A program made the translations under genes and the position numbers. The notes beneath the pieces are model-generated. The model did no database searches, was not told the DNA's origin, and saw only the letters and a program-made list of their open reading frames with translations. From assembly GCA_963700145.1 (NCBI GenBank), contig OY969474.1, positions 416,001 to 480,000 on the forward strand: 64,000 bases of DNA, read 5' to 3'. Source of the stretch: an uncultured Acidobacteriota bacterium. Lineage in GTDB: Bacteria; Acidobacteriota; Thermoanaerobaculia; Multivoradales; UBA5704. The stretch's first letter is position 1. Every line of letters starts with the position of its first letter. Below, piece after piece: positions 1 to 64,000 of this stretch.

Positions 1-310
1 TGTTGACGAAGAAGGCGCGCGCGAGGCCGGGCGGCCCGAAGGCGAGCAGACGCCGGGCGGCCTCGGCGCGCACCGCCAGCGGCACGACGTTGCTCTGGAA
101 GAAGAGCGTCTCGGCCTGCGCGGCGAGGGCGGCGAGGAGCCGCGGGTGGCCGTAGCCGAGGAGCGCCACGGCGTGGCCGCCGTAGAGATCGAGAAGACGG
201 CGGCCGTCGCGCGTCTCCAGCCAGACACCGTCGCCGCGCACCGGCTCGAAGGGAGCGTGGGGATAGACGGGAAGGAGGACCTCCCGCTCGGCGGCCGTCG
301 CGGCGTTCAC
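1..310 (-). CDS. argD: Acetylornithine aminotransferase (class III PLP), N-terminal part; runs off the window
   Basis: Hand translation from GTG at 310, overlapping the argC stop: MNAATAAEREVLLPVYPHAPFEPVRGDGVWLETRDGRRLLDLYGGHAVALLGYGHP. This is a typical class III aminotransferase N-terminus in an arg operon. Confidence 0.85.
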   Translation of the reverse strand, partial: MNAATAAEREVLLPVYPHAPFEPVRGDGVWLETRDGRRLLDLYGGHAVALLGYGHPRLLAALAAQAETLFFQSNVVPLAVRAEAARRLLAFGPPGLARAFFVN

Positions 311-1380
311 AGCCACCCCGGCCCCGGCTGCGTCAGCCCCGCGGTCTCGGGAAAGCCCAGCAAGCGGTTCATCCACTGCACGCCGCCGCCGGCCGCGCCC
401 TTGACCAGGTTGTCGAGGGCGGAGAAGACGGCGACGTGGTCGCCGTCCACCGCGGCGGCGAGGCGGCAGCGGTTGGTGCCGACGATGTCCTGGAGGCGCG
501 GCGGCTCGGGGCCGACGTCGACGAACGGCGCGCCGGCGTAGAAGTCCGCCAGCGCCGCGGTCACCTCCGCGGCGGAAATCGGCCGCAACAGCCGCGCCTG
601 CAGCGTGGCGTAGATGCCGCGCGCGAACGGTCCGGCCTGCGGCACGAAGTGGATCTCCGGCTCGATCCCCGAGGCGGCCGCGGCGAGGGCGCGCATCTCC
701 GGCGCGTGGCGGTGGGCCAGCGGCTTGTAGGCGAAGAGGTTGCTGCGCCGCGCCGGATGGTGGGTGGTCGCCGTGGGCGTGCGTCCGGCGCCGGTCGAGC
801 CGGTGACGGCGACGACCGAGAGCCGCGGCTCGACGAGCCCCAGCCGCAGCAGCGGCACGGCGGCGAGGAGCACGGCGGTGGTAAAGCAGCCGGGGTGGCC
901 GATGTGGCCGTCCCAGCCGCCGTTCAGGTGCTCGGGCAGCGCGCAGCGGAAGGCGTCGAGGAGCGCCGGCGCGCCGTGCGGCTGGCCGTAGACCTCGGCG
1001 TACTCGGCGGCGGCGGCGAAGCGGAAGTCGGCCGAGAGGTCCACGGCGCGCGCTTCCGTTCCCGCCGCCGCGGCGGCCGCCAGCACCTCGTCGAGGAGCG
1101 CCGCCGCGGCGCCGTGCGGCGCGGCGCAGAAGAGCGCCAGCGGCGCGCCGCGGTGGCGGGCGAAGAGGGCCGGCAGCTCCTCGCGCCGCGCGAAGACCGT
1201 GCCGGGAAAGGCGCCGGCGAGGTGCGGGAAGGCGCCTTCGACCAGCTCGCCGGCCTGGCTCTCCGACACCGCGGCCGCGAGCCGCAGGTGCGGGTGGCCG
1301 GCGAGGAGGCGGAGGAGCTCGCCGGCGACGTAGCCCGAGCCGCCGAGGACGACCGCCGGGACCGTCGCGTCGCCGCTCAT
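307..1380 (-). CDS. argC: N-acetyl-gamma-glutamyl-phosphate reductase
   Basis: C-terminal part of ORF 307..2607, starting MSGDAT. Motifs GGSGYVAGELLRLL, DLSADFR, catalytic PGCF, GSTGAG and DNLVKGAAG. Confidence 0.93.
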   Translation of the reverse strand: MSGDATVPAVVLGGSGYVAGELLRLLAGHPHLRLAAAVSESQAGELVEGAFPHLAGAFPGTVFARREELPALFARHRGAPLALFCAAPHGAAAALLDEVLAAAAAAGTEARAVDLSADFRFAAAAEYAEVYGQPHGAPALLDAFRCALPEHLNGGWDGHIGHPGCFTTAVLLAAVPLLRLGLVEPRLSVVAVTGSTGAGRTPTATTHHPARRSNLFAYKPLAHRHAPEMRALAAAASGIEPEIHFVPQAGPFARGIYATLQARLLRPISAAEVTAALADFYAGAPFVDVGPEPPRLQDIVGTNRCRLAAAVDGDHVAVFSALDNLVKGAAGGGVQWMNRLLGFPETAGLTQPGPGWL

Positions 1381-2432
1381 CGCAGCACCTCCTGCGCCAG
1401 CCGCTCCCGCACCAGCGCGGCCAGGCGCGCGCCGTCGCTCCGCGCGTTGATCGCCGGCAGGCCCAGCTCGCGCTCGATGACCCGCGTCCCCGCCAGGTTG
1501 TCCGTGGCCGGGCCGGTCACCGCCAGCGGCTCGATGCCGAAGCGGTCGCGCAGCAGCCGCACGCCGCCCCACGCCGCGACCGGGTCGTTGGCGGCGAGCA
1601 CCACGGCGCTGAAGGCGGCGCGCAGCCCCGCGTCGTCGAGGATCGCCGCCACCCCGTAGGCGCCGAGCAGACCGTCCCCCAGCTCGGCGACGACGAGGTC
1701 GGGCCGGCCGGCGGCGAGGCGCGCCAGGAGGCCGCGGGCGACGGCCGCCGCGTTGTCGTCGGTGGTGGCGACGACGCCGAGGTCGGTGAAGTAGGTCGTG
1801 CGGCGCGCGCCGGCGTCTTCCATCGCCAGCAGGTCGCGGCGGAGCGAGACGCCGGTGGCCTTGAGCGCGTCCACGACGAGACCGCCGCGCGCCAGCTCGT
1901 GGACTAGGGCGCAGGCGGCGGCGGTCTTGCCGCAGTTCATGCACGAGCCGACCAGCGCCACGACGGGCGGCGGGTCGAGGAGCGGCGGCGGCGGCGCCGG
2001 CGGCTCGCCGGCGATCGTCGCCGCGACGCCGATGCGCTCGCCGAGGAAGGGGAAAGCGAGCACCGCACCCAGCACCTCGCACTCGAACGGCGGACCGAGC
2101 TCCGGGCTGGCGGCGTCGCAGATCCCCAGCACGCCGCCCATGTTGAGCAGGTGGACGACGTCGCCGGGCGCCAGCCGCTCGGGCAGGTGGCCGGCATAGC
2201 CGAAGAGCGCCTGCCGGTGGCCGAGGGCGCCGGCCAGGACGTCGCCGCGCTGCACCTTGGCGAGGCGCCCGCTCGGCAGCTCGAGCTGGTCGTAGGTGCT
2301 TTTGTCGTTGCGCACCCGCACCGCGACGACGGTTCCTTCGCGGCACGGGATCTCGTCGCCCAGCTTCACTTCGTGGGGCAGGGCGCAGGCGCGGGTGACG
2401 GAGGAGATTTTGTCCAGATGTACGGTTCTCAT
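1377..2432 (-). CDS. DUF1611-like P-loop protein inside the arg operon
   Basis: Start MRTVHLDKISS. Motifs VGSCMNCGKT, KATG, ELGDG and GPATDN resemble the DUF1611 family. Overlaps the argC start (ATGA). Confidence 0.7.
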   Translation of the reverse strand: MRTVHLDKISSVTRACALPHEVKLGDEIPCREGTVVAVRVRNDKSTYDQLELPSGRLAKVQRGDVLAGALGHRQALFGYAGHLPERLAPGDVVHLLNMGGVLGICDAASPELGPPFECEVLGAVLAFPFLGERIGVAATIAGEPPAPPPPLLDPPPVVALVGSCMNCGKTAAACALVHELARGGLVVDALKATGVSLRRDLLAMEDAGARRTTYFTDLGVVATTDDNAAAVARGLLARLAAGRPDLVVAELGDGLLGAYGVAAILDDAGLRAAFSAVVLAANDPVAAWGGVRLLRDRFGIEPLAVTGPATDNLAGTRVIERELGLPAINARSDGARLAALVRERLAQEVLR

Positions 2433-2440
2433 CGCAGGCG

Positions 2441-3811
2441 TTACCCTGAACTCGAGCTTGGGTGTGCTGGTGAGCTGTCGCGAAGAGCCCCCGCCCGGTC
2501 GATCGCATCGCCCCCCTCTGCCCTCGATCCCGCTCCCCCCTCGCGGGGGGAGCAGGACGCCTCCGCCCGGCCCTCGCTCCGGCCATCGTCCCTGGCGCCG
2601 CTTCCATCGGCGCTCTCGGCGCTCGCTCTGGCGTGCAGCATCCCGGGCAGGGCGGCGATGCGCGAGAAGCCGCGGGCGTCGGCGGCGGTCCACTCGCCGG
2701 CGGCCTCGCCGTAGACGCCGCGCGACGCGGCGAGGAGCGAGAAGGGCGAGCTCACCCCTTCGACGGCGACCTGGCCGGCGCGGAAGAGGAGCCGCACCTC
2801 GCCGGTGACCCGCTCCTGCGAGCGGAGGAGGAGGGCCTCGATGTCCCGGCAGACGGGGTCGAGGTGCTGCCCCTCATGCACCAGATCGCCGTAGACCGCG
2901 GCGACCGTCTCCTTGACGCGGAGCTGGCGGCCGGTGAGGGTGAGCTTCTCGAGCTCACGGTGGGCGGTCAGCACGACCTCCGCCGCCGGCGCCTCGAAGG
3001 CGACCCGGCCCTTGATGCCGAGGATCGTCTCGCCGAGGTGGATGCCGCGGCCGATGCCGTGCGGCGCCGCCAGCGCCTCCAGGCGCTCGAGCAGCGCCAC
3101 CGGCGCGAGCCGCTCGCCGTCGAGCGCCGCCGGGACTCCCCGCTCGAAGGCGAGGAGGTGGCGCGCCGGCGGCGGCGGCGCGTCGAAGGCGCCGCGCGTC
3201 AAGACCCACGCTGCTTCGGGGAGCGGCTCGACGGAGTCGAGCGTTTCCCGCCCGCCGATCGTCACCCCCCAGAGGCCGCGGTTGACCGAGTAGGCGGCGC
3301 CGAACGCCGGCACCGGCAGGCCGCGGGCTTCGAGGTAGGCCACCTGCTCGGCGCGCGGGCGCGGCTGGTCGCGCACCGGCGCCAGCACTTCCAGCCCGGG
3401 GTCGAGGGTGCGCAGCGCCACCTCGAACCGCACCTGGTCGTTGCCCGCCGCCGTGCAGCCGTGGGCCACCGTGCGGCTCCCCAGCCGCGCCGCGGCGCGC
3501 GCCACCTCCTGCGCCTGCACCACGCGCTCGGCGCCGACGCAGAGCGGGTAGGTCTGCCCGCGCCGCACGTTGCCCATGATCAGGAAGCGGAGGACGCGGT
3601 CGAAGAACGCGTCGCGGGCGTCGACGAGGTGATGGTCGGCGGCGCCGAGGGCGCGGGCGCGGGCGGCGAGGGCGGCGGCGGCTTCCGCGTCCAGACCGCC
3701 GGTGTCGACGGTCACCGCCACGACCGGCCGGCCGAGCGTCTCGCTCAGCCAGGGGATGCAGAAGGAAGTGTCGAGCCCGCCGGAGAAGGCGAGGAGGATC
3801 GGCTCGGTCAT
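2441..3811 (-). CDS. argG: Argininosuccinate synthase with a low-complexity C-terminal tail
   Basis: AFSGGLDTS, AHGCTAAGNDQVRF, GIKGRVAFEAP. Confidence 0.95.
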   Translation of the reverse strand: MTEPILLAFSGGLDTSFCIPWLSETLGRPVVAVTVDTGGLDAEAAAALAARARALGAADHHLVDARDAFFDRVLRFLIMGNVRRGQTYPLCVGAERVVQAQEVARAAARLGSRTVAHGCTAAGNDQVRFEVALRTLDPGLEVLAPVRDQPRPRAEQVAYLEARGLPVPAFGAAYSVNRGLWGVTIGGRETLDSVEPLPEAAWVLTRGAFDAPPPPARHLLAFERGVPAALDGERLAPVALLERLEALAAPHGIGRGIHLGETILGIKGRVAFEAPAAEVVLTAHRELEKLTLTGRQLRVKETVAAVYGDLVHEGQHLDPVCRDIEALLLRSQERVTGEVRLLFRAGQVAVEGVSSPFSLLAASRGVYGEAAGEWTAADARGFSRIAALPGMLHARASAESADGSGARDDGRSEGRAEASCSPREGGAGSRAEGGDAIDRAGALRDSSPAHPSSSSG

Positions 3812-3815
3812 GAGG

Positions 3816-4271
3816 TCACCTCGTGAGCAGACGTCGCAGGCGTTGCAGGAAGCGCTTCTGCTCGCGCGCGCCGGCGGTGGCGACGAAGATCGTGTCGTCG
3901 CCCGCCACCGTGCCGACGACCTCCGGCCAGGCGGCGCGGTCGAGCGCCGAGGCCACCGGCTGCGCCGCGCCGACCGTGGTGACGACCACTGTCAGGTGCG
4001 GGCCCGCGGGCTTGGCACTGCGCAGGAAGGTGGCGAGGCCGTCGAGCTTCGCGTCCTCGGCCGGGCCCTCGGCGGGCGGCGGCAGATAGCGGCCGGCGAC
4101 GCGCGCCACGCCGAGATCGCGCAGGTCGCGGCTGACGCTCGACTGCGTGGCCGGCAGGCCGCGCGCGTGCAGCAGCTCGACGAGCTCCTCCTGGCGCGCG
4201 ACGCGCTCCGCCGTCAGGAGGGCGAGGATCTCCTGCTGGCGGCGGTGGCGGATCTCGGTGTCGGTCGGCAT
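3816..4271 (-). CDS. argR: Arginine repressor
   Basis: [13 protein letters not shown] helix-turn-helix and [11 protein letters not shown] arginine-binding motif. Confidence 0.96.
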
Positions 4272-4285
4272 CGGCGCGGCATCAA

Positions 4286-4320
4286 AATGCGCATTCTAGT
4301 GCATAACTTGGGAGTGTCAA
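4286..4320 (-). promoter_or_regulatory. sigma70 promoter of the arg operon overlapped by an ARG-box-like operator
   Basis: Minus strand reads TTGACA (4320-4315), N16, TAGAAT (4298-4293). The overlapping TGCAC-TAGA-ATGCG matches TGCAT-N4-ATGCA with 2 mismatches. It is an AT-rich patch directly upstream of argR. Confidence 0.7.
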
Positions 4321-4344
4321 GGGCGGGAGAGCCCGCGGCGGGCG

Positions 4345-4812
4345 CTAACGGCGGCGGGAGGAGGACGACGGCGGCTCGCTGCCGGCCGGAACGGGGAGTT
4401 GCTGCAGGACCTCCTGGAGCTGGCGCACCAGCTTGTGGAAGCCGCGCAGCACCTCGCCTGCCGTGTCGTGCGGGACGTCGGAGACCGCGCTGCCTCCGGC
4501 CGGCTGGAGCGGGTAGGCGTCGCTCGATGTCGTGGAGGCGGGCGGCTCCGCGAGAGCCGCACGCGTCGCCGCGGAGGCGCCGCTGTAACGCCCTTTCACG
4601 AGCGCGAGTGCCTCATGGAGGGCGAGCAGGTCGGAACCGAGGGCGCGCAGGATCTTGTCGAGCGTCTCGAGCGACGGCCGCTGCTTGCCGGTCTCGTAGG
4701 CGCAGAGCATCCCCTTGGTGATCCCGGCCGATTCGGCGACCTCGTACTGCTTCTTCCCCTGGCAGTCCCGCAGCCACCGAAGTGCCTTGCCCAGGTTCTC
4801 GAAGAGGTCCAT
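4345..4812 (-). CDS. XRE-family HTH transcriptional regulator
   Basis: MDLFENLGKALRWLR...QYEVAESAGITKGMLCAYETGKQRPSLETLDKILRAL; GGAGG upstream. Confidence 0.88.
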   Translation of the reverse strand: MDLFENLGKALRWLRDCQGKKQYEVAESAGITKGMLCAYETGKQRPSLETLDKILRALGSDLLALHEALALVKGRYSGASAATRAALAEPPASTTSSDAYPLQPAGGSAVSDVPHDTAGEVLRGFHKLVRQLQEVLQQLPVPAGSEPPSSSSRRR

Positions 4813-4869
4813 CGAATCTCCGCCTCCCTGCCGATCCGCGTGCGGCGGCGGCTTTGCCGGCAGATGTTC

Positions 4870-4899
4870 ATCGTATGGCGGTAACTGGGCGTAAGTCAA
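4870..4899 (-). promoter_or_regulatory. Putative sigma70 promoter of the XRE gene
   Basis: Minus strand TTGACT, N18, TACGAT. Confidence 0.4.
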
Positions 4900-5166
4900 G
4901 CGGCGAGACGCCCCTTTTTCGGGCTTTGATGCGGCGCTGCTGCATAACGCGTATGAGCAGATCCCCGATTTCGCAAACTGTCCCGTAGGCACGGTTTATC
5001 CACACCCTAGGGTTGGAACGTAGATGTCGCGGCGCGGTCGAGTTCGGGCGATGTATGGGCCTGGGTCGCTGGCGCCGGGTCCACCCATCCGTTCAAGAGG
5101 CACAGCGTTCGGCCGGGGCCGCACGAGGGAGTCCCGCACCCCGAACGAACGTATCGATGGAGGCGA

Positions 5167-8100
5167 ATGGACGACGGAGCGGCGAGGAGGACCGGCGGTT
5201 CGGCGAGGGAGCCGCACGGCGTCCACGAGCTCTTCACGGCGCAGTCTCGTCGCGCGCCAGCCGCGATCGCGGCGCGCTTCGGGCCCGGCGAGGAGCTCAC
5301 TTATGGCGAGCTCGACGCACGCGCGCGCCACCTCGCCGCACGCCTCCGCGCCGGCGGGATCGGGCCGGAGACGCTCGTCGCGCTCTGCTTCGAGCGCACC
5401 CCCGAGCTGCCCGTGGCGCTCCTCGCGGTGCTGCGCGCCGGCGGCGCCTACCTGCCGCTCGAGCCGACGCAGCCGCCGGCCCGCCTCGACGCCTTGCTCG
5501 ACGATGCGCGGCCGGCGCTGGTGCTGACCGAGCGACGCCTGCGCCACCGGCTGCGGGCGGACGCTGTCCCCGTGATGTGCGTCGACGAGCTGGACGACGC
5601 CAGCACGCCGAGCGGGCTCGCGCCTGCCGAGAACGAGCCGATCCTTCATCCCGAGCAGGCCGCCTACGTCGTCTATACCTCGGGCTCGACCGGCGCGCCG
5701 AAGGGGGTGGTGGTGCCGCACGCGCCGCTCCTCGCGCACTGCCGTGCGGTGGGCGCGGCCTACGCGCTCTCTGCCGCCGACCGCGTCCTGCAGTTCTCTT
5801 CGCTCGCCTTCGACGTCGCGGCCGAGGAGCTCTTCCCGACCTGGGCCGCCGGCGGCACAGTGGTCTTCCGCGGCCAGACCGGGCAGTCCTCCGTGCACGA
5901 GCTGGTCGACTTCCTGCGGCGCGAAGCGGTGACGGTGGCGAACCTCCCCGCGGCGCTGTGGCACCAGTGGGTGGGAGAGCTGGAGCGCGGCGCCGCGCTC
6001 CGGCCGCCGGACTCGCTGCGCCTCGTCGTCGCCGGCAGCGAGGCGGTCCTCCCCGAGCGGCTGACGGCCTGGCAGCGGCACGCCGGCCGGCGTCCGCGGT
6101 GGCTGAACGCCTACGGTCCGAGCGAGGCGACGATCACGGCCACGCTCTTCGAGCCGGAGCCGGCGGAGGAGCTCGACGGCGGCGCGGTCCCGATCGGCAG
6201 GCCGCTGCCGCACGTGGTGATGCGCCTGCTCGACTCCGCGCTGCAGCCGCCCGAGGGCGGCGCGAGCGGCGAGATCTTCCTCGGCGGCGGCTGCCTCGCT
6301 CGCGGCTATCTGCGACGCCCCGACCTCACGGCCGAGCGCTTCGTCCCGGACCCCGCGGCCGCCACACCGGGCGGCCGCCTCTACCGCACCGGCGATCTCG
6401 CGGCGCACCGCACCGACGGGCAGCTCCTCTTCCTCGGGCGTGCCGACGGACAGGTGAAGGTGCGCGGCGTCCGCGTCGAGCTGGGCGAGGTCGAGGCGGC
6501 GCTGGCGGCGCATCCCGGCCTGCGCGAGGCGGCGGTTGGGGTGCGGGAGCCGCAGGCGGGACGGGGCGAGCGGCGGCTGGCCGCCTATCTCGTGCCGCGC
6601 GAGTCGGAAGGCGCCGGGACCGCGGCGGTGCGCGCCTGGCTGCGCGAGCGGTTGCCGGAGGCGATGGTGCCGTCGATCTGGGTGGAGCTGGCGGCGTTGC
6701 CGCGCACCCCGGGAGGCAAGGTGGACCGGCAGGCCCTTCACCAGGCGCCGCCCGTTGCGGTGAGCGCCGCCGGCGAGCATCAGCCTCTCCTGACCGCGAC
6801 CGAGCGGGCGCTCGCCCCTCTCTGGTGCGAGCTGCTCGCGGTCGAGAGCGCCGGCCGCGACGACCACTTCTTCGACCAGGGCGGCCACTCGCTGCTCGCC
6901 GGGCAGCTCCTGGCGCGGGTGCGCGAGGTCTTCGCCGTCGACCTCAATCTCGCCACGCTGTTCGAAACGCCGACGCTGGCGGGCTTGGCGGCCGCGATCC
7001 GGTCGCGCGCCGACGAAGGCGGGGGCGCCGAGGCGCCGCCGCTGCGGCGCGTGCCCCGCGACCGGCCGCTCGCGCTCTCCTATCCGCAGGAGAGCGTCTG
7101 GCTGCTGCAGAAGCTGGCGCCCGGGCTGCTCGCCTACAACACGCAGATCACGCTCCGCTTCGCCGGCGCGCTCCACGTCGCGGCGCTCGCCTGGAGCCTG
7201 CGCGAGCTGGTCCGCCGCCACGAGGTCTTTCGCACCGCCTTCGGGGAGGTCGAGGGGCGGCCGGTGCAGCGCGTGCACCCGGCGGACCACCCGTTGGCGC
7301 GGGTGCGCCTGCCCGCGGTGGACCTCTCGATGCTGCCGGAGCCGGCGCGCGGCGAGGAGGCGGCGCGGCTGCTCGCCGCCGAGTGCGCGCGGCCGTTCGA
7401 TCTCGCCGGCTTCCCGCTCGTCCGCTGGCTGCTGCTGCGCCGCGCGCCCGACCTGCACCAGCTCGTCATGGTCGAGCACCACTTCGTCCACGACGGCTGG
7501 TCGCTCGCCCTCGTCTTGCGCGAGCTCAAGGGGCTCTACGGCACCCGCGCCGCCGGCGCGGCCACCCCGCTCGCCGAGCCGCAGTTCCAGTTCGCCGACT
7601 ACGCCGCCTGGCAGCGCCGGTGGCTGGACAGCGAGGCCCTGGCGCCGCGCCTCGCCTGGTGGCGCGAGCGCCTGGCGGGGGCGCCGCCGGCGCTCGAGCT
7701 GCCGGGCGTCAAGTCGCGCCCGCCGGTGCCCAGCTACCGCGGGGGCACGCTCACCGTCGAGCTGCCGGCGGCCCTGGCGGCGGGCCTGCGAGCTCTCGGA
7801 CAGGAGTGCGAGGCGACGCTCTTCATGACGCTGCTGGCCGCCTTCGAGGCGCTCCTCTCCCGTCTCACCGGACGCAGCGACGTCGTCGTCGGCTCGGCCG
7901 TCGCCAACCGCTGGCCGCGCGAGGCCGAAGGCATCGTGGGAATGATGGTGAACCCGGCCGTCTTCCGCACCGACCTCGGCGGCGACCCGACCTTCCGCGA
8001 GCTGATCGGCCGGGTGCGCGAGACGGCGCTCGGCGTCTACGCCCACCAGGAGGTGCCCTTCGAGAAGCTCGTCGAGGAGCTGGCGCCGGAGCGCGATCCC

Positions 8101-10302
8101 AGCCGCAACCCGATCTTCCAGGTGGCCTTCAGCTTCCACGACTCCGAGGTGCCGGACCTCGCCTGGCCGGGCCTGCAGGCGACCGTCGAGTACCGCCACA
8201 ACCAGACCGCCAAGTTCGATCTCAACGTGGTGGTCATGCCGGGGGCGGGGCGGCGGCACGGGCTGGTCGAGGCGGGGACGGGCGAAGGGCTGGCGATGGA
8301 GTGGGAGTTCGCGCGCGACCTCTTCGACGAGGCGGCGGTCGAGCGGCTGATCGAGCGCTACGTCACGCTCCTCGAAGGCGCCGCCGCGGCGCCGGACCGT
8401 CGCCTGTCGGAGCTGCCACTGCTGTCGGCCGAGGAGGAGCGGCAGCTCGCGGCCTGGAATGCGACGGGGAGGCCGATCGCGCTCGCGCGTCCCGTTCACC
8501 GGCTCTTCGAGGAGCGCGCCGCCGCGGCGCCGCAGGCGCTCGCCGTCGCCGGGCCGGGGGGGCGGCGGCTCACCTACGCCGAGCTGGACGCCCGCGCCAA
8601 CCGGCTGGCGCACCACCTCCGCCGCCTCGGCGTCGGGGCGGAGGTGCCGGTGGCGGTCCTTCTCGAACGGTCGCCCGAGATGATCGTCGCCGCCCTCGCC
8701 GCGCTGAAGGCGGGCGGCGCCTATCTCCCGCTCGACCCTGTCTACCCGGCGGAACGGCTGGCCTGGCTGGTGACCGATGCGCGGGTGGGTGCGGTCGTGA
8801 CGGAGGAGTCGCTCGCTGGGCGCGTGGAGGGCGGCGGCGCGCCGCTCGTCGTCCTCGACGCCCTCGAGCGCCCCTGGGGCAACGAGCCCGCGACGCCACC
8901 GCCGCTCGGCGACCCGGCGCCGGAGGCGCTCGCCTACCTCATCTACACGTCGGGCTCGACCGGCAAGCCGAAGGGCGTCGAGGTGGCGCACGCCGCGCTG
9001 CTCAACCTCGTGGCCTGGCACGACCAGACCTACGGCGTGCAGGCGGCGGACCGCGCCACGCAGCTCGCCGGCCCGGCGTTCGATGCAGCTGTCTGGGAGG
9101 TGTGGCCCTATCTGGCGGCGGGGGCGAGCCTCCATCTGCCGGACGAAGAGACCCGCACCTCGGCCTCGCGTCTCGGCCGCTGGCTGGCGCAGCAACGCAT
9201 CACCCTGGCTTTCCTGCCGACGCCGCTCGCGGAAGCCTTGCTGGCCGAGGAGCTGCCGGCGGGGATCGTCCTGCGCGCCCTGCTCACCGGCGGCGACCGC
9301 CTGCACCGTGCGCCCGACGCGCCGCTGCCGTTCCGCCTGGTCAACCACTACGGGCCGACCGAGAACACGGTGGTGGCGACGGCCGGCGAGGTGGCCGCGG
9401 ACGGCGCCCGCGACGAGGCCGGGCCGCCGCCCATCGGCGCGCCGATCGCCAACGTCCGCGTCGAGCTGCTCGACCCGCACCTGCAGCGCGTGCCGGTGGG
9501 CGTCGCGGGGGAGCTGTGCGTCGGCGGCGCCGGGCTGGCGCGCGGCTACCGCGGCCGGCCCGACCTCACCGCGGAGCGCTTCGTCCCCGATCCCTTCGCC
9601 GCCGAGCGCGGGGAGCCGGGCGCGCGTCTCTACCGCACCGGCGACCTCGCCGCCTGGCTGGCGGACGGCACGCTGGACTTCCGGGGCCGGGGCGACGAGC
9701 AGGTCAAGATCCGCGGCTTCCGCATCGAGCCGGGCGAGATCGAGGCGACGCTCGTCGAGCACCCGGGGGTGCGCGAGGCGGCGGTCGTCGCTCGCGATGA
9801 AGCGGCGGGCGCCAGGCGGCTCGTCGCGTACGTTGTCCCGGCAGCAGCGCGCGCCGGCGAGGCGGACCTCGAGTCGCTCCGCCTCTGGCTCGCCGAGCGC
9901 CTGCCGGCCTACATGGTCCCCACCGCCTGGGTGGCGCTGGAGTCGCTCCCGATCACGCCCAACGGCAAGGTGGACCGGCGCGCGCTGCCGGCGCCGCCGC
10001 CCGTGCGCGCCGCCGGCGCCTACGTGGCGCCGCGCAACTCGGTCGAGGAGCTGGTTGCCGGCATCTGGGCCGACCTCCTCGAAACCGAGCGCGTCGGGCG
10101 GCACGACAACTTCTTCAAGCTCGGCGGCTACTCGCTGGTCGCGGCGCGGATGCTGGCGCGACTCCGCGACGTCCTCGACCTCGAGCTGCCGCTGCTCACG
10201 CTCTTCGAGGCGCCGACCCTCGAGCACTTCGCGCAGGCCGTGGAGGAGGCGTTGCTCGCCGAGGAGGGCGAGCTCCTCGCCAGCGAGGCGCGGGCCAGTT
10301 GA
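5167..10302 (+). CDS. NRPS 1: A-T-C-A-T (loading module, basic residue/Arg-like; module 2, Leu-like)
   Basis: YTSGSTG and YRTGD motifs, T domains GGHSL and GGYSL, C domain [10 protein letters not shown]1 pocket FDVAAEE...[11 protein letters not shown]; A2 pocket [21 protein letters not shown]. Confidence 0.96.
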
Positions 10303-13300
10303 TGGCGGAGCCGACGCCGAGGGAGCGGAGCGCCGACTCCGAGCTGAGCGCGCGACTCGCGCGCCGCCTGGCCGCGCGCCGCGCCGTCCAGGAGAGCACC
10401 GCGATCCCGCGTCGCTCAGGCGGCGCCCCGGAGCCGCTCTCCCATGCGCAAGAGCGGCTCTGGCTGGTCGATCGCCTGACGCCGGGCGACTCCACCTACA
10501 CGATCGCCCGCGCCCTCGCCCTGCGCGGCCCGCTCGACGTCGCCGCCCTCCGCTGGAGCCTCGCGGAGATCGCGCGCCGGCACGAGGCGCTGCGCACCCT
10601 CTTCACGCCGCTGCCGGACGGCGAGGTGGTGCAGACCATCGCGGGACGCCTGCCGGTGGCGCTGCCGGTCGTGGACCTGCGACCTTTCGGCGCCGCAGCG
10701 CACGCCGAGGCCTCGCGCCTGGCCGCCGCCGAGGCGGCCCGGGCCTTCGACCTCGAGCACGGGCCGCTGCTGCGCGCCGGGCTGCTGCGGACGGCCGCGA
10801 CCGAGCACGTCCTCCTCCTGAGCATCCATCACATCGTCGCCGACGGCTGGTCGTTGGGGGTGCTCTACCGCGAGCTGGCCGCCCTCTACGGGGCCCGCGT
10901 CGAGGGGAAGGCTTCACCGCTCGCGCCTCCGGCCGTCCAGTACGCGGACTACGCGCTCTGGCAGCGCGGCGAGCTGACCGAGGAGAGGCTCGGGCGCCTC
11001 CTCGCTCACTGGCGCGCGGCCCTGGCCGGCGCGCCGGAGGCGCTCGAGCTGCCGGCCGATCGCCCGCGGCCACCGGCGCAGAGCTTCCGCGGCGGGCTGC
11101 GGTCGCTCGAGGTCGCGCCGGCGCTCGCCGCCCGCCTCCACGCCTTCGCGCAGGACGAGGGAGCGACGCCGTTCATGGCGCTTCTCGCCCTCTGGCAGGC
11201 GCTCCTCGGCCGTCTGACGGGGCGCGACGACTTCGTCGTGGGCACGCCGGTGGCCGGCCGGCCGCGCCGCGAGCTGGAGGGGTCGATCGGCTTCTTCGTC
11301 AACACCCTGCCGCTGCGCGCCGACCTCGCCGGCGCGCCGAGCTTCCGCGACCTCCTGGCCCGCACCCGGCGCGCCGTGCTCGCCGCCCTTCAGCACCAGG
11401 AGGTGCCGTTCGACAAGGTGGTCGAGGAGCTGGCCCCGCGGCGCGACCTCGACCGCTCGCCGCTCGTCCAGGTGAGCTTCGCGTTGCAGGACGCCGCCGA
11501 CGAATCGCTGTCGCTGCGCGGCCTCGCGGTCGAGCGGCTGCCCGTCGACCACGTCCGCTCGAAGTTCGACTTCACGCTCAACGCGATCGAACGGCGGGGC
11601 GGGCTGGAGCTGGAAGCCTGCTACGCCGCCGATCTCTACGACGGCGCGACCGCCGGGCGCGTGCTCCGCTGCTACCGCGCGCTGCTCACCGCGGCGCTCG
11701 TCGAGCCCGACCGGCCGCTGGCGGAGCTGCCACTGCTGGTGCCGGAGGAGCGCCAGGCGGCGCTCGTCGAGTGGAACGACACTGCCCGCTGCTGGCCGGC
11801 GCCAGCGACGCTGCACGGGCTCTTCGCGGCGCAGGCCGCGCGATCGCCGGCGGCCACCGCGCTCGTCTGCGACGGGGAGCGCCTGACCTACGGCGAGCTG
11901 GCGGCACGCGTCCATCGGCTCGCCCGCGCGTTGCGGCGCGAGGGCGTAGGGCCGGAGACGCGCGTCGCCGTCTGCCTGGAGCGCTCGCCCGAGCTGGCCG
12001 CGGCGCTCCTCGCCGTGCTCGAGGCGGGGGCCGCCTACGTGCCGCTCGACCCGGACTTCCCGCCCGAGCGGCTGGCCTACATGCTGGCCGACTCGGCGGC
12101 GCCGATCCTCCTCGCCGGGCCCGGCGCGCCGGCGCTGCCCCTCGGCGGGGCGCGGCGGCTGGAGCTCGCGGAGCTGGCGTCGGTGCCTCCCACCGGGCGC
12201 CCCGAGTCGCCGGCGGCTGAGGTCCCGCTCGCGGCGCTCGCCTACCTTCTCTACACCTCGGGCTCGACCGGCCGGCCGAAGGGGGTGATGGTGCCGCACG
12301 GCGCGGCCGTCAACCACCTGCGCTGGGTCCAGGCGACCTACGCCCTCGGGCGGGACGACCGGGTGCTGCTGAAGACGCCGATCAGCTTCGACGTCTCGGT
12401 GCGCGAGCTGTTCTGGCCGCTCGCCGCGGGCGCCGCGGTCGTGATGGCCCGCCCGGGCGGGCAGCGCGATCCGGGCTACCTCGCCGAGCTCGTGGCGCGC
12501 GAGCGGGTGACGGTGGCGAACTTCGTCCCCACCCTCCTCGCCGCCTTCCTCGACGAGCCGTCGCTCGCCGGAGCGGGCTCCCTGCGCCGCGTCATCGCCG
12601 GCGGCGAGGCGCTCTCGGCCGAGCTGGTCGAGCGCTTCCACCGCCGGCTGCCGCGCGCGGCGCTGCACAACCACTACGGCCCGACCGAGACGGCGATCAA
12701 TGCCACGGCCTGGCGCTGCCGGCCCGAGGAGCCGCCGCCGGTGCCGATCGGGCGGCCGATCGCCAACGCCCGCGTGCTCCTGATGGACCGCGCCTTCCAG
12801 CCCGTCCCGATCGACGCCCCCGGTGAGCTCTGGATCGGCGGCGCGGGTGTGGCGCGCGGCTACTGCGGGCGGCCCGACGCGACGGCTGAGCGTTTCGTTC
12901 CCGATCCGTTCGCGAGCGTCCCTGGGGAGCGCGTCTATCGCACCGGCGACCTGGCGCGCCTCCGCCCGGACGGCGCCCTCGAGTTCCTCGGGCGCACCGA
13001 CGAGCAGGTCAAGGTGCGTGGCGTGCGTATCGAGCCGGCCGAGGTCGAGGCGGCGCTGGCGGCCCACCCGGCGGTGCGCGAAGCGGCGGCGGCCGTGAGA
13101 CCGGACGCGCGCGGCGAGGGCCGGCTCGTCGGCTACGTGGTCGTGCGGGATGCCGCGGGCCCGGCCGCCGGCGAGGCCCTCGCGGGCATGCTCCGCGCCT
13201 TCCTCCGCGAGCGGCTGCCCGAGGCGATGGTGCCGTCGGCGCTCGTCGCGCTGGACGCCCTGCCTGTCGGCCCCACCGGCAAGCTGGAGCGGCGGCTCCT

Positions 13301-16300
13301 ACCAGAACCGGTTTGGGACGGCGCCGAGCAGCAGCGCGAGGCGACCGCAAGCGATCCCATCGAGGAGCTGCTCGCCGCGGTCTGGGCGGAGCTGCTCGGC
13401 GTGACCCGGGTCGGCCCGGCGGACCACTTCTTCGACCTCGGCGGGCACTCGCTGGCGGCGACGCGGGTGCTGGCGCGCGTGCGCCAGCTCCTGAGCGTCG
13501 AGCTGCCGCTGCGCACGCTCTTCGAGCGGCCGCGTCTCGGTGAACTGGCCGAGGCGGTGCGCGAGGCGCGGAAGGCGGCGGCTGCCGGCGGCGAGAGCGC
13601 GCGGGCGCCTTCGCTCAAACCCGTGCCGCGCACGGGTCCGCTGCCGCTCTCGTTCGCGCAGGAGCGGCTCTGGCTGCTCGAGCAGCTCGAAGCGGACGGC
13701 GCGCTCTACAACCTGGCGCTGGCCGTGGAGCTCGACGGTCCGCTCGACGTCGCGGCTCTCGCCATCACGCTCTCCAGGGTGGCGGCGCGCCACGAAGCCC
13801 TCCGCACCCGCCTCACGGCCGCCGAGGGAGGGCCCGTCCAGGAGATCCTCGCGCCCGCGCCGCTGCCGCTGCCGATCGTCGATCTCTCGCACCTGGGCGG
13901 CGGCGCCGGGGATCGGGCGCTGCGCGCTCTCGCGACGTCCGAGGCGCGCCGCCCGTTCGACCTCGGGGTCGGGAGGCCGTTCCGCGCCGTGCTGGCGCGG
14001 CTCGCCGCGGAGCGCCACGCGCTGATCGTCTCGATGCACCACATCGTCTCGGACGGCTGGTCGCTCGGCGTGCTGTGGAGCGAGACGGCGGCGCTCTACG
14101 ACGCGGCGCTCGCCGGAGTCGCCGACCCGCTGCCGCCCCTGCCGGTGCAGTACCCCGACTTCGCCGTCTGGCAGCGCGAGTGGCTGGCGAGCGGGCCGCT
14201 CGCCGGCCAGCTCGCCTGGTGGCGCGAGCAGCTCGCCGGCGCGCCGGAGGTGCTGGAGCTGCCCAGCGATCGCCCGCGGACCGCGCAGCGCGCGCCGGCC
14301 GGCGGGACCGACGACGTTCTGCTGCCGCCGGAGACAGCCGCCGGCCTGCGCGCCATCGCGCGGCGCGAAGGCGCGACCCTGTTCATGACGCTCGGTGCCG
14401 CCTTCGCCGCCTTCCTGGCGCGTCTCGGCGCCGGCGAGGACCTGCCGATCGGCACGCCGGTCGCCAACCGCGGACGGCCCGAGCTGGAAGGGCTGATCGG
14501 CTTCTTCGTCAACACCCTCGTCCTGCGCGCCGACCTCTCCGGCGACCCGCGGTTCGGTGAGCTGCTGGCGCGGGTGCGCGAGGCGGCGCTCGGCGCCTAC
14601 GACCACCAGGACCTGCCGTTCGAGCGGCTGGTCGAGGAGCTGGCGCCGCGGCGCGCGCTCTCGCACCTGCCGCTGTTCCAGGTCCTCTTCACCCTGGAGA
14701 CGCCGGCCGCGCCGCCGCCGATGCAAGGGCTCGCCGTGCGCCGCCTGCCGGTCGAGAGCGGGCTCGCCAAGTTCGACCTCTCGCTCGGGCTGGAGGAGCG
14801 CGAGGACGGTGCGATCGCCGGCTCCTTCGTCTTCCGGCGCGACCTGTTCGACGCCGCGACGGTGCAGCGGGTGGCATCGCACTTCCGCACGCTCGCCGAA
14901 GGGATCGCGCTGGCACCCGGTGCGCGGCTCCAGGACCTGCCGCTCCTCACCGAGGCGGAGAGGCGGCAGGTGACGGTCGCCTTCCAGCGCGCGGCCGGCG
15001 CCTACCCGCGCGAGCTTTGCGTGCACGAGCTGGTGGCGGAGCAGGCGGCGCGCCGGCCCGAGGCCGTGGCGCTGGTGTGGGACGAGGGGACCATGACCTA
15101 CGGCGAGCTCGCGGCCGAAGCCAACAGGCTGGCTCGCCGCTTGCGGCGGCTCGGCGTCACGACCGAGACCCGCGTCGGCGTCTGCCTGGAGCGCTCGCCC
15201 GAGCTGGTGGTCGGGCTCCTCGGCGTGCTCGCGGCGGGCGGCGCCTACCTGCCGCTCGATCCCGCCTATCCAGCGGAGCGGCTGGCGGCAATGCTCGTGG
15301 ACGGCGAGGTGCCGGTGCTGGTCACGGTCGAGCGGCTCCTCGGCGCCCTGCCGCCGCACGATGCGAGCCTCCTCTGCCTCGACCGCGAGGCCGCGGGGCT
15401 GGCCGCCGAGAGCCCGACACCGCTCGCCAACCTCGCCACGCCGGAGAGCCTGGCCTACGTCCTCTACACCTCCGGCTCGACCGGCCGCCCGAAAGGCGTG
15501 GCGGTGCCGCATCGGGGGATCGTGCGGCTGGTCCGGCAGGACGCCTTCGCCGACCTGGGTGAGGACGAGGTCTTCCTCCAGCTCGCGCCGATCCCGTTCG
15601 ACGCCTCGACGCTGGAGCTCTGGGGGCCGCTCGCCAACGGCGGCAAGCTCGTCCTCTTCCCGCCGCATCAGCCGTCGCTGGAGGAGCTGGGGGAGGCGCT
15701 GGTACGCCACCGGGTCACGACGCTCTGGCTCACCTCCGGGCTCTTCCATCAGATGGTGGAGGCGCAGCTCCCGGCCCTGCGCCAAGTGCGGCAGGTGCTC
15801 GCCGGCGGCGACGTGCTGTCGGTGCCGCACGTGCGGCGGGTGCTCGACGGGCTCGGCGAGAACGCCGTGCTGGTCAACGGCTACGGCCCGACCGAGAGCA
15901 CGACCTTCACCTGCTGCCACGTGATGCGGGCCGGCGCCGCGGTGGGAGCGGCGGTGCCGATCGGCCGGCCGATTGCCCATACGCGCGTCGTGCTGCTCGA
16001 TCCGGGTCTCCGGCCGGTGCCGGTCGGCGTGCCGGGGGAGCTCTACATCGGCGGCGACGGCCTGGCGCGCGGCTACCTCGACCGCCCGGATTGGACGGCG
16101 GAGCGGTTCGTGCCCGATCCGCTGCCGATGAAGGAGGGCGGGGAGGCGGGCGGGCGGCTCTATCGGACCGGCGATCTCGCGCGCTGGCGGGCGGACGGGA
16201 CGGTGGAGTTCCTCGGTCGGGTGGACCGGCAGGTGAAGCTGCGCGGGTTCCGCATCGAGCCGGGCGAGGTCGAGGCGGCGCTCTGCGAGCAGCCGGGGGT

Positions 16301-19300
16301 CCTCGCGGCCACCGTCGTGCTCCGGGACGCCGCGGAGCGCGGCAAGGAGCTCGTGGCGTATTTCGTGCCGCGCGAGCCGGGGGCGGAGATCGTCGCCGGT
16401 CTGCGCGAGCGCCTGCGCCAGCGGCTGCCGGAGTACATGGTGCCCGCCTTCTTCGTGCCGCTGTCGGCGTTCCCGCTCGACCCCAACGGCAAGCTGGATC
16501 GCCGCGCCCTCCCTGAGCCGGTCCCGGAGGCGCAGGGCGAGGAGGGTCTAAGCCTCCCGCGCACCCCGGCCGAGGAGCTCGTCGCGGGCATCTGGGCCGA
16601 GGTGCTCGGGATCGAACGGTTCGGAGTCCACGACGACTTCTTCGCGCTCGGCGGCCACTCGCTGCTGGCGACGCGGATCGTCTCGCGGCTGCGCCGAGAC
16701 TGCGGGGTGGAGCTGTCGCTCCGCCGGCTCTTCGAGCATCCGACGGTGGCGGAGCTGGCGGCGGACGTCGAAGCCGGGTTGCGGTGCGGGGCCGGAGGCG
16801 GCGCCGGCAGCCCGCCGCCGCTGGCGCCTGCGGCGCGCGATCGCGACCTGCCGCTCTCCTTCGCGCAGGAGCGGCTCTGGTTCCTCGACGCGCTGGAGCC
16901 GGGGAACGCGGCACTGCACATCGCGGCGCCGATACGAGTGCGCGGCGCGCTGGACGTCGAGCGGCTGGAGCGGGCCCTGGCGGCGCTCGTGGCCCGCCAC
17001 GAGGCGCTGCGGACCCGTTTCCCCGCGGTGGGCGGCCGGCCGCGGCAGCAGGTGGAGGCCGAGAGCCGCTTCGCGCTCCGCCTCGTCGACCTCACGCACC
17101 TGCCGTCGGTGCCGGCGCGCCAGGCGGAGGCGGCCCGGCGCGGCGCCTACGAGAAGGCGCTGCCCTTCGATCTCGCCCGCGGCCCGCTGCTGCGCGCCAC
17201 GCTGCTGCGGCTGGACTCCGACGAGCATCTGCTGCTGCTCGTCGTCCATCACATCGTCGCCGACGGTTGGTCGTTGGGCATCCTGCTGCGCGAGCTGGCG
17301 GCGCAGTACGCGGCGCTCTCGGAGGGGCGCGAGGCGGAGCTGCCGCCGCTGCCGGTGCAGTACGCCGACTACGCGGTGTGGCAGCGGGAGTGGCTGGAAG
17401 GGGAGGAGCTGGCGAGGCAGGTCGGCTACTGGCACGAGCGGCTGGCGGGTTCACCGCCGCTGCTCGAGCTGCCGCTCGACCGCCCGCGCCCGCCGGTGCA
17501 GACTTTCCGCGGCGCGGTCCACAAGCAGCGGTTGTCCGCCGATCTGGCGGCCGGCATCCACGCGCTCGGGCGCAGCGAAGGAGCGACGCTCTTCATGACG
17601 CTCCTCGCCGGGCTCTCGACCTTGCTCGGACGGCTGGCGGGGCAGGAGGACGTCTGTGTCGGCGCGCCGGTGGCGGGTCGCGGGCGGGCCGAGGTCGAAG
17701 GGCTGATCGGCTGCTTCCTCAATACCCTGGTGCTGCGGACCCGTCTGGCCGGCGCACCGAGCTTCCACGACCTGCTGGGCCAGGTGCGCGAGACCACGCT
17801 CGGCGCCTTCGCGCACCAGGAGCTGCCGTTCGAAAAGCTCCTGGAGGAGCTGCAGCCGGAGCGGACGCTCGCCCACACGCCGCTCTTCCAGGTCTTCCTC
17901 AACGTCCTCAACTTCCCGGCCATCGAGACCCGCCTGCCGGGTCTCGCGCTCGAGCTGCAGCCGCCGCAGGGGGTGACCGCCAAGTTCGACCTGACGCTCT
18001 ACGTCGAGGAGCGCGAGGGCGCGCTGCAAGTCGACTGGGTCTACAACGCCGATCTCTTCGACGCGTCACGGGTCGAGGAGATGGCGCGGCAGCTCGCGCT
18101 GCTGCTCGGAGCGGCGGTGGCAGAGCCGTCGCGCGCGATCGGGGCGTTGCCGTTGCTGACGGCCGAGGCGGCGCCGTTCGTGCCCGACCCAGCCGCGCCG
18201 CTCGACGCCGGCTGGCAGGGGGCGGTCCATGAGCGCTTCGCCGAGATCGCCGCACACGCGCCCGAGCTTCCGGCGGTTTCCGATCCGGCGGAGAGCTGGA
18301 GCTACGGCGAGCTGGCGCGCTACGTCCACCGCCTGGCGCACCGTCTGGCCCGCGAGGGGGTGGGGAAGGGCGACGTCGTGGCCCTCTGGGGGCACCGGAG
18401 CGCGTCGCTCGTGGCGGGCCTGCTCGCGACGCTGGAGTCCGGCGCCGCGTTCGTGGTGCTCGATCCGGCCTATCCGGCGGCGCGCCTGGCCGAGACGCTT
18501 CGTCTCGCCCGGCCGGCGGGCTTTCTCGAAGGCGCCGGTCCGGTGCCGGAGGCGGTGGACGAGGCGCTCGCCGCGGTCGGCTGCCGCTGCCGGCTGGTGC
18601 TGCCGCCCAAGGCCGGGCTCGCCGAGCGCGATCCGGCGGCCGGCGAGCCGGAGACGCCGCTCGGGATCGCGATCGGGTCGGACGACTTGGCTTACCTCGC
18701 CTTCACCTCGGGCTCGACGGGGTCGCCAAAGGGCATCCTCGGCCGCCACGGCTCGCTCTCCCACTTCATCCCCTGGCAGCGCTATCGCTACGGCATCGGG
18801 GAGGCGGACCGCTTCAGCCTGCTCTCCGGTCTCTCGCACGACCCGCTGCACCGCGACGTCTTCACGCCTCTCCAAACCGGCGGCTCGATCGCGGTGCCCG
18901 ACCCGGAGCGGATCGGCAGCCCTGGCTATCTGGCGGACTGGCTGCGCGACGAGCGCGTCACCGTCGCCAATCTGACGCCGGCGATGGGACAGCTCCTGGC
19001 CGAGGGCGGCGGCGTGAGGAGCTTGCCGGCGCTGCGGCTGGCCTTCGTCGTCGGCGACATCCTCACTCGGCGCGATGTTCTGCGCCTGCAGGAGCTGGCG
19101 CCGGAGCTGGTGTGCGTCAACCACTACGGCTCGACGGAGACGCAGCGGGCGGTGGGGTACTACGTGGTGCCGCCGCGCGACGCCGCGGGGGTGCCCGAGG
19201 TCCTGCCGCTCGGCCGCGGCATCCCGGATGTCCAGCTCCTGGTGGTGAATGCCGCCGGACAGCTCGCGGGCGTCGGTGAGGTGGGGGAGATCTGGGTGCG

Positions 19301-20045
19301 GAGCCCGCACGTGGCGCTGGGCTACCTCGGCGAGCCGGAGCGGACGGCGGAGCGCTTCGTGGTCAACCCCTGGACGGACGATCCGGCCGACCGGGCGTAC
19401 CGGACCGGCGACCTGGGCCGTTACCTGCCCGGGGGTGACGTGACATTCGCCGGACGGGCGGACCAGCAGGTGAAGGTGCGGGGCTTCCGCATCGAGCTGG
19501 GCGAGATCGAGTCGGTCTTGGGACGGCATCCCGAGGTGCGGGAGACGGCGGTGGTGGCCCGCCCCGACGGGAGCGACAAGCGGCTCGTCGCCTACGTGGT
19601 TCCCACTGCGGAAGATGTCGAAGTCGCCGCGCTGCGGGCTTTCCTCAAGGAGCGGCTACCGGACTACATGGTGCCGTCGGCCTGGGTGACACTGGCGGCG
19701 CTGCCGTTGACGCCGAACGGCAAGCTGGACCGGCGGGTGCTGCCCGAGCCGCCGGAGGAAGACTCGGCGGGCGAGCCGGTGGCACCGCGGACGCTGGCCG
19801 AAGAGCTGGTGGCGGAGATCTGGTGCACGGTGTTGCGCCGCGAGCGGATCGGCGTCCACGACGACTTCTTCGACCTCGGCGGCCACTCCCTGCTCGCCAC
19901 GCAAGTGCTGGCGCGCGTCGCGGAGGGCTTCGACGTCGAGCTGCCGGTGCGCACGGTCTTCGAGCATCCGACCCTGGAGCAGTTTGCGCTGGCCGTCGAG
20001 TCGGCGCTGTTGTCCAGCCTCGGGGAGGTGCCCGCCCAGGCCTGA
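10302..20045 (+). CDS. NRPS 2: (C-A-T)x3 (module 3 unknown, module 4 Val-like, module 5 Lys2-like acidic substrate)
   Basis: Three HHIVxDGWS, three TSGSTG and three GGHSL motifs. A4 pocket reads DALWLGGTF. ATG overlaps the NRPS 1 TGA. Confidence 0.96.
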   Translation: MAEPTPRERSADSELSARLARRLAARRAVQESTAIPRRSGGAPEPLSHAQERLWLVDRLTPGDSTYTIARALALRGPLDVAALRWSLAEIARRHEALRTLFTPLPDGEVVQTIAGRLPVALPVVDLRPFGAAAHAEASRLAAAEAARAFDLEHGPLLRAGLLRTAATEHVLLLSIHHIVADGWSLGVLYRELAALYGARVEGKASPLAPPAVQYADYALWQRGELTEERLGRLLAHWRAALAGAPEALELPADRPRPPAQSFRGGLRSLEVAPALAARLHAFAQDEGATPFMALLALWQALLGRLTGRDDFVVGTPVAGRPRRELEGSIGFFVNTLPLRADLAGAPSFRDLLARTRRAVLAALQHQEVPFDKVVEELAPRRDLDRSPLVQVSFALQDAADESLSLRGLAVERLPVDHVRSKFDFTLNAIERRGGLELEACYAADLYDGATAGRVLRCYRALLTAALVEPDRPLAELPLLVPEERQAALVEWNDTARCWPAPATLHGLFAAQAARSPAATALVCDGERLTYGELAARVHRLARALRREGVGPETRVAVCLERSPELAAALLAVLEAGAAYVPLDPDFPPERLAYMLADSAAPILLAGPGAPALPLGGARRLELAELASVPPTGRPESPAAEVPLAALAYLLYTSGSTGRPKGVMVPHGAAVNHLRWVQATYALGRDDRVLLKTPISFDVSVRELFWPLAAGAAVVMARPGGQRDPGYLAELVARERVTVANFVPTLLAAFLDEPSLAGAGSLRRVIAGGEALSAELVERFHRRLPRAALHNHYGPTETAINATAWRCRPEEPPPVPIGRPIANARVLLMDRAFQPVPIDAPGELWIGGAGVARGYCGRPDATAERFVPDPFASVPGERVYRTGDLARLRPDGALEFLGRTDEQVKVRGVRIEPAEVEAALAAHPAVREAAAAVRPDARGEGRLVGYVVVRDAAGPAAGEALAGMLRAFLRERLPEAMVPSALVALDALPVGPTGKLERRLLPEPVWDGAEQQREATASDPIEELLAAVWAELLGVTRVGPADHFFDLGGHSLAATRVLARVRQLLSVELPLRTLFERPRLGELAEAVREARKAAAAGGESARAPSLKPVPRTGPLPLSFAQERLWLLEQLEADGALYNLALAVELDGPLDVAALAITLSRVAARHEALRTRLTAAEGGPVQEILAPAPLPLPIVDLSHLGGGAGDRALRALATSEARRPFDLGVGRPFRAVLARLAAERHALIVSMHHIVSDGWSLGVLWSETAALYDAALAGVADPLPPLPVQYPDFAVWQREWLASGPLAGQLAWWREQLAGAPEVLELPSDRPRTAQRAPAGGTDDVLLPPETAAGLRAIARREGATLFMTLGAAFAAFLARLGAGEDLPIGTPVANRGRPELEGLIGFFVNTLVLRADLSGDPRFGELLARVREAALGAYDHQDLPFERLVEELAPRRALSHLPLFQVLFTLETPAAPPPMQGLAVRRLPVESGLAKFDLSLGLEEREDGAIAGSFVFRRDLFDAATVQRVASHFRTLAEGIALAPGARLQDLPLLTEAERRQVTVAFQRAAGAYPRELCVHELVAEQAARRPEAVALVWDEGTMTYGELAAEANRLARRLRRLGVTTETRVGVCLERSPELVVGLLGVLAAGGAYLPLDPAYPAERLAAMLVDGEVPVLVTVERLLGALPPHDASLLCLDREAAGLAAESPTPLANLATPESLAYVLYTSGSTGRPKGVAVPHRGIVRLVRQDAFADLGEDEVFLQLAPIPFDASTLELWGPLANGGKLVLFPPHQPSLEELGEALVRHRVTTLWLTSGLFHQMVEAQLPALRQVRQVLAGGDVLSVPHVRRVLDGLGENAVLVNGYGPTESTTFTCCHVMRAGAAVGAAVPIGRPIAHTRVVLLDPGLRPVPVGVPGELYIGGDGLARGYLDRPDWTAERFVPDPLPMKEGGEAGGRLYRTGDLARWRADGTVEFLGRVDRQVKLRGFRIEPGEVEAALCEQPGVLAATVVLRDAAERGKELVAYFVPREPGAEIVAGLRERLRQRLPEYMVPAFFVPLSAFPLDPNGKLDRRALPEPVPEAQGEEGLSLPRTPAEELVAGIWAEVLGIERFGVHDDFFALGGHSLLATRIVSRLRRDCGVELSLRRLFEHPTVAELAADVEAGLRCGAGGGAGSPPPLAPAARDRDLPLSFAQERLWFLDALEPGNAALHIAAPIRVRGALDVERLERALAALVARHEALRTRFPAVGGRPRQQVEAESRFALRLVDLTHLPSVPARQAEAARRGAYEKALPFDLARGPLLRATLLRLDSDEHLLLLVVHHIVADGWSLGILLRELAAQYAALSEGREAELPPLPVQYADYAVWQREWLEGEELARQVGYWHERLAGSPPLLELPLDRPRPPVQTFRGAVHKQRLSADLAAGIHALGRSEGATLFMTLLAGLSTLLGRLAGQEDVCVGAPVAGRGRAEVEGLIGCFLNTLVLRTRLAGAPSFHDLLGQVRETTLGAFAHQELPFEKLLEELQPERTLAHTPLFQVFLNVLNFPAIETRLPGLALELQPPQGVTAKFDLTLYVEEREGALQVDWVYNADLFDASRVEEMARQLALLLGAAVAEPSRAIGALPLLTAEAAPFVPDPAAPLDAGWQGAVHERFAEIAAHAPELPAVSDPAESWSYGELARYVHRLAHRLAREGVGKGDVVALWGHRSASLVAGLLATLESGAAFVVLDPAYPAARLAETLRLARPAGFLEGAGPVPEAVDEALAAVGCRCRLVLPPKAGLAERDPAAGEPETPLGIAIGSDDLAYLAFTSGSTGSPKGILGRHGSLSHFIPWQRYRYGIGEADRFSLLSGLSHDPLHRDVFTPLQTGGSIAVPDPERIGSPGYLADWLRDERVTVANLTPAMGQLLAEGGGVRSLPALRLAFVVGDILTRRDVLRLQELAPELVCVNHYGSTETQRAVGYYVVPPRDAAGVPEVLPLGRGIPDVQLLVVNAAGQLAGVGEVGEIWVRSPHVALGYLGEPERTAERFVVNPWTDDPADRAYRTGDLGRYLPGGDVTFAGRADQQVKVRGFRIELGEIESVLGRHPEVRETAVVARPDGSDKRLVAYVVPTAEDVEVAALRAFLKERLPDYMVPSAWVTLAALPLTPNGKLDRRVLPEPPEEDSAGEPVAPRTLAEELVAEIWCTVLRRERIGVHDDFFDLGGHSLLATQVLARVAEGFDVELPVRTVFEHPTLEQFALAVESALLSSLGEVPAQA

Positions 20046-20070
20046 GCGCCGGGCGGCCGAGCGAGCACCG

Positions 20071-23000
20071 ATGGCGGACCCGAACGAGCTGCGGCCGGCG
20101 CCGTCCCGGCCCCCGAAGGTGACCCCCGCGGCGCGCGCCGTCCTCGAGGAGCGGCTGCGCGCGCGGCGCCTGGCGCCCATCGCGCCGCATCAGCTGACGC
20201 GTCGCGCCGAGAGCGGCCCGGCGCCCCTCTCCTTCGCCCAGGAGCGGCTCTGGTTCCTGGAGCGGCTGGAGCCGGGCAGCGGCGTCTACACCATCGCGCT
20301 CGCCCTCGCCCTCTCCGGAGAGCTCGACGTGGCGGCGTGGCGGCGGAGCCTTGCTGCGATCCGCGACCGCCACGAGGCGCTGCGCACGGTCTTCCGGGAG
20401 ACCGACGAGGGTGCGCTGCAACTCGTGGAGCCCGAGACGGGGCCTGGCTGGCCTGCGCCGCTCGTCGATCTCGCGGCGCTCGGCGCCGTCGCCTGCGCGG
20501 CGGAGGCCGAGCGGTTGGCCCGCGCCGAGGCCGCGCGGTCCTTCGATCTCGAGCGCGGGCCGTTGGTGCGGGCGCTGCTCCTCCATCTGGCGCGCACCGA
20601 GCACCACGCGCTCGTCGCCGCGCACCACCTGGTCTGGGACGGCTGGTCGACACGCGTCTTCCTCGCCGAGCTGCGGGCGCTCTACGCGGCGTTCGTCCGC
20701 GGTGCCGCGAGCCCGCTGCCGGAGCTGCCGGTGCAGTACGCCGACTACGCCGTCTGGCAGCGCCAGTGGCTGGCCGGCGACCGCCTGGCGGCGCAGCTCG
20801 CCTTCTGGCGCGCGCGGCTCGCCGACGAGACGCCGCTGGACCTCCCGACCGACTTCCCGCGACCGGCGGCGCAGAGCTTCCGCGGCGCGCTGCTGCCGGT
20901 CGCCTTCCCGCCGCCTCTCGCGGCCGCCGTGCGCGAAGCGGCGCGTGGCCAGGGGTGCACCGTCTTCATGGTCCTCCTCGCCGCCTTCCAAACGGTCCTT
21001 GCGCGCTACGCCGGGCAGGAAGCCGTCAGCGTGGGGACGCCGGTGGCAGGCCGCACACGCACCGCGACCGAGCAGCTGATCGGGCTCTTCGTCAACACGC
21101 TGGTGCTGCGCAGCGACCTCTCGGGCGACCCCACCTTCGCCGCCCTGCTGTGGCGCGTGCGCGAGCTGGCGCTCGAGGCGCACGCTCACCAGGACCCGCC
21201 GTTCGCCAAGCTGGTGGAGGAGCTGCAGCCGGCGCGCCGGCTCTCTCATTCCCCGCTCTTCCAGGTCATGTTCATCCTGCAGAACGCGCCGGGCGAGGAG
21301 CCCGAGCTGGCGGGGCTGCACATCACCCCGCTGCGGCCGGCGCGCGACACGGCGAAGTTCGACTTGACGCTGTCGCTGTCGGAGGAGGGGGACGCGCTCT
21401 TCGGCTCGCTGGAGTACGCGGTGGACCTCTTCGAGCGCGACACGATGGAGCGGCTCGTCGGGCACCTCGACACGCTGCTGGCGGCGGCGGTCGCGGAGCC
21501 CGGGCGGAAGCTCGCCGAGCTGCCGTTGCTGACACCGGCCGAGCGGCGCCAGCTCCTGCTCGACTGGAACGCTACCGAGGCCAGCTATCCGCAGGCGACG
21601 CTGCCGGAGCTGCTCGCCGCGAGCGCGGCGGCGCGGCCGGCGGCGGTGGCGGCGGAGCACGCTGGCGAGCGGCTGACCTACGCCGAGCTGGAGGCGCGTG
21701 CGAACCAGTTGGCGCGCTATCTGGAGCAGCGCGGGGTGGGGCCGGAGGTCCGGGTTGGCCTCTGCCTGGAGCGCTCGCTCGACCTGCTCGTGGCGCTGCT
21801 CGGGGTGCTGAAGGCCGGCGGGGTCTACGTGCCGCTCGACCCGGCCTACCCGCGCGAGCGCATCGCGCTGGTGCTGGAGGACGCGGCGGCGCCGGTGCTG
21901 CTCACCCAGCGGTCTCTGCGCTCGCTGCTCCCGGCCGTTGGCGCCATGGTCATCTGCCTCGACGAGCAGCGTCAGGCGACGGCGGGCGAGAGCACCGCGC
22001 CATTCAACTGCCCGGCGCTGCCGGACAACCTCGCGTACGTCCTCTTCACCTCCGGCTCGACGGGCCGGCCAAAGGGCGTGCAGGTCACGCACGGCGCGCT
22101 GGTCAACTTCCTCGAGTCGATGCGCCGGGAGCCCGGCTTCGCGGCGGGCGAGGCGCTCCTCGCCGTCACCACCCTGTCCTTCGACATCGCGGGGCTGGAG
22201 CTCTACCTGCCGCTGCTGGCCGGCGGACGCGTGGTCATCGCGTCCCGCGAGACCGCTGCCGATGGGCGGCTGCTGGCGGCCGAGCTGACGCGATGCGGCG
22301 CCGCGGTGCTGCAGGCCACGCCCGCCACCTGGCGGATGCTGCTGGAGGCGGAGTGGGAAGGGGACGGACGGCTCCGCGCCCTGTGCGGCGGCGAGGCGCT
22401 GCCGGAGGAGCTGGCGGCGAAGCTCCTGCCGCTGGTGGGCTCGCTCTGGAACCTCTACGGGCCGACGGAGACGACGATCTGGTCCTCCGTCGCGGAGGTG
22501 CGGGAGGGCGAGCCGGTGCGCGTCGGGCCGCCGCTCGCCAACACGCAGTTCTACGTTGTGGACCGGAGCTTCCAGCCTGTGCCGGTGGGGGTGCCGGGGG
22601 AGCTGCTGATCGGCGGCGATGGGTTGGCCCGCGGCTATCTCGGCCGGCCGGAGCTGACCGCCGAGCGCTTCGTGCCCGATCCCTTCGGCGGCGCGGGCGG
22701 GCGCGTGTACCGCACTGGGGACCTGGTGCGCTGGCGGATCGACGGACGGCTGGAGTTTCTCGGCCGGCTCGACTACCAGGTGAAGGTGCGCGGGTTCCGG
22801 ATCGAGCTGGGCGAGGTGGAAGCGGCGCTCGCGGTGCAGCCGGGAGTCGAGCGCGTCGTGGTGGTGGCGCGCGGCGAGGCGGCCGACAAGCGCCTGGTCG
22901 CCTACGTCGTAGGCGAGGCCGAGCCGGCGCGGCTGCGCGAGGCGCTCCAGGCGCGGCTGCCGGAGTACATGGTGCCGTCGGCGTTCGTGCGGCTCGAGGC

Positions 23001-23337
23001 GCTGCCGCTGACGCCGAACGGCAAGGTGGATCGTAAGGCGCTGCCGGAGGCGGTGGCGGCGCCCGCGGCCGAGTACTTGGCGCCGCGCACACTGGCCGAA
23101 GTGCTCCTCGCCGAGATCTGGAGCGAGGTGCTCAGGCGCGAACGGATTGGCGTCCACGACGACTTCTTCGATCTCGGCGGTCATTCCCTGCTGGCCATGC
23201 GTGTGGTCGCCCGCCTCTATCACGCCGCCGGCGTGGAGCTGCCGTTGCGCACCGTTTTCGAGGCGCCCACTCTCGAGGGTCTCGCCCGAGCTCTCGAGCG
23301 GGCGCTGCTCGGGGACGCGGGGGAGGTGACCTCTTGA
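20071..23337 (+). CDS. NRPS 3: C-A(Gly-like)-T
   Basis: HHLVWDGWS; FDIAGLEL/LQATPATW/NLYGPTETTIWS Gly-type pocket; GGHSL. Confidence 0.95.
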   Translation: MADPNELRPAPSRPPKVTPAARAVLEERLRARRLAPIAPHQLTRRAESGPAPLSFAQERLWFLERLEPGSGVYTIALALALSGELDVAAWRRSLAAIRDRHEALRTVFRETDEGALQLVEPETGPGWPAPLVDLAALGAVACAAEAERLARAEAARSFDLERGPLVRALLLHLARTEHHALVAAHHLVWDGWSTRVFLAELRALYAAFVRGAASPLPELPVQYADYAVWQRQWLAGDRLAAQLAFWRARLADETPLDLPTDFPRPAAQSFRGALLPVAFPPPLAAAVREAARGQGCTVFMVLLAAFQTVLARYAGQEAVSVGTPVAGRTRTATEQLIGLFVNTLVLRSDLSGDPTFAALLWRVRELALEAHAHQDPPFAKLVEELQPARRLSHSPLFQVMFILQNAPGEEPELAGLHITPLRPARDTAKFDLTLSLSEEGDALFGSLEYAVDLFERDTMERLVGHLDTLLAAAVAEPGRKLAELPLLTPAERRQLLLDWNATEASYPQATLPELLAASAAARPAAVAAEHAGERLTYAELEARANQLARYLEQRGVGPEVRVGLCLERSLDLLVALLGVLKAGGVYVPLDPAYPRERIALVLEDAAAPVLLTQRSLRSLLPAVGAMVICLDEQRQATAGESTAPFNCPALPDNLAYVLFTSGSTGRPKGVQVTHGALVNFLESMRREPGFAAGEALLAVTTLSFDIAGLELYLPLLAGGRVVIASRETAADGRLLAAELTRCGAAVLQATPATWRMLLEAEWEGDGRLRALCGGEALPEELAAKLLPLVGSLWNLYGPTETTIWSSVAEVREGEPVRVGPPLANTQFYVVDRSFQPVPVGVPGELLIGGDGLARGYLGRPELTAERFVPDPFGGAGGRVYRTGDLVRWRIDGRLEFLGRLDYQVKVRGFRIELGEVEAALAVQPGVERVVVVARGEAADKRLVAYVVGEAEPARLREALQARLPEYMVPSAFVRLEALPLTPNGKVDRKALPEAVAAPAAEYLAPRTLAEVLLAEIWSEVLRRERIGVHDDFFDLGGHSLLAMRVVARLYHAAGVELPLRTVFEAPTLEGLARALERALLGDAGEVTS

Positions 23338-23368
23338 CGTCCTATGATCACGTTGCTTCGCCGAGCCG

Positions 23369-26300
23369 ATGACCGATCCGGGTAGCGCATCCAGCGCCGG
23401 GCCGCTGGCCGACACAGGGCGACTCGCCACACGGGCAGAGACGCTTCTCGGCGAGCGTCTGAAACGGCGCGCGGCCGGGGAGGGCTTCGGGGCCGAGCGC
23501 ATCCCGCGCATCCCGCGCCGGGACGGCCGTGTCCCGCTCTCCTTTGCGCAGGAGCGTCTCTGGTTCCTGGAACGGCTGGAGCCCGGCGGCGCGGCGCACG
23601 TGCTGCCGATGGCGATCGCGCTGCGCGGGAGGCTCGACCTCGACGCCTGGCGCCGGGCGGTGACGGAGGTCGTCCGGCGGCACGAGGCGCTGCGCACCGT
23701 CTTTCGCGAGGAGGCGGACGGGCCCGTGGGTCTCGTCCGAGCCCCCGGGCCGGTGGCGCTGCCGCTGCACGATCTCTCGGCGCTCTCCGCGGTCGCGCGG
23801 GACGCGGAGGCGACGCGGCTGGCGGTGCGCGAGGGACGGCGGCCGTTCGACCTCGAGCGCGGACCGCTCCTGCGCGGCGCGCTGGTGCGGCTGGGCCCGT
23901 CGGACCACTACGCGCTCCTCTCCCTGCACCACATCGCCGCCGACGGCTGGTCGCTGCGCGTCCTGCTGGCGGAGCTGGCGCGGCTGTACGAGGCGTTGAC
24001 CTCCGGCGCGGCTGCGGCATCCCGCCCCGAGCTGCCGATCCAGTACGCCGACTTCGCCGCCTGGCAGCGCGAGCGCCTCGCCGGCGAGGTTCTCGAGCGC
24101 GAGCTCGCGTTCTGGCGCGAGCGGCTGGCCGGTGCGCCGGTCCTCGACCTCCCGACCGACTTCTCCCGCCCGGCGGTGCAGAGCCAGCACGGCGCCAGCC
24201 TGCCGCTGGCGCTCTCACCCGAGCGGTCCAAGGAGGTCCGGCGGCTCGGCCGCGAAGCGGGCGCCTCGCTGTTCATGACGCTCCTCGCCGGCTTCCAGAT
24301 CCTGCTCGCGCGCTACGCCGGTCAGGACGCGGTGAGCGTGGGCACGCCGGTGGCCGGGCGAGTGCGCGTCGAGACGGAAGGGCTGATCGGGCTGTTCCTC
24401 AACATGCTCGTGCTGCGCACCGATCTGTCGGGCGATCCGACGTTTGCCGAGGCGCTGGCGCGGGTCCGAGAGACCGTCCTCGCGGCGCAGTCGCACCAGG
24501 AGCTCCCCTTCGAGAAGCTCGTGCAGGAGCTGCAGCCGGAGCGCAGCCTCGCGCACTCTCCTCTCTTCCAGGTCATGTTCGTGCTGCAGAACGTCGTCGC
24601 GAGCGAGGAGGCGGCCCTGCCGGGCCTCAGCAGCACCGTGCTGCAGGCCGAGCGCGGAACCGCCCTGTTCGACCTCACCCTCTCCCTGTCCGACGATCCT
24701 CAGGCAGTGCACGGGCGGGTGGAGTACGCGACCGATCTCTTCGAGCGCGCGACGATGGAGCGGCTGGCGGGTCACCTCGAGACCCTCCTCGTTGCGGCGG
24801 CGGAGGACCCGCGACGGCGGCTGTCGGAGCTGCCGCTCTTGACTCCCGCCGAGCACCGTCAGCTCTTGCTGGAGCGGAACGCCACCGCGGCGAGCTATCC
24901 GGACGCGACCCTGCCGGACCTCCTCGCCGCGAGCGCGGCCGAGCGGCCCGCAGTGGTGGCCGCCGAGCACGGGAGGGAGCGGCTCACTTACCCGGAGCTC
25001 GAGGGCCGGGCGAACCGGCTGGCGCGCTATCTCCAGAGGCGCGGGGTGGGCCCCGAGGTGCGGGTGGGGCTGTGCCTGGAGCGCTCGCTCGACCTGCTCG
25101 TGGCGCTGCTCGGGGTGATGAAGGCCGGCGGCGCCTACGTGCCGCTCGATCCGGCCTACCCGCGCGAGCGGATCGCGCTGGTCCTGGAGGAAGCGGCGGC
25201 CTCGGTGCTCCTCACCCAGGAATCCTTGCGCTCACTGCTGCCGAGCAGCGGCGCGTTGGTGGTTTGTCTCGACGCCGAGCGCGAGGCGATCGAGCGGGAA
25301 AGTCCCGCTCCTTTTCCCTGCCCGGCGCTGCCGGAGAACCTCGCCTACGTCCTCTTCACCTCCGGCTCGACCGGGCGGCCAAAAGGTGTCCAGGTCGCTC
25401 ATGGCGCGCTGGTCAATTTCTTGGAGGCGATGCGGCGGGAGCCCGGTTTCGCGGCGGGCGAGGCGCTGCTCGCGGTCACGACGCTGTCCTTCGACATCGC
25501 GGGACTGGAGCTCTACCTACCACTGCTGGCGGGTGGCCGCCTCGTCATCGCAAGCCGCGAGGTAGCCGCCGACGGCCGGCTCCTCGCCGCGGAGCTGACC
25601 CGCTCGGGAGCCGAGGTGCTGCAGGCCACCCCGGCCACCTGGCGGATGCTGCTGGAAGGCGGCTGGGGAGGAGACCGAAGGCTCCGCGCGCTCTGCGGTG
25701 GCGAGGTGCTGCCGGAGGAGCTGGCGACGAAGCTACTGCCGCGGGTCGGCGCGCTCTGGAACCTCTACGGCCCGACCGAAACGACGATCTGGTCCTCCGC
25801 CGTGAAGGTGCGCGCGGGCGAGCCGGTGCGGGTCGGGCCGCCGCTCGCCAACACCCGCTTCTACGTCGTGGACCGGAGCGTCCAGCCGCAACCGGTGGGA
25901 GTGCCCGGGGAGTTGCTTATCGGCGGGGACGGCTTGGCCCGCGGTTACCTGGGGCGGCCGGAGCAGACGGCCGAGCGCTTCGTGCCGGACCCGTTCGCCG
26001 GTGCGGGCGAGCGGCTCTACCGCACCGGGGACCTGGTGCGCTGGCGGAGCGACGGGCGGCTGGAGTTCTTGGGCCGCCTCGACCACCAGGTCAAGGTGCG
26101 GGGGTTCCGGATCGAGCTCGGCGAGGTGGAAGCGGCGCTCAGTGTGCAGCCGGGGGTGGAGCGGGCGGTGGTGGTGGCGAAGGGGGAGGCGGCCGACAAG
26201 CGCCTGGTCGCCTACGTCGTGGGCGAGGCCGAGCCGGCGCGACTGCGGGAGGCGCTGCACGATCGCCTGCCGGAGTACATGGTGCCGTCGGTGTTCGTGC

Positions 26301-26679
26301 GACTCGAGGCGCTGCCGCTGACGCCGAACGGCAAGGTGGATCGCAAGGCGCTGCCCGAGCCGGAGGCGGTGGCGGCCCCGGCGGCCGAGTACGTGGCGCC
26401 GCGCACGCTGGCCGAAGAGCTGCTGGCCGAGATCTGGGGCGAGGTGCTCAAGCGCGACCAGATCGGCGCCTACGACAACTTCTTCGATCTGGGCGGCCAC
26501 TCGCTGCTCGCCATGCGCGTCGTGACCCGCGTCTACCAGGCGGCCGGCGTGGACATGCCGTTGCGCACCGTCTTCGAGGCGCCCACCCTGGAGCGGTTCG
26601 CCAACGCCCTCGAACGCGCCCTTCTCCTCGCCGCCGGCGAGCTCCCCGACGATCCCGTGCCGGCCAGCCCGCCGGGGGT

Positions 26680-26683
<4 letters not shown>
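23369..26683 (+). CDS. NRPS 4: C-A(Gly-like)-T
   Basis: HHIAADGWS; same Gly-type pocket; A-T region nearly identical to NRPS 3. Confidence 0.95.
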
Positions 26684-41183
<14,500 letters not shown>

Positions 41184-41344
41184 GCCTGTCCCCCTTCCCC
41201 TCGCAAGCCGCACTTATCAGGCAAACAGTAAGGACAGCACGGGTCTCCAGAAGCAACTAACGAATCGTCAATCCAGCGCCGGCCGAGCCGCGCTGCCGCC
41301 TGTCGACCGCACCAACCAACACCACTGAAGGAGGGGGGATCAGA

Positions 41345-43084
41345 GTGGAAAGCACACACGAAAACGAGGAGGCCCAGCCGGGCCTCGACCTCAACCGCCG
41401 CCAGTTCCTCGGCGGCGTCGGAGGGGTCACGGTCGGCACGCTCGCCGGCGGCCTCGCCGGCGTCGGCGCGTTGACCGTCGGCGCCCGCCCCGCCCGCGCC
41501 GACGAGATCGGGCCGCTATCGCCGTCCGACCGCGCCAGCGCGGCGAAGGCGATCCGCAAAGCCGCCGCCGACGCCGAGAAGGCGCTCGGCGTCTTCCCCC
41601 ACCCCTGCAACGGCGACGAGGCGCTCTACCCGAGCCGCATCGGCAGCTACCACAAGGCGCTGCCGCACGACGCCGACGGCTTCGTCGACACCGCCGCCTA
41701 CGCCACCCTCCGCGGCGCGATCGACAGCGGCCAGTTCGCCGACTTCGAGGCCGTGCCGCTGGGCGGCATCACCCGGCTGCTCAACCCGCTGGCGGCGATC
41801 GCTTTCAATCTCGAAGGGCCGGACAACGCGGCGACGGTCGGCGCCCCTCCGGCGCCGGCGCTCGCTTCGGCCGAACGCGCAGCCGAGGCGGCCGAGCTGT
41901 ACTGGATGGCCCTCACCCGCGACATCCCGTTCCCCAACTACGCCACCGACGCCACGATCGCGGACGCCTGCGCCGACCTCAGCAACCTTCCGGGCTACAA
42001 GGGACCGAAGGACGGAGGAATCGTCACGCCGCAGGTCCTCTTCCGCTGGCAGGCGCCGGGCGTCCTCGACGGTCCGATGACCTCGCAGTTCCTGCTGCGC
42101 AACTGGGTCTTCGACGGCGTCACCGTCACCGGGCGTGTCAACACCGCCGCCGTGGGCGGCGACTTCATGACCGAGTGGAACGAGTTCCTCGCCGTTCAGA
42201 ACGGCGGCGGCGGCAACGCCACGCCGCCGCTCGATGCGGTGTTGCGCTTCCCGCGCAGCGGCCGCGACCTGGCGATGGTCGCCGCCTTCGACAAGATCTA
42301 CACCGCTTACCTCAAGGCCTGTCACATCCTGCTCCAGTTCCCGATCAACTTCGCCACCGGCGCCTTCCTCGACGCGGCCTGGCCCTACAAGCCGGGGGGC
42401 AAGATGGCGGGGTTCGGCACCTTCGGCCTGGCCTGGCTGATCGAGAACGTGGCGTCGGTGGGGAAGGGTGAGCGGCACACCTGGTACCAGAAGTGGAACG
42501 TCCACCGGACCGTCCGGCCGGAGGCCTACGGCGGGCTGGTGCACAAGGCGCTGGCCGAAGGGTTCGCCCTGCCGATCCACAGCGACCTGACCACCGTCTC
42601 GACGGTGCTGCCGCGCGTCTTCGCCGCCAACCAGGCGCGCAACGCGGCGCGCGGGCTGGGCGCCGTCGGCACCTACCTGCTGTCGCAGCACCTCCGGCTC
42701 GGCTGCCCGACGCACCCGTCCTACCCGGCCGGTCACGCCTTCTCGGCGGGGGCCTGCGTCACCTTCCTCAAGGCGGTCGTCGACGAGGCCGCAATCCTGC
42801 CGGGGCCGGTCAAGCCGAGCGCCGACGGCACGACGACCTCGGCCTACGTGGCGGGGGTCGACGGGCCGGCGCTGACGGTCGGCGGCGAGCTCAACAAGCT
42901 GGCCCACAACCTGAGCTTCGGGCGCGACATGTCGGGGATCCACTGGCGGTCCGACGACGTGGCCGGCCTGCGGCAGGGCGAAGAGGTGGCGATCCGCTAC
43001 CTGCGCGAGCAGAAGGCGACCTACGCCGAGCCGTTCACCGGCTTCTCGCTCACCAAGTTCGACGGGACGACGATCATCATCTGA
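41345..43084 (+). CDS. Vanadium-dependent haloperoxidase with a Tat signal peptide
   Basis: NRRQFLGG twin-arginine leader; vanadate-binding motifs KWNVHRTVRPE, HPSYPAGHA and GRDMSGIHWRSD. Confidence 0.9.
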   Translation: MESTHENEEAQPGLDLNRRQFLGGVGGVTVGTLAGGLAGVGALTVGARPARADEIGPLSPSDRASAAKAIRKAAADAEKALGVFPHPCNGDEALYPSRIGSYHKALPHDADGFVDTAAYATLRGAIDSGQFADFEAVPLGGITRLLNPLAAIAFNLEGPDNAATVGAPPAPALASAERAAEAAELYWMALTRDIPFPNYATDATIADACADLSNLPGYKGPKDGGIVTPQVLFRWQAPGVLDGPMTSQFLLRNWVFDGVTVTGRVNTAAVGGDFMTEWNEFLAVQNGGGGNATPPLDAVLRFPRSGRDLAMVAAFDKIYTAYLKACHILLQFPINFATGAFLDAAWPYKPGGKMAGFGTFGLAWLIENVASVGKGERHTWYQKWNVHRTVRPEAYGGLVHKALAEGFALPIHSDLTTVSTVLPRVFAANQARNAARGLGAVGTYLLSQHLRLGCPTHPSYPAGHAFSAGACVTFLKAVVDEAAILPGPVKPSADGTTTSAYVAGVDGPALTVGGELNKLAHNLSFGRDMSGIHWRSDDVAGLRQGEEVAIRYLREQKATYAEPFTGFSLTKFDGTTIII

Positions 43085-43122
43085 CGAGCTTCGCCTTCAC
43101 GCCGCGAACGCGCGGCTCTCGC

Positions 43123-43159
43123 GGGGTGGCCCCTGGGGCTGGGGTCACCCCCTTTTTTT
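43123..43159 (+). terminator. Rho-independent terminator after the haloperoxidase
   Basis: GGGGTGGCCCC-loop-GGGGTCACCCC stem followed by T7. Confidence 0.85.
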
Positions 43160-43162
43160 GTC

Positions 43163-44293
43163 TCAATAGAGCTCGAAGACCAGGATGCGGGCCTCGAGCG
43201 GACCGTTCCAGACCGGGATGCGGCGGCGCGGCTTCAAGCCGATCTCCTTGCCGAGGCCGGGGCCGCCGGCCAGGACGGCCGCTCGCCAGCCGGGGAAACG
43301 GCGCTTCAGGAGGTCGCCGAGCCGCCGCCACTGCTCGGCGTCGCCGCCCAACCGCTCGCCGTAGGGCGGGTTGACCACGACCAAGCCCGATCCCGCCGGC
43401 GGCTCGATCTCGAAGGCATCCCCCCGCGTCACCTCCGCCCGCTCCGCGAGCCCCGCCCGCGCCAGGTTGGCTAGCGCCGCGCGCACCGCCTCGGCCGCTC
43501 GGTCCCTGCCGGCGAGCCGCAGAGTGTCGGCGCCCGGCGCCGGCAACGCCTCCCGCCGCACCGCCGCGAAGGCTGCGGCGTCGAAGTCCGGCAGCCGCTC
43601 GAAGGCCCAGCCGCCGCCCGACTCGGCGCGCAGCGCCCCCGGCGCCCGGCCGAGCGCGAGCCAGCCGGCCTCGACGAGCAGCGTCCCCGAGCCGCACATC
43701 GGGTCCACCACCGGCCCGCGGCCGTCCCAGCCGGAGGCCAGGACGCAGGCCGCGGCGAGAGTCTCGCGCACCGGCGCGGCGGTCGAGACGGCGCGATAGC
43801 CGCGGCGGTCGAGCGGTTCGCCCGAAGTGTCGAGGAGCAGGGTGGCGCGGTCGCGGTGGAGGCGGAGGCGGAGCGGCAGGTCGGGGCGCTCGCGATCGAC
43901 GTCGGAGCGCCGCCCCCAGCGCTGCCGCTGGCCGTCCACCAGGCCGTCCTTGACCTTGAGCGCCGCCCACTGCGGGTCGCGGATGCGCGAGCCGGCCGCG
44001 CTGGCGCGGACGGCGAGGCTGCGCGAGGGGTGGAGGAGATCGGCCCGGTCGGCCGCCAGGGCGCGCGCCCCGGCGGCCAGCGCCTCGCCGTCCGGCGCCT
44101 CCCAGGCGCCGAGCTCGACCAGCACGCGGTTGGCGGTGCGCAGCCGCCAGTTGGCGCGCCAGCAGTCCTGCCAGCCGCCGCGGAAGGCGACCGCGCCCGG
44201 CTCGCGCACGGTCTCCTGCGCTCCCAGCGCCGCCAGCTCGCCTTCGAGCAGCTCCTCCAGACCGAGCCCGCAGGTGGCGACGAGGGCCAGCAC
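43163..44293 (-). CDS. THUMP-domain RNA methyltransferase (RlmL N-terminal type)
   Basis: TCGLGLEELL, LDTSGEPLDRRGYR, APVRETLAA, DPMCGSGT, NPPYGER. Start placed at GTG 44293 (uncertain). Confidence 0.88.
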   Translation of the reverse strand: MLALVATCGLGLEELLEGELAALGAQETVREPGAVAFRGGWQDCWRANWRLRTANRVLVELGAWEAPDGEALAAGARALAADRADLLHPSRSLAVRASAAGSRIRDPQWAALKVKDGLVDGQRQRWGRRSDVDRERPDLPLRLRLHRDRATLLLDTSGEPLDRRGYRAVSTAAPVRETLAAACVLASGWDGRGPVVDPMCGSGTLLVEAGWLALGRAPGALRAESGGGWAFERLPDFDAAAFAAVRREALPAPGADTLRLAGRDRAAEAVRAALANLARAGLAERAEVTRGDAFEIEPPAGSGLVVVNPPYGERLGGDAEQWRRLGDLLKRRFPGWRAAVLAGGPGLGKEIGLKPRRRIPVWNGPLEARILVFELY

Positions 44294-44315
44294 CGGGGGA
44301 GTGTAGAGTAGGGAC

Positions 44316-44867
44316 ATGGCCCTCAACGACCTGATCGGAAGCTGGCGCGAGACGGTGCGCGGCGGCGACGTCGACGCCATCACCCGCCGCATCAAGGACG
44401 ACCTCTCCGGCCAGATCCAGCGCGAGGGGATGGACCTGCCGGCGAGCTACCGCGAGACCGATCCCGACCACTACGCCCGCCGTCTCCTCTACCGCGACCC
44501 CGAGCTGGCGCTGACCGCCGTGGTCATGGCCTGGGCGCCCCAGCAGGCGACGCCGCTCCACGACCACTCCGGCATCTGGTGCGTCGAAGGAGTCGTGGAA
44601 GGGGAGATGGAGGTCGTGCGCTACGAGCTGCTGGAGGAGCACGGCGCGGCCTGCCGCTTCGCCGAGGTGGAGCGGCTGCGCGCGACGACGGGCTCGGCGG
44701 GGGCGCTCATCCCGCCGCTCGAGTACCACGTCTTGCGCAACCCGACGGACCAGCCGGTCATCACCCTCCACGTCTACGGCGGCGAGATGGACCACTGCGG
44801 CGTCTTCGAGCCGCAGCCGGACGGGAGCTGGCGCCGCGAGGAGCGGGCGCTCTCCTACCACGACTAG
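44316..44867 (+). CDS. Cysteine dioxygenase family cupin
   Basis: YARRLLY, TPLHDH, EYHVLRN and TLHVYG give the 3-His facial triad plus Tyr. Confidence 0.85.
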   Translation: MALNDLIGSWRETVRGGDVDAITRRIKDDLSGQIQREGMDLPASYRETDPDHYARRLLYRDPELALTAVVMAWAPQQATPLHDHSGIWCVEGVVEGEMEVVRYELLEEHGAACRFAEVERLRATTGSAGALIPPLEYHVLRNPTDQPVITLHVYGGEMDHCGVFEPQPDGSWRREERALSYHD

Positions 44868-44886
44868 GGCGCCGGCTCGGAGCGGC

Positions 44887-45987
44887 ATGGCGGCGACCGC
44901 GAACCTCCCCGGGAAGAGCCCCGACCTCGTCGTCCGGCAAGAGGAGCCCTTCAACGCCGGGCCGCCGCTCGACCGGCTGCTGCGCCACCCGATCACCTCC
45001 GCCGACCTCTTCTTCGTCCGCAACCACGCCGCGGTGCCGCGGATCGATCCGCAGCGCTACCGGCTGACGATCGAGGGTCTGGTCGAGCGCGCCCTGGCGC
45101 TCACCGTCGAGGACCTGCGCCGCAACTTCTCCTGGGTGCAGATCGAGGCCACCCTGCAGTGCGCCGGCAACCGGCGCACCGAGCTGACGTCCGTCGCCCC
45201 CATCCCCGGCGAGCTGCCCTGGGGGAGCGAGGCGATCTCGAACGCCCGCTGGGCGGGCGCGCCGCTCGCCGAGGTGCTCGCCGAGGCCAACGTGCTCCCC
45301 GACGCGCGGCACGTCGGCTTCACCGGCCTCGACCGGGTCGAGCGGCTGGGGAGCCGCTTCGGCTTCGGCGGCTCGGTGCCGCTCGGCAAGGCGCTCGGCC
45401 CCGAGGTGCTGCTCGCCTACGAGATGAACGGCGAGCCGCTGCCGCCGGTCCACGGCGCCCCGCTGCGCGCCCTCGTCCCCGGCTACATCGGGGCGCGCAG
45501 CGTCAAGTGGCTGTCGCGCATCGAGGTGCTGCGCGACCCCTCCGAGAACTACTTCCAGACCCGCGCCTACCGTCTCTCGCCGCCGGACGCGCGGGACCCC
45601 GCGGAGATCGACTGGTCGCAGGCGGTGATGCTCGGCGAGCTGCCGGTCAACTCGGTGATCTGCGACCCGGCCGACGGCGACGAGGTCCCGGCCGGGCGGC
45701 TCACCGTCGCCGGCTGGGCGATGGCGGGGGGCGGCCGCACGGTCGAGCGCGTCGACCTCTCGGGCGACGGCGGCCTCACCTGGTCGCGCTGCGAGGTCCT
45801 CCGCGGCGAGCGCTGGGCCTGGTGCCTATGGGGCGGCGAGGTCGAGCTGGCGCCGGGACCGCAGGAGCTCGTGGTCCGGGCGCTCGACTCGGCCGCGCAG
45901 CTCCAGCCCGAGCGCCTCGAGAGCGTCTGGAACGCCAAGGGCTACGCCAACAACGCCTGGCACCGCCTCGCCGTCACCGCCGTCTGA
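44887..45987 (+). CDS. Sulfite oxidase family molybdoenzyme (Moco and dimerisation domains, no heme domain)
   Basis: FFVRNH, LQCAGNRR (Mo-ligand Cys), HGAPLR, GARSVKWL, WNAKGY. Confidence 0.9.
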   Translation: MAATANLPGKSPDLVVRQEEPFNAGPPLDRLLRHPITSADLFFVRNHAAVPRIDPQRYRLTIEGLVERALALTVEDLRRNFSWVQIEATLQCAGNRRTELTSVAPIPGELPWGSEAISNARWAGAPLAEVLAEANVLPDARHVGFTGLDRVERLGSRFGFGGSVPLGKALGPEVLLAYEMNGEPLPPVHGAPLRALVPGYIGARSVKWLSRIEVLRDPSENYFQTRAYRLSPPDARDPAEIDWSQAVMLGELPVNSVICDPADGDEVPAGRLTVAGWAMAGGGRTVERVDLSGDGGLTWSRCEVLRGERWAWCLWGGEVELAPGPQELVVRALDSAAQLQPERLESVWNAKGYANNAWHRLAVTAV

Positions 45988-45992
45988 GCGCT

Positions 45993-46769
45993 CTACCCTT
46001 TGGCCGGGCGCTGCGGCGCGCCGTTGCCGGCGAGGCTGTAAGGCTCGCGCAGCTGGACCGGTTCCTTGGTGACCCGGTGCAGCCGCAGGTTCAGCATCTC
46101 GACGAAGATCGAGAACCCCATCGCGAAGTAGATGTAGCCCTTCGGGATGTGCTGGTCGAGCCCCTCGGCGAGCAGCGAGACGCCGATCAGCAGCAGGAAG
46201 GAGAGGGCCAGCATCTTCACCGTCGGATGGCGGTGGACGAAGTCGCCGAGCGGGCCGGCGGCGACGAGCATGACGCCGACGGCGATGACCACCGCCGCGA
46301 TCATCACGCCGACCTGATCGACCATGCCGACCGCGGTGATCACCGAGTCGAGCGAGAAGACGATGTCGAGCAGCGCGATCTGCGCGATCACCGCGCCGAA
46401 CGAGGCGGGGACGCGGGCGCTGGCGTGCCCCTCCTCGCCTTCGAGCTTGTCGTGAATCTCGTGGGTCGCTTTGTAGAGCAGGAAGAGGCCGCCCAGGAGG
46501 AGGATCAGGTCGCGGCCGGAGATCTCCTGGCCGAAGACGGTGAAGAGTGGCCGCGTCAGCCGGATCACCCAGGCGATCGATAGCAGGAGCAGGATGCGCG
46601 TCCCCATCGCGACGGCGAGGCCGAGCCGGCGCGCCCGGGCCTGCTGATTGGCTGGCAGCTTCCCGGCGAGGATCGAGATGAAGACGATGTTGTCGACGCC
46701 GAGGACGACTTCGAGCACCGTCAGCGTCAGCAGCGCGATCCAGACCTGCGGGTCGGAGGCCCATTCCAT
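45993..46769 (-). CDS. TerC family membrane protein
   Basis: LEVVLGVDNIVF, DIVFSLDSVITAVG. Confidence 0.93.
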   Translation of the reverse strand: MEWASDPQVWIALLTLTVLEVVLGVDNIVFISILAGKLPANQQARARRLGLAVAMGTRILLLLSIAWVIRLTRPLFTVFGQEISGRDLILLLGGLFLLYKATHEIHDKLEGEEGHASARVPASFGAVIAQIALLDIVFSLDSVITAVGMVDQVGVMIAAVVIAVGVMLVAAGPLGDFVHRHPTVKMLALSFLLLIGVSLLAEGLDQHIPKGYIYFAMGFSIFVEMLNLRLHRVTKEPVQLREPYSLAGNGAPQRPAKG

Positions 46770-46831
46770 CGGAGATCCCTCTCTTCTGCCGTAGCTCGGT
46801 CCCCGGACGGGGGGGCGGCGGGAGGTGAATT

Positions 46832-47236
46832 CTACGTTCGGGGTACCTCGCTCATCAACCCCAGGAAGTTCTCCTCCGAGTCGCGGAAGAAAGCCAGCCA
46901 GAGGTCGTGATCGGGAAGGCTCGCCACCTTGTGCGGCGTCCCCTCGAAGCGGACGCCGCGCCCGGCCAGGGCCGCGTGCGCGGCCTGGATATCGTCCACC
47001 TTGAAGTAGAGGATCGAGCCCGGGTGGTCGAACTCCGGCTTCTCGGCGCGGCCGAGCATCAGCCGAATGCCGCCGCAGTCGAAGAAGGCCAGGGGCCCGG
47101 GCGCCGCGAAGAGGAAGCGCATCCCCAGGGCGTCGCGGTAGAAAGCGGTGGCCCGCTCGACGTCGTGCGCGATGACCGCGATCTGCCCGATCCGCTCCAG
47201 CCCGAACCCCGCTGCCGTCGCTTCGCTGCCGTTCAT
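46832..47236 (-). CDS. VOC/glyoxalase family protein
   Basis: IGQIAV...FYRDALG...FFRDSEEN; GAGGAG ribosome-binding site upstream. Confidence 0.88.
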   Translation of the reverse strand: MNGSEATAAGFGLERIGQIAVIAHDVERATAFYRDALGMRFLFAAPGPLAFFDCGGIRLMLGRAEKPEFDHPGSILYFKVDDIQAAHAALAGRGVRFEGTPHKVASLPDHDLWLAFFRDSEENFLGLMSEVPRT

Positions 47237-47250
47237 GGTCGTGTCTCCTC

Positions 47251-47279
47251 TTGACATTGTTAGTTAGGCTAACTAAATT
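47251..47279. promoter_or_regulatory. MarR operator palindrome overlapping divergent promoters
   Basis: Perfect TTAGTTAG-G-CTAACTAA at 47260-47276, inside TTGACA (47251), N17, TAAATT (47274). Confidence 0.8.
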
Positions 47280-47285
47280 TAGGCC

Positions 47286-47741
47286 GTGAGCCGGAAGAAG
47301 TCAAGCGCGGCGGCCGGGGAGGAGAGCCAGGAGCTGGCGCTCCGCCTGCACGCCGCGGCGATCCACCTGCTGCGGCGGCTGCGGCAGGAGGACGCGGCGC
47401 TGGGCGTCTCGCCGGCGCGCGCCTCGGCGCTCTCGGTGCTCGCCTTCGGCGGCGCGCGTACGCTGGGCGAGCTGGCGGCGGCCGAGCAGGTGACGGCGCC
47501 GACGATGAGCCGACTGGTGGCGGCGCTGGAGGCGGACGGCCTGGTGGCGCGCGAGCCCGACCCCACCGACGGCCGGGTGGTGCGCCTGCGCGCCACCGCC
47601 GCCGGCCTGCGCTTGATCGAGCGCGGGCGCGCCCGGCGCGCCGCGCGGCTGGCGGCACGTCTCGAGGCGCTGGCGCCCGCCGAGCGGGCGGCGCTCGAGC
47701 GCGCGGTGGCGCTCCTCGAAGGGCTGCTGCCGGAGCTGTAG
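47286..47741 (+). CDS. MarR family regulator
   Basis: ELAAAEQVTAPTMSRLVAALEADGLV...DGR. Confidence 0.92.
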   Translation: MSRKKSSAAAGEESQELALRLHAAAIHLLRRLRQEDAALGVSPARASALSVLAFGGARTLGELAAAEQVTAPTMSRLVAALEADGLVAREPDPTDGRVVRLRATAAGLRLIERGRARRAARLAARLEALAPAERAALERAVALLEGLLPEL

Positions 47742-47759
47742 GGGGCGAGGCGCTCGCGC

Positions 47760-48947
47760 CTAGTCGGGCTGGCCGCGCGGCGCGACACGCAGGCCGGCGG
47801 GCGCTTCCTCGTCGGCCACCAGCGCGGCGCGGCCGGCGAGCCAGTCGAGAGCGGCCTGGCCGGCCAGCTCCCGCCGCCACCCCTGGAGCAGCGGCAGGTC
47901 CGGCTCGTGGTCGCGGTTGCCCAGCGACCACCAGGCGGCGAGCGTCTCGGCGTCGCCGCGCGAGGCGACGAAGCGCGCCGCCACGTCCCCCTCCCGGCTG
48001 CGCGCCTGGATCAGCGCCGAGAGCATCGCCGCCCAGCTCTGTGCCACCGGCGAGAGGAACGGCTCGCGCTCCGCCTCGACCGGCTCCTGCCAGCCCTGGC
48101 GGAGCGCGGCGAGGATGTCCCGCCCGTGGCGGCGGGCGGTGCCCTCCGACACCCCGCGTACGTCCTCCAGCGCCGCCTCCGACTTCGGCGGCCGGCGGGC
48201 GAGCGCCAGGAGCGGCCCCTCCTGGAGGATCCAGGACGGCGGCTTGTTGCCGGCGAGCGCCTCGCGCTCGCGCCAGGCGGCGAGGGCGCGGAGCGCGCCG
48301 AGCTGCCGCGGGTTGAGGTTGCTCCACCCCTTGAGCCGGCGGTAGGTCTCTTCCGGCGGCAACCGGCGGGAGGCGGCCTCGGCCATCCGCCGGGTCTCCT
48401 CCTCGACCCAGCCCAGGCGGCCGCGGTCGGCGAGCCGGCGCGACAGCTCCTGCCAGAGGCGTGGCAGGTAACGCACGTCGTCGAGGGCGTAGGCGAGCTG
48501 CTCGGGGGTGAGCGGCCGGCGTGCCCACTGCGTGAACTGGGAGGTCTTGTCGAGCTTGACGCCGAGCAGCCGCTCGACGAGCGGCGCGTAGCCCACCTGC
48601 TCGCCGAGGCCGAGGAAGGCGGCGGCGATCTGCGTGTCGAGGACGTTCGCCCCGCGCGCCCCGTAGAGGTGCCCGAGGAGGGCGAGGTCGCCGTGCCCGG
48701 CATGGAGGAGCTTGGTGACCGCCGGGTTGCCGACCAGCTCGACGATCGGCCGCGGATCGACCGCCAGCGGATCGACCGCCGCCACCTCCGGGTTTGCCGC
48801 GTCCCCCCAGGCGACCTGAACGAGCGCCAGCTCCGGCACGTAGCGCGACTCGGAGACGAACTCCAGGTCGAGCGCGAACCCCCCGGCCGCGGCCAGCTCC
48901 GCCGCCAGGGCGGCCACGTCGGCGGACTGCGTAAGGGGAGGTGGCAT
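47760..48947 (-). CDS. rnd: Ribonuclease D (3'-5' exonuclease plus HRDC)
   Basis: DLEF, DTQIAA, WARRPL..QLAYALDDV and an HRDC domain (WREREA...NKPPSWIL). Confidence 0.88.
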   Translation of the reverse strand: MPPPLTQSADVAALAAELAAAGGFALDLEFVSESRYVPELALVQVAWGDAANPEVAAVDPLAVDPRPIVELVGNPAVTKLLHAGHGDLALLGHLYGARGANVLDTQIAAAFLGLGEQVGYAPLVERLLGVKLDKTSQFTQWARRPLTPEQLAYALDDVRYLPRLWQELSRRLADRGRLGWVEEETRRMAEAASRRLPPEETYRRLKGWSNLNPRQLGALRALAAWREREALAGNKPPSWILQEGPLLALARRPPKSEAALEDVRGVSEGTARRHGRDILAALRQGWQEPVEAEREPFLSPVAQSWAAMLSALIQARSREGDVAARFVASRGDAETLAAWWSLGNRDHEPDLPLLQGWRRELAGQAALDWLAGRAALVADEEAPAGLRVAPRGQPD

Positions 48948-49024
48948 GCGGCGGAGGGCATTGTAACGACGTGGCGTAGAATCCCGCAGACCCGCGGGCC
49001 AAGCTCTCGCCTCGACCCCCCGAC

Positions 49025-50734
49025 ATGACCGAGCAGAGCCCCCCGCCGGCCCCGCAGGCGGGGTCCGGCGGCGCCGCGGCACGGGTGGCGGTAGGGATCT
49101 TCCTCTCGCGGCTGGTGGGGTTCCTGCGCGAGCGGGGGCTGGCCTACTTCTTCGGCGTCGGGCCGCACGCCGACGTCTTCCGCGCCGCGCTGCGGGCGCC
49201 GAACGCGCTGCAGAACCTGCTCGGCGAGGGCACCCTCTCCGCCGCCTTCATCCCGATCTACAGCCGCTTCCTCGCCGCCGGCGAGCGCGAGGACGCCCGC
49301 CGCTTCGCCGGCGCCATCCTCGGCCTCCTCGTCGCCCTGGCCGGCGGCGCCGCGCTCCTCGGCGTCCTCCTGGCGCGGCCGCTCGTCGCCCTCCTCGCCG
49401 CCGGCTTCCTCGCCGACGCCCCGCGGGTCGCCGCCGGGGAGCTCGCCGTCGACCGCTACGAGCTGACGGTGCGCGCGGTGCGCATCCTCTTCCCGATGAC
49501 CGGCCTCCTGGTCCTCTCGGCCTGGGCGCTCGGCATCCTCAACAGCCACCGCCGCTTCTTTCTCTCCTACGTCGCGCCGGTGGTCTGGAACGCCGCGATC
49601 CTGGCGGCCCTCCTGACCGCCGGGGCGGTGCTGGCGCCGGGCGGCCTCCGCGCCGCCGGCGCCGGGCTGCCGGCGCCGCTCCTCGACCGGGTGCTGATCG
49701 CCGCCTGCTGGGGCGCGCTGCTCGGCGGGCTGCTGCAGTTCCTGGTGCAGCTGCCGCTCGTCCTCCGCCTTCTCGGCGGCCTCCGCCTCTCGCTCTCGAC
49801 CCGCGCCCCCGGCGTGCGCGAGGCCCTCGCCACCTTCGCGCCGGTCGTCGGCAGCCGCGGCGTCGTGCAGCTCGCCGGCTACCTCGACGTCTTCCTCGCC
49901 TCCTTCCTCGCCGCCGGCGCCACCGGCGCCCTCGGCTACGCGCAGATGCCTTACCTCCTGCCGGTGAGCCTCTTCGGCCTCTCGGTAGCGGCGGCCGAGC
50001 TGCCCGAGCTGGCGCGCCTGCGCGACCCCGAGTCGGCGCAGACGCTGCTCGCGCGGGTGCGCCGCTCGCTCGGGCGGATGGCGTTCCTCAACGCTCCCAC
50101 GACGGTGGGTTACCTCGCGTTCGGCCTGCTGATCGTCGCCGCCCTCTACCGCACCGGCACCTTCGGCGCCGCCGACACCTGGCTGGTCTACCTCGTCCTC
50201 GCCGGCTACACGCTGGGGCTCCTCGCCACGACCTCCTCGCGCCTCTTGCAGAACACCTTCTACGCGGTGGGCGACGCGCGCACACCGGCGCGCACCGCGG
50301 TCCTGCGGGTGGCGGTGGCGGCGGCGCTCGCGGTGCCGCTGATGCTCTGGCTCGACCGCTACGCCGTCGGGGCGTTCGTGGACCTGCCGGCCCAGGGGCG
50401 GCCGGTCCGCCTCGGCGCAGTCGGCCTGAGCCTGGGCTCGGCCGCCGGCGCCTGGCTCGAGCTCTGGCGCCTGCGCGCCGCCCTCCGGCGGCGGCTGGCC
50501 GCGGAGGTGGTGCCGTGGGGCGCGATGGGCAAGATGCTCGGGCTCGCCGCCGCCGCGGCGCTGCCGGCGGGGGCCCTCGCCTGGCACCTCCCGGAGGCTT
50601 TACACCCCGCCCTCCGGGCGCTCCTCGTGCTCGGCGTCTACGGCGGCGGCTATCTCCTGCTGGCGCGCCTCGCCGGAGTGGGGGAGCTGGACGCGCTCCG
50701 CAGGCGGCTCGGGCGCGGCGGCGCCGCGCCATGA
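49025..50734 (+). CDS. murJ: Lipid II flippase MurJ
   Basis: LSRLVGFLRE, PNALQNLLGEGTLSAAFIP; many transmembrane segments. Confidence 0.92.
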   Translation: MTEQSPPPAPQAGSGGAAARVAVGIFLSRLVGFLRERGLAYFFGVGPHADVFRAALRAPNALQNLLGEGTLSAAFIPIYSRFLAAGEREDARRFAGAILGLLVALAGGAALLGVLLARPLVALLAAGFLADAPRVAAGELAVDRYELTVRAVRILFPMTGLLVLSAWALGILNSHRRFFLSYVAPVVWNAAILAALLTAGAVLAPGGLRAAGAGLPAPLLDRVLIAACWGALLGGLLQFLVQLPLVLRLLGGLRLSLSTRAPGVREALATFAPVVGSRGVVQLAGYLDVFLASFLAAGATGALGYAQMPYLLPVSLFGLSVAAAELPELARLRDPESAQTLLARVRRSLGRMAFLNAPTTVGYLAFGLLIVAALYRTGTFGAADTWLVYLVLAGYTLGLLATTSSRLLQNTFYAVGDARTPARTAVLRVAVAAALAVPLMLWLDRYAVGAFVDLPAQGRPVRLGAVGLSLGSAAGAWLELWRLRAALRRRLAAEVVPWGAMGKMLGLAAAAALPAGALAWHLPEALHPALRALLVLGVYGGGYLLLARLAGVGELDALRRRLGRGGAAP

Positions 50735-51108
50735 GCCTACGGGCCGCCGCCCTCCTCGCGCTCGCGACCCTGACCGCGGCCGGCTGCGGGGAGGGCGACG
50801 TCGTCGCGGAGGCGCGCCGGCGGACCGGCGGCGAACCCGCGCGCGGCCGCGAGCTGGTGCGCGTCTACGGCTGCGGCAGCTGCCACACCCTGCAAGGCGT
50901 GAGCGGCGCCGGCGGCGTGGTCGGGCCGCCGCTCGACGGCCTCGGCAGCCGCACCCATCTCGCCGGGCGGCTCCCCAACACGCCCGAGAACCTCCTGCTC
51001 TGGATCCAGCATCCGCAACGCGTCGCTCCCGGCACGAACATGCCCGACCTGGGGATCGGCGAGCGCGACGCCCGCGACCTCGCCGCCTACCTCTACACCC
51101 TGCGCTGA
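50731..51108 (+). CDS. c-type cytochrome lipoprotein
   Basis: Lipobox-like AAGC, heme motif CGSCH, GPPL and PGTNMP. Confidence 0.87.
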   Translation: MSLRAAALLALATLTAAGCGEGDVVAEARRRTGGEPARGRELVRVYGCGSCHTLQGVSGAGGVVGPPLDGLGSRTHLAGRLPNTPENLLLWIQHPQRVAPGTNMPDLGIGERDARDLAAYLYTLR

Positions 51109-51116
51109 GGCGGTCC

Positions 51117-53120
51117 TCAGTCCCGCGGGCGGGCGAAGCGGAGGCCGACGCGGAGGAGGCGCGGCGGGCCGAGCGTGAGGACCGGCGTGCGGCCCACCTC
51201 GACGCGCTCGTCGAAGAGGTTCTCGACCGCGGCGAAGGCGGTGAAGCCGCGGCCGAGCGGGCGGGCGGCGAGGAGGTCCACGGTCGCGAAGCTCGCGAGC
51301 CGCAGGCGGTTCTGGTCGTCGTCGAACTGCGCGTTCACCCAGCGCGCCTGGAGGCCTAGCGTGGCGCGCGGGTCGTCCCGGCGGAGCGTCAGCGAGGCCT
51401 GCCGCCGCGGCACCTGCGGCAGGCGCAGCCCCTCGAGGTCGCGGTTCGCCGGGAAGCTCGTCACCCGTGCGTCGGCCAGCAGCCACCCGGCGCCGAGCGT
51501 CCAGCGCTCACCCAGCCGCGCCGCCAGGTCCAGCTCGACGCCGCGCGAGCGGCTGCGGCCGAGGTTCTCGCGGCGGCGGGTGATGAGCCCCGGCTCGACC
51601 GCCAGGGTGACGTTGGCGATCGTGCGGTCCACCTCCATCCAGAAGAGAGTGCCGCGCGCCGTCAGCCGCCCGCCGGCGGCGGTGAGCAGCGCCCCTGCCT
51701 CCGCGCCCGCCGAGCGCTCCGCCGCCAGCGCCGGGTTCGCCAGGGTCACGACGTCGCCGACGCGGAAGGCGCGGTACAGCTCGTTGAGCGTCGGGGCGCG
51801 GAAGCCGCGGTAGGCGGCGGCGGTGAGCGCCCAGCGCTCGTCGACGCGGTAGAGGAGGGAGGCGCGCGGCGAGAAGGCGTCTTCCGCGCGCGCGCCGCCG
51901 GTGCCGTCGTTCTCCCGGCGGTCCCAGCGCGCGGCGAGGGCCAGGGAGAGCCGCTCCGAGAGTCGCAGCAGGTCCTCAGCGTAAAGCCCGGCCGTCCGCT
52001 GCCGCCCGCCGGCGGCGGCGCGCACGCTCCCCGCGGGGGTGAAGGCGGTCTCGTCGCTCGTCCCCTCGACGTCCCGCAGCTCGACCCCGGCGACCAGCGT
52101 CTGGCGCGCGCCGGCCGGCTGCGTCCACTGCAGGCTGCCGCCGGCCGTCTCGGCCGGCACCTCCTGCGCCCGGATCAACCGTTCGCTCCGCCGGTCGGCG
52201 GCGACCGCCGTGAACGTTTGCTCGAAGTCCTGCTCGCCGGCCCAGGCGCGTGCCGCGAGGAGACCGCCCCCGAGCCTCCAGTCGCCGCCGGTGCTGCCCT
52301 GGAAGAGCCGGGTGGCGTTGGTCTGGAGCGGCGTGCCGTTGCGGCGCGACTCGTCGAACGCGGAGGCCCGGACGAAGAGCCGCCCGCCCCCCGCCGGCGC
52401 GCGCTCGAGGGTCAGGTCGCCGGCGGCATGGCGCGAGTCGGCCGGCGTGTCCGCGGGACCGCGCTCGCGCGGATCGACGAGCACGTAACCGTCCGTCTCC
52501 GCGGCGGCGGCGGTGAGGCTCGCGCCCCACGTCGCGCCGCGTTCCACCCAGAAGAGCGACCCTTCGGCGCTGTCCAGCTCGCCGAGCGACGCTTCGCCGC
52601 GCACCTGCGGCGCCGCCTCCCGCCGCACGAGCTGCACCACGCCGGCGAGCGCCGTGCTGCCGTAGAGGTCCGAGGCGCCGCCGCGCAGCACCTCGACCCG
52701 CGCCAGCGCCGCCCGCGGCACCCGGCCCCAGTAGATCCAGCCGCCGAAGGGGTCGTTGAGCGGCACGCCGTCGTCGAGCACGAGGGCGCGGCTGGCGCCG
52801 CTGCCGCCGAGGCCGCGGAGCGAGGCCCCCTGCGCGGTCGGGTTGGCGAAGCGGCTGCCGCTGCGGCGGAAGAGGGAGAAGCCGGGCACCTGGCGGAGGG
52901 CGTCGTCGAGCGTCGGCGCGGCGGTGGCGGCCAGCTCCTCGGTCGAGAGCACCGTCACGCTCGCCGCCGTGTCGGCGAGGTGCGCCGGCGTGCGCGTGGC
53001 GGTGACGGTGATCTCATCCGCGATGGATTGAAGCGCCGCTTGCCGCAGCGGTTCGAGCACTGGGTGGAGGAGCGCGAGGTCGACCGCGAGCGCGGCCAGC
53101 AGCGCCGCGGCGCCGGTCAC
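51117..53120 (-). CDS. TonB-dependent receptor
   Basis: EITVTATR TonB box; plug motifs LRG, DGVP and VEVLRG; ENLFD near the C-terminus. Confidence 0.92.
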   Translation of the reverse strand: MTGAAALLAALAVDLALLHPVLEPLRQAALQSIADEITVTATRTPAHLADTAASVTVLSTEELAATAAPTLDDALRQVPGFSLFRRSGSRFANPTAQGASLRGLGGSGASRALVLDDGVPLNDPFGGWIYWGRVPRAALARVEVLRGGASDLYGSTALAGVVQLVRREAAPQVRGEASLGELDSAEGSLFWVERGATWGASLTAAAAETDGYVLVDPRERGPADTPADSRHAAGDLTLERAPAGGGRLFVRASAFDESRRNGTPLQTNATRLFQGSTGGDWRLGGGLLAARAWAGEQDFEQTFTAVAADRRSERLIRAQEVPAETAGGSLQWTQPAGARQTLVAGVELRDVEGTSDETAFTPAGSVRAAAGGRQRTAGLYAEDLLRLSERLSLALAARWDRRENDGTGGARAEDAFSPRASLLYRVDERWALTAAAYRGFRAPTLNELYRAFRVGDVVTLANPALAAERSAGAEAGALLTAAGGRLTARGTLFWMEVDRTIANVTLAVEPGLITRRRENLGRSRSRGVELDLAARLGERWTLGAGWLLADARVTSFPANRDLEGLRLPQVPRRQASLTLRRDDPRATLGLQARWVNAQFDDDQNRLRLASFATVDLLAARPLGRGFTAFAAVENLFDERVEVGRTPVLTLGPPRLLRVGLRFARPRD

Positions 53121-53620
53121 GGAGCGGCGGGGAGGCGGGAGAGGACCGTCTCGGCGATCCCGCGCGCGGCGGCGAACGGGTCGTCCACCTGCGGCGCCTG
53201 GACGGTGACCGTGAGCTGGGTGGCGCCCCGCCGCACGTGGAGCTGCCCCATCCCCTCCGCCCAGACGGCGCCGTCGCCGAGCCCGGTGACCTCGCGGCCG
53301 CGCAGCGTCGAGGCGACGGAGTCGAGCGTCCCCTGGGCGCGCTTCGCCGAGCGATGGCGGTGGATCTTGAGGCTGGCGATGTCCGGCGGGGAGGAGTAGC
53401 CCGCCGAGTAGGCGCAGACCGTGAGATCGCGCCCCAACTCGTCCTCGACCAGGCTCTGCATCAGCCCGACGTTGTCCTTGAGCACCACCTTGGCGTCGTT
53501 CGGCCCGAAGAGCTGGCAGGCGTCGAGCGGCGGCCCGGCGGCGGCAGGCTCCGCCTCGTCGTCGCCGCCGCAGCCGGCGAGGACGAGCCCGAGGACCAGG
53601 AGCCGCGCAAGCTTCCTCAA
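53117..53620 (-). CDS. Lipoprotein of unknown function
   Basis: LAGC lipobox, DAC and C-x-Y motifs, GLGDGA; coupled to both neighbours. Confidence 0.7.
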   Translation of the reverse strand: MRKLARLLVLGLVLAGCGGDDEAEPAAAGPPLDACQLFGPNDAKVVLKDNVGLMQSLVEDELGRDLTVCAYSAGYSSPPDIASLKIHRHRSAKRAQGTLDSVASTLRGREVTGLGDGAVWAEGMGQLHVRRGATQLTVTVQAPQVDDPFAAARGIAETVLSRLPAAP

Positions 53621-54705
53621 TGCACCCTCCGCCGGCGGTTGCGGATGTAGTCCGCCAGGATGAACTCGCCGAGATTGTACGGCGAGGCGAAGTAGGCGCG
53701 GCCGCGGTTGACCTTGGTGAGCTTCTCGACGAACTCGGTGAGCATCGGGTCGGTCGCCAGCATGAAGGTGGTGACGACCACCTTCTGCCGGCGGCAGAGG
53801 TCGGCCTCCTCGAGCGTCAGGTTGACGATCCTCATGTCGAGGCCGAAGGGGTTCTTGTAGATCCGGTTGCCGTCGGTGATCGCCGAGGGCTTGCCGTCGG
53901 TGATCAGGAAGATCTGCTTGTTCGGCTGCTTCTGGCGGGCGAGGAGGCTGCGCGCCAGCTGCAGCGCCTCGCGGGTGTTGGTGTGGAAGGGTCCGGCCTG
54001 GATGTAGGGGATGTCCGAAAGGTCCACGCGCTCGGCGCGGTCGCCGAAGAGGATCACGCCGAGGTGGTCCTTCGGGTACTTCGTGGTGATCAGCTCGGTC
54101 AGCGCCAGCGCCACCGTCTTGGCCGGCGTGATGCGGTCCTCGCCGTAGAGCACCATCGAGTGGCTGACGTCGATCGCCACGACCGTCGCGCAGGAGGTCA
54201 GGTGCTCGGTCTCGTGGATCTCCAGGTCCTCCTCGGCGAGCGCCAGGTCGCCGTGGGTGCGGCGCATGGCATTCTGCAGCGAGCGCGAGGCGTCGAGCAG
54301 GTGGAGGTCGTCGCCGAAGGCGTAGGGGCGGGTCTCGGGGAGGCGCTCGATCCCCTCGCCGGCGTTTTGCACCGGGTGATAGCCGGGGCCGGCCCGCTCG
54401 AGGCTGCCGAAGATCTCCTCGAAGGCGCTGCGCCGGATCTGCCGCTCGCCGGCGCCGGTCATCTGCAAGCCCCCCGCGGCGTCGCGCTCGAGGAGCTGCT
54501 GCTCCTCCAGGCTGGCGAAGAAAGCTTCAAGGTCCACGGCCTCCGAGATGTACCCTTGCTGTTGGAGCTGCCGCATCCAGTCCATCGCCTCATCGACGTC
54601 CCCACCCGAGGCGAGGAGGAGCTGGTTGAACAGCCGCAGCAGCGAGAGCCCGGCGAGGATCTCCTGCAGCAGCGCGGGATCGAGCCAGCGGTAGGAGTGG
54701 CGCAT
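53617..54705 (-). CDS. VWA-domain protein
   Basis: MIDAS DVSHSM, TNT, ITDG. Confidence 0.88.
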   Translation of the reverse strand: MRHSYRWLDPALLQEILAGLSLLRLFNQLLLASGGDVDEAMDWMRQLQQQGYISEAVDLEAFFASLEEQQLLERDAAGGLQMTGAGERQIRRSAFEEIFGSLERAGPGYHPVQNAGEGIERLPETRPYAFGDDLHLLDASRSLQNAMRRTHGDLALAEEDLEIHETEHLTSCATVVAIDVSHSMVLYGEDRITPAKTVALALTELITTKYPKDHLGVILFGDRAERVDLSDIPYIQAGPFHTNTREALQLARSLLARQKQPNKQIFLITDGKPSAITDGNRIYKNPFGLDMRIVNLTLEEADLCRRQKVVVTTFMLATDPMLTEFVEKLTKVNRGRAYFASPYNLGEFILADYIRNRRRRVH

Positions 54706-54720
54706 GGGTATCTAGGTTGG

Positions 54721-54810
54721 CCCCCGCCCAGATCCTTCGCTGCGCTCAGGATGACATGGCCGGACGTCATCCTGAGCGGAGCGCAGCGAAGCGAAGGATC
54801 TGGGCGGGGG
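54721..54810. repeat. Intergenic REP-like palindromic element
   Basis: CCCCCGCCCAGATCCTTCGCT...GCTCAGGATGAC and GTCATCCTGAGC...AGCGAAGGATCTGGGCGGGGG form long inverted arms. Confidence 0.8.
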
Positions 54811-54812
54811 CG

Positions 54813-56315
54813 TCAATTCACGTCACCTCTTCCACCCCCAGTCCGCCGCGGCTTCAGGAGCTGGAACTTGATCATCTCCTTGTAGCTCACCTGGCTGTCG
54901 AGGTCGTGGCGGGCGAGCTTCAAGTGCTGGTGGAGGCCTTCGAGGACCATCTCGGCCGCCCAGGCCTGCTCTTCGCGCGCCTTGCCGCCGCCGTAGCGGG
55001 CGGCCAGGTCCCAGAGGCCCGGCACGCGCTTGAGCTCCCGCTCGTAGTCGGCGAAGGGCTGCTCGTCGGCGATCGTCACCTCGTTGCCCTCGGCGAACCA
55101 GCGGACGATCGGCGCGTAGGGCCCGCGGTCGTCCTCGCCGCCGCTCCCCACCTCCTTGGTCACTTCCGGGAAGCGCCCCTCGAAGAGCTTCTTGACTGCC
55201 TGGCCGATCAGCCGCCGCGCCACCACCTCCGCACCCTGCTGCTCCCCCTCGTAGACCATCTCCACCTTGCCGGTGATCGCCGGCAGCAGCATCTGGAAGT
55301 CGCAGAGGCGCGGCGTCACCGGCCGGTCGCCGGTGCCGAGCGCGCGCCGCTCGAGGTTTGAGACCAGCAGCTCCATCGCCGAGATCGAGACCCGCGCCGA
55401 GACCCCCGAGGACTGGTCCACGAGGTCGCTCTCGCGCGCCGCGAAGCCGATCTCCTCGATCAGCAGCCGCGCCTCCTCGGGGATCGACACCCCCGGCTGG
55501 TCGCGCTCGGTCCAGGCCTCCTGGCGGGTGATGTCCGCGGCCACCTCGCGGCTCGGCGGGTAGTGGGTGAGGATCTGCGACGAGATGCGGTCCTTGAGCG
55601 GGGTGATGATCGAGCCGCGGTTGGTGTAGTCCTCCGGGTTGGCCGAGAAGACCATCAGCAGGTCGAGCGGGATGCGCACCGGGAAGCCGCGGATCTGGAG
55701 GTCGCGCTCCTCGAGCAGGTTGAACAGGCCGACCTGGATGCGCGGCGCCAGGTCGGGCAGCTCGTTGATGGCGAAGATGCCGCGGTTGGTGCGCGGCACG
55801 ATGCCGAAGTGGATGACCTCCGGGTCGGCGAAGGTGAGGCGGCGGGTGGCGGCCTTGATCGGGTCGATGTCGCCCAGCAGGTCGGCGATCGAGACGTCCG
55901 GCGTCGCCAGCTTCTCGTTGTAGCGCTCCTCCCGCCCCATCCAGTCGACCGGCGCCTCGTCGCCGGCCTCGGCCACGATGCGCTTGCCGTGGGTCGAGAT
56001 CGGCGCCAGCGGGTCGTCGTTGAGCTCGGTGCCGGCGAGGACAGGGACCGCCTCGTCGAGCAGGGTGACGAGCGCGCGCAGGATGCGCGTCTTGGCTTGT
56101 CCGCGCAGCCCCAGGAGGATGAAGTCATGCTCGGCGAGCAGGGCGTTGACCACGCCCGGGATCACCGTGCGGTCGTAGCCCAGGATGCCGGGGAAGAGCG
56201 GGCCGCCGGCGGCGAGGCGGGCGCGCAGGTTGTCGCGCAGCTCGCGCTTGACGGTGCGCGGGCGGTAGCCGGAGGCCCTGAGCTCTCCGAGCGTCGTGGG
56301 ACGGCGGTTCGACAT
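54813..56315 (-). CDS. AAA+ ATPase (Mg-chelatase/MoxR-like), partner of the VWA protein
   Basis: Walker A GLRGQAKT, FAINELPDL, ANPEDYTNRG. Confidence 0.87.
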   Translation of the reverse strand: MSNRRPTTLGELRASGYRPRTVKRELRDNLRARLAAGGPLFPGILGYDRTVIPGVVNALLAEHDFILLGLRGQAKTRILRALVTLLDEAVPVLAGTELNDDPLAPISTHGKRIVAEAGDEAPVDWMGREERYNEKLATPDVSIADLLGDIDPIKAATRRLTFADPEVIHFGIVPRTNRGIFAINELPDLAPRIQVGLFNLLEERDLQIRGFPVRIPLDLLMVFSANPEDYTNRGSIITPLKDRISSQILTHYPPSREVAADITRQEAWTERDQPGVSIPEEARLLIEEIGFAARESDLVDQSSGVSARVSISAMELLVSNLERRALGTGDRPVTPRLCDFQMLLPAITGKVEMVYEGEQQGAEVVARRLIGQAVKKLFEGRFPEVTKEVGSGGEDDRGPYAPIVRWFAEGNEVTIADEQPFADYERELKRVPGLWDLAARYGGGKAREEQAWAAEMVLEGLHQHLKLARHDLDSQVSYKEMIKFQLLKPRRTGGGRGDVN

Positions 56316-57271
56316 CAGTCGTGCTGCTCCTCGAGCCAGCGCTCGGCGTCGATCGCCGCGCGGCAGCCGGTGCCGGCGGCGGTCACCGCCTGGCGGTAGA
56401 TCGAATCGGCGGCGTCGCCGGAAGCGAAGACGCCGGGGACGTTGGTGCGGGTGGAGGGCTCCTGCACCCGGATGTAGCCGACCTCGTTCATCTCCAGCTT
56501 GCCGCGGAAGATGTCGGTGTTCGGCTTGTGGCCGATGGCGAGGAAGACGCCCTGGGTCGGAAACTCGCTGTCCTCGCCGGTCTTGCGGTTGTGCAGCTTT
56601 ACGGCCACGACCCCGCCCTCGCGGCTCCCCAGGATGTCGGTCATCAGGCTGTTCCAGATCCAGGAGATCTTGGGGTTGGCGAAGGCGCGGTCCTGCATGA
56701 TCTTCGAGGCCCGCAGCTCGTCGCGGCGGTGGATGACCGTCACCTTGCTGGCGAACTTGGTGAGGTAGGTCGCCTCCTCCATCGCCGAGTCGCCGCCGCC
56801 GATGACGACGATCTCCTTGTCGCGGAAGAAGAAGCCGTCGCAGGTGGCGCAGGCCGAGACGCCGTAGCCCATGAGCTCGGCCTCGGCGCGCAGCCCCATG
56901 AGCTTGGCCGTGGCGCCGGTGGCGATGATCACGGCGCCGGCGCGGTAGGTCGCCTCGTCGGTGCGGACGGTGAAGGGGCGGCGGTCGAAGTCCACCTCGA
57001 CCACCTGCTCCCACTTCGACAGCGCCCCGAAGCGGCGCGCCTGGTCGCGCATCTTCTCCATCAGCTCGGGGCCCATGATCCCTTCGGGGAAGCCGGGGTA
57101 GTTCTCGACGTCGGTCGTGATCGTGAGCTGCCCGCCCGGCTGGTTGCCTTCGAGCACCAGCGGCGCCAGGTCGGCGCGGGCGGCGTAGAGCGCCGCAGTC
57201 AGCCCGGCCGGGCCGGAGCCGAGGACGACGACGCGGTGATAGGGAGGGGACTGCGGCTCGGCGCTGGCCAT
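56315..57271 (-). CDS. trxB: Thioredoxin-disulfide reductase
   Basis: [26 protein letters not shown]. Confidence 0.96.
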
Positions 57272-57475
57272 CGAGAGAGTGGTGCCTCCTGGGGGCTGGT
57301 GTGGGTGCGCGGGGCCGGGAGGACCGCCCGAACGGCCCGCCGGCAGTATACCAGCGGGGTTCGCGGCCCTCGGGCCCTCATCCTGCAACAGAAGGAGCCG
57401 GCGGCGCTCTTCCAGCGCGCCGTAGAATGGGCGCACGCGGCCGACCCGGCCGCCGCGCAGGGAGGGAGACGAGAG

Positions 57476-58003
57476 ATGCTCGCAAGCCAGAAGCTGATCG
57501 ACGCGTTCAACGGCCAGATCGGCCACGAGATGGGGGCCTCGCTCCAGTACGTGGCGCTGGCCAGCTACTTCGACGCCGAGGTGCTGCCGCAGCTCGCCCA
57601 GTTCTTCTACCGCCAGTCCGAGGAGGAGCGCGACCACGCGATGAAGTTCGTCAAGTTCATCGTCGACGTCGGCGGCCGGGTGGACATCCCCGAGATCCCG
57701 CGCGCCCGCTGCGACTTCGCCTCGGCCGAGGAGGCCGTGCAGCTCGCGGTGGACTGGGAGAAGCAGGTGACGCAGCAGATCTACGACCTGCTGGAGCTGG
57801 CGGTCAAGGAGAAGAACCACATCGCCCGCCGCTTCCTCGACTGGTTCGTCGACGAGCAGCTCGAGGAGGTGACGACGATGACGTCACTGGTCGCCATCAT
57901 CCAACGCGCCGGCAAGGAGCGCTTGATCCTCGTCGAAGACTACCTGGCCCGCGGCGGCGCCAGGAGCCTAGAGAGCCCCGCTGCGCCGGGCGGTGAGACC
58001 TAA
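57476..58003 (+). CDS. Ferritin (non-heme)
   Basis: QIGHE...[20 protein letters not shown] ferroxidase residues; GGAGGGAG upstream. Confidence 0.92.
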
Positions 58004-58062
58004 CGTCGGATGCAGCCAGGGGCCGGCAGCCCTCAGGAGCTCGTCCTGCGAGAACGAGCGGC

Positions 58063-58091
58063 TTGCAGGGCTCGCGCTTTTCGGCTATACC
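58063..58091 (+). promoter_or_regulatory. Putative retron promoter
   Basis: TTGCAG, N17, TATACC immediately before the first inverted-repeat arm. Confidence 0.45.
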
Positions 58092-58092
58092 T

Positions 58093-58241
58093 GGGGTTGG
58101 CACTTGGCGGCGAGCCCAGAATTGAGTTCTGCTGGCGATCCGTCAGCGGCTTATTGGGTGTTTAGCTTTACAGGTTCGCTGAGCGAGGCTCGGTGGGCGC
58201 GCTACAAGGTAGAATTTCGCCCGTCGCCAAGTGCTTACCCC
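58093..58241 (+). ncRNA. Retron msr/msd ncRNA
   Basis: Arms GGGGTTGGCACTTGGCGGCG (58093-58112) and CGTCGCCAAGTGCTTACCCC (58222-58241) have a perfect 10-bp core. Internal hairpins at 58117-58131, 58131-58147 and about 58178-58194. Lies directly upstream of a retron RT. Confidence 0.75.
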
Positions 58242-58281
58242 CGACTCGTCGACTTTAATCGTTGAACCTCGTGGGTTGGCC

Positions 58282-59889
58282 ATGCCTGTCTCTCTCATTG
58301 TCCCTGGACCCCCGGACGAGCTTAAGACGCGGTTCCTTACTCTCCGCACAATACGAGATGTGGCCCGCCTTTTGATGATCACTGAGGAGCATCTCAACTA
58401 TCTCGCATACTATCGACGCAAGGGGAAGTATCGCACCTTCACTGTTAAGAAGAGGCGGGGTGGCAGACGGACCTTGGCTGAACCATTCCCTCCACTTAAA
58501 CTACTGCAAAAGCGACTACTGAGCGTGCTCAGCCACGTCTATAAGCCACGATCTGCTGTGCATGGCTTCACGTCTGGCCGAAGCATCGCCAAAAATGCGC
58601 AGAAGCACGCCGGACGACGTCTCGTCCTGAACCTTGACCTTCTGGACTTTTTCCCTTCCGTAAACTTCGGGCGCGTTCGCGGCATGCTACTAGCTAAGCC
58701 GTACCTCTTGGGCGGGCCAGCTGCAACAGTGCTTGCCCAGTTGTGCTGTTACAAGAATAGCCTTCCACAGGGAGCACCGACATCGCCGATAATCTCGAAT
58801 ATGATTTGTAGAGGCCTCGATCGAGAGCTTGAGCTTCTGGCGCGAAAAGTACGATGCACGTATACCCGCTATGCGGACGACTTGACGTTCTCTACTGATG
58901 AAGCTCAATTTCGGCATGAGCTGATAGCTGATTCTCACGCGGAGCCTGTCGTACTGGGGGCAAGGCTGCGGTCTGCCATTGAGTCACATGGCTTCCAGAT
59001 CAATGAAGGGAAGATCCGAATTCAGAGTCAAGCGCAGCGGCAGGAAGTTACAGGTCTTACAGTGAACTCCAAGCCAAATGTCCAACGCCACTATATTCGC
59101 AGAACCCGCGCAATGCTGCATGCTTGGGAGAAGTATGGCCACGATGCCGCGGAGCGAGTTTTTATTGCGAACGACACGAAGGACAGGGGCCCCTATCACC
59201 AACGGCCGAAGTTCGGTCGGGTCGTTAAGGGAAGGCTAGACTTCCTGGCGATGGTCAGGGGGAACGACGATGCGGTCTATCTCAAGTTCATCAAGCAATA
59301 CGCAGCATTGAACCCTTCCTATCGACCTCTGCCCGTCGAGCAACAGCGCCCACGGCACCTTAAGACCTACCGCGACGCGATTTGGGTGCTTGAGGGCGAA
59401 AGTCAAGGAACAGCTTTCGAACTTGAAGGCTATGGGCTCATCAGCTGCGATCACGTAGTCGGCGGGCAGATGCAGGTATACCGTCCTGGTCGTCCCGAAG
59501 TACGTTATCCTGTGGAAATTCTCGCGAGAGACAGAGAGCTGGATGTCGCCGTCCTGCGTTTCGGCGGCGAGGGCGGTTTTCTCCTGAAGCGGTCGCTGGC
59601 AGGAGTAAGCCAAGGGACTCCTGTGAAGTTACTCGGATGCCCCCAGCATTCGACGGGAAGCAGCCTCTATGAGGAATTAGGGTCTGTGGCGGGTATTCGT
59701 AGACACATGCAGCAGGAGCGCATTCTGGTGACTATGAGGATCGTTGCGGGCTCCAGCGGCAGCCCAGTTATTGATTCATCTGGTAGAGTCATCGGAATCG
59801 CTGCGACTGGGGACGACAAATTCGAGGAGGAGCGAGCGGTTCAGTATGGTGTGATTCCTATCGGTACACTCGACAAGTTGGCTGTCTAG
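58282..59889 (+). CDS. Retron reverse transcriptase fused to a C-terminal trypsin-like serine protease
   Basis: RT: NAQKH (region X), DFFPS, LPQGAPTSP, YADD (58870), VTG (59047, region Y). Protease triad: CDHV, DVA, GSSGSP. Confidence 0.92.
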   Translation: MPVSLIVPGPPDELKTRFLTLRTIRDVARLLMITEEHLNYLAYYRRKGKYRTFTVKKRRGGRRTLAEPFPPLKLLQKRLLSVLSHVYKPRSAVHGFTSGRSIAKNAQKHAGRRLVLNLDLLDFFPSVNFGRVRGMLLAKPYLLGGPAATVLAQLCCYKNSLPQGAPTSPIISNMICRGLDRELELLARKVRCTYTRYADDLTFSTDEAQFRHELIADSHAEPVVLGARLRSAIESHGFQINEGKIRIQSQAQRQEVTGLTVNSKPNVQRHYIRRTRAMLHAWEKYGHDAAERVFIANDTKDRGPYHQRPKFGRVVKGRLDFLAMVRGNDDAVYLKFIKQYAALNPSYRPLPVEQQRPRHLKTYRDAIWVLEGESQGTAFELEGYGLISCDHVVGGQMQVYRPGRPEVRYPVEILARDRELDVAVLRFGGEGGFLLKRSLAGVSQGTPVKLLGCPQHSTGSSLYEELGSVAGIRRHMQQERILVTMRIVAGSSGSPVIDSSGRVIGIAATGDDKFEEERAVQYGVIPIGTLDKLAV

Positions 59890-59895
59890 GTCCCT

Positions 59896-60090
59896 ATGTC
59901 GACCAGGTTCAAGAGCGGCACACCACGCGAGTGTTCGCGCGAGGTCATCCATCTAAGCGCCTCTTACCTTCAGGCGGTAGAGCAGCTGGAGGCGCGGCCG
60001 GAGAACCAGAGCGGCGCTGACAAGACCTGGGTGGAGCGGGCGCTCCGGGAGTTCCGGGAGCACTACGCTAAAGCCGTACGGGTACGCTGA
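59896..60090 (+). CDS. Small helical hypothetical protein
   Basis: 64-aa ORF, 6 nt after the RT stop and 5 nt before the next gene; start uncertain. Confidence 0.5.
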   Translation: MSTRFKSGTPRECSREVIHLSASYLQAVEQLEARPENQSGADKTWVERALREFREHYAKAVRVR

Positions 60091-60095
60091 ACGGA

Positions 60096-60608
60096 GTGGA
60101 TCCGTTCCTTCAGCTCGTTGCTTCACTCCGCGCTTCCGGAGTGCGGTTCGTGATCATCGGGGTGGCGGGCGCGAATTACTACGCCGGCTCCGGTTCGACC
60201 CTCTTCGTCACCCAGGACCGTGATCTCCTGCTTCCTCTCGATCCGGACAACCTCCTGCGCGCTTGGCAGTGCTGCCGCGACTCCGGACTGAACCTGTGGG
60301 GGGATGACGAGCCGCTCGGTGATCCGCTCGACCTCGACTTCGCCCGACGCGTCGTGGAACGCCGGGCCGCTACGCGAGCAACCGACGCCTACGGTCTGGA
60401 GATCGATCTCACCCCTGTGATGGCTGGCTTCACCTTCGAGGAGGTCTGGAGCGAGCGGCGGACTTTCCTGGTCGAGGGAGTCGAGATCCCGGTGGCCCGT
60501 GTCAAGCACATTGTGCAGTCCAAAGCGGCGGCAGGGCGCGACAAGGATCGCCTCTTCCTTGCCACGCACGAGGAACGGCTGCGAGCTCTAATGGACGACG
60601 ATGGCTGA
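60096..60608 (+). CDS. Pol-beta-fold nucleotidyltransferase (DUF6036-like)
   Basis: FVIIGVAG, TQDRD, IDL, SKAAAGRDKD. Confidence 0.75.
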   Translation: MDPFLQLVASLRASGVRFVIIGVAGANYYAGSGSTLFVTQDRDLLLPLDPDNLLRAWQCCRDSGLNLWGDDEPLGDPLDLDFARRVVERRAATRATDAYGLEIDLTPVMAGFTFEEVWSERRTFLVEGVEIPVARVKHIVQSKAAAGRDKDRLFLATHEERLRALMDDDG

Positions 60609-60661
60609 GTAAGCCGCCGTGGACAGCGTCAGCGAGCTGGCGAAGAGGTAAGGAGCTCGCT

Positions 60662-60901
60662 CTATACGGCGACGCGCACGTGCTCGCGCAGGAACTCGGG
60701 CGCGAAGTCCGCACCGTTCTCCCAGGCCAGGGTGTGGTACGCGAGCGTGAACTGCTTGAACAGCTCGATGTCACGGAGGGGACCGAAGACCGGCCCCTCG
60801 AGCTCGGCGCTCAGGTCTACCTCGCCGCAGGTGCCGTCGTTGAACCGCAGCCAGACCGTGTAGTCGCGAACGTAGTGGGCATCTTCTACGTGCAGGAACA
60901 T
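60662..60901 (-). CDS. DUF2442 family protein
   Basis: LRFNDG...VDL...GPVFGPL...TLAWENGADFAPEFL. Confidence 0.85.
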   Translation of the reverse strand: MFLHVEDAHYVRDYTVWLRFNDGTCGEVDLSAELEGPVFGPLRDIELFKQFTLAYHTLAWENGADFAPEFLREHVRVAV

Positions 60902-60963
60902 TCTCTACTCCAGCGACGCGATGGGTCGAGGGAAAGCCTCTGCTGGCGAACTACCGCTGAAGC

Positions 60964-61344
60964 TCAGAGCCGATGCGCTCCGTCCAGCTTCCCAAGGTCG
61001 CGGTCGAACGTGCCGAGCGGCAGGTGGCCCGCTTTGCGGGCGATTTCCAGGACCAAGCAGTCAGAGAATCCCAGCGCCGGCCTCCTCCGATAGTGCGCGA
61101 GCGCCGCTGTGACGGCGTCGGCATCCTGGAGTGTCAGGTCGTTATGATCGAGGAACATCTCGACTGCAGTTCCGATCTCCGCGGTGCCCAGCCCGTAGGT
61201 GGTCGAGAGTACCCAGATCGTTTCCGCGAGCACGAGGTGGGAGACCCAGGCCCCCTTGGCGACGAATTCCTCCGCCGCGGCCATCTGCTTGGCATCGTCG
61301 GCCGTGGCGAGGCGGACCAGGACATTGGTGTCAACGGCGCGCAT
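60964..61344 (-). CDS. vapC: PIN-domain toxin (VapC)
   Basis: VDTNVLVR, LAETIWVL, FSDCL, TFD. Confidence 0.9.
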   Translation of the reverse strand: MRAVDTNVLVRLATADDAKQMAAAEEFVAKGAWVSHLVLAETIWVLSTTYGLGTAEIGTAVEMFLDHNDLTLQDADAVTAALAHYRRRPALGFSDCLVLEIARKAGHLPLGTFDRDLGKLDGAHRL

Positions 61345-61594
61345 GCCGCTTCCGCACGTACTGCCGGATTCCCTCCTTGAGCTCTTCGAGGCTCCGCGGC
61401 GGCGGCGGGCCGTCAGGGAACAGGGCCGCGTGGATATCTTCGAAGGTGTAGCGCCCCGACCGGCGCACCACGACCGCGTCCCCCTCTTCATCCCATTCGA
61501 GGACGGAGCCCGGGCCGACTCCGAGCTTGCGGCGGACCTCGGCCGGAACGGATATCTGCCCCTGTGCGGTGAGCTTTGAACGCGCGAGTGCCAT
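61331..61594 (-). CDS. AbrB/MazE-type antitoxin (VapB)
   Basis: LTAQGQISVPAEVRRKLGV; overlaps the toxin start. Confidence 0.9.
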   Translation of the reverse strand: MALARSKLTAQGQISVPAEVRRKLGVGPGSVLEWDEEGDAVVVRRSGRYTFEDIHAALFPDGPPPPRSLEELKEGIRQYVRKRHARR

Positions 61595-61657
61595 ACCCTC
61601 TACATTACCACGGTAATGAAAGAGCCGTCAGGCGTCTAGAACGGCCGCCGCGACGGT

Positions 61658-62188
61658 TCAGCGGCAGTTGCGGCCGTACGTGCGGACGTGCACGTCGAGG
61701 GTGCCGGCGCGGTCTTTTTCCAAGAGCGCTTCGAGGAGCGGGTAGGTGTCGGGGGACTTCTCGGCCTTGAGCGCCTGGTAGGCCCGCAACGTGCCCTGGA
61801 GACCGGCGACTAAGGTCTCGGTCTGGCCGGGGCCCGTGCCGGGGTTCTGGATGAGGTAGGCGGCCCCCGAATAGGCGTGCTGCATCGTCAGGTCGCGGGG
61901 CAGCTCCTTGGTCACCGCCTCCTTGGTCGTGCCGAAGAGGCTCAGGCAGTACTTGACCGTTAGGTCGGGGATCTCGCCGAGCCAGGTGTCCAGCCACTGC
62001 CGGGCCTGCGCCGCTTCCGGGGAGGCGGGCGCGGTCTCGAGGACGCGCACCAGCTCGACCGCCTTGGCGCGCTCTTCAGGGGTGGAGGGACCGCGCTTCG
62101 CCGGGGGTTGCGCCGTCGCCGGCGCCGCGGAAAGGAGGAGGAGTGTAAGGACGGAGGCTAGGAGCGAGAGCTTCGCGGGATGCATCAT
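61658..62188 (-). CDS. Secreted hypothetical protein
   Basis: Sec signal peptide ending ATA-Q; helical mature region. Confidence 0.7.
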   Translation of the reverse strand: MMHPAKLSLLASVLTLLLLSAAPATAQPPAKRGPSTPEERAKAVELVRVLETAPASPEAAQARQWLDTWLGEIPDLTVKYCLSLFGTTKEAVTKELPRDLTMQHAYSGAAYLIQNPGTGPGQTETLVAGLQGTLRAYQALKAEKSPDTYPLLEALLEKDRAGTLDVHVRTYGRNCR

Positions 62189-62197
62189 CCCCCAAGC

Positions 62198-63535
62198 CTA
62201 CCATCCGACCCGCGCCACCACGAGCGTCAGGTCGTCCGGCTGCTCGACGTCGCCCTTGAAGTTGGCGACGCTGTTGAGGAGGGCGTCGCGCACCTGGCGG
62301 GCGGAGCCGGCGTTCAGGGCGCGCCGCAGCGACCGCGCCACGCGCTCGGCGCCGTAGTGCTCGCCGTGGCGGTCGAGCACCTCCGGCAGGCCGTCGCTGT
62401 AGAAGAGGAGCAGGTCGCCGGGGGCGAGCCCCACCATCTGCTCGCGCGGCTCCGCGCCCAGCCGCGTGCCGAGCGGCAGACTGCTCGAGCCGAGCTCCGT
62501 CACCTCGCCGGTCGCCGCCGCGCAGTGGAGGGCCGGAGGGTGGCCGGCGCTGGCCACCGTCACCCGGCGCTCGGCGGCGTCCACGATCCCGACCTGCAGC
62601 GTCACCAGCATCCGCTTGGGGCCGGCCTCGCGCACCATGCGGTCGAGCCGCGCCAGGACCGGCAGCGGGGCGCACAGCTCCTCGCGCAGCATGTAGAGGC
62701 AGCTGCGCACGCCGTAGAGCATGAGACCGCTCGCCACCCCGTGCCCGGCGACGTCGCCGACGACGATCGCCAGGCAATCGCCGTCGAGCTTGAAGAAGTC
62801 GAAGTAATCGCCGCCCACCTCCTTGGCCGGCAGCGAGACGCTCGCCAGGTCGAGCCACGGCAGCTCGGGCGCGCTGCGCGGCAGGATCGAAAGCTGGATC
62901 TTGCGCGCGTCGTCGATCTCGCCGCGCAGCCGCGAGCGCTCGCGCTCGCGCAGCGACAGCATGCGCCAGGCCTCGAGGAAGCGGCGGCGGCGGGAGCGGG
63001 TGACCGCGACGGCGATCGCCGCGCTGAGCAGGTTGGCGACGGCCACCCCCGCCATCGCCTGCAGGCTCACCGCCTCGGTCCACAGGAGGCCCAGACCGAG
63101 CGGGCTGGTGACCGCGGCGCAGACGAAGAAGAGGAAGCCCAGGAGGACGTGCTCCTTGGGGCGCAGGCGGAAGCCGATCGCCAGCAGCGGGAAGGCCAGG
63201 GCGCTGATGAAGAGGGTGTTGGCCGGCCCCTCCAGGTAGAGCGACAGCGCCAGGCACTGGAAGGCGACGAACGGGATCATCAGCGAGCGGAAGTTGCTCT
63301 CGACGAAGCGCGTGTTGCGGGCCAGGAAGAGGGCGCTGATGAGGACCAGGTTGACCAGCGACATGCCGGTCGCCAGGTCGCGCTCCTCGTAGAACTCGAC
63401 CGTCCCCGCCGCCGCGAACGGCGCGAAGACCAGGAGGAGCCAGCGCAGGTAGACCCAGTTGCGGCCGTCGAAGTGCTTCTGGAGCGCCTGCTCCTGCGGC
63501 AGCAGGATCAGCTCGTCCAGGGTGAAGGGGCGCAT
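62198..63535 (-). CDS. Membrane-bound PP2C/SpoIIE (RsbU-like) phosphatase
   Basis: N-terminal transmembrane helices; VGGDY, GDVAGHG, YSDG, DDLT. Confidence 0.92.
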   Translation of the reverse strand: MRPFTLDELILLPQEQALQKHFDGRNWVYLRWLLLVFAPFAAAGTVEFYEERDLATGMSLVNLVLISALFLARNTRFVESNFRSLMIPFVAFQCLALSLYLEGPANTLFISALAFPLLAIGFRLRPKEHVLLGFLFFVCAAVTSPLGLGLLWTEAVSLQAMAGVAVANLLSAAIAVAVTRSRRRRFLEAWRMLSLRERERSRLRGEIDDARKIQLSILPRSAPELPWLDLASVSLPAKEVGGDYFDFFKLDGDCLAIVVGDVAGHGVASGLMLYGVRSCLYMLREELCAPLPVLARLDRMVREAGPKRMLVTLQVGIVDAAERRVTVASAGHPPALHCAAATGEVTELGSSSLPLGTRLGAEPREQMVGLAPGDLLLFYSDGLPEVLDRHGEHYGAERVARSLRRALNAGSARQVRDALLNSVANFKGDVEQPDDLTLVVARVGW

Positions 63536-63608
63536 GGGGGGGTCGGCGGCAGGCGGAGCGGGCGGAGTCTACCGGAAGCCGCCGCGGCGGATTAGGATGC
63601 CGCCGCTC

Positions 63609-64000
63609 ATGCGCTGGTTCGTGCGCGGCGACATCGACGGCTTCTTCGGCCTGGCGCTCGACAATCTCGTCCAGCTCCTGCTGATCGACACTCTCTGCCG
63701 CGTCGTCCTCGGCTTCCCCGACGCGCTGATCTACGGCCGCGTGCTGCCGGGGGCGGCGGTCTCGCTCCTGGTCGGCAACCTCTTCTACGCCTGGCAGGCG
63801 GTGCGGCTGGGGCGCGCCGCCGGGCGCGCTGACGTCTGCGCGCTGCCCTACGGCATCAACACGGTCTCGCTCTTCGCCTACGTCCTGCTGGTCATGCTGC
63901 CGGCGCGGCTCGCCGCCGAGGCCGCCGGCGCCGCCGACCCGGCGCGCGTCGCCTGGCAGGCGGGGCTGGTGGCCTGCCTGGGCTCGGGGCTAATCGAGCT
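63609..64000 (+). CDS. NCS2-like permease, N-terminal part; runs off the window
   Basis: Hand translation MRWFVRGDIDGFFGLALDNLVQLLLI...CALPYGINTVSLF. Confidence 0.75.
   Translation, partial: MRWFVRGDIDGFFGLALDNLVQLLLIDTLCRVVLGFPDALIYGRVLPGAAVSLLVGNLFYAWQAVRLGRAAGRADVCALPYGINTVSLFAYVLLVMLPARLAAEAAGAADPARVAWQAGLVACLGSGLIE

Follow-up and report, generated by a model that had tools for sequence, protein, structure and literature searches.

The window, i.e. the whole 64,000-nt stretch of DNA analysed here, contains a locus that is almost certainly a canonical type XI retron, the reverse transcriptase (RT)-protease class of Mestre et al. (2020; PMC7736814), and thus adds one member to a class already known and catalogued. 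Its features are summarized in Table 1.

Table 1. Features of the retron locus in window coordinates; domains, functional residues and RNA elements are predicted.
Feature	Position	Strand	Remarks
Retron cassette	57989..59964	.	1976 nt, low GC; insertion/deletion difference with same-genus genomes
Promoter-like TTGCAG-17-TATACC	58063..58091	+	weak candidate
a1 arm, outer inverted repeat	58093..58115	+	23 nt
Conserved ncRNA core (msr/msd)	58113..58225	+	covariance models built without the window
Inner helix strand GAATT, then G58124	58119..58124	+	partner AATTT 58213-58217
msr hairpin CTGCTGGCG-ATC-CGTCAGCGG	58129..58149	+	conserved G-AUC-C loop of the family
Predicted msd (template) region	58165..58212	+	helices 3 and 4; msDNA extent inferred
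a2 arm, outer inverted repeat	58219..58241	+	23 nt
RT-protease fusion gene	58282..59889	+	535 aa from ATG 58282; in-frame GTG alternative at 58231, inside a2
Reverse transcriptase domain	58447..59064	+	residues 56-261, Pfam
NAQKH	58594-58608	+	residues 105-109, retron-specific NAxxH
YADD	58870-58881	+	residues 197-200
VTG	59047-59055	+	residues 256-258, retron-specific
Trypsin-like serine protease domain (HtrA/Deg-like, without PDZ)	59407..59799	+	Pfam Trypsin_2, Foldseek
Putative catalytic His391 (CDHV)	59452-59454	+	motif
Putative catalytic Asp421 (DVA)	59542-59544	+	motif
Putative catalytic Ser492 (GSSGSP)	59755-59757	+	motif

An intact RT-protease fusion

The initial annotation had described an apparently intact fusion of an RT and a serine protease with the NAxxH, VTG and YADD motifs and a full catalytic triad, and this description held. 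The alignment of relatives prefers ATG 58282 over GTG 58231 as the start codon, giving the 535-aa product (P0001), in which Pfam identified RVT_1 (residues 56-261, E 2.4e-18) and Trypsin_2 (residues 376-506, E 1.3e-16); both domains were present in all of the 120 best database relatives. The closest relative among 5.8 billion proteins showed 65% identity, and the runner-up at most 50%. When 21 full-length RT-protease proteins were aligned, the RT residues N105, H109, A198, D199, D200, V256, T257 and G258 were invariant (21/21), as were H391, D421, S492, G490, G493 and P495 of the protease (21/21); as judged from the motifs, the His391/Asp421/Ser492 triad appears complete.

The AF2 model of the fusion protein had a pLDDT of 86.6, its least confident stretch being the linker formed by residues 351-359 (pLDDT <50). 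The sequence matched the Retron Ec67 protein in the PDB (E 6.4e-61, residues 25-286), and Foldseek related the model to the Eco2 RT (E 2e-28) and to DegQ, MucD, DegS, HtrA and Rv3671c (E ~1e-10). The modelled protease domain has the chymotrypsin fold and the His-Asp-Ser order in common with the HtrA/Deg family (S1C: DegS, DegQ, DegP, MucD, HtrA1, Rv3671c/MarP), with an rmsd of 3.2-3.9 Å over roughly 190 columns (Foldseek). Sequence similarity to this family is nevertheless marginal (NCBIfam MarP_fam_protase, 28.8 bits for a cut-off of 250) and, unlike HtrA/Deg proteins, the window protease is fused to an RT and has no PDZ domain, signal peptide or periplasmic context. Membership of S1C was rejected, with no PDZ found by Pfam and the protein ending 29 residues past the Trypsin_2 match; the domain is HtrA-like in its predicted fold only.

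Assignment to retron type XI

The protein matched the PADLOC model RT-Protease_XI over nearly its full length (554 bits, E 8e-167, profile positions 3-507 of 510), and its architecture is that of type XI as catalogued in NAR by Mestre et al. (2020; PMC7736814), so the type had been named correctly in the initial annotation. PADLOC carries models for RT-Protease_XI (PDLC02959/02960), and the class is thus caught automatically. All of the best 25 PADLOC matches listed for the fusion protein were to retron RT models (25/25), the competing RT-TIR_XII (442 bits) and RT-Toprim_I-C (363 bits) being limited to the RT part. Type I-C (Eco2-like) was rejected, because the RT-Toprim_I-C models cover residues 25-374 at most and NCBIfam retron_Ec67_fus scored 339 bits for a cut-off of 450; the same applies to type XII, with RT-TIR_XII covering residues 15-349, no TIR match in Pfam and an NCBIfam score of 374 bits for a cut-off of 600. 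A non-retron affiliation of the RT, envisaged in the initial annotation as contrary evidence, was not what we found: group II intron RTs (TIGR04416, 45.7 bits, cut-off 300) and DRT (UG/Abi) RTs (Drt2, 30.4 bits, cut-off 390; Drt3a, 20.5 bits, cut-off 200) fell far below threshold and were rejected. A scan of positions 57800-60300 with Rfam, at E values up to 10, returned three chance-level matches and no retron or intron family.

Because 23 type XI loci share no neighbouring ORF, the type XI module is taken as autonomous. PADLOC analysis of the neighbouring ORFs yielded a marginal antitoxin match and otherwise nothing.

A predicted ncRNA upstream of the fusion gene

Type XI was described as 'lacking recognizable ncRNA modules' (Mestre et al.; PMC7736814), whereas an ncRNA was identified in the window. 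In its accessible part, a survey of September 2026 counts types XI and XII among those without an ncRNA covariance model, and the accessible Discussion of Khan et al. includes 'clade 8, type XI' among the validated ncRNAs, i.e. those with RT-DNA production. Supplemental Table 1 of Khan et al. gives an RT-DNA vector for the type XI terminals 1143, 1163 and 1235, and for terminal 1168 just a human vector. An element of ~150 nt with a1/a2 repeats and an msr/msd ncRNA belonging to the retron itself had been proposed in the initial annotation, and both proposals were borne out. The a1 and a2 arms are 83% complementary and 103 nt apart, delimiting 149 nt overall, and their stem scores 31 (shuffles: median 10.5, 99th percentile 16.5); folding of positions 58040-58290 gave z = -3.08, equalled by 1 of 200 shuffles. 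Model R1, built without the window, found the core with 27.7 bits (E 3.2e-5) as its sole match in 64 kb on both strands, and model R2, also built without it, matched positions 58113-58224 (30.9 bits, E 4.7e-6). A search of the whole genome with R1 at E≤0.001 gave no match, because the window element reaches just 27.7 bits; this was resolved with the broader R2, for which the window element was the sole match in the 5.46-Mb genome (E 4e-4).

The predicted msd is closed by a base helix (GCUUU 58165-58169 with AAGGU 58206-58210) that encloses a short inner hairpin, and with 46 nt it is unusually short for the family (median 66, rank 4 of 85). The ncRNA as a whole is among the weakest of the family (rank 79/85 by its R1 score), and retains 18 of the 23 columns that at least 80% of the sequences conserve. 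The unconstrained minimum free energy structure (-77.1 kcal/mol) favours an extended msr hairpin, with -71.9 kcal/mol when the inner ATT/AAT helix is imposed. A G after the inner helix occurs in only 64 of 85 sequences, and the branching G therefore stays a candidate, with G58119 and G58124 as the putative residues. Taken at the level of sequence and predicted structure, these data argue for a genuine msr/msd-type ncRNA of 149 nt belonging to this retron.

The 'plausible promoter' of the initial annotation did not fare as well. The TTGCAG-17-TATACC candidate agrees with the consensus at 7 of 12 positions, which equals the shuffle median, and the sequence at 58063-58091 is absent from the list of a consensus promoter scan. 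Across the ncRNA family, an AT-rich stretch lies at -15 to -6 ahead of a1, and a promoter score of at least 9/12 was reached by 29 of 77 family loci, compared with 114 of 1540 shuffles.

An ncRNA family shared by RTs with different effectors

The ncRNA was detected directly upstream of the RT gene, on the + strand and at E<0.01, for 63 of the 86 RT relatives that were not part of the seed. RNAalifold predicted zero pairs on the MAFFT alignment A4, and the structure was therefore written by hand from the visible motifs and tested by pair counting. In the family alignment, 83.2% of the cells were paired, compared with 73.4% after shuffling (0/500 as high) and 37-46% when the structure was slid, and compensatory changes occurred in 18 of the 21 pairs, these covariation counts resting on an alignment fitted to the covariance model. 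The inner helix (helix 1) had 86.7% of its cells paired and covariation in its two outer pairs, while in the msr hairpin (helix 2) 88.6% were paired and eight of the nine pairs showed compensatory changes, with the loop columns conserved in 74-83 of 85 sequences. The outer inverted repeats vary in sequence and keep their position, and the loss of these repeats in homologues that the initial annotation had contemplated is not seen: the a1/a2 stem exceeds the 99th percentile of the shuffles at 78 of 84 loci, with a median of 23 at the own locus and a top score of 16 in control regions taken 600 nt away. Shuffles and displaced loci served as controls here, pairing of arms across loci being confounded by near-identical loci. 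On a divergent type XI locus from Pseudoalteromonas (L124), R1 scored 13.2 bits (E 0.04) at the expected place; on two Ec67-family loci (E. coli L123 and Rhizobium L125) its best score was 11.1 bits, in the wrong place or strand.

The chassis ncRNA combines the a1/a2 arms with an ATT/AAT helix inside them, a hairpin that has the G-AUC-C loop, and an msd whose base reads GCUUUAC...UAAG. Type XII (RT-TIR) and an RT-Toprim subgroup (PADLOC PDLC02965/02968) have this upstream ncRNA family in common with the window retron, and their RTs are 44-52% identical to that of the window, but their C-terminal effector domain is other than its protease. The same RNA-RT chassis was also seen bearing Toprim, TIR, caspase, nuclease-like and one other C-terminal domain. 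In a quick tree of the RTs, those fused to proteases were split over more than one group, with 13 label changes, at least two of which are forced by well-supported branches; the family-level analysis shows the RT-ncRNA module to exchange effectors. Tentatively, a single ncRNA-RT chassis, previously unmodelled, might serve types XI and XII, a large RT-Toprim subgroup and other fusions, namely those in which the partner is a caspase-like protease, a domain resembling pPIWI-associated nucleases or an unassigned 178-aa domain. For related RT lineages, the accessible part of the survey describes candidate ncRNAs of the a1/a2 type, detected de novo ahead of the RT gene, and separate WYL or DnaB_C accessory genes with no protease, whereas the window retron is the fused form.

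Recent acquisition of the cassette

The retron cassette was acquired horizontally, and recently. Its GC content is about 0.55, against 0.70 in the flanks, in agreement with the shift reported in the initial annotation, and the GC profile drops from ~0.70 to 0.53-0.58 over positions 58200-60000. The cassette is missing from four other genomes of the genus (4/4), whose flanks are 85-97% identical to those of the window, and is thus carried by 1 of 5; in one of them (G004), 82 nt occupy the place of window positions 57989-59964, between flanks 93-97% identical over long stretches. A search in 20 relatives did not reveal the cassette among the strongest matches listed, and examination of its borders for a target-site duplication found only a 7-nt chance repeat.

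Proposed mechanism and alternative explanations

Overall, the locus is probably best explained as a type XI retron whose protease is gated by msDNA and acts in abortive defence. The ncRNA (a1, msr hairpin, msd and a2; 58093-58241) and the RT-protease gene that follows it would be part of one transcript. The RT would bind its own ncRNA, prime from the 2'-OH of a G at the inner end of the a1/a2 helix (G58119 or G58124) and copy the roughly 50-nt msd into msDNA, and in the resulting particle of msDNA and RT-protease, probably an oligomer, the protease would be held on standby and inactive. Degradation, modification or sequestration of the msDNA by a phage factor would then set the protease free to cleave essential host and/or phage proteins and abort the infection. 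Gating by msDNA, its trigger, the protease substrates and a role in defence are all inferred; a literature search found no functional study, of defence or protease activity, for any RT-protease retron.

The nearest solved structure to the window protein is that of Eco2/Ec67 (type I-C1; PDB 9lm3, 9i2f, 9s1f), also a single RT-effector polypeptide with an upstream ncRNA and from the same RT clade, although its effector is a Toprim RNase instead of a protease. According to the accessible part of the Eco2 reports, the msDNA is the scaffold of a trimer in which the fused effector is caged, and phage DenB releases the effector by degrading the msDNA; this trimeric cage and the DenB trigger are there presented as demonstrated, whereas gating in type XI is proposed by analogy only. 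An E. coli Ec67-family locus has a layout similar to that of the window, with a1, ATTTG, an ATC-containing hairpin loop and TAAG ahead of a2. However, the ncRNA model has no match at Eco2-type loci, and because of this the analogy with Eco2 rests on the protein and not on the RNA.

The protease could also be directly antiviral, with the type XI identity of the locus maintained: once released it would cut one or a few phage proteins, for instance those of the capsid or scaffold or with an anti-defence role, and leave the host alive. We find this unlikely, even though the domain is HtrA/Deg-like, a family in which some members, DegS for example, select their substrates narrowly and under regulation, and the 23 type XI loci contain no conserved partner gene usable as a host-encoded pro-toxin. 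To our knowledge, the retrons that have been studied generally act via abortive infection or growth arrest. Likewise, the mechanisms given for Eco2 in the accessible text shut down RNA and translation, and the window sequence holds no pointer to a phage substrate. It is less probable still that the protease works in cis for maturation or turnover, separating the RT from the protease or trimming the linker, rather than as an effector that harms the cell. Retroelements are known to use fused proteases for processing polyproteins, and the linker at residues 351-359, where model confidence is lowest, could thus be an exposed cleavage site. Nevertheless, relatives with the same chassis have the protease position filled by Toprim, TIR, caspase or nuclease-like domains, of which the Toprim of Eco2 has been demonstrated to be an effector and the rest are of kinds typical for immune effectors, so that this position behaves like a slot for effectors.

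A similarly low probability attaches to the cassette being intact yet silent or non-functional cargo, that is, poorly expressed foreign DNA whose degradation is still to come. The weak promoter match, a GC content 15 points under that of the host and the presence in one of five genus genomes would all agree with it, but the ORF is open, the catalytic and retron-specific residues are all intact and the ncRNA retains most of its conserved columns, whereas a dead element should show frameshifts, as in loci L006, L024, L026 and L028. Finally, we consider it very improbable that the structure upstream of the RT gene serves as its cis-regulatory leader, such as an attenuator or translational operator, with no template role. 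It does lie in the 5' leader, with the end of a2 40 nt before the ATG and overlapping the alternative GTG; against this, its geometry is that of a retron, with long, sequence-variable a1/a2 arms enclosing an msr hairpin and a stem of variable length, the RT bears the retron-specific NAxxH and VTG motifs, and type XI ncRNAs are reported as validated in the accessible text of Khan et al.

Implications

Retrons of type XI occur widely among environmental bacteria. The window locus is a compact and intact case, clean and with cassette borders that are defined, and for it the family-level RNA model predicts the map position of the msDNA. If one chassis does serve these retron types, msDNA gating would be independent of the effector attached to it, and a steric cage like that of Eco2 would close around an HtrA-like protease and be opened by phage nuclease attack on the msDNA. 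A protease gated by nucleic acid in this way would, if the proposed mechanism is true, be a novel kind of immune output, and it might serve as a tool.

The RT-Protease Gene and Its Product

A single long open reading frame precedes the small downstream ORFs (see table); of its two listed starts, the alignment with relatives favours the ATG, which would yield P0001, a 535-aa fusion of a reverse transcriptase (RT) and a protease. P0001 aligns end-to-end with the PADLOC RT-Protease_XI models (554 bits, E 7.7e-167; residues 16–533 on profile positions 3–507 of 510), whereas RT-TIR_XII (442 bits) and RT-Toprim_I-C (363 bits), which follow in score, cover its RT part alone. This agrees with the initial annotation, which had assigned the gene to the RT-protease class of retrons, type XI, and whose RT and protease motifs (NAQKH, YADD, VTG, CDHV, DVA, GSSGSP) were all found in P0001. 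No NCBIfam model matched P0001 at its cut-off, and an identity as group II intron maturase or DRT was rejected, the NCBIfam scores being far under the cut-offs of those models.

Residues N105, H109, A198-D199-D200, V256-T257-G258, H391, D421, and S492 were invariant in an alignment of 21 full-length RT-proteases. An AlphaFold2 model made on this alignment (mean pLDDT 86.6, pTM 0.64) resembled, in a Foldseek search, the cryo-EM structures of retron Eco2/Ec67 in its N-terminal part (E 2e-28, 34–37% identity) and DegQ, MucD, DegS, DegP, HtrA1, and Rv3671c in its C-terminal part (E about 1e-10). By sequence, the closest solved chain was the Retron Ec67 protein (E 6.4e-61, residues 25–286). The best 120 database relatives of P0001 all contained both RVT_1 and Trypsin_2, the closest with 65% identity and the next one with 50% or less. 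The genome of the window has only one RT-protease gene.

Features of the retron locus and of related loci
Sequence	Feature	Position	Strand	Remark
Window	Ferritin gene	57476–58003		upstream of retron
Window	Cassette	57989–59964
Window	Ferritin to SpoIIE-type phosphatase gene	57989–63600		variable spot in genus
Window	Outer arm a1	58093–58115
Window	ncRNA match, model R1	58113–58225	+
Window	Candidate branching G	58119 or 58124
Window	Outer arm a2	58219–58241
Window	RT-protease frame	58231 (GTG) or 58282 (ATG) to 59889	+	ORF list
P0001	RVT_1	residues 56–261		Pfam, E 2.4e-18
P0001	Trypsin_2	residues 376–506		Pfam, E 1.3e-16
Window	64-aa ORF	59896–60090	+	no family match
Window	170-aa ORF	60096–60608		no family match
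L093	ncRNA match	2291–2450		20.7 bits, E 0.014
L093	RT-caspase gene	2501–4378	+	Peptidase_C14 E 4e-28; PADLOC caspase E 9e-26
L052	RT-pP_pnuc_1 gene	589–2181		E 4e-22
L082	RT-pP_pnuc_1 gene	581–2173		E 8e-20
L014	ncRNA match	2463–2599
L014	RT start	about 2983

A Conserved ncRNA Upstream of the Gene

The region upstream of the RT-protease gene folds better than shuffled sequences (z = -3.08) and matches no Rfam family. The strongest inverted repeat close to the gene is formed by a1 and a2 (23 nt, 83% complementary, 103 nt between arms). We gathered related RT genes from 28 loci on genome contigs and the best 80 of 337 confirmed metagenome-contig loci, and compared the window with the 22 RT-protease loci having upstream DNA (n = 23). 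The top-scoring long-range inverted repeat bracketed the same interval, directly upstream of the RT, in 22/23 loci, and the repeat around that interval was second best in the remaining one, L001. The arms, of 10–24 bp and enclosing 103–152 nt, differed in sequence in every locus; between them, the loci have in common the motifs ATT(G), GCUUUAC and, ahead of a2, UAAGnnGAAU, together with a hairpin whose loop is G-AUC-C.

A covariance model, R1, was built from the 22 loci, leaving the window out, with a hand-written structure of 21 pairs. Its sole match in the whole window, searched on both strands, covered the full model (27.7 bits, E 3.2e-5). Among 86 further RT relatives, R1 had matches in 63 (E<0.01) or 68 (E<0.1), always on the + strand and directly upstream of the RT; 11 of the 18 loci lacking a match have less than 140 nt of upstream DNA on their contig. 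In the alignment of 85 matches, standard pairs formed in 83.2% of cells and 18/21 pairs had compensatory changes, counts biased towards the model, to which the alignment had been fitted; with shuffled 3′ letters 73.4% of cells paired (0/500 shuffles as high), and with partners slid by 1–3 columns, 37–46%. The a1/a2 stem was scored on the flanks of each match, with a median of 23 for the own locus and 31 for the window, against a median of 10.5 (99th percentile 16.5) for shuffles and of 10 (maximum 16) for a control shifted by 600 nt into the gene; 78/84 loci exceeded the 99th percentile of the shuffles. A second model from 82 matches, R2, also built without the window, scored the ncRNA of the window at 30.9 bits (E 4.7e-6), and in a search of the whole 5.46-Mb genome, where this ncRNA has E 4e-4, nothing else matched R2 at E<=1. 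The initial annotation had described an ncRNA closed by a1/a2 repeats before the RT gene and proposed a covariance model from homologue upstream regions as a check; both models recover the ncRNA, and the inverted repeats are kept in homologues.

Some features weaken the ncRNA call. By model score, the ncRNA of the window ranks 79th of 85; its msd region is short, with 46 nt versus a median of 66, and folding it without constraints gives an extended msr hairpin in preference to the inner ATT/AAT helix. A G directly follows this helix in only 64/85 sequences, so that the branching G is not pinned to one site and two candidates are retained. The plausible promoter suggested initially, TTGCAG-17-TATACC, was not confirmed: it has 7/12 consensus positions, no better than shuffles, and is absent from the list of a consensus promoter scan. 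Family-wide, an AT-rich stretch lies directly ahead of a1, and promoter-like matches of at least 9/12 occur there in 29/77 loci versus 114/1540 shuffles.

Exchange of Effector Domains Among Relatives

The C-terminal part was readable in 79 relatives, being Toprim-like in 38 (PADLOC RT-Toprim_I-C models 02965/02968, subset checked), a Trypsin_2 protease in 20, TIR in six, a pP_pnuc_1 nuclease-like domain in two (L052, L082), a caspase (Peptidase_C14) in one (L093), an unannotated domain of about 178 aa in seven, and other short or unmatched parts in five. The protease-fused RTs did not form one group in a quickly built RT tree whose deep branches are weakly supported; there were 13 label changes, at least two of them forced by well-supported branches, and the RT of the window grouped with L041, L080, L055, and L065 (SH-aLRT 89).

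Locus L093 encodes an RT of the same clade and a caspase domain in one frame, downstream of a weak match to the same ncRNA model; the chassis of RT and ncRNA thereby carries a protease of another, unrelated type as well, and no such fusion figures among the 13 retron types given in table passages of Mestre et al. (2020; PMC7736814). The pP_pnuc_1 domain is a predicted pPIWI-associating nuclease, and the ncRNA model matched upstream of the gene in L082 (26.5 bits) and gave no match in L052. The domain of about 178 aa, without Pfam or PADLOC match, takes the place of the effector on this chassis, with 45–71% identity among L060, L072, L074, L104, L105, and L111, and 25–32% identity to the domain of L064. 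Locus L014, from Dehalococcoidia, has a stand-alone RT of 345 aa without fused effector, and its ncRNA match, rather than standing directly upstream, is separated from the RT start by about 380 nt, leaving space for a small gene. In five genome-derived loci (L006, L024, L026, L028, L013) the RT or RT-protease frame is broken by stops or frameshifts, which could be real decay or long-read MAG assembly error.

Genomic Context and Acquisition

Downstream of the retron there are, in order, two small ORFs, DUF2442, a PIN/MazE toxin-antitoxin pair, and a SpoIIE-type phosphatase, and no neighbour ORF matched a PADLOC defence model. The trxB-ferritin flank (85–97% identity) and the distal flank (78–94%) are present in all four same-genus genomes compared, G001–G004, and the retron in none; the strongest matches listed from 20 relatives searched include none to the cassette interval. 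In G004, 82 nt stand in place of the cassette. The GC content falls from about 0.70 to 0.55 across the cassette, the initial annotation having noticed a GC different from that of the flanks, and no target-site duplication was found at the cassette borders. The 23 type XI loci have no neighbour ORF in common, which fits the PADLOC description as a 'single gene' and a cassette moving between contexts.

At this variable spot, ferritin almost adjoins the PIN/MazE pair in G003 (gap about 28 nt), the toxin-antitoxin genes are missing too in G001, and only the genome of the window has the retron. The 64-aa ORF begins 7 nt past the stop codon of the retron, and its C-terminal two thirds are kept in G004 (85% DNA identity from 59965); since its first ~23 codons are inside the cassette, it has either a chimeric N-terminus or a true start further downstream.

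Discussion

The locus is almost certainly a type XI retron, intact and recently acquired, whose ncRNA is conserved and covaries. It belongs to an already known retron class: in type XI as defined by Mestre et al. (2020), an RT of clade 8 carries a fused trypsin-like protease, the type 'lacking recognizable ncRNA modules' in their wording. Khan et al. (2024) synthesised several type XI retrons, and their Discussion includes 'clade 8, type XI' among validated ncRNAs; Toro (2026) describes a covariance model as lacking for types XI and XII, and gives de novo RNA candidates for two protease-less type XI-like lineages only. A literature search for functional work on RT-protease retrons found none.

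Eco2 is described as a trimer scaffolded by msDNA that cages the Toprim domains; once phage DenB initiates decay of the msDNA, the nuclease is freed and cleaves tRNA. For the present locus, an msDNA-gated, phage-triggered, abortive protease is plausible, with about even chances: the RT would copy 58165–58212 into a short msDNA, the particle would hold the HtrA-like protease off, and a phage factor damaging or binding the msDNA would free it, with proteolysis then aborting the infection. A protease acting directly on the virus, in a non-abortive manner, seems unlikely to us, and a protease that processes itself, or a locus that is silent cargo, each somewhat more so. That the upstream structure is a mere regulatory leader is very improbable.

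What the analysis adds is modest: an RNA model, open to testing, that type XI shares with type XII, with a Toprim subgroup, and with several effector fusions that are unlisted.
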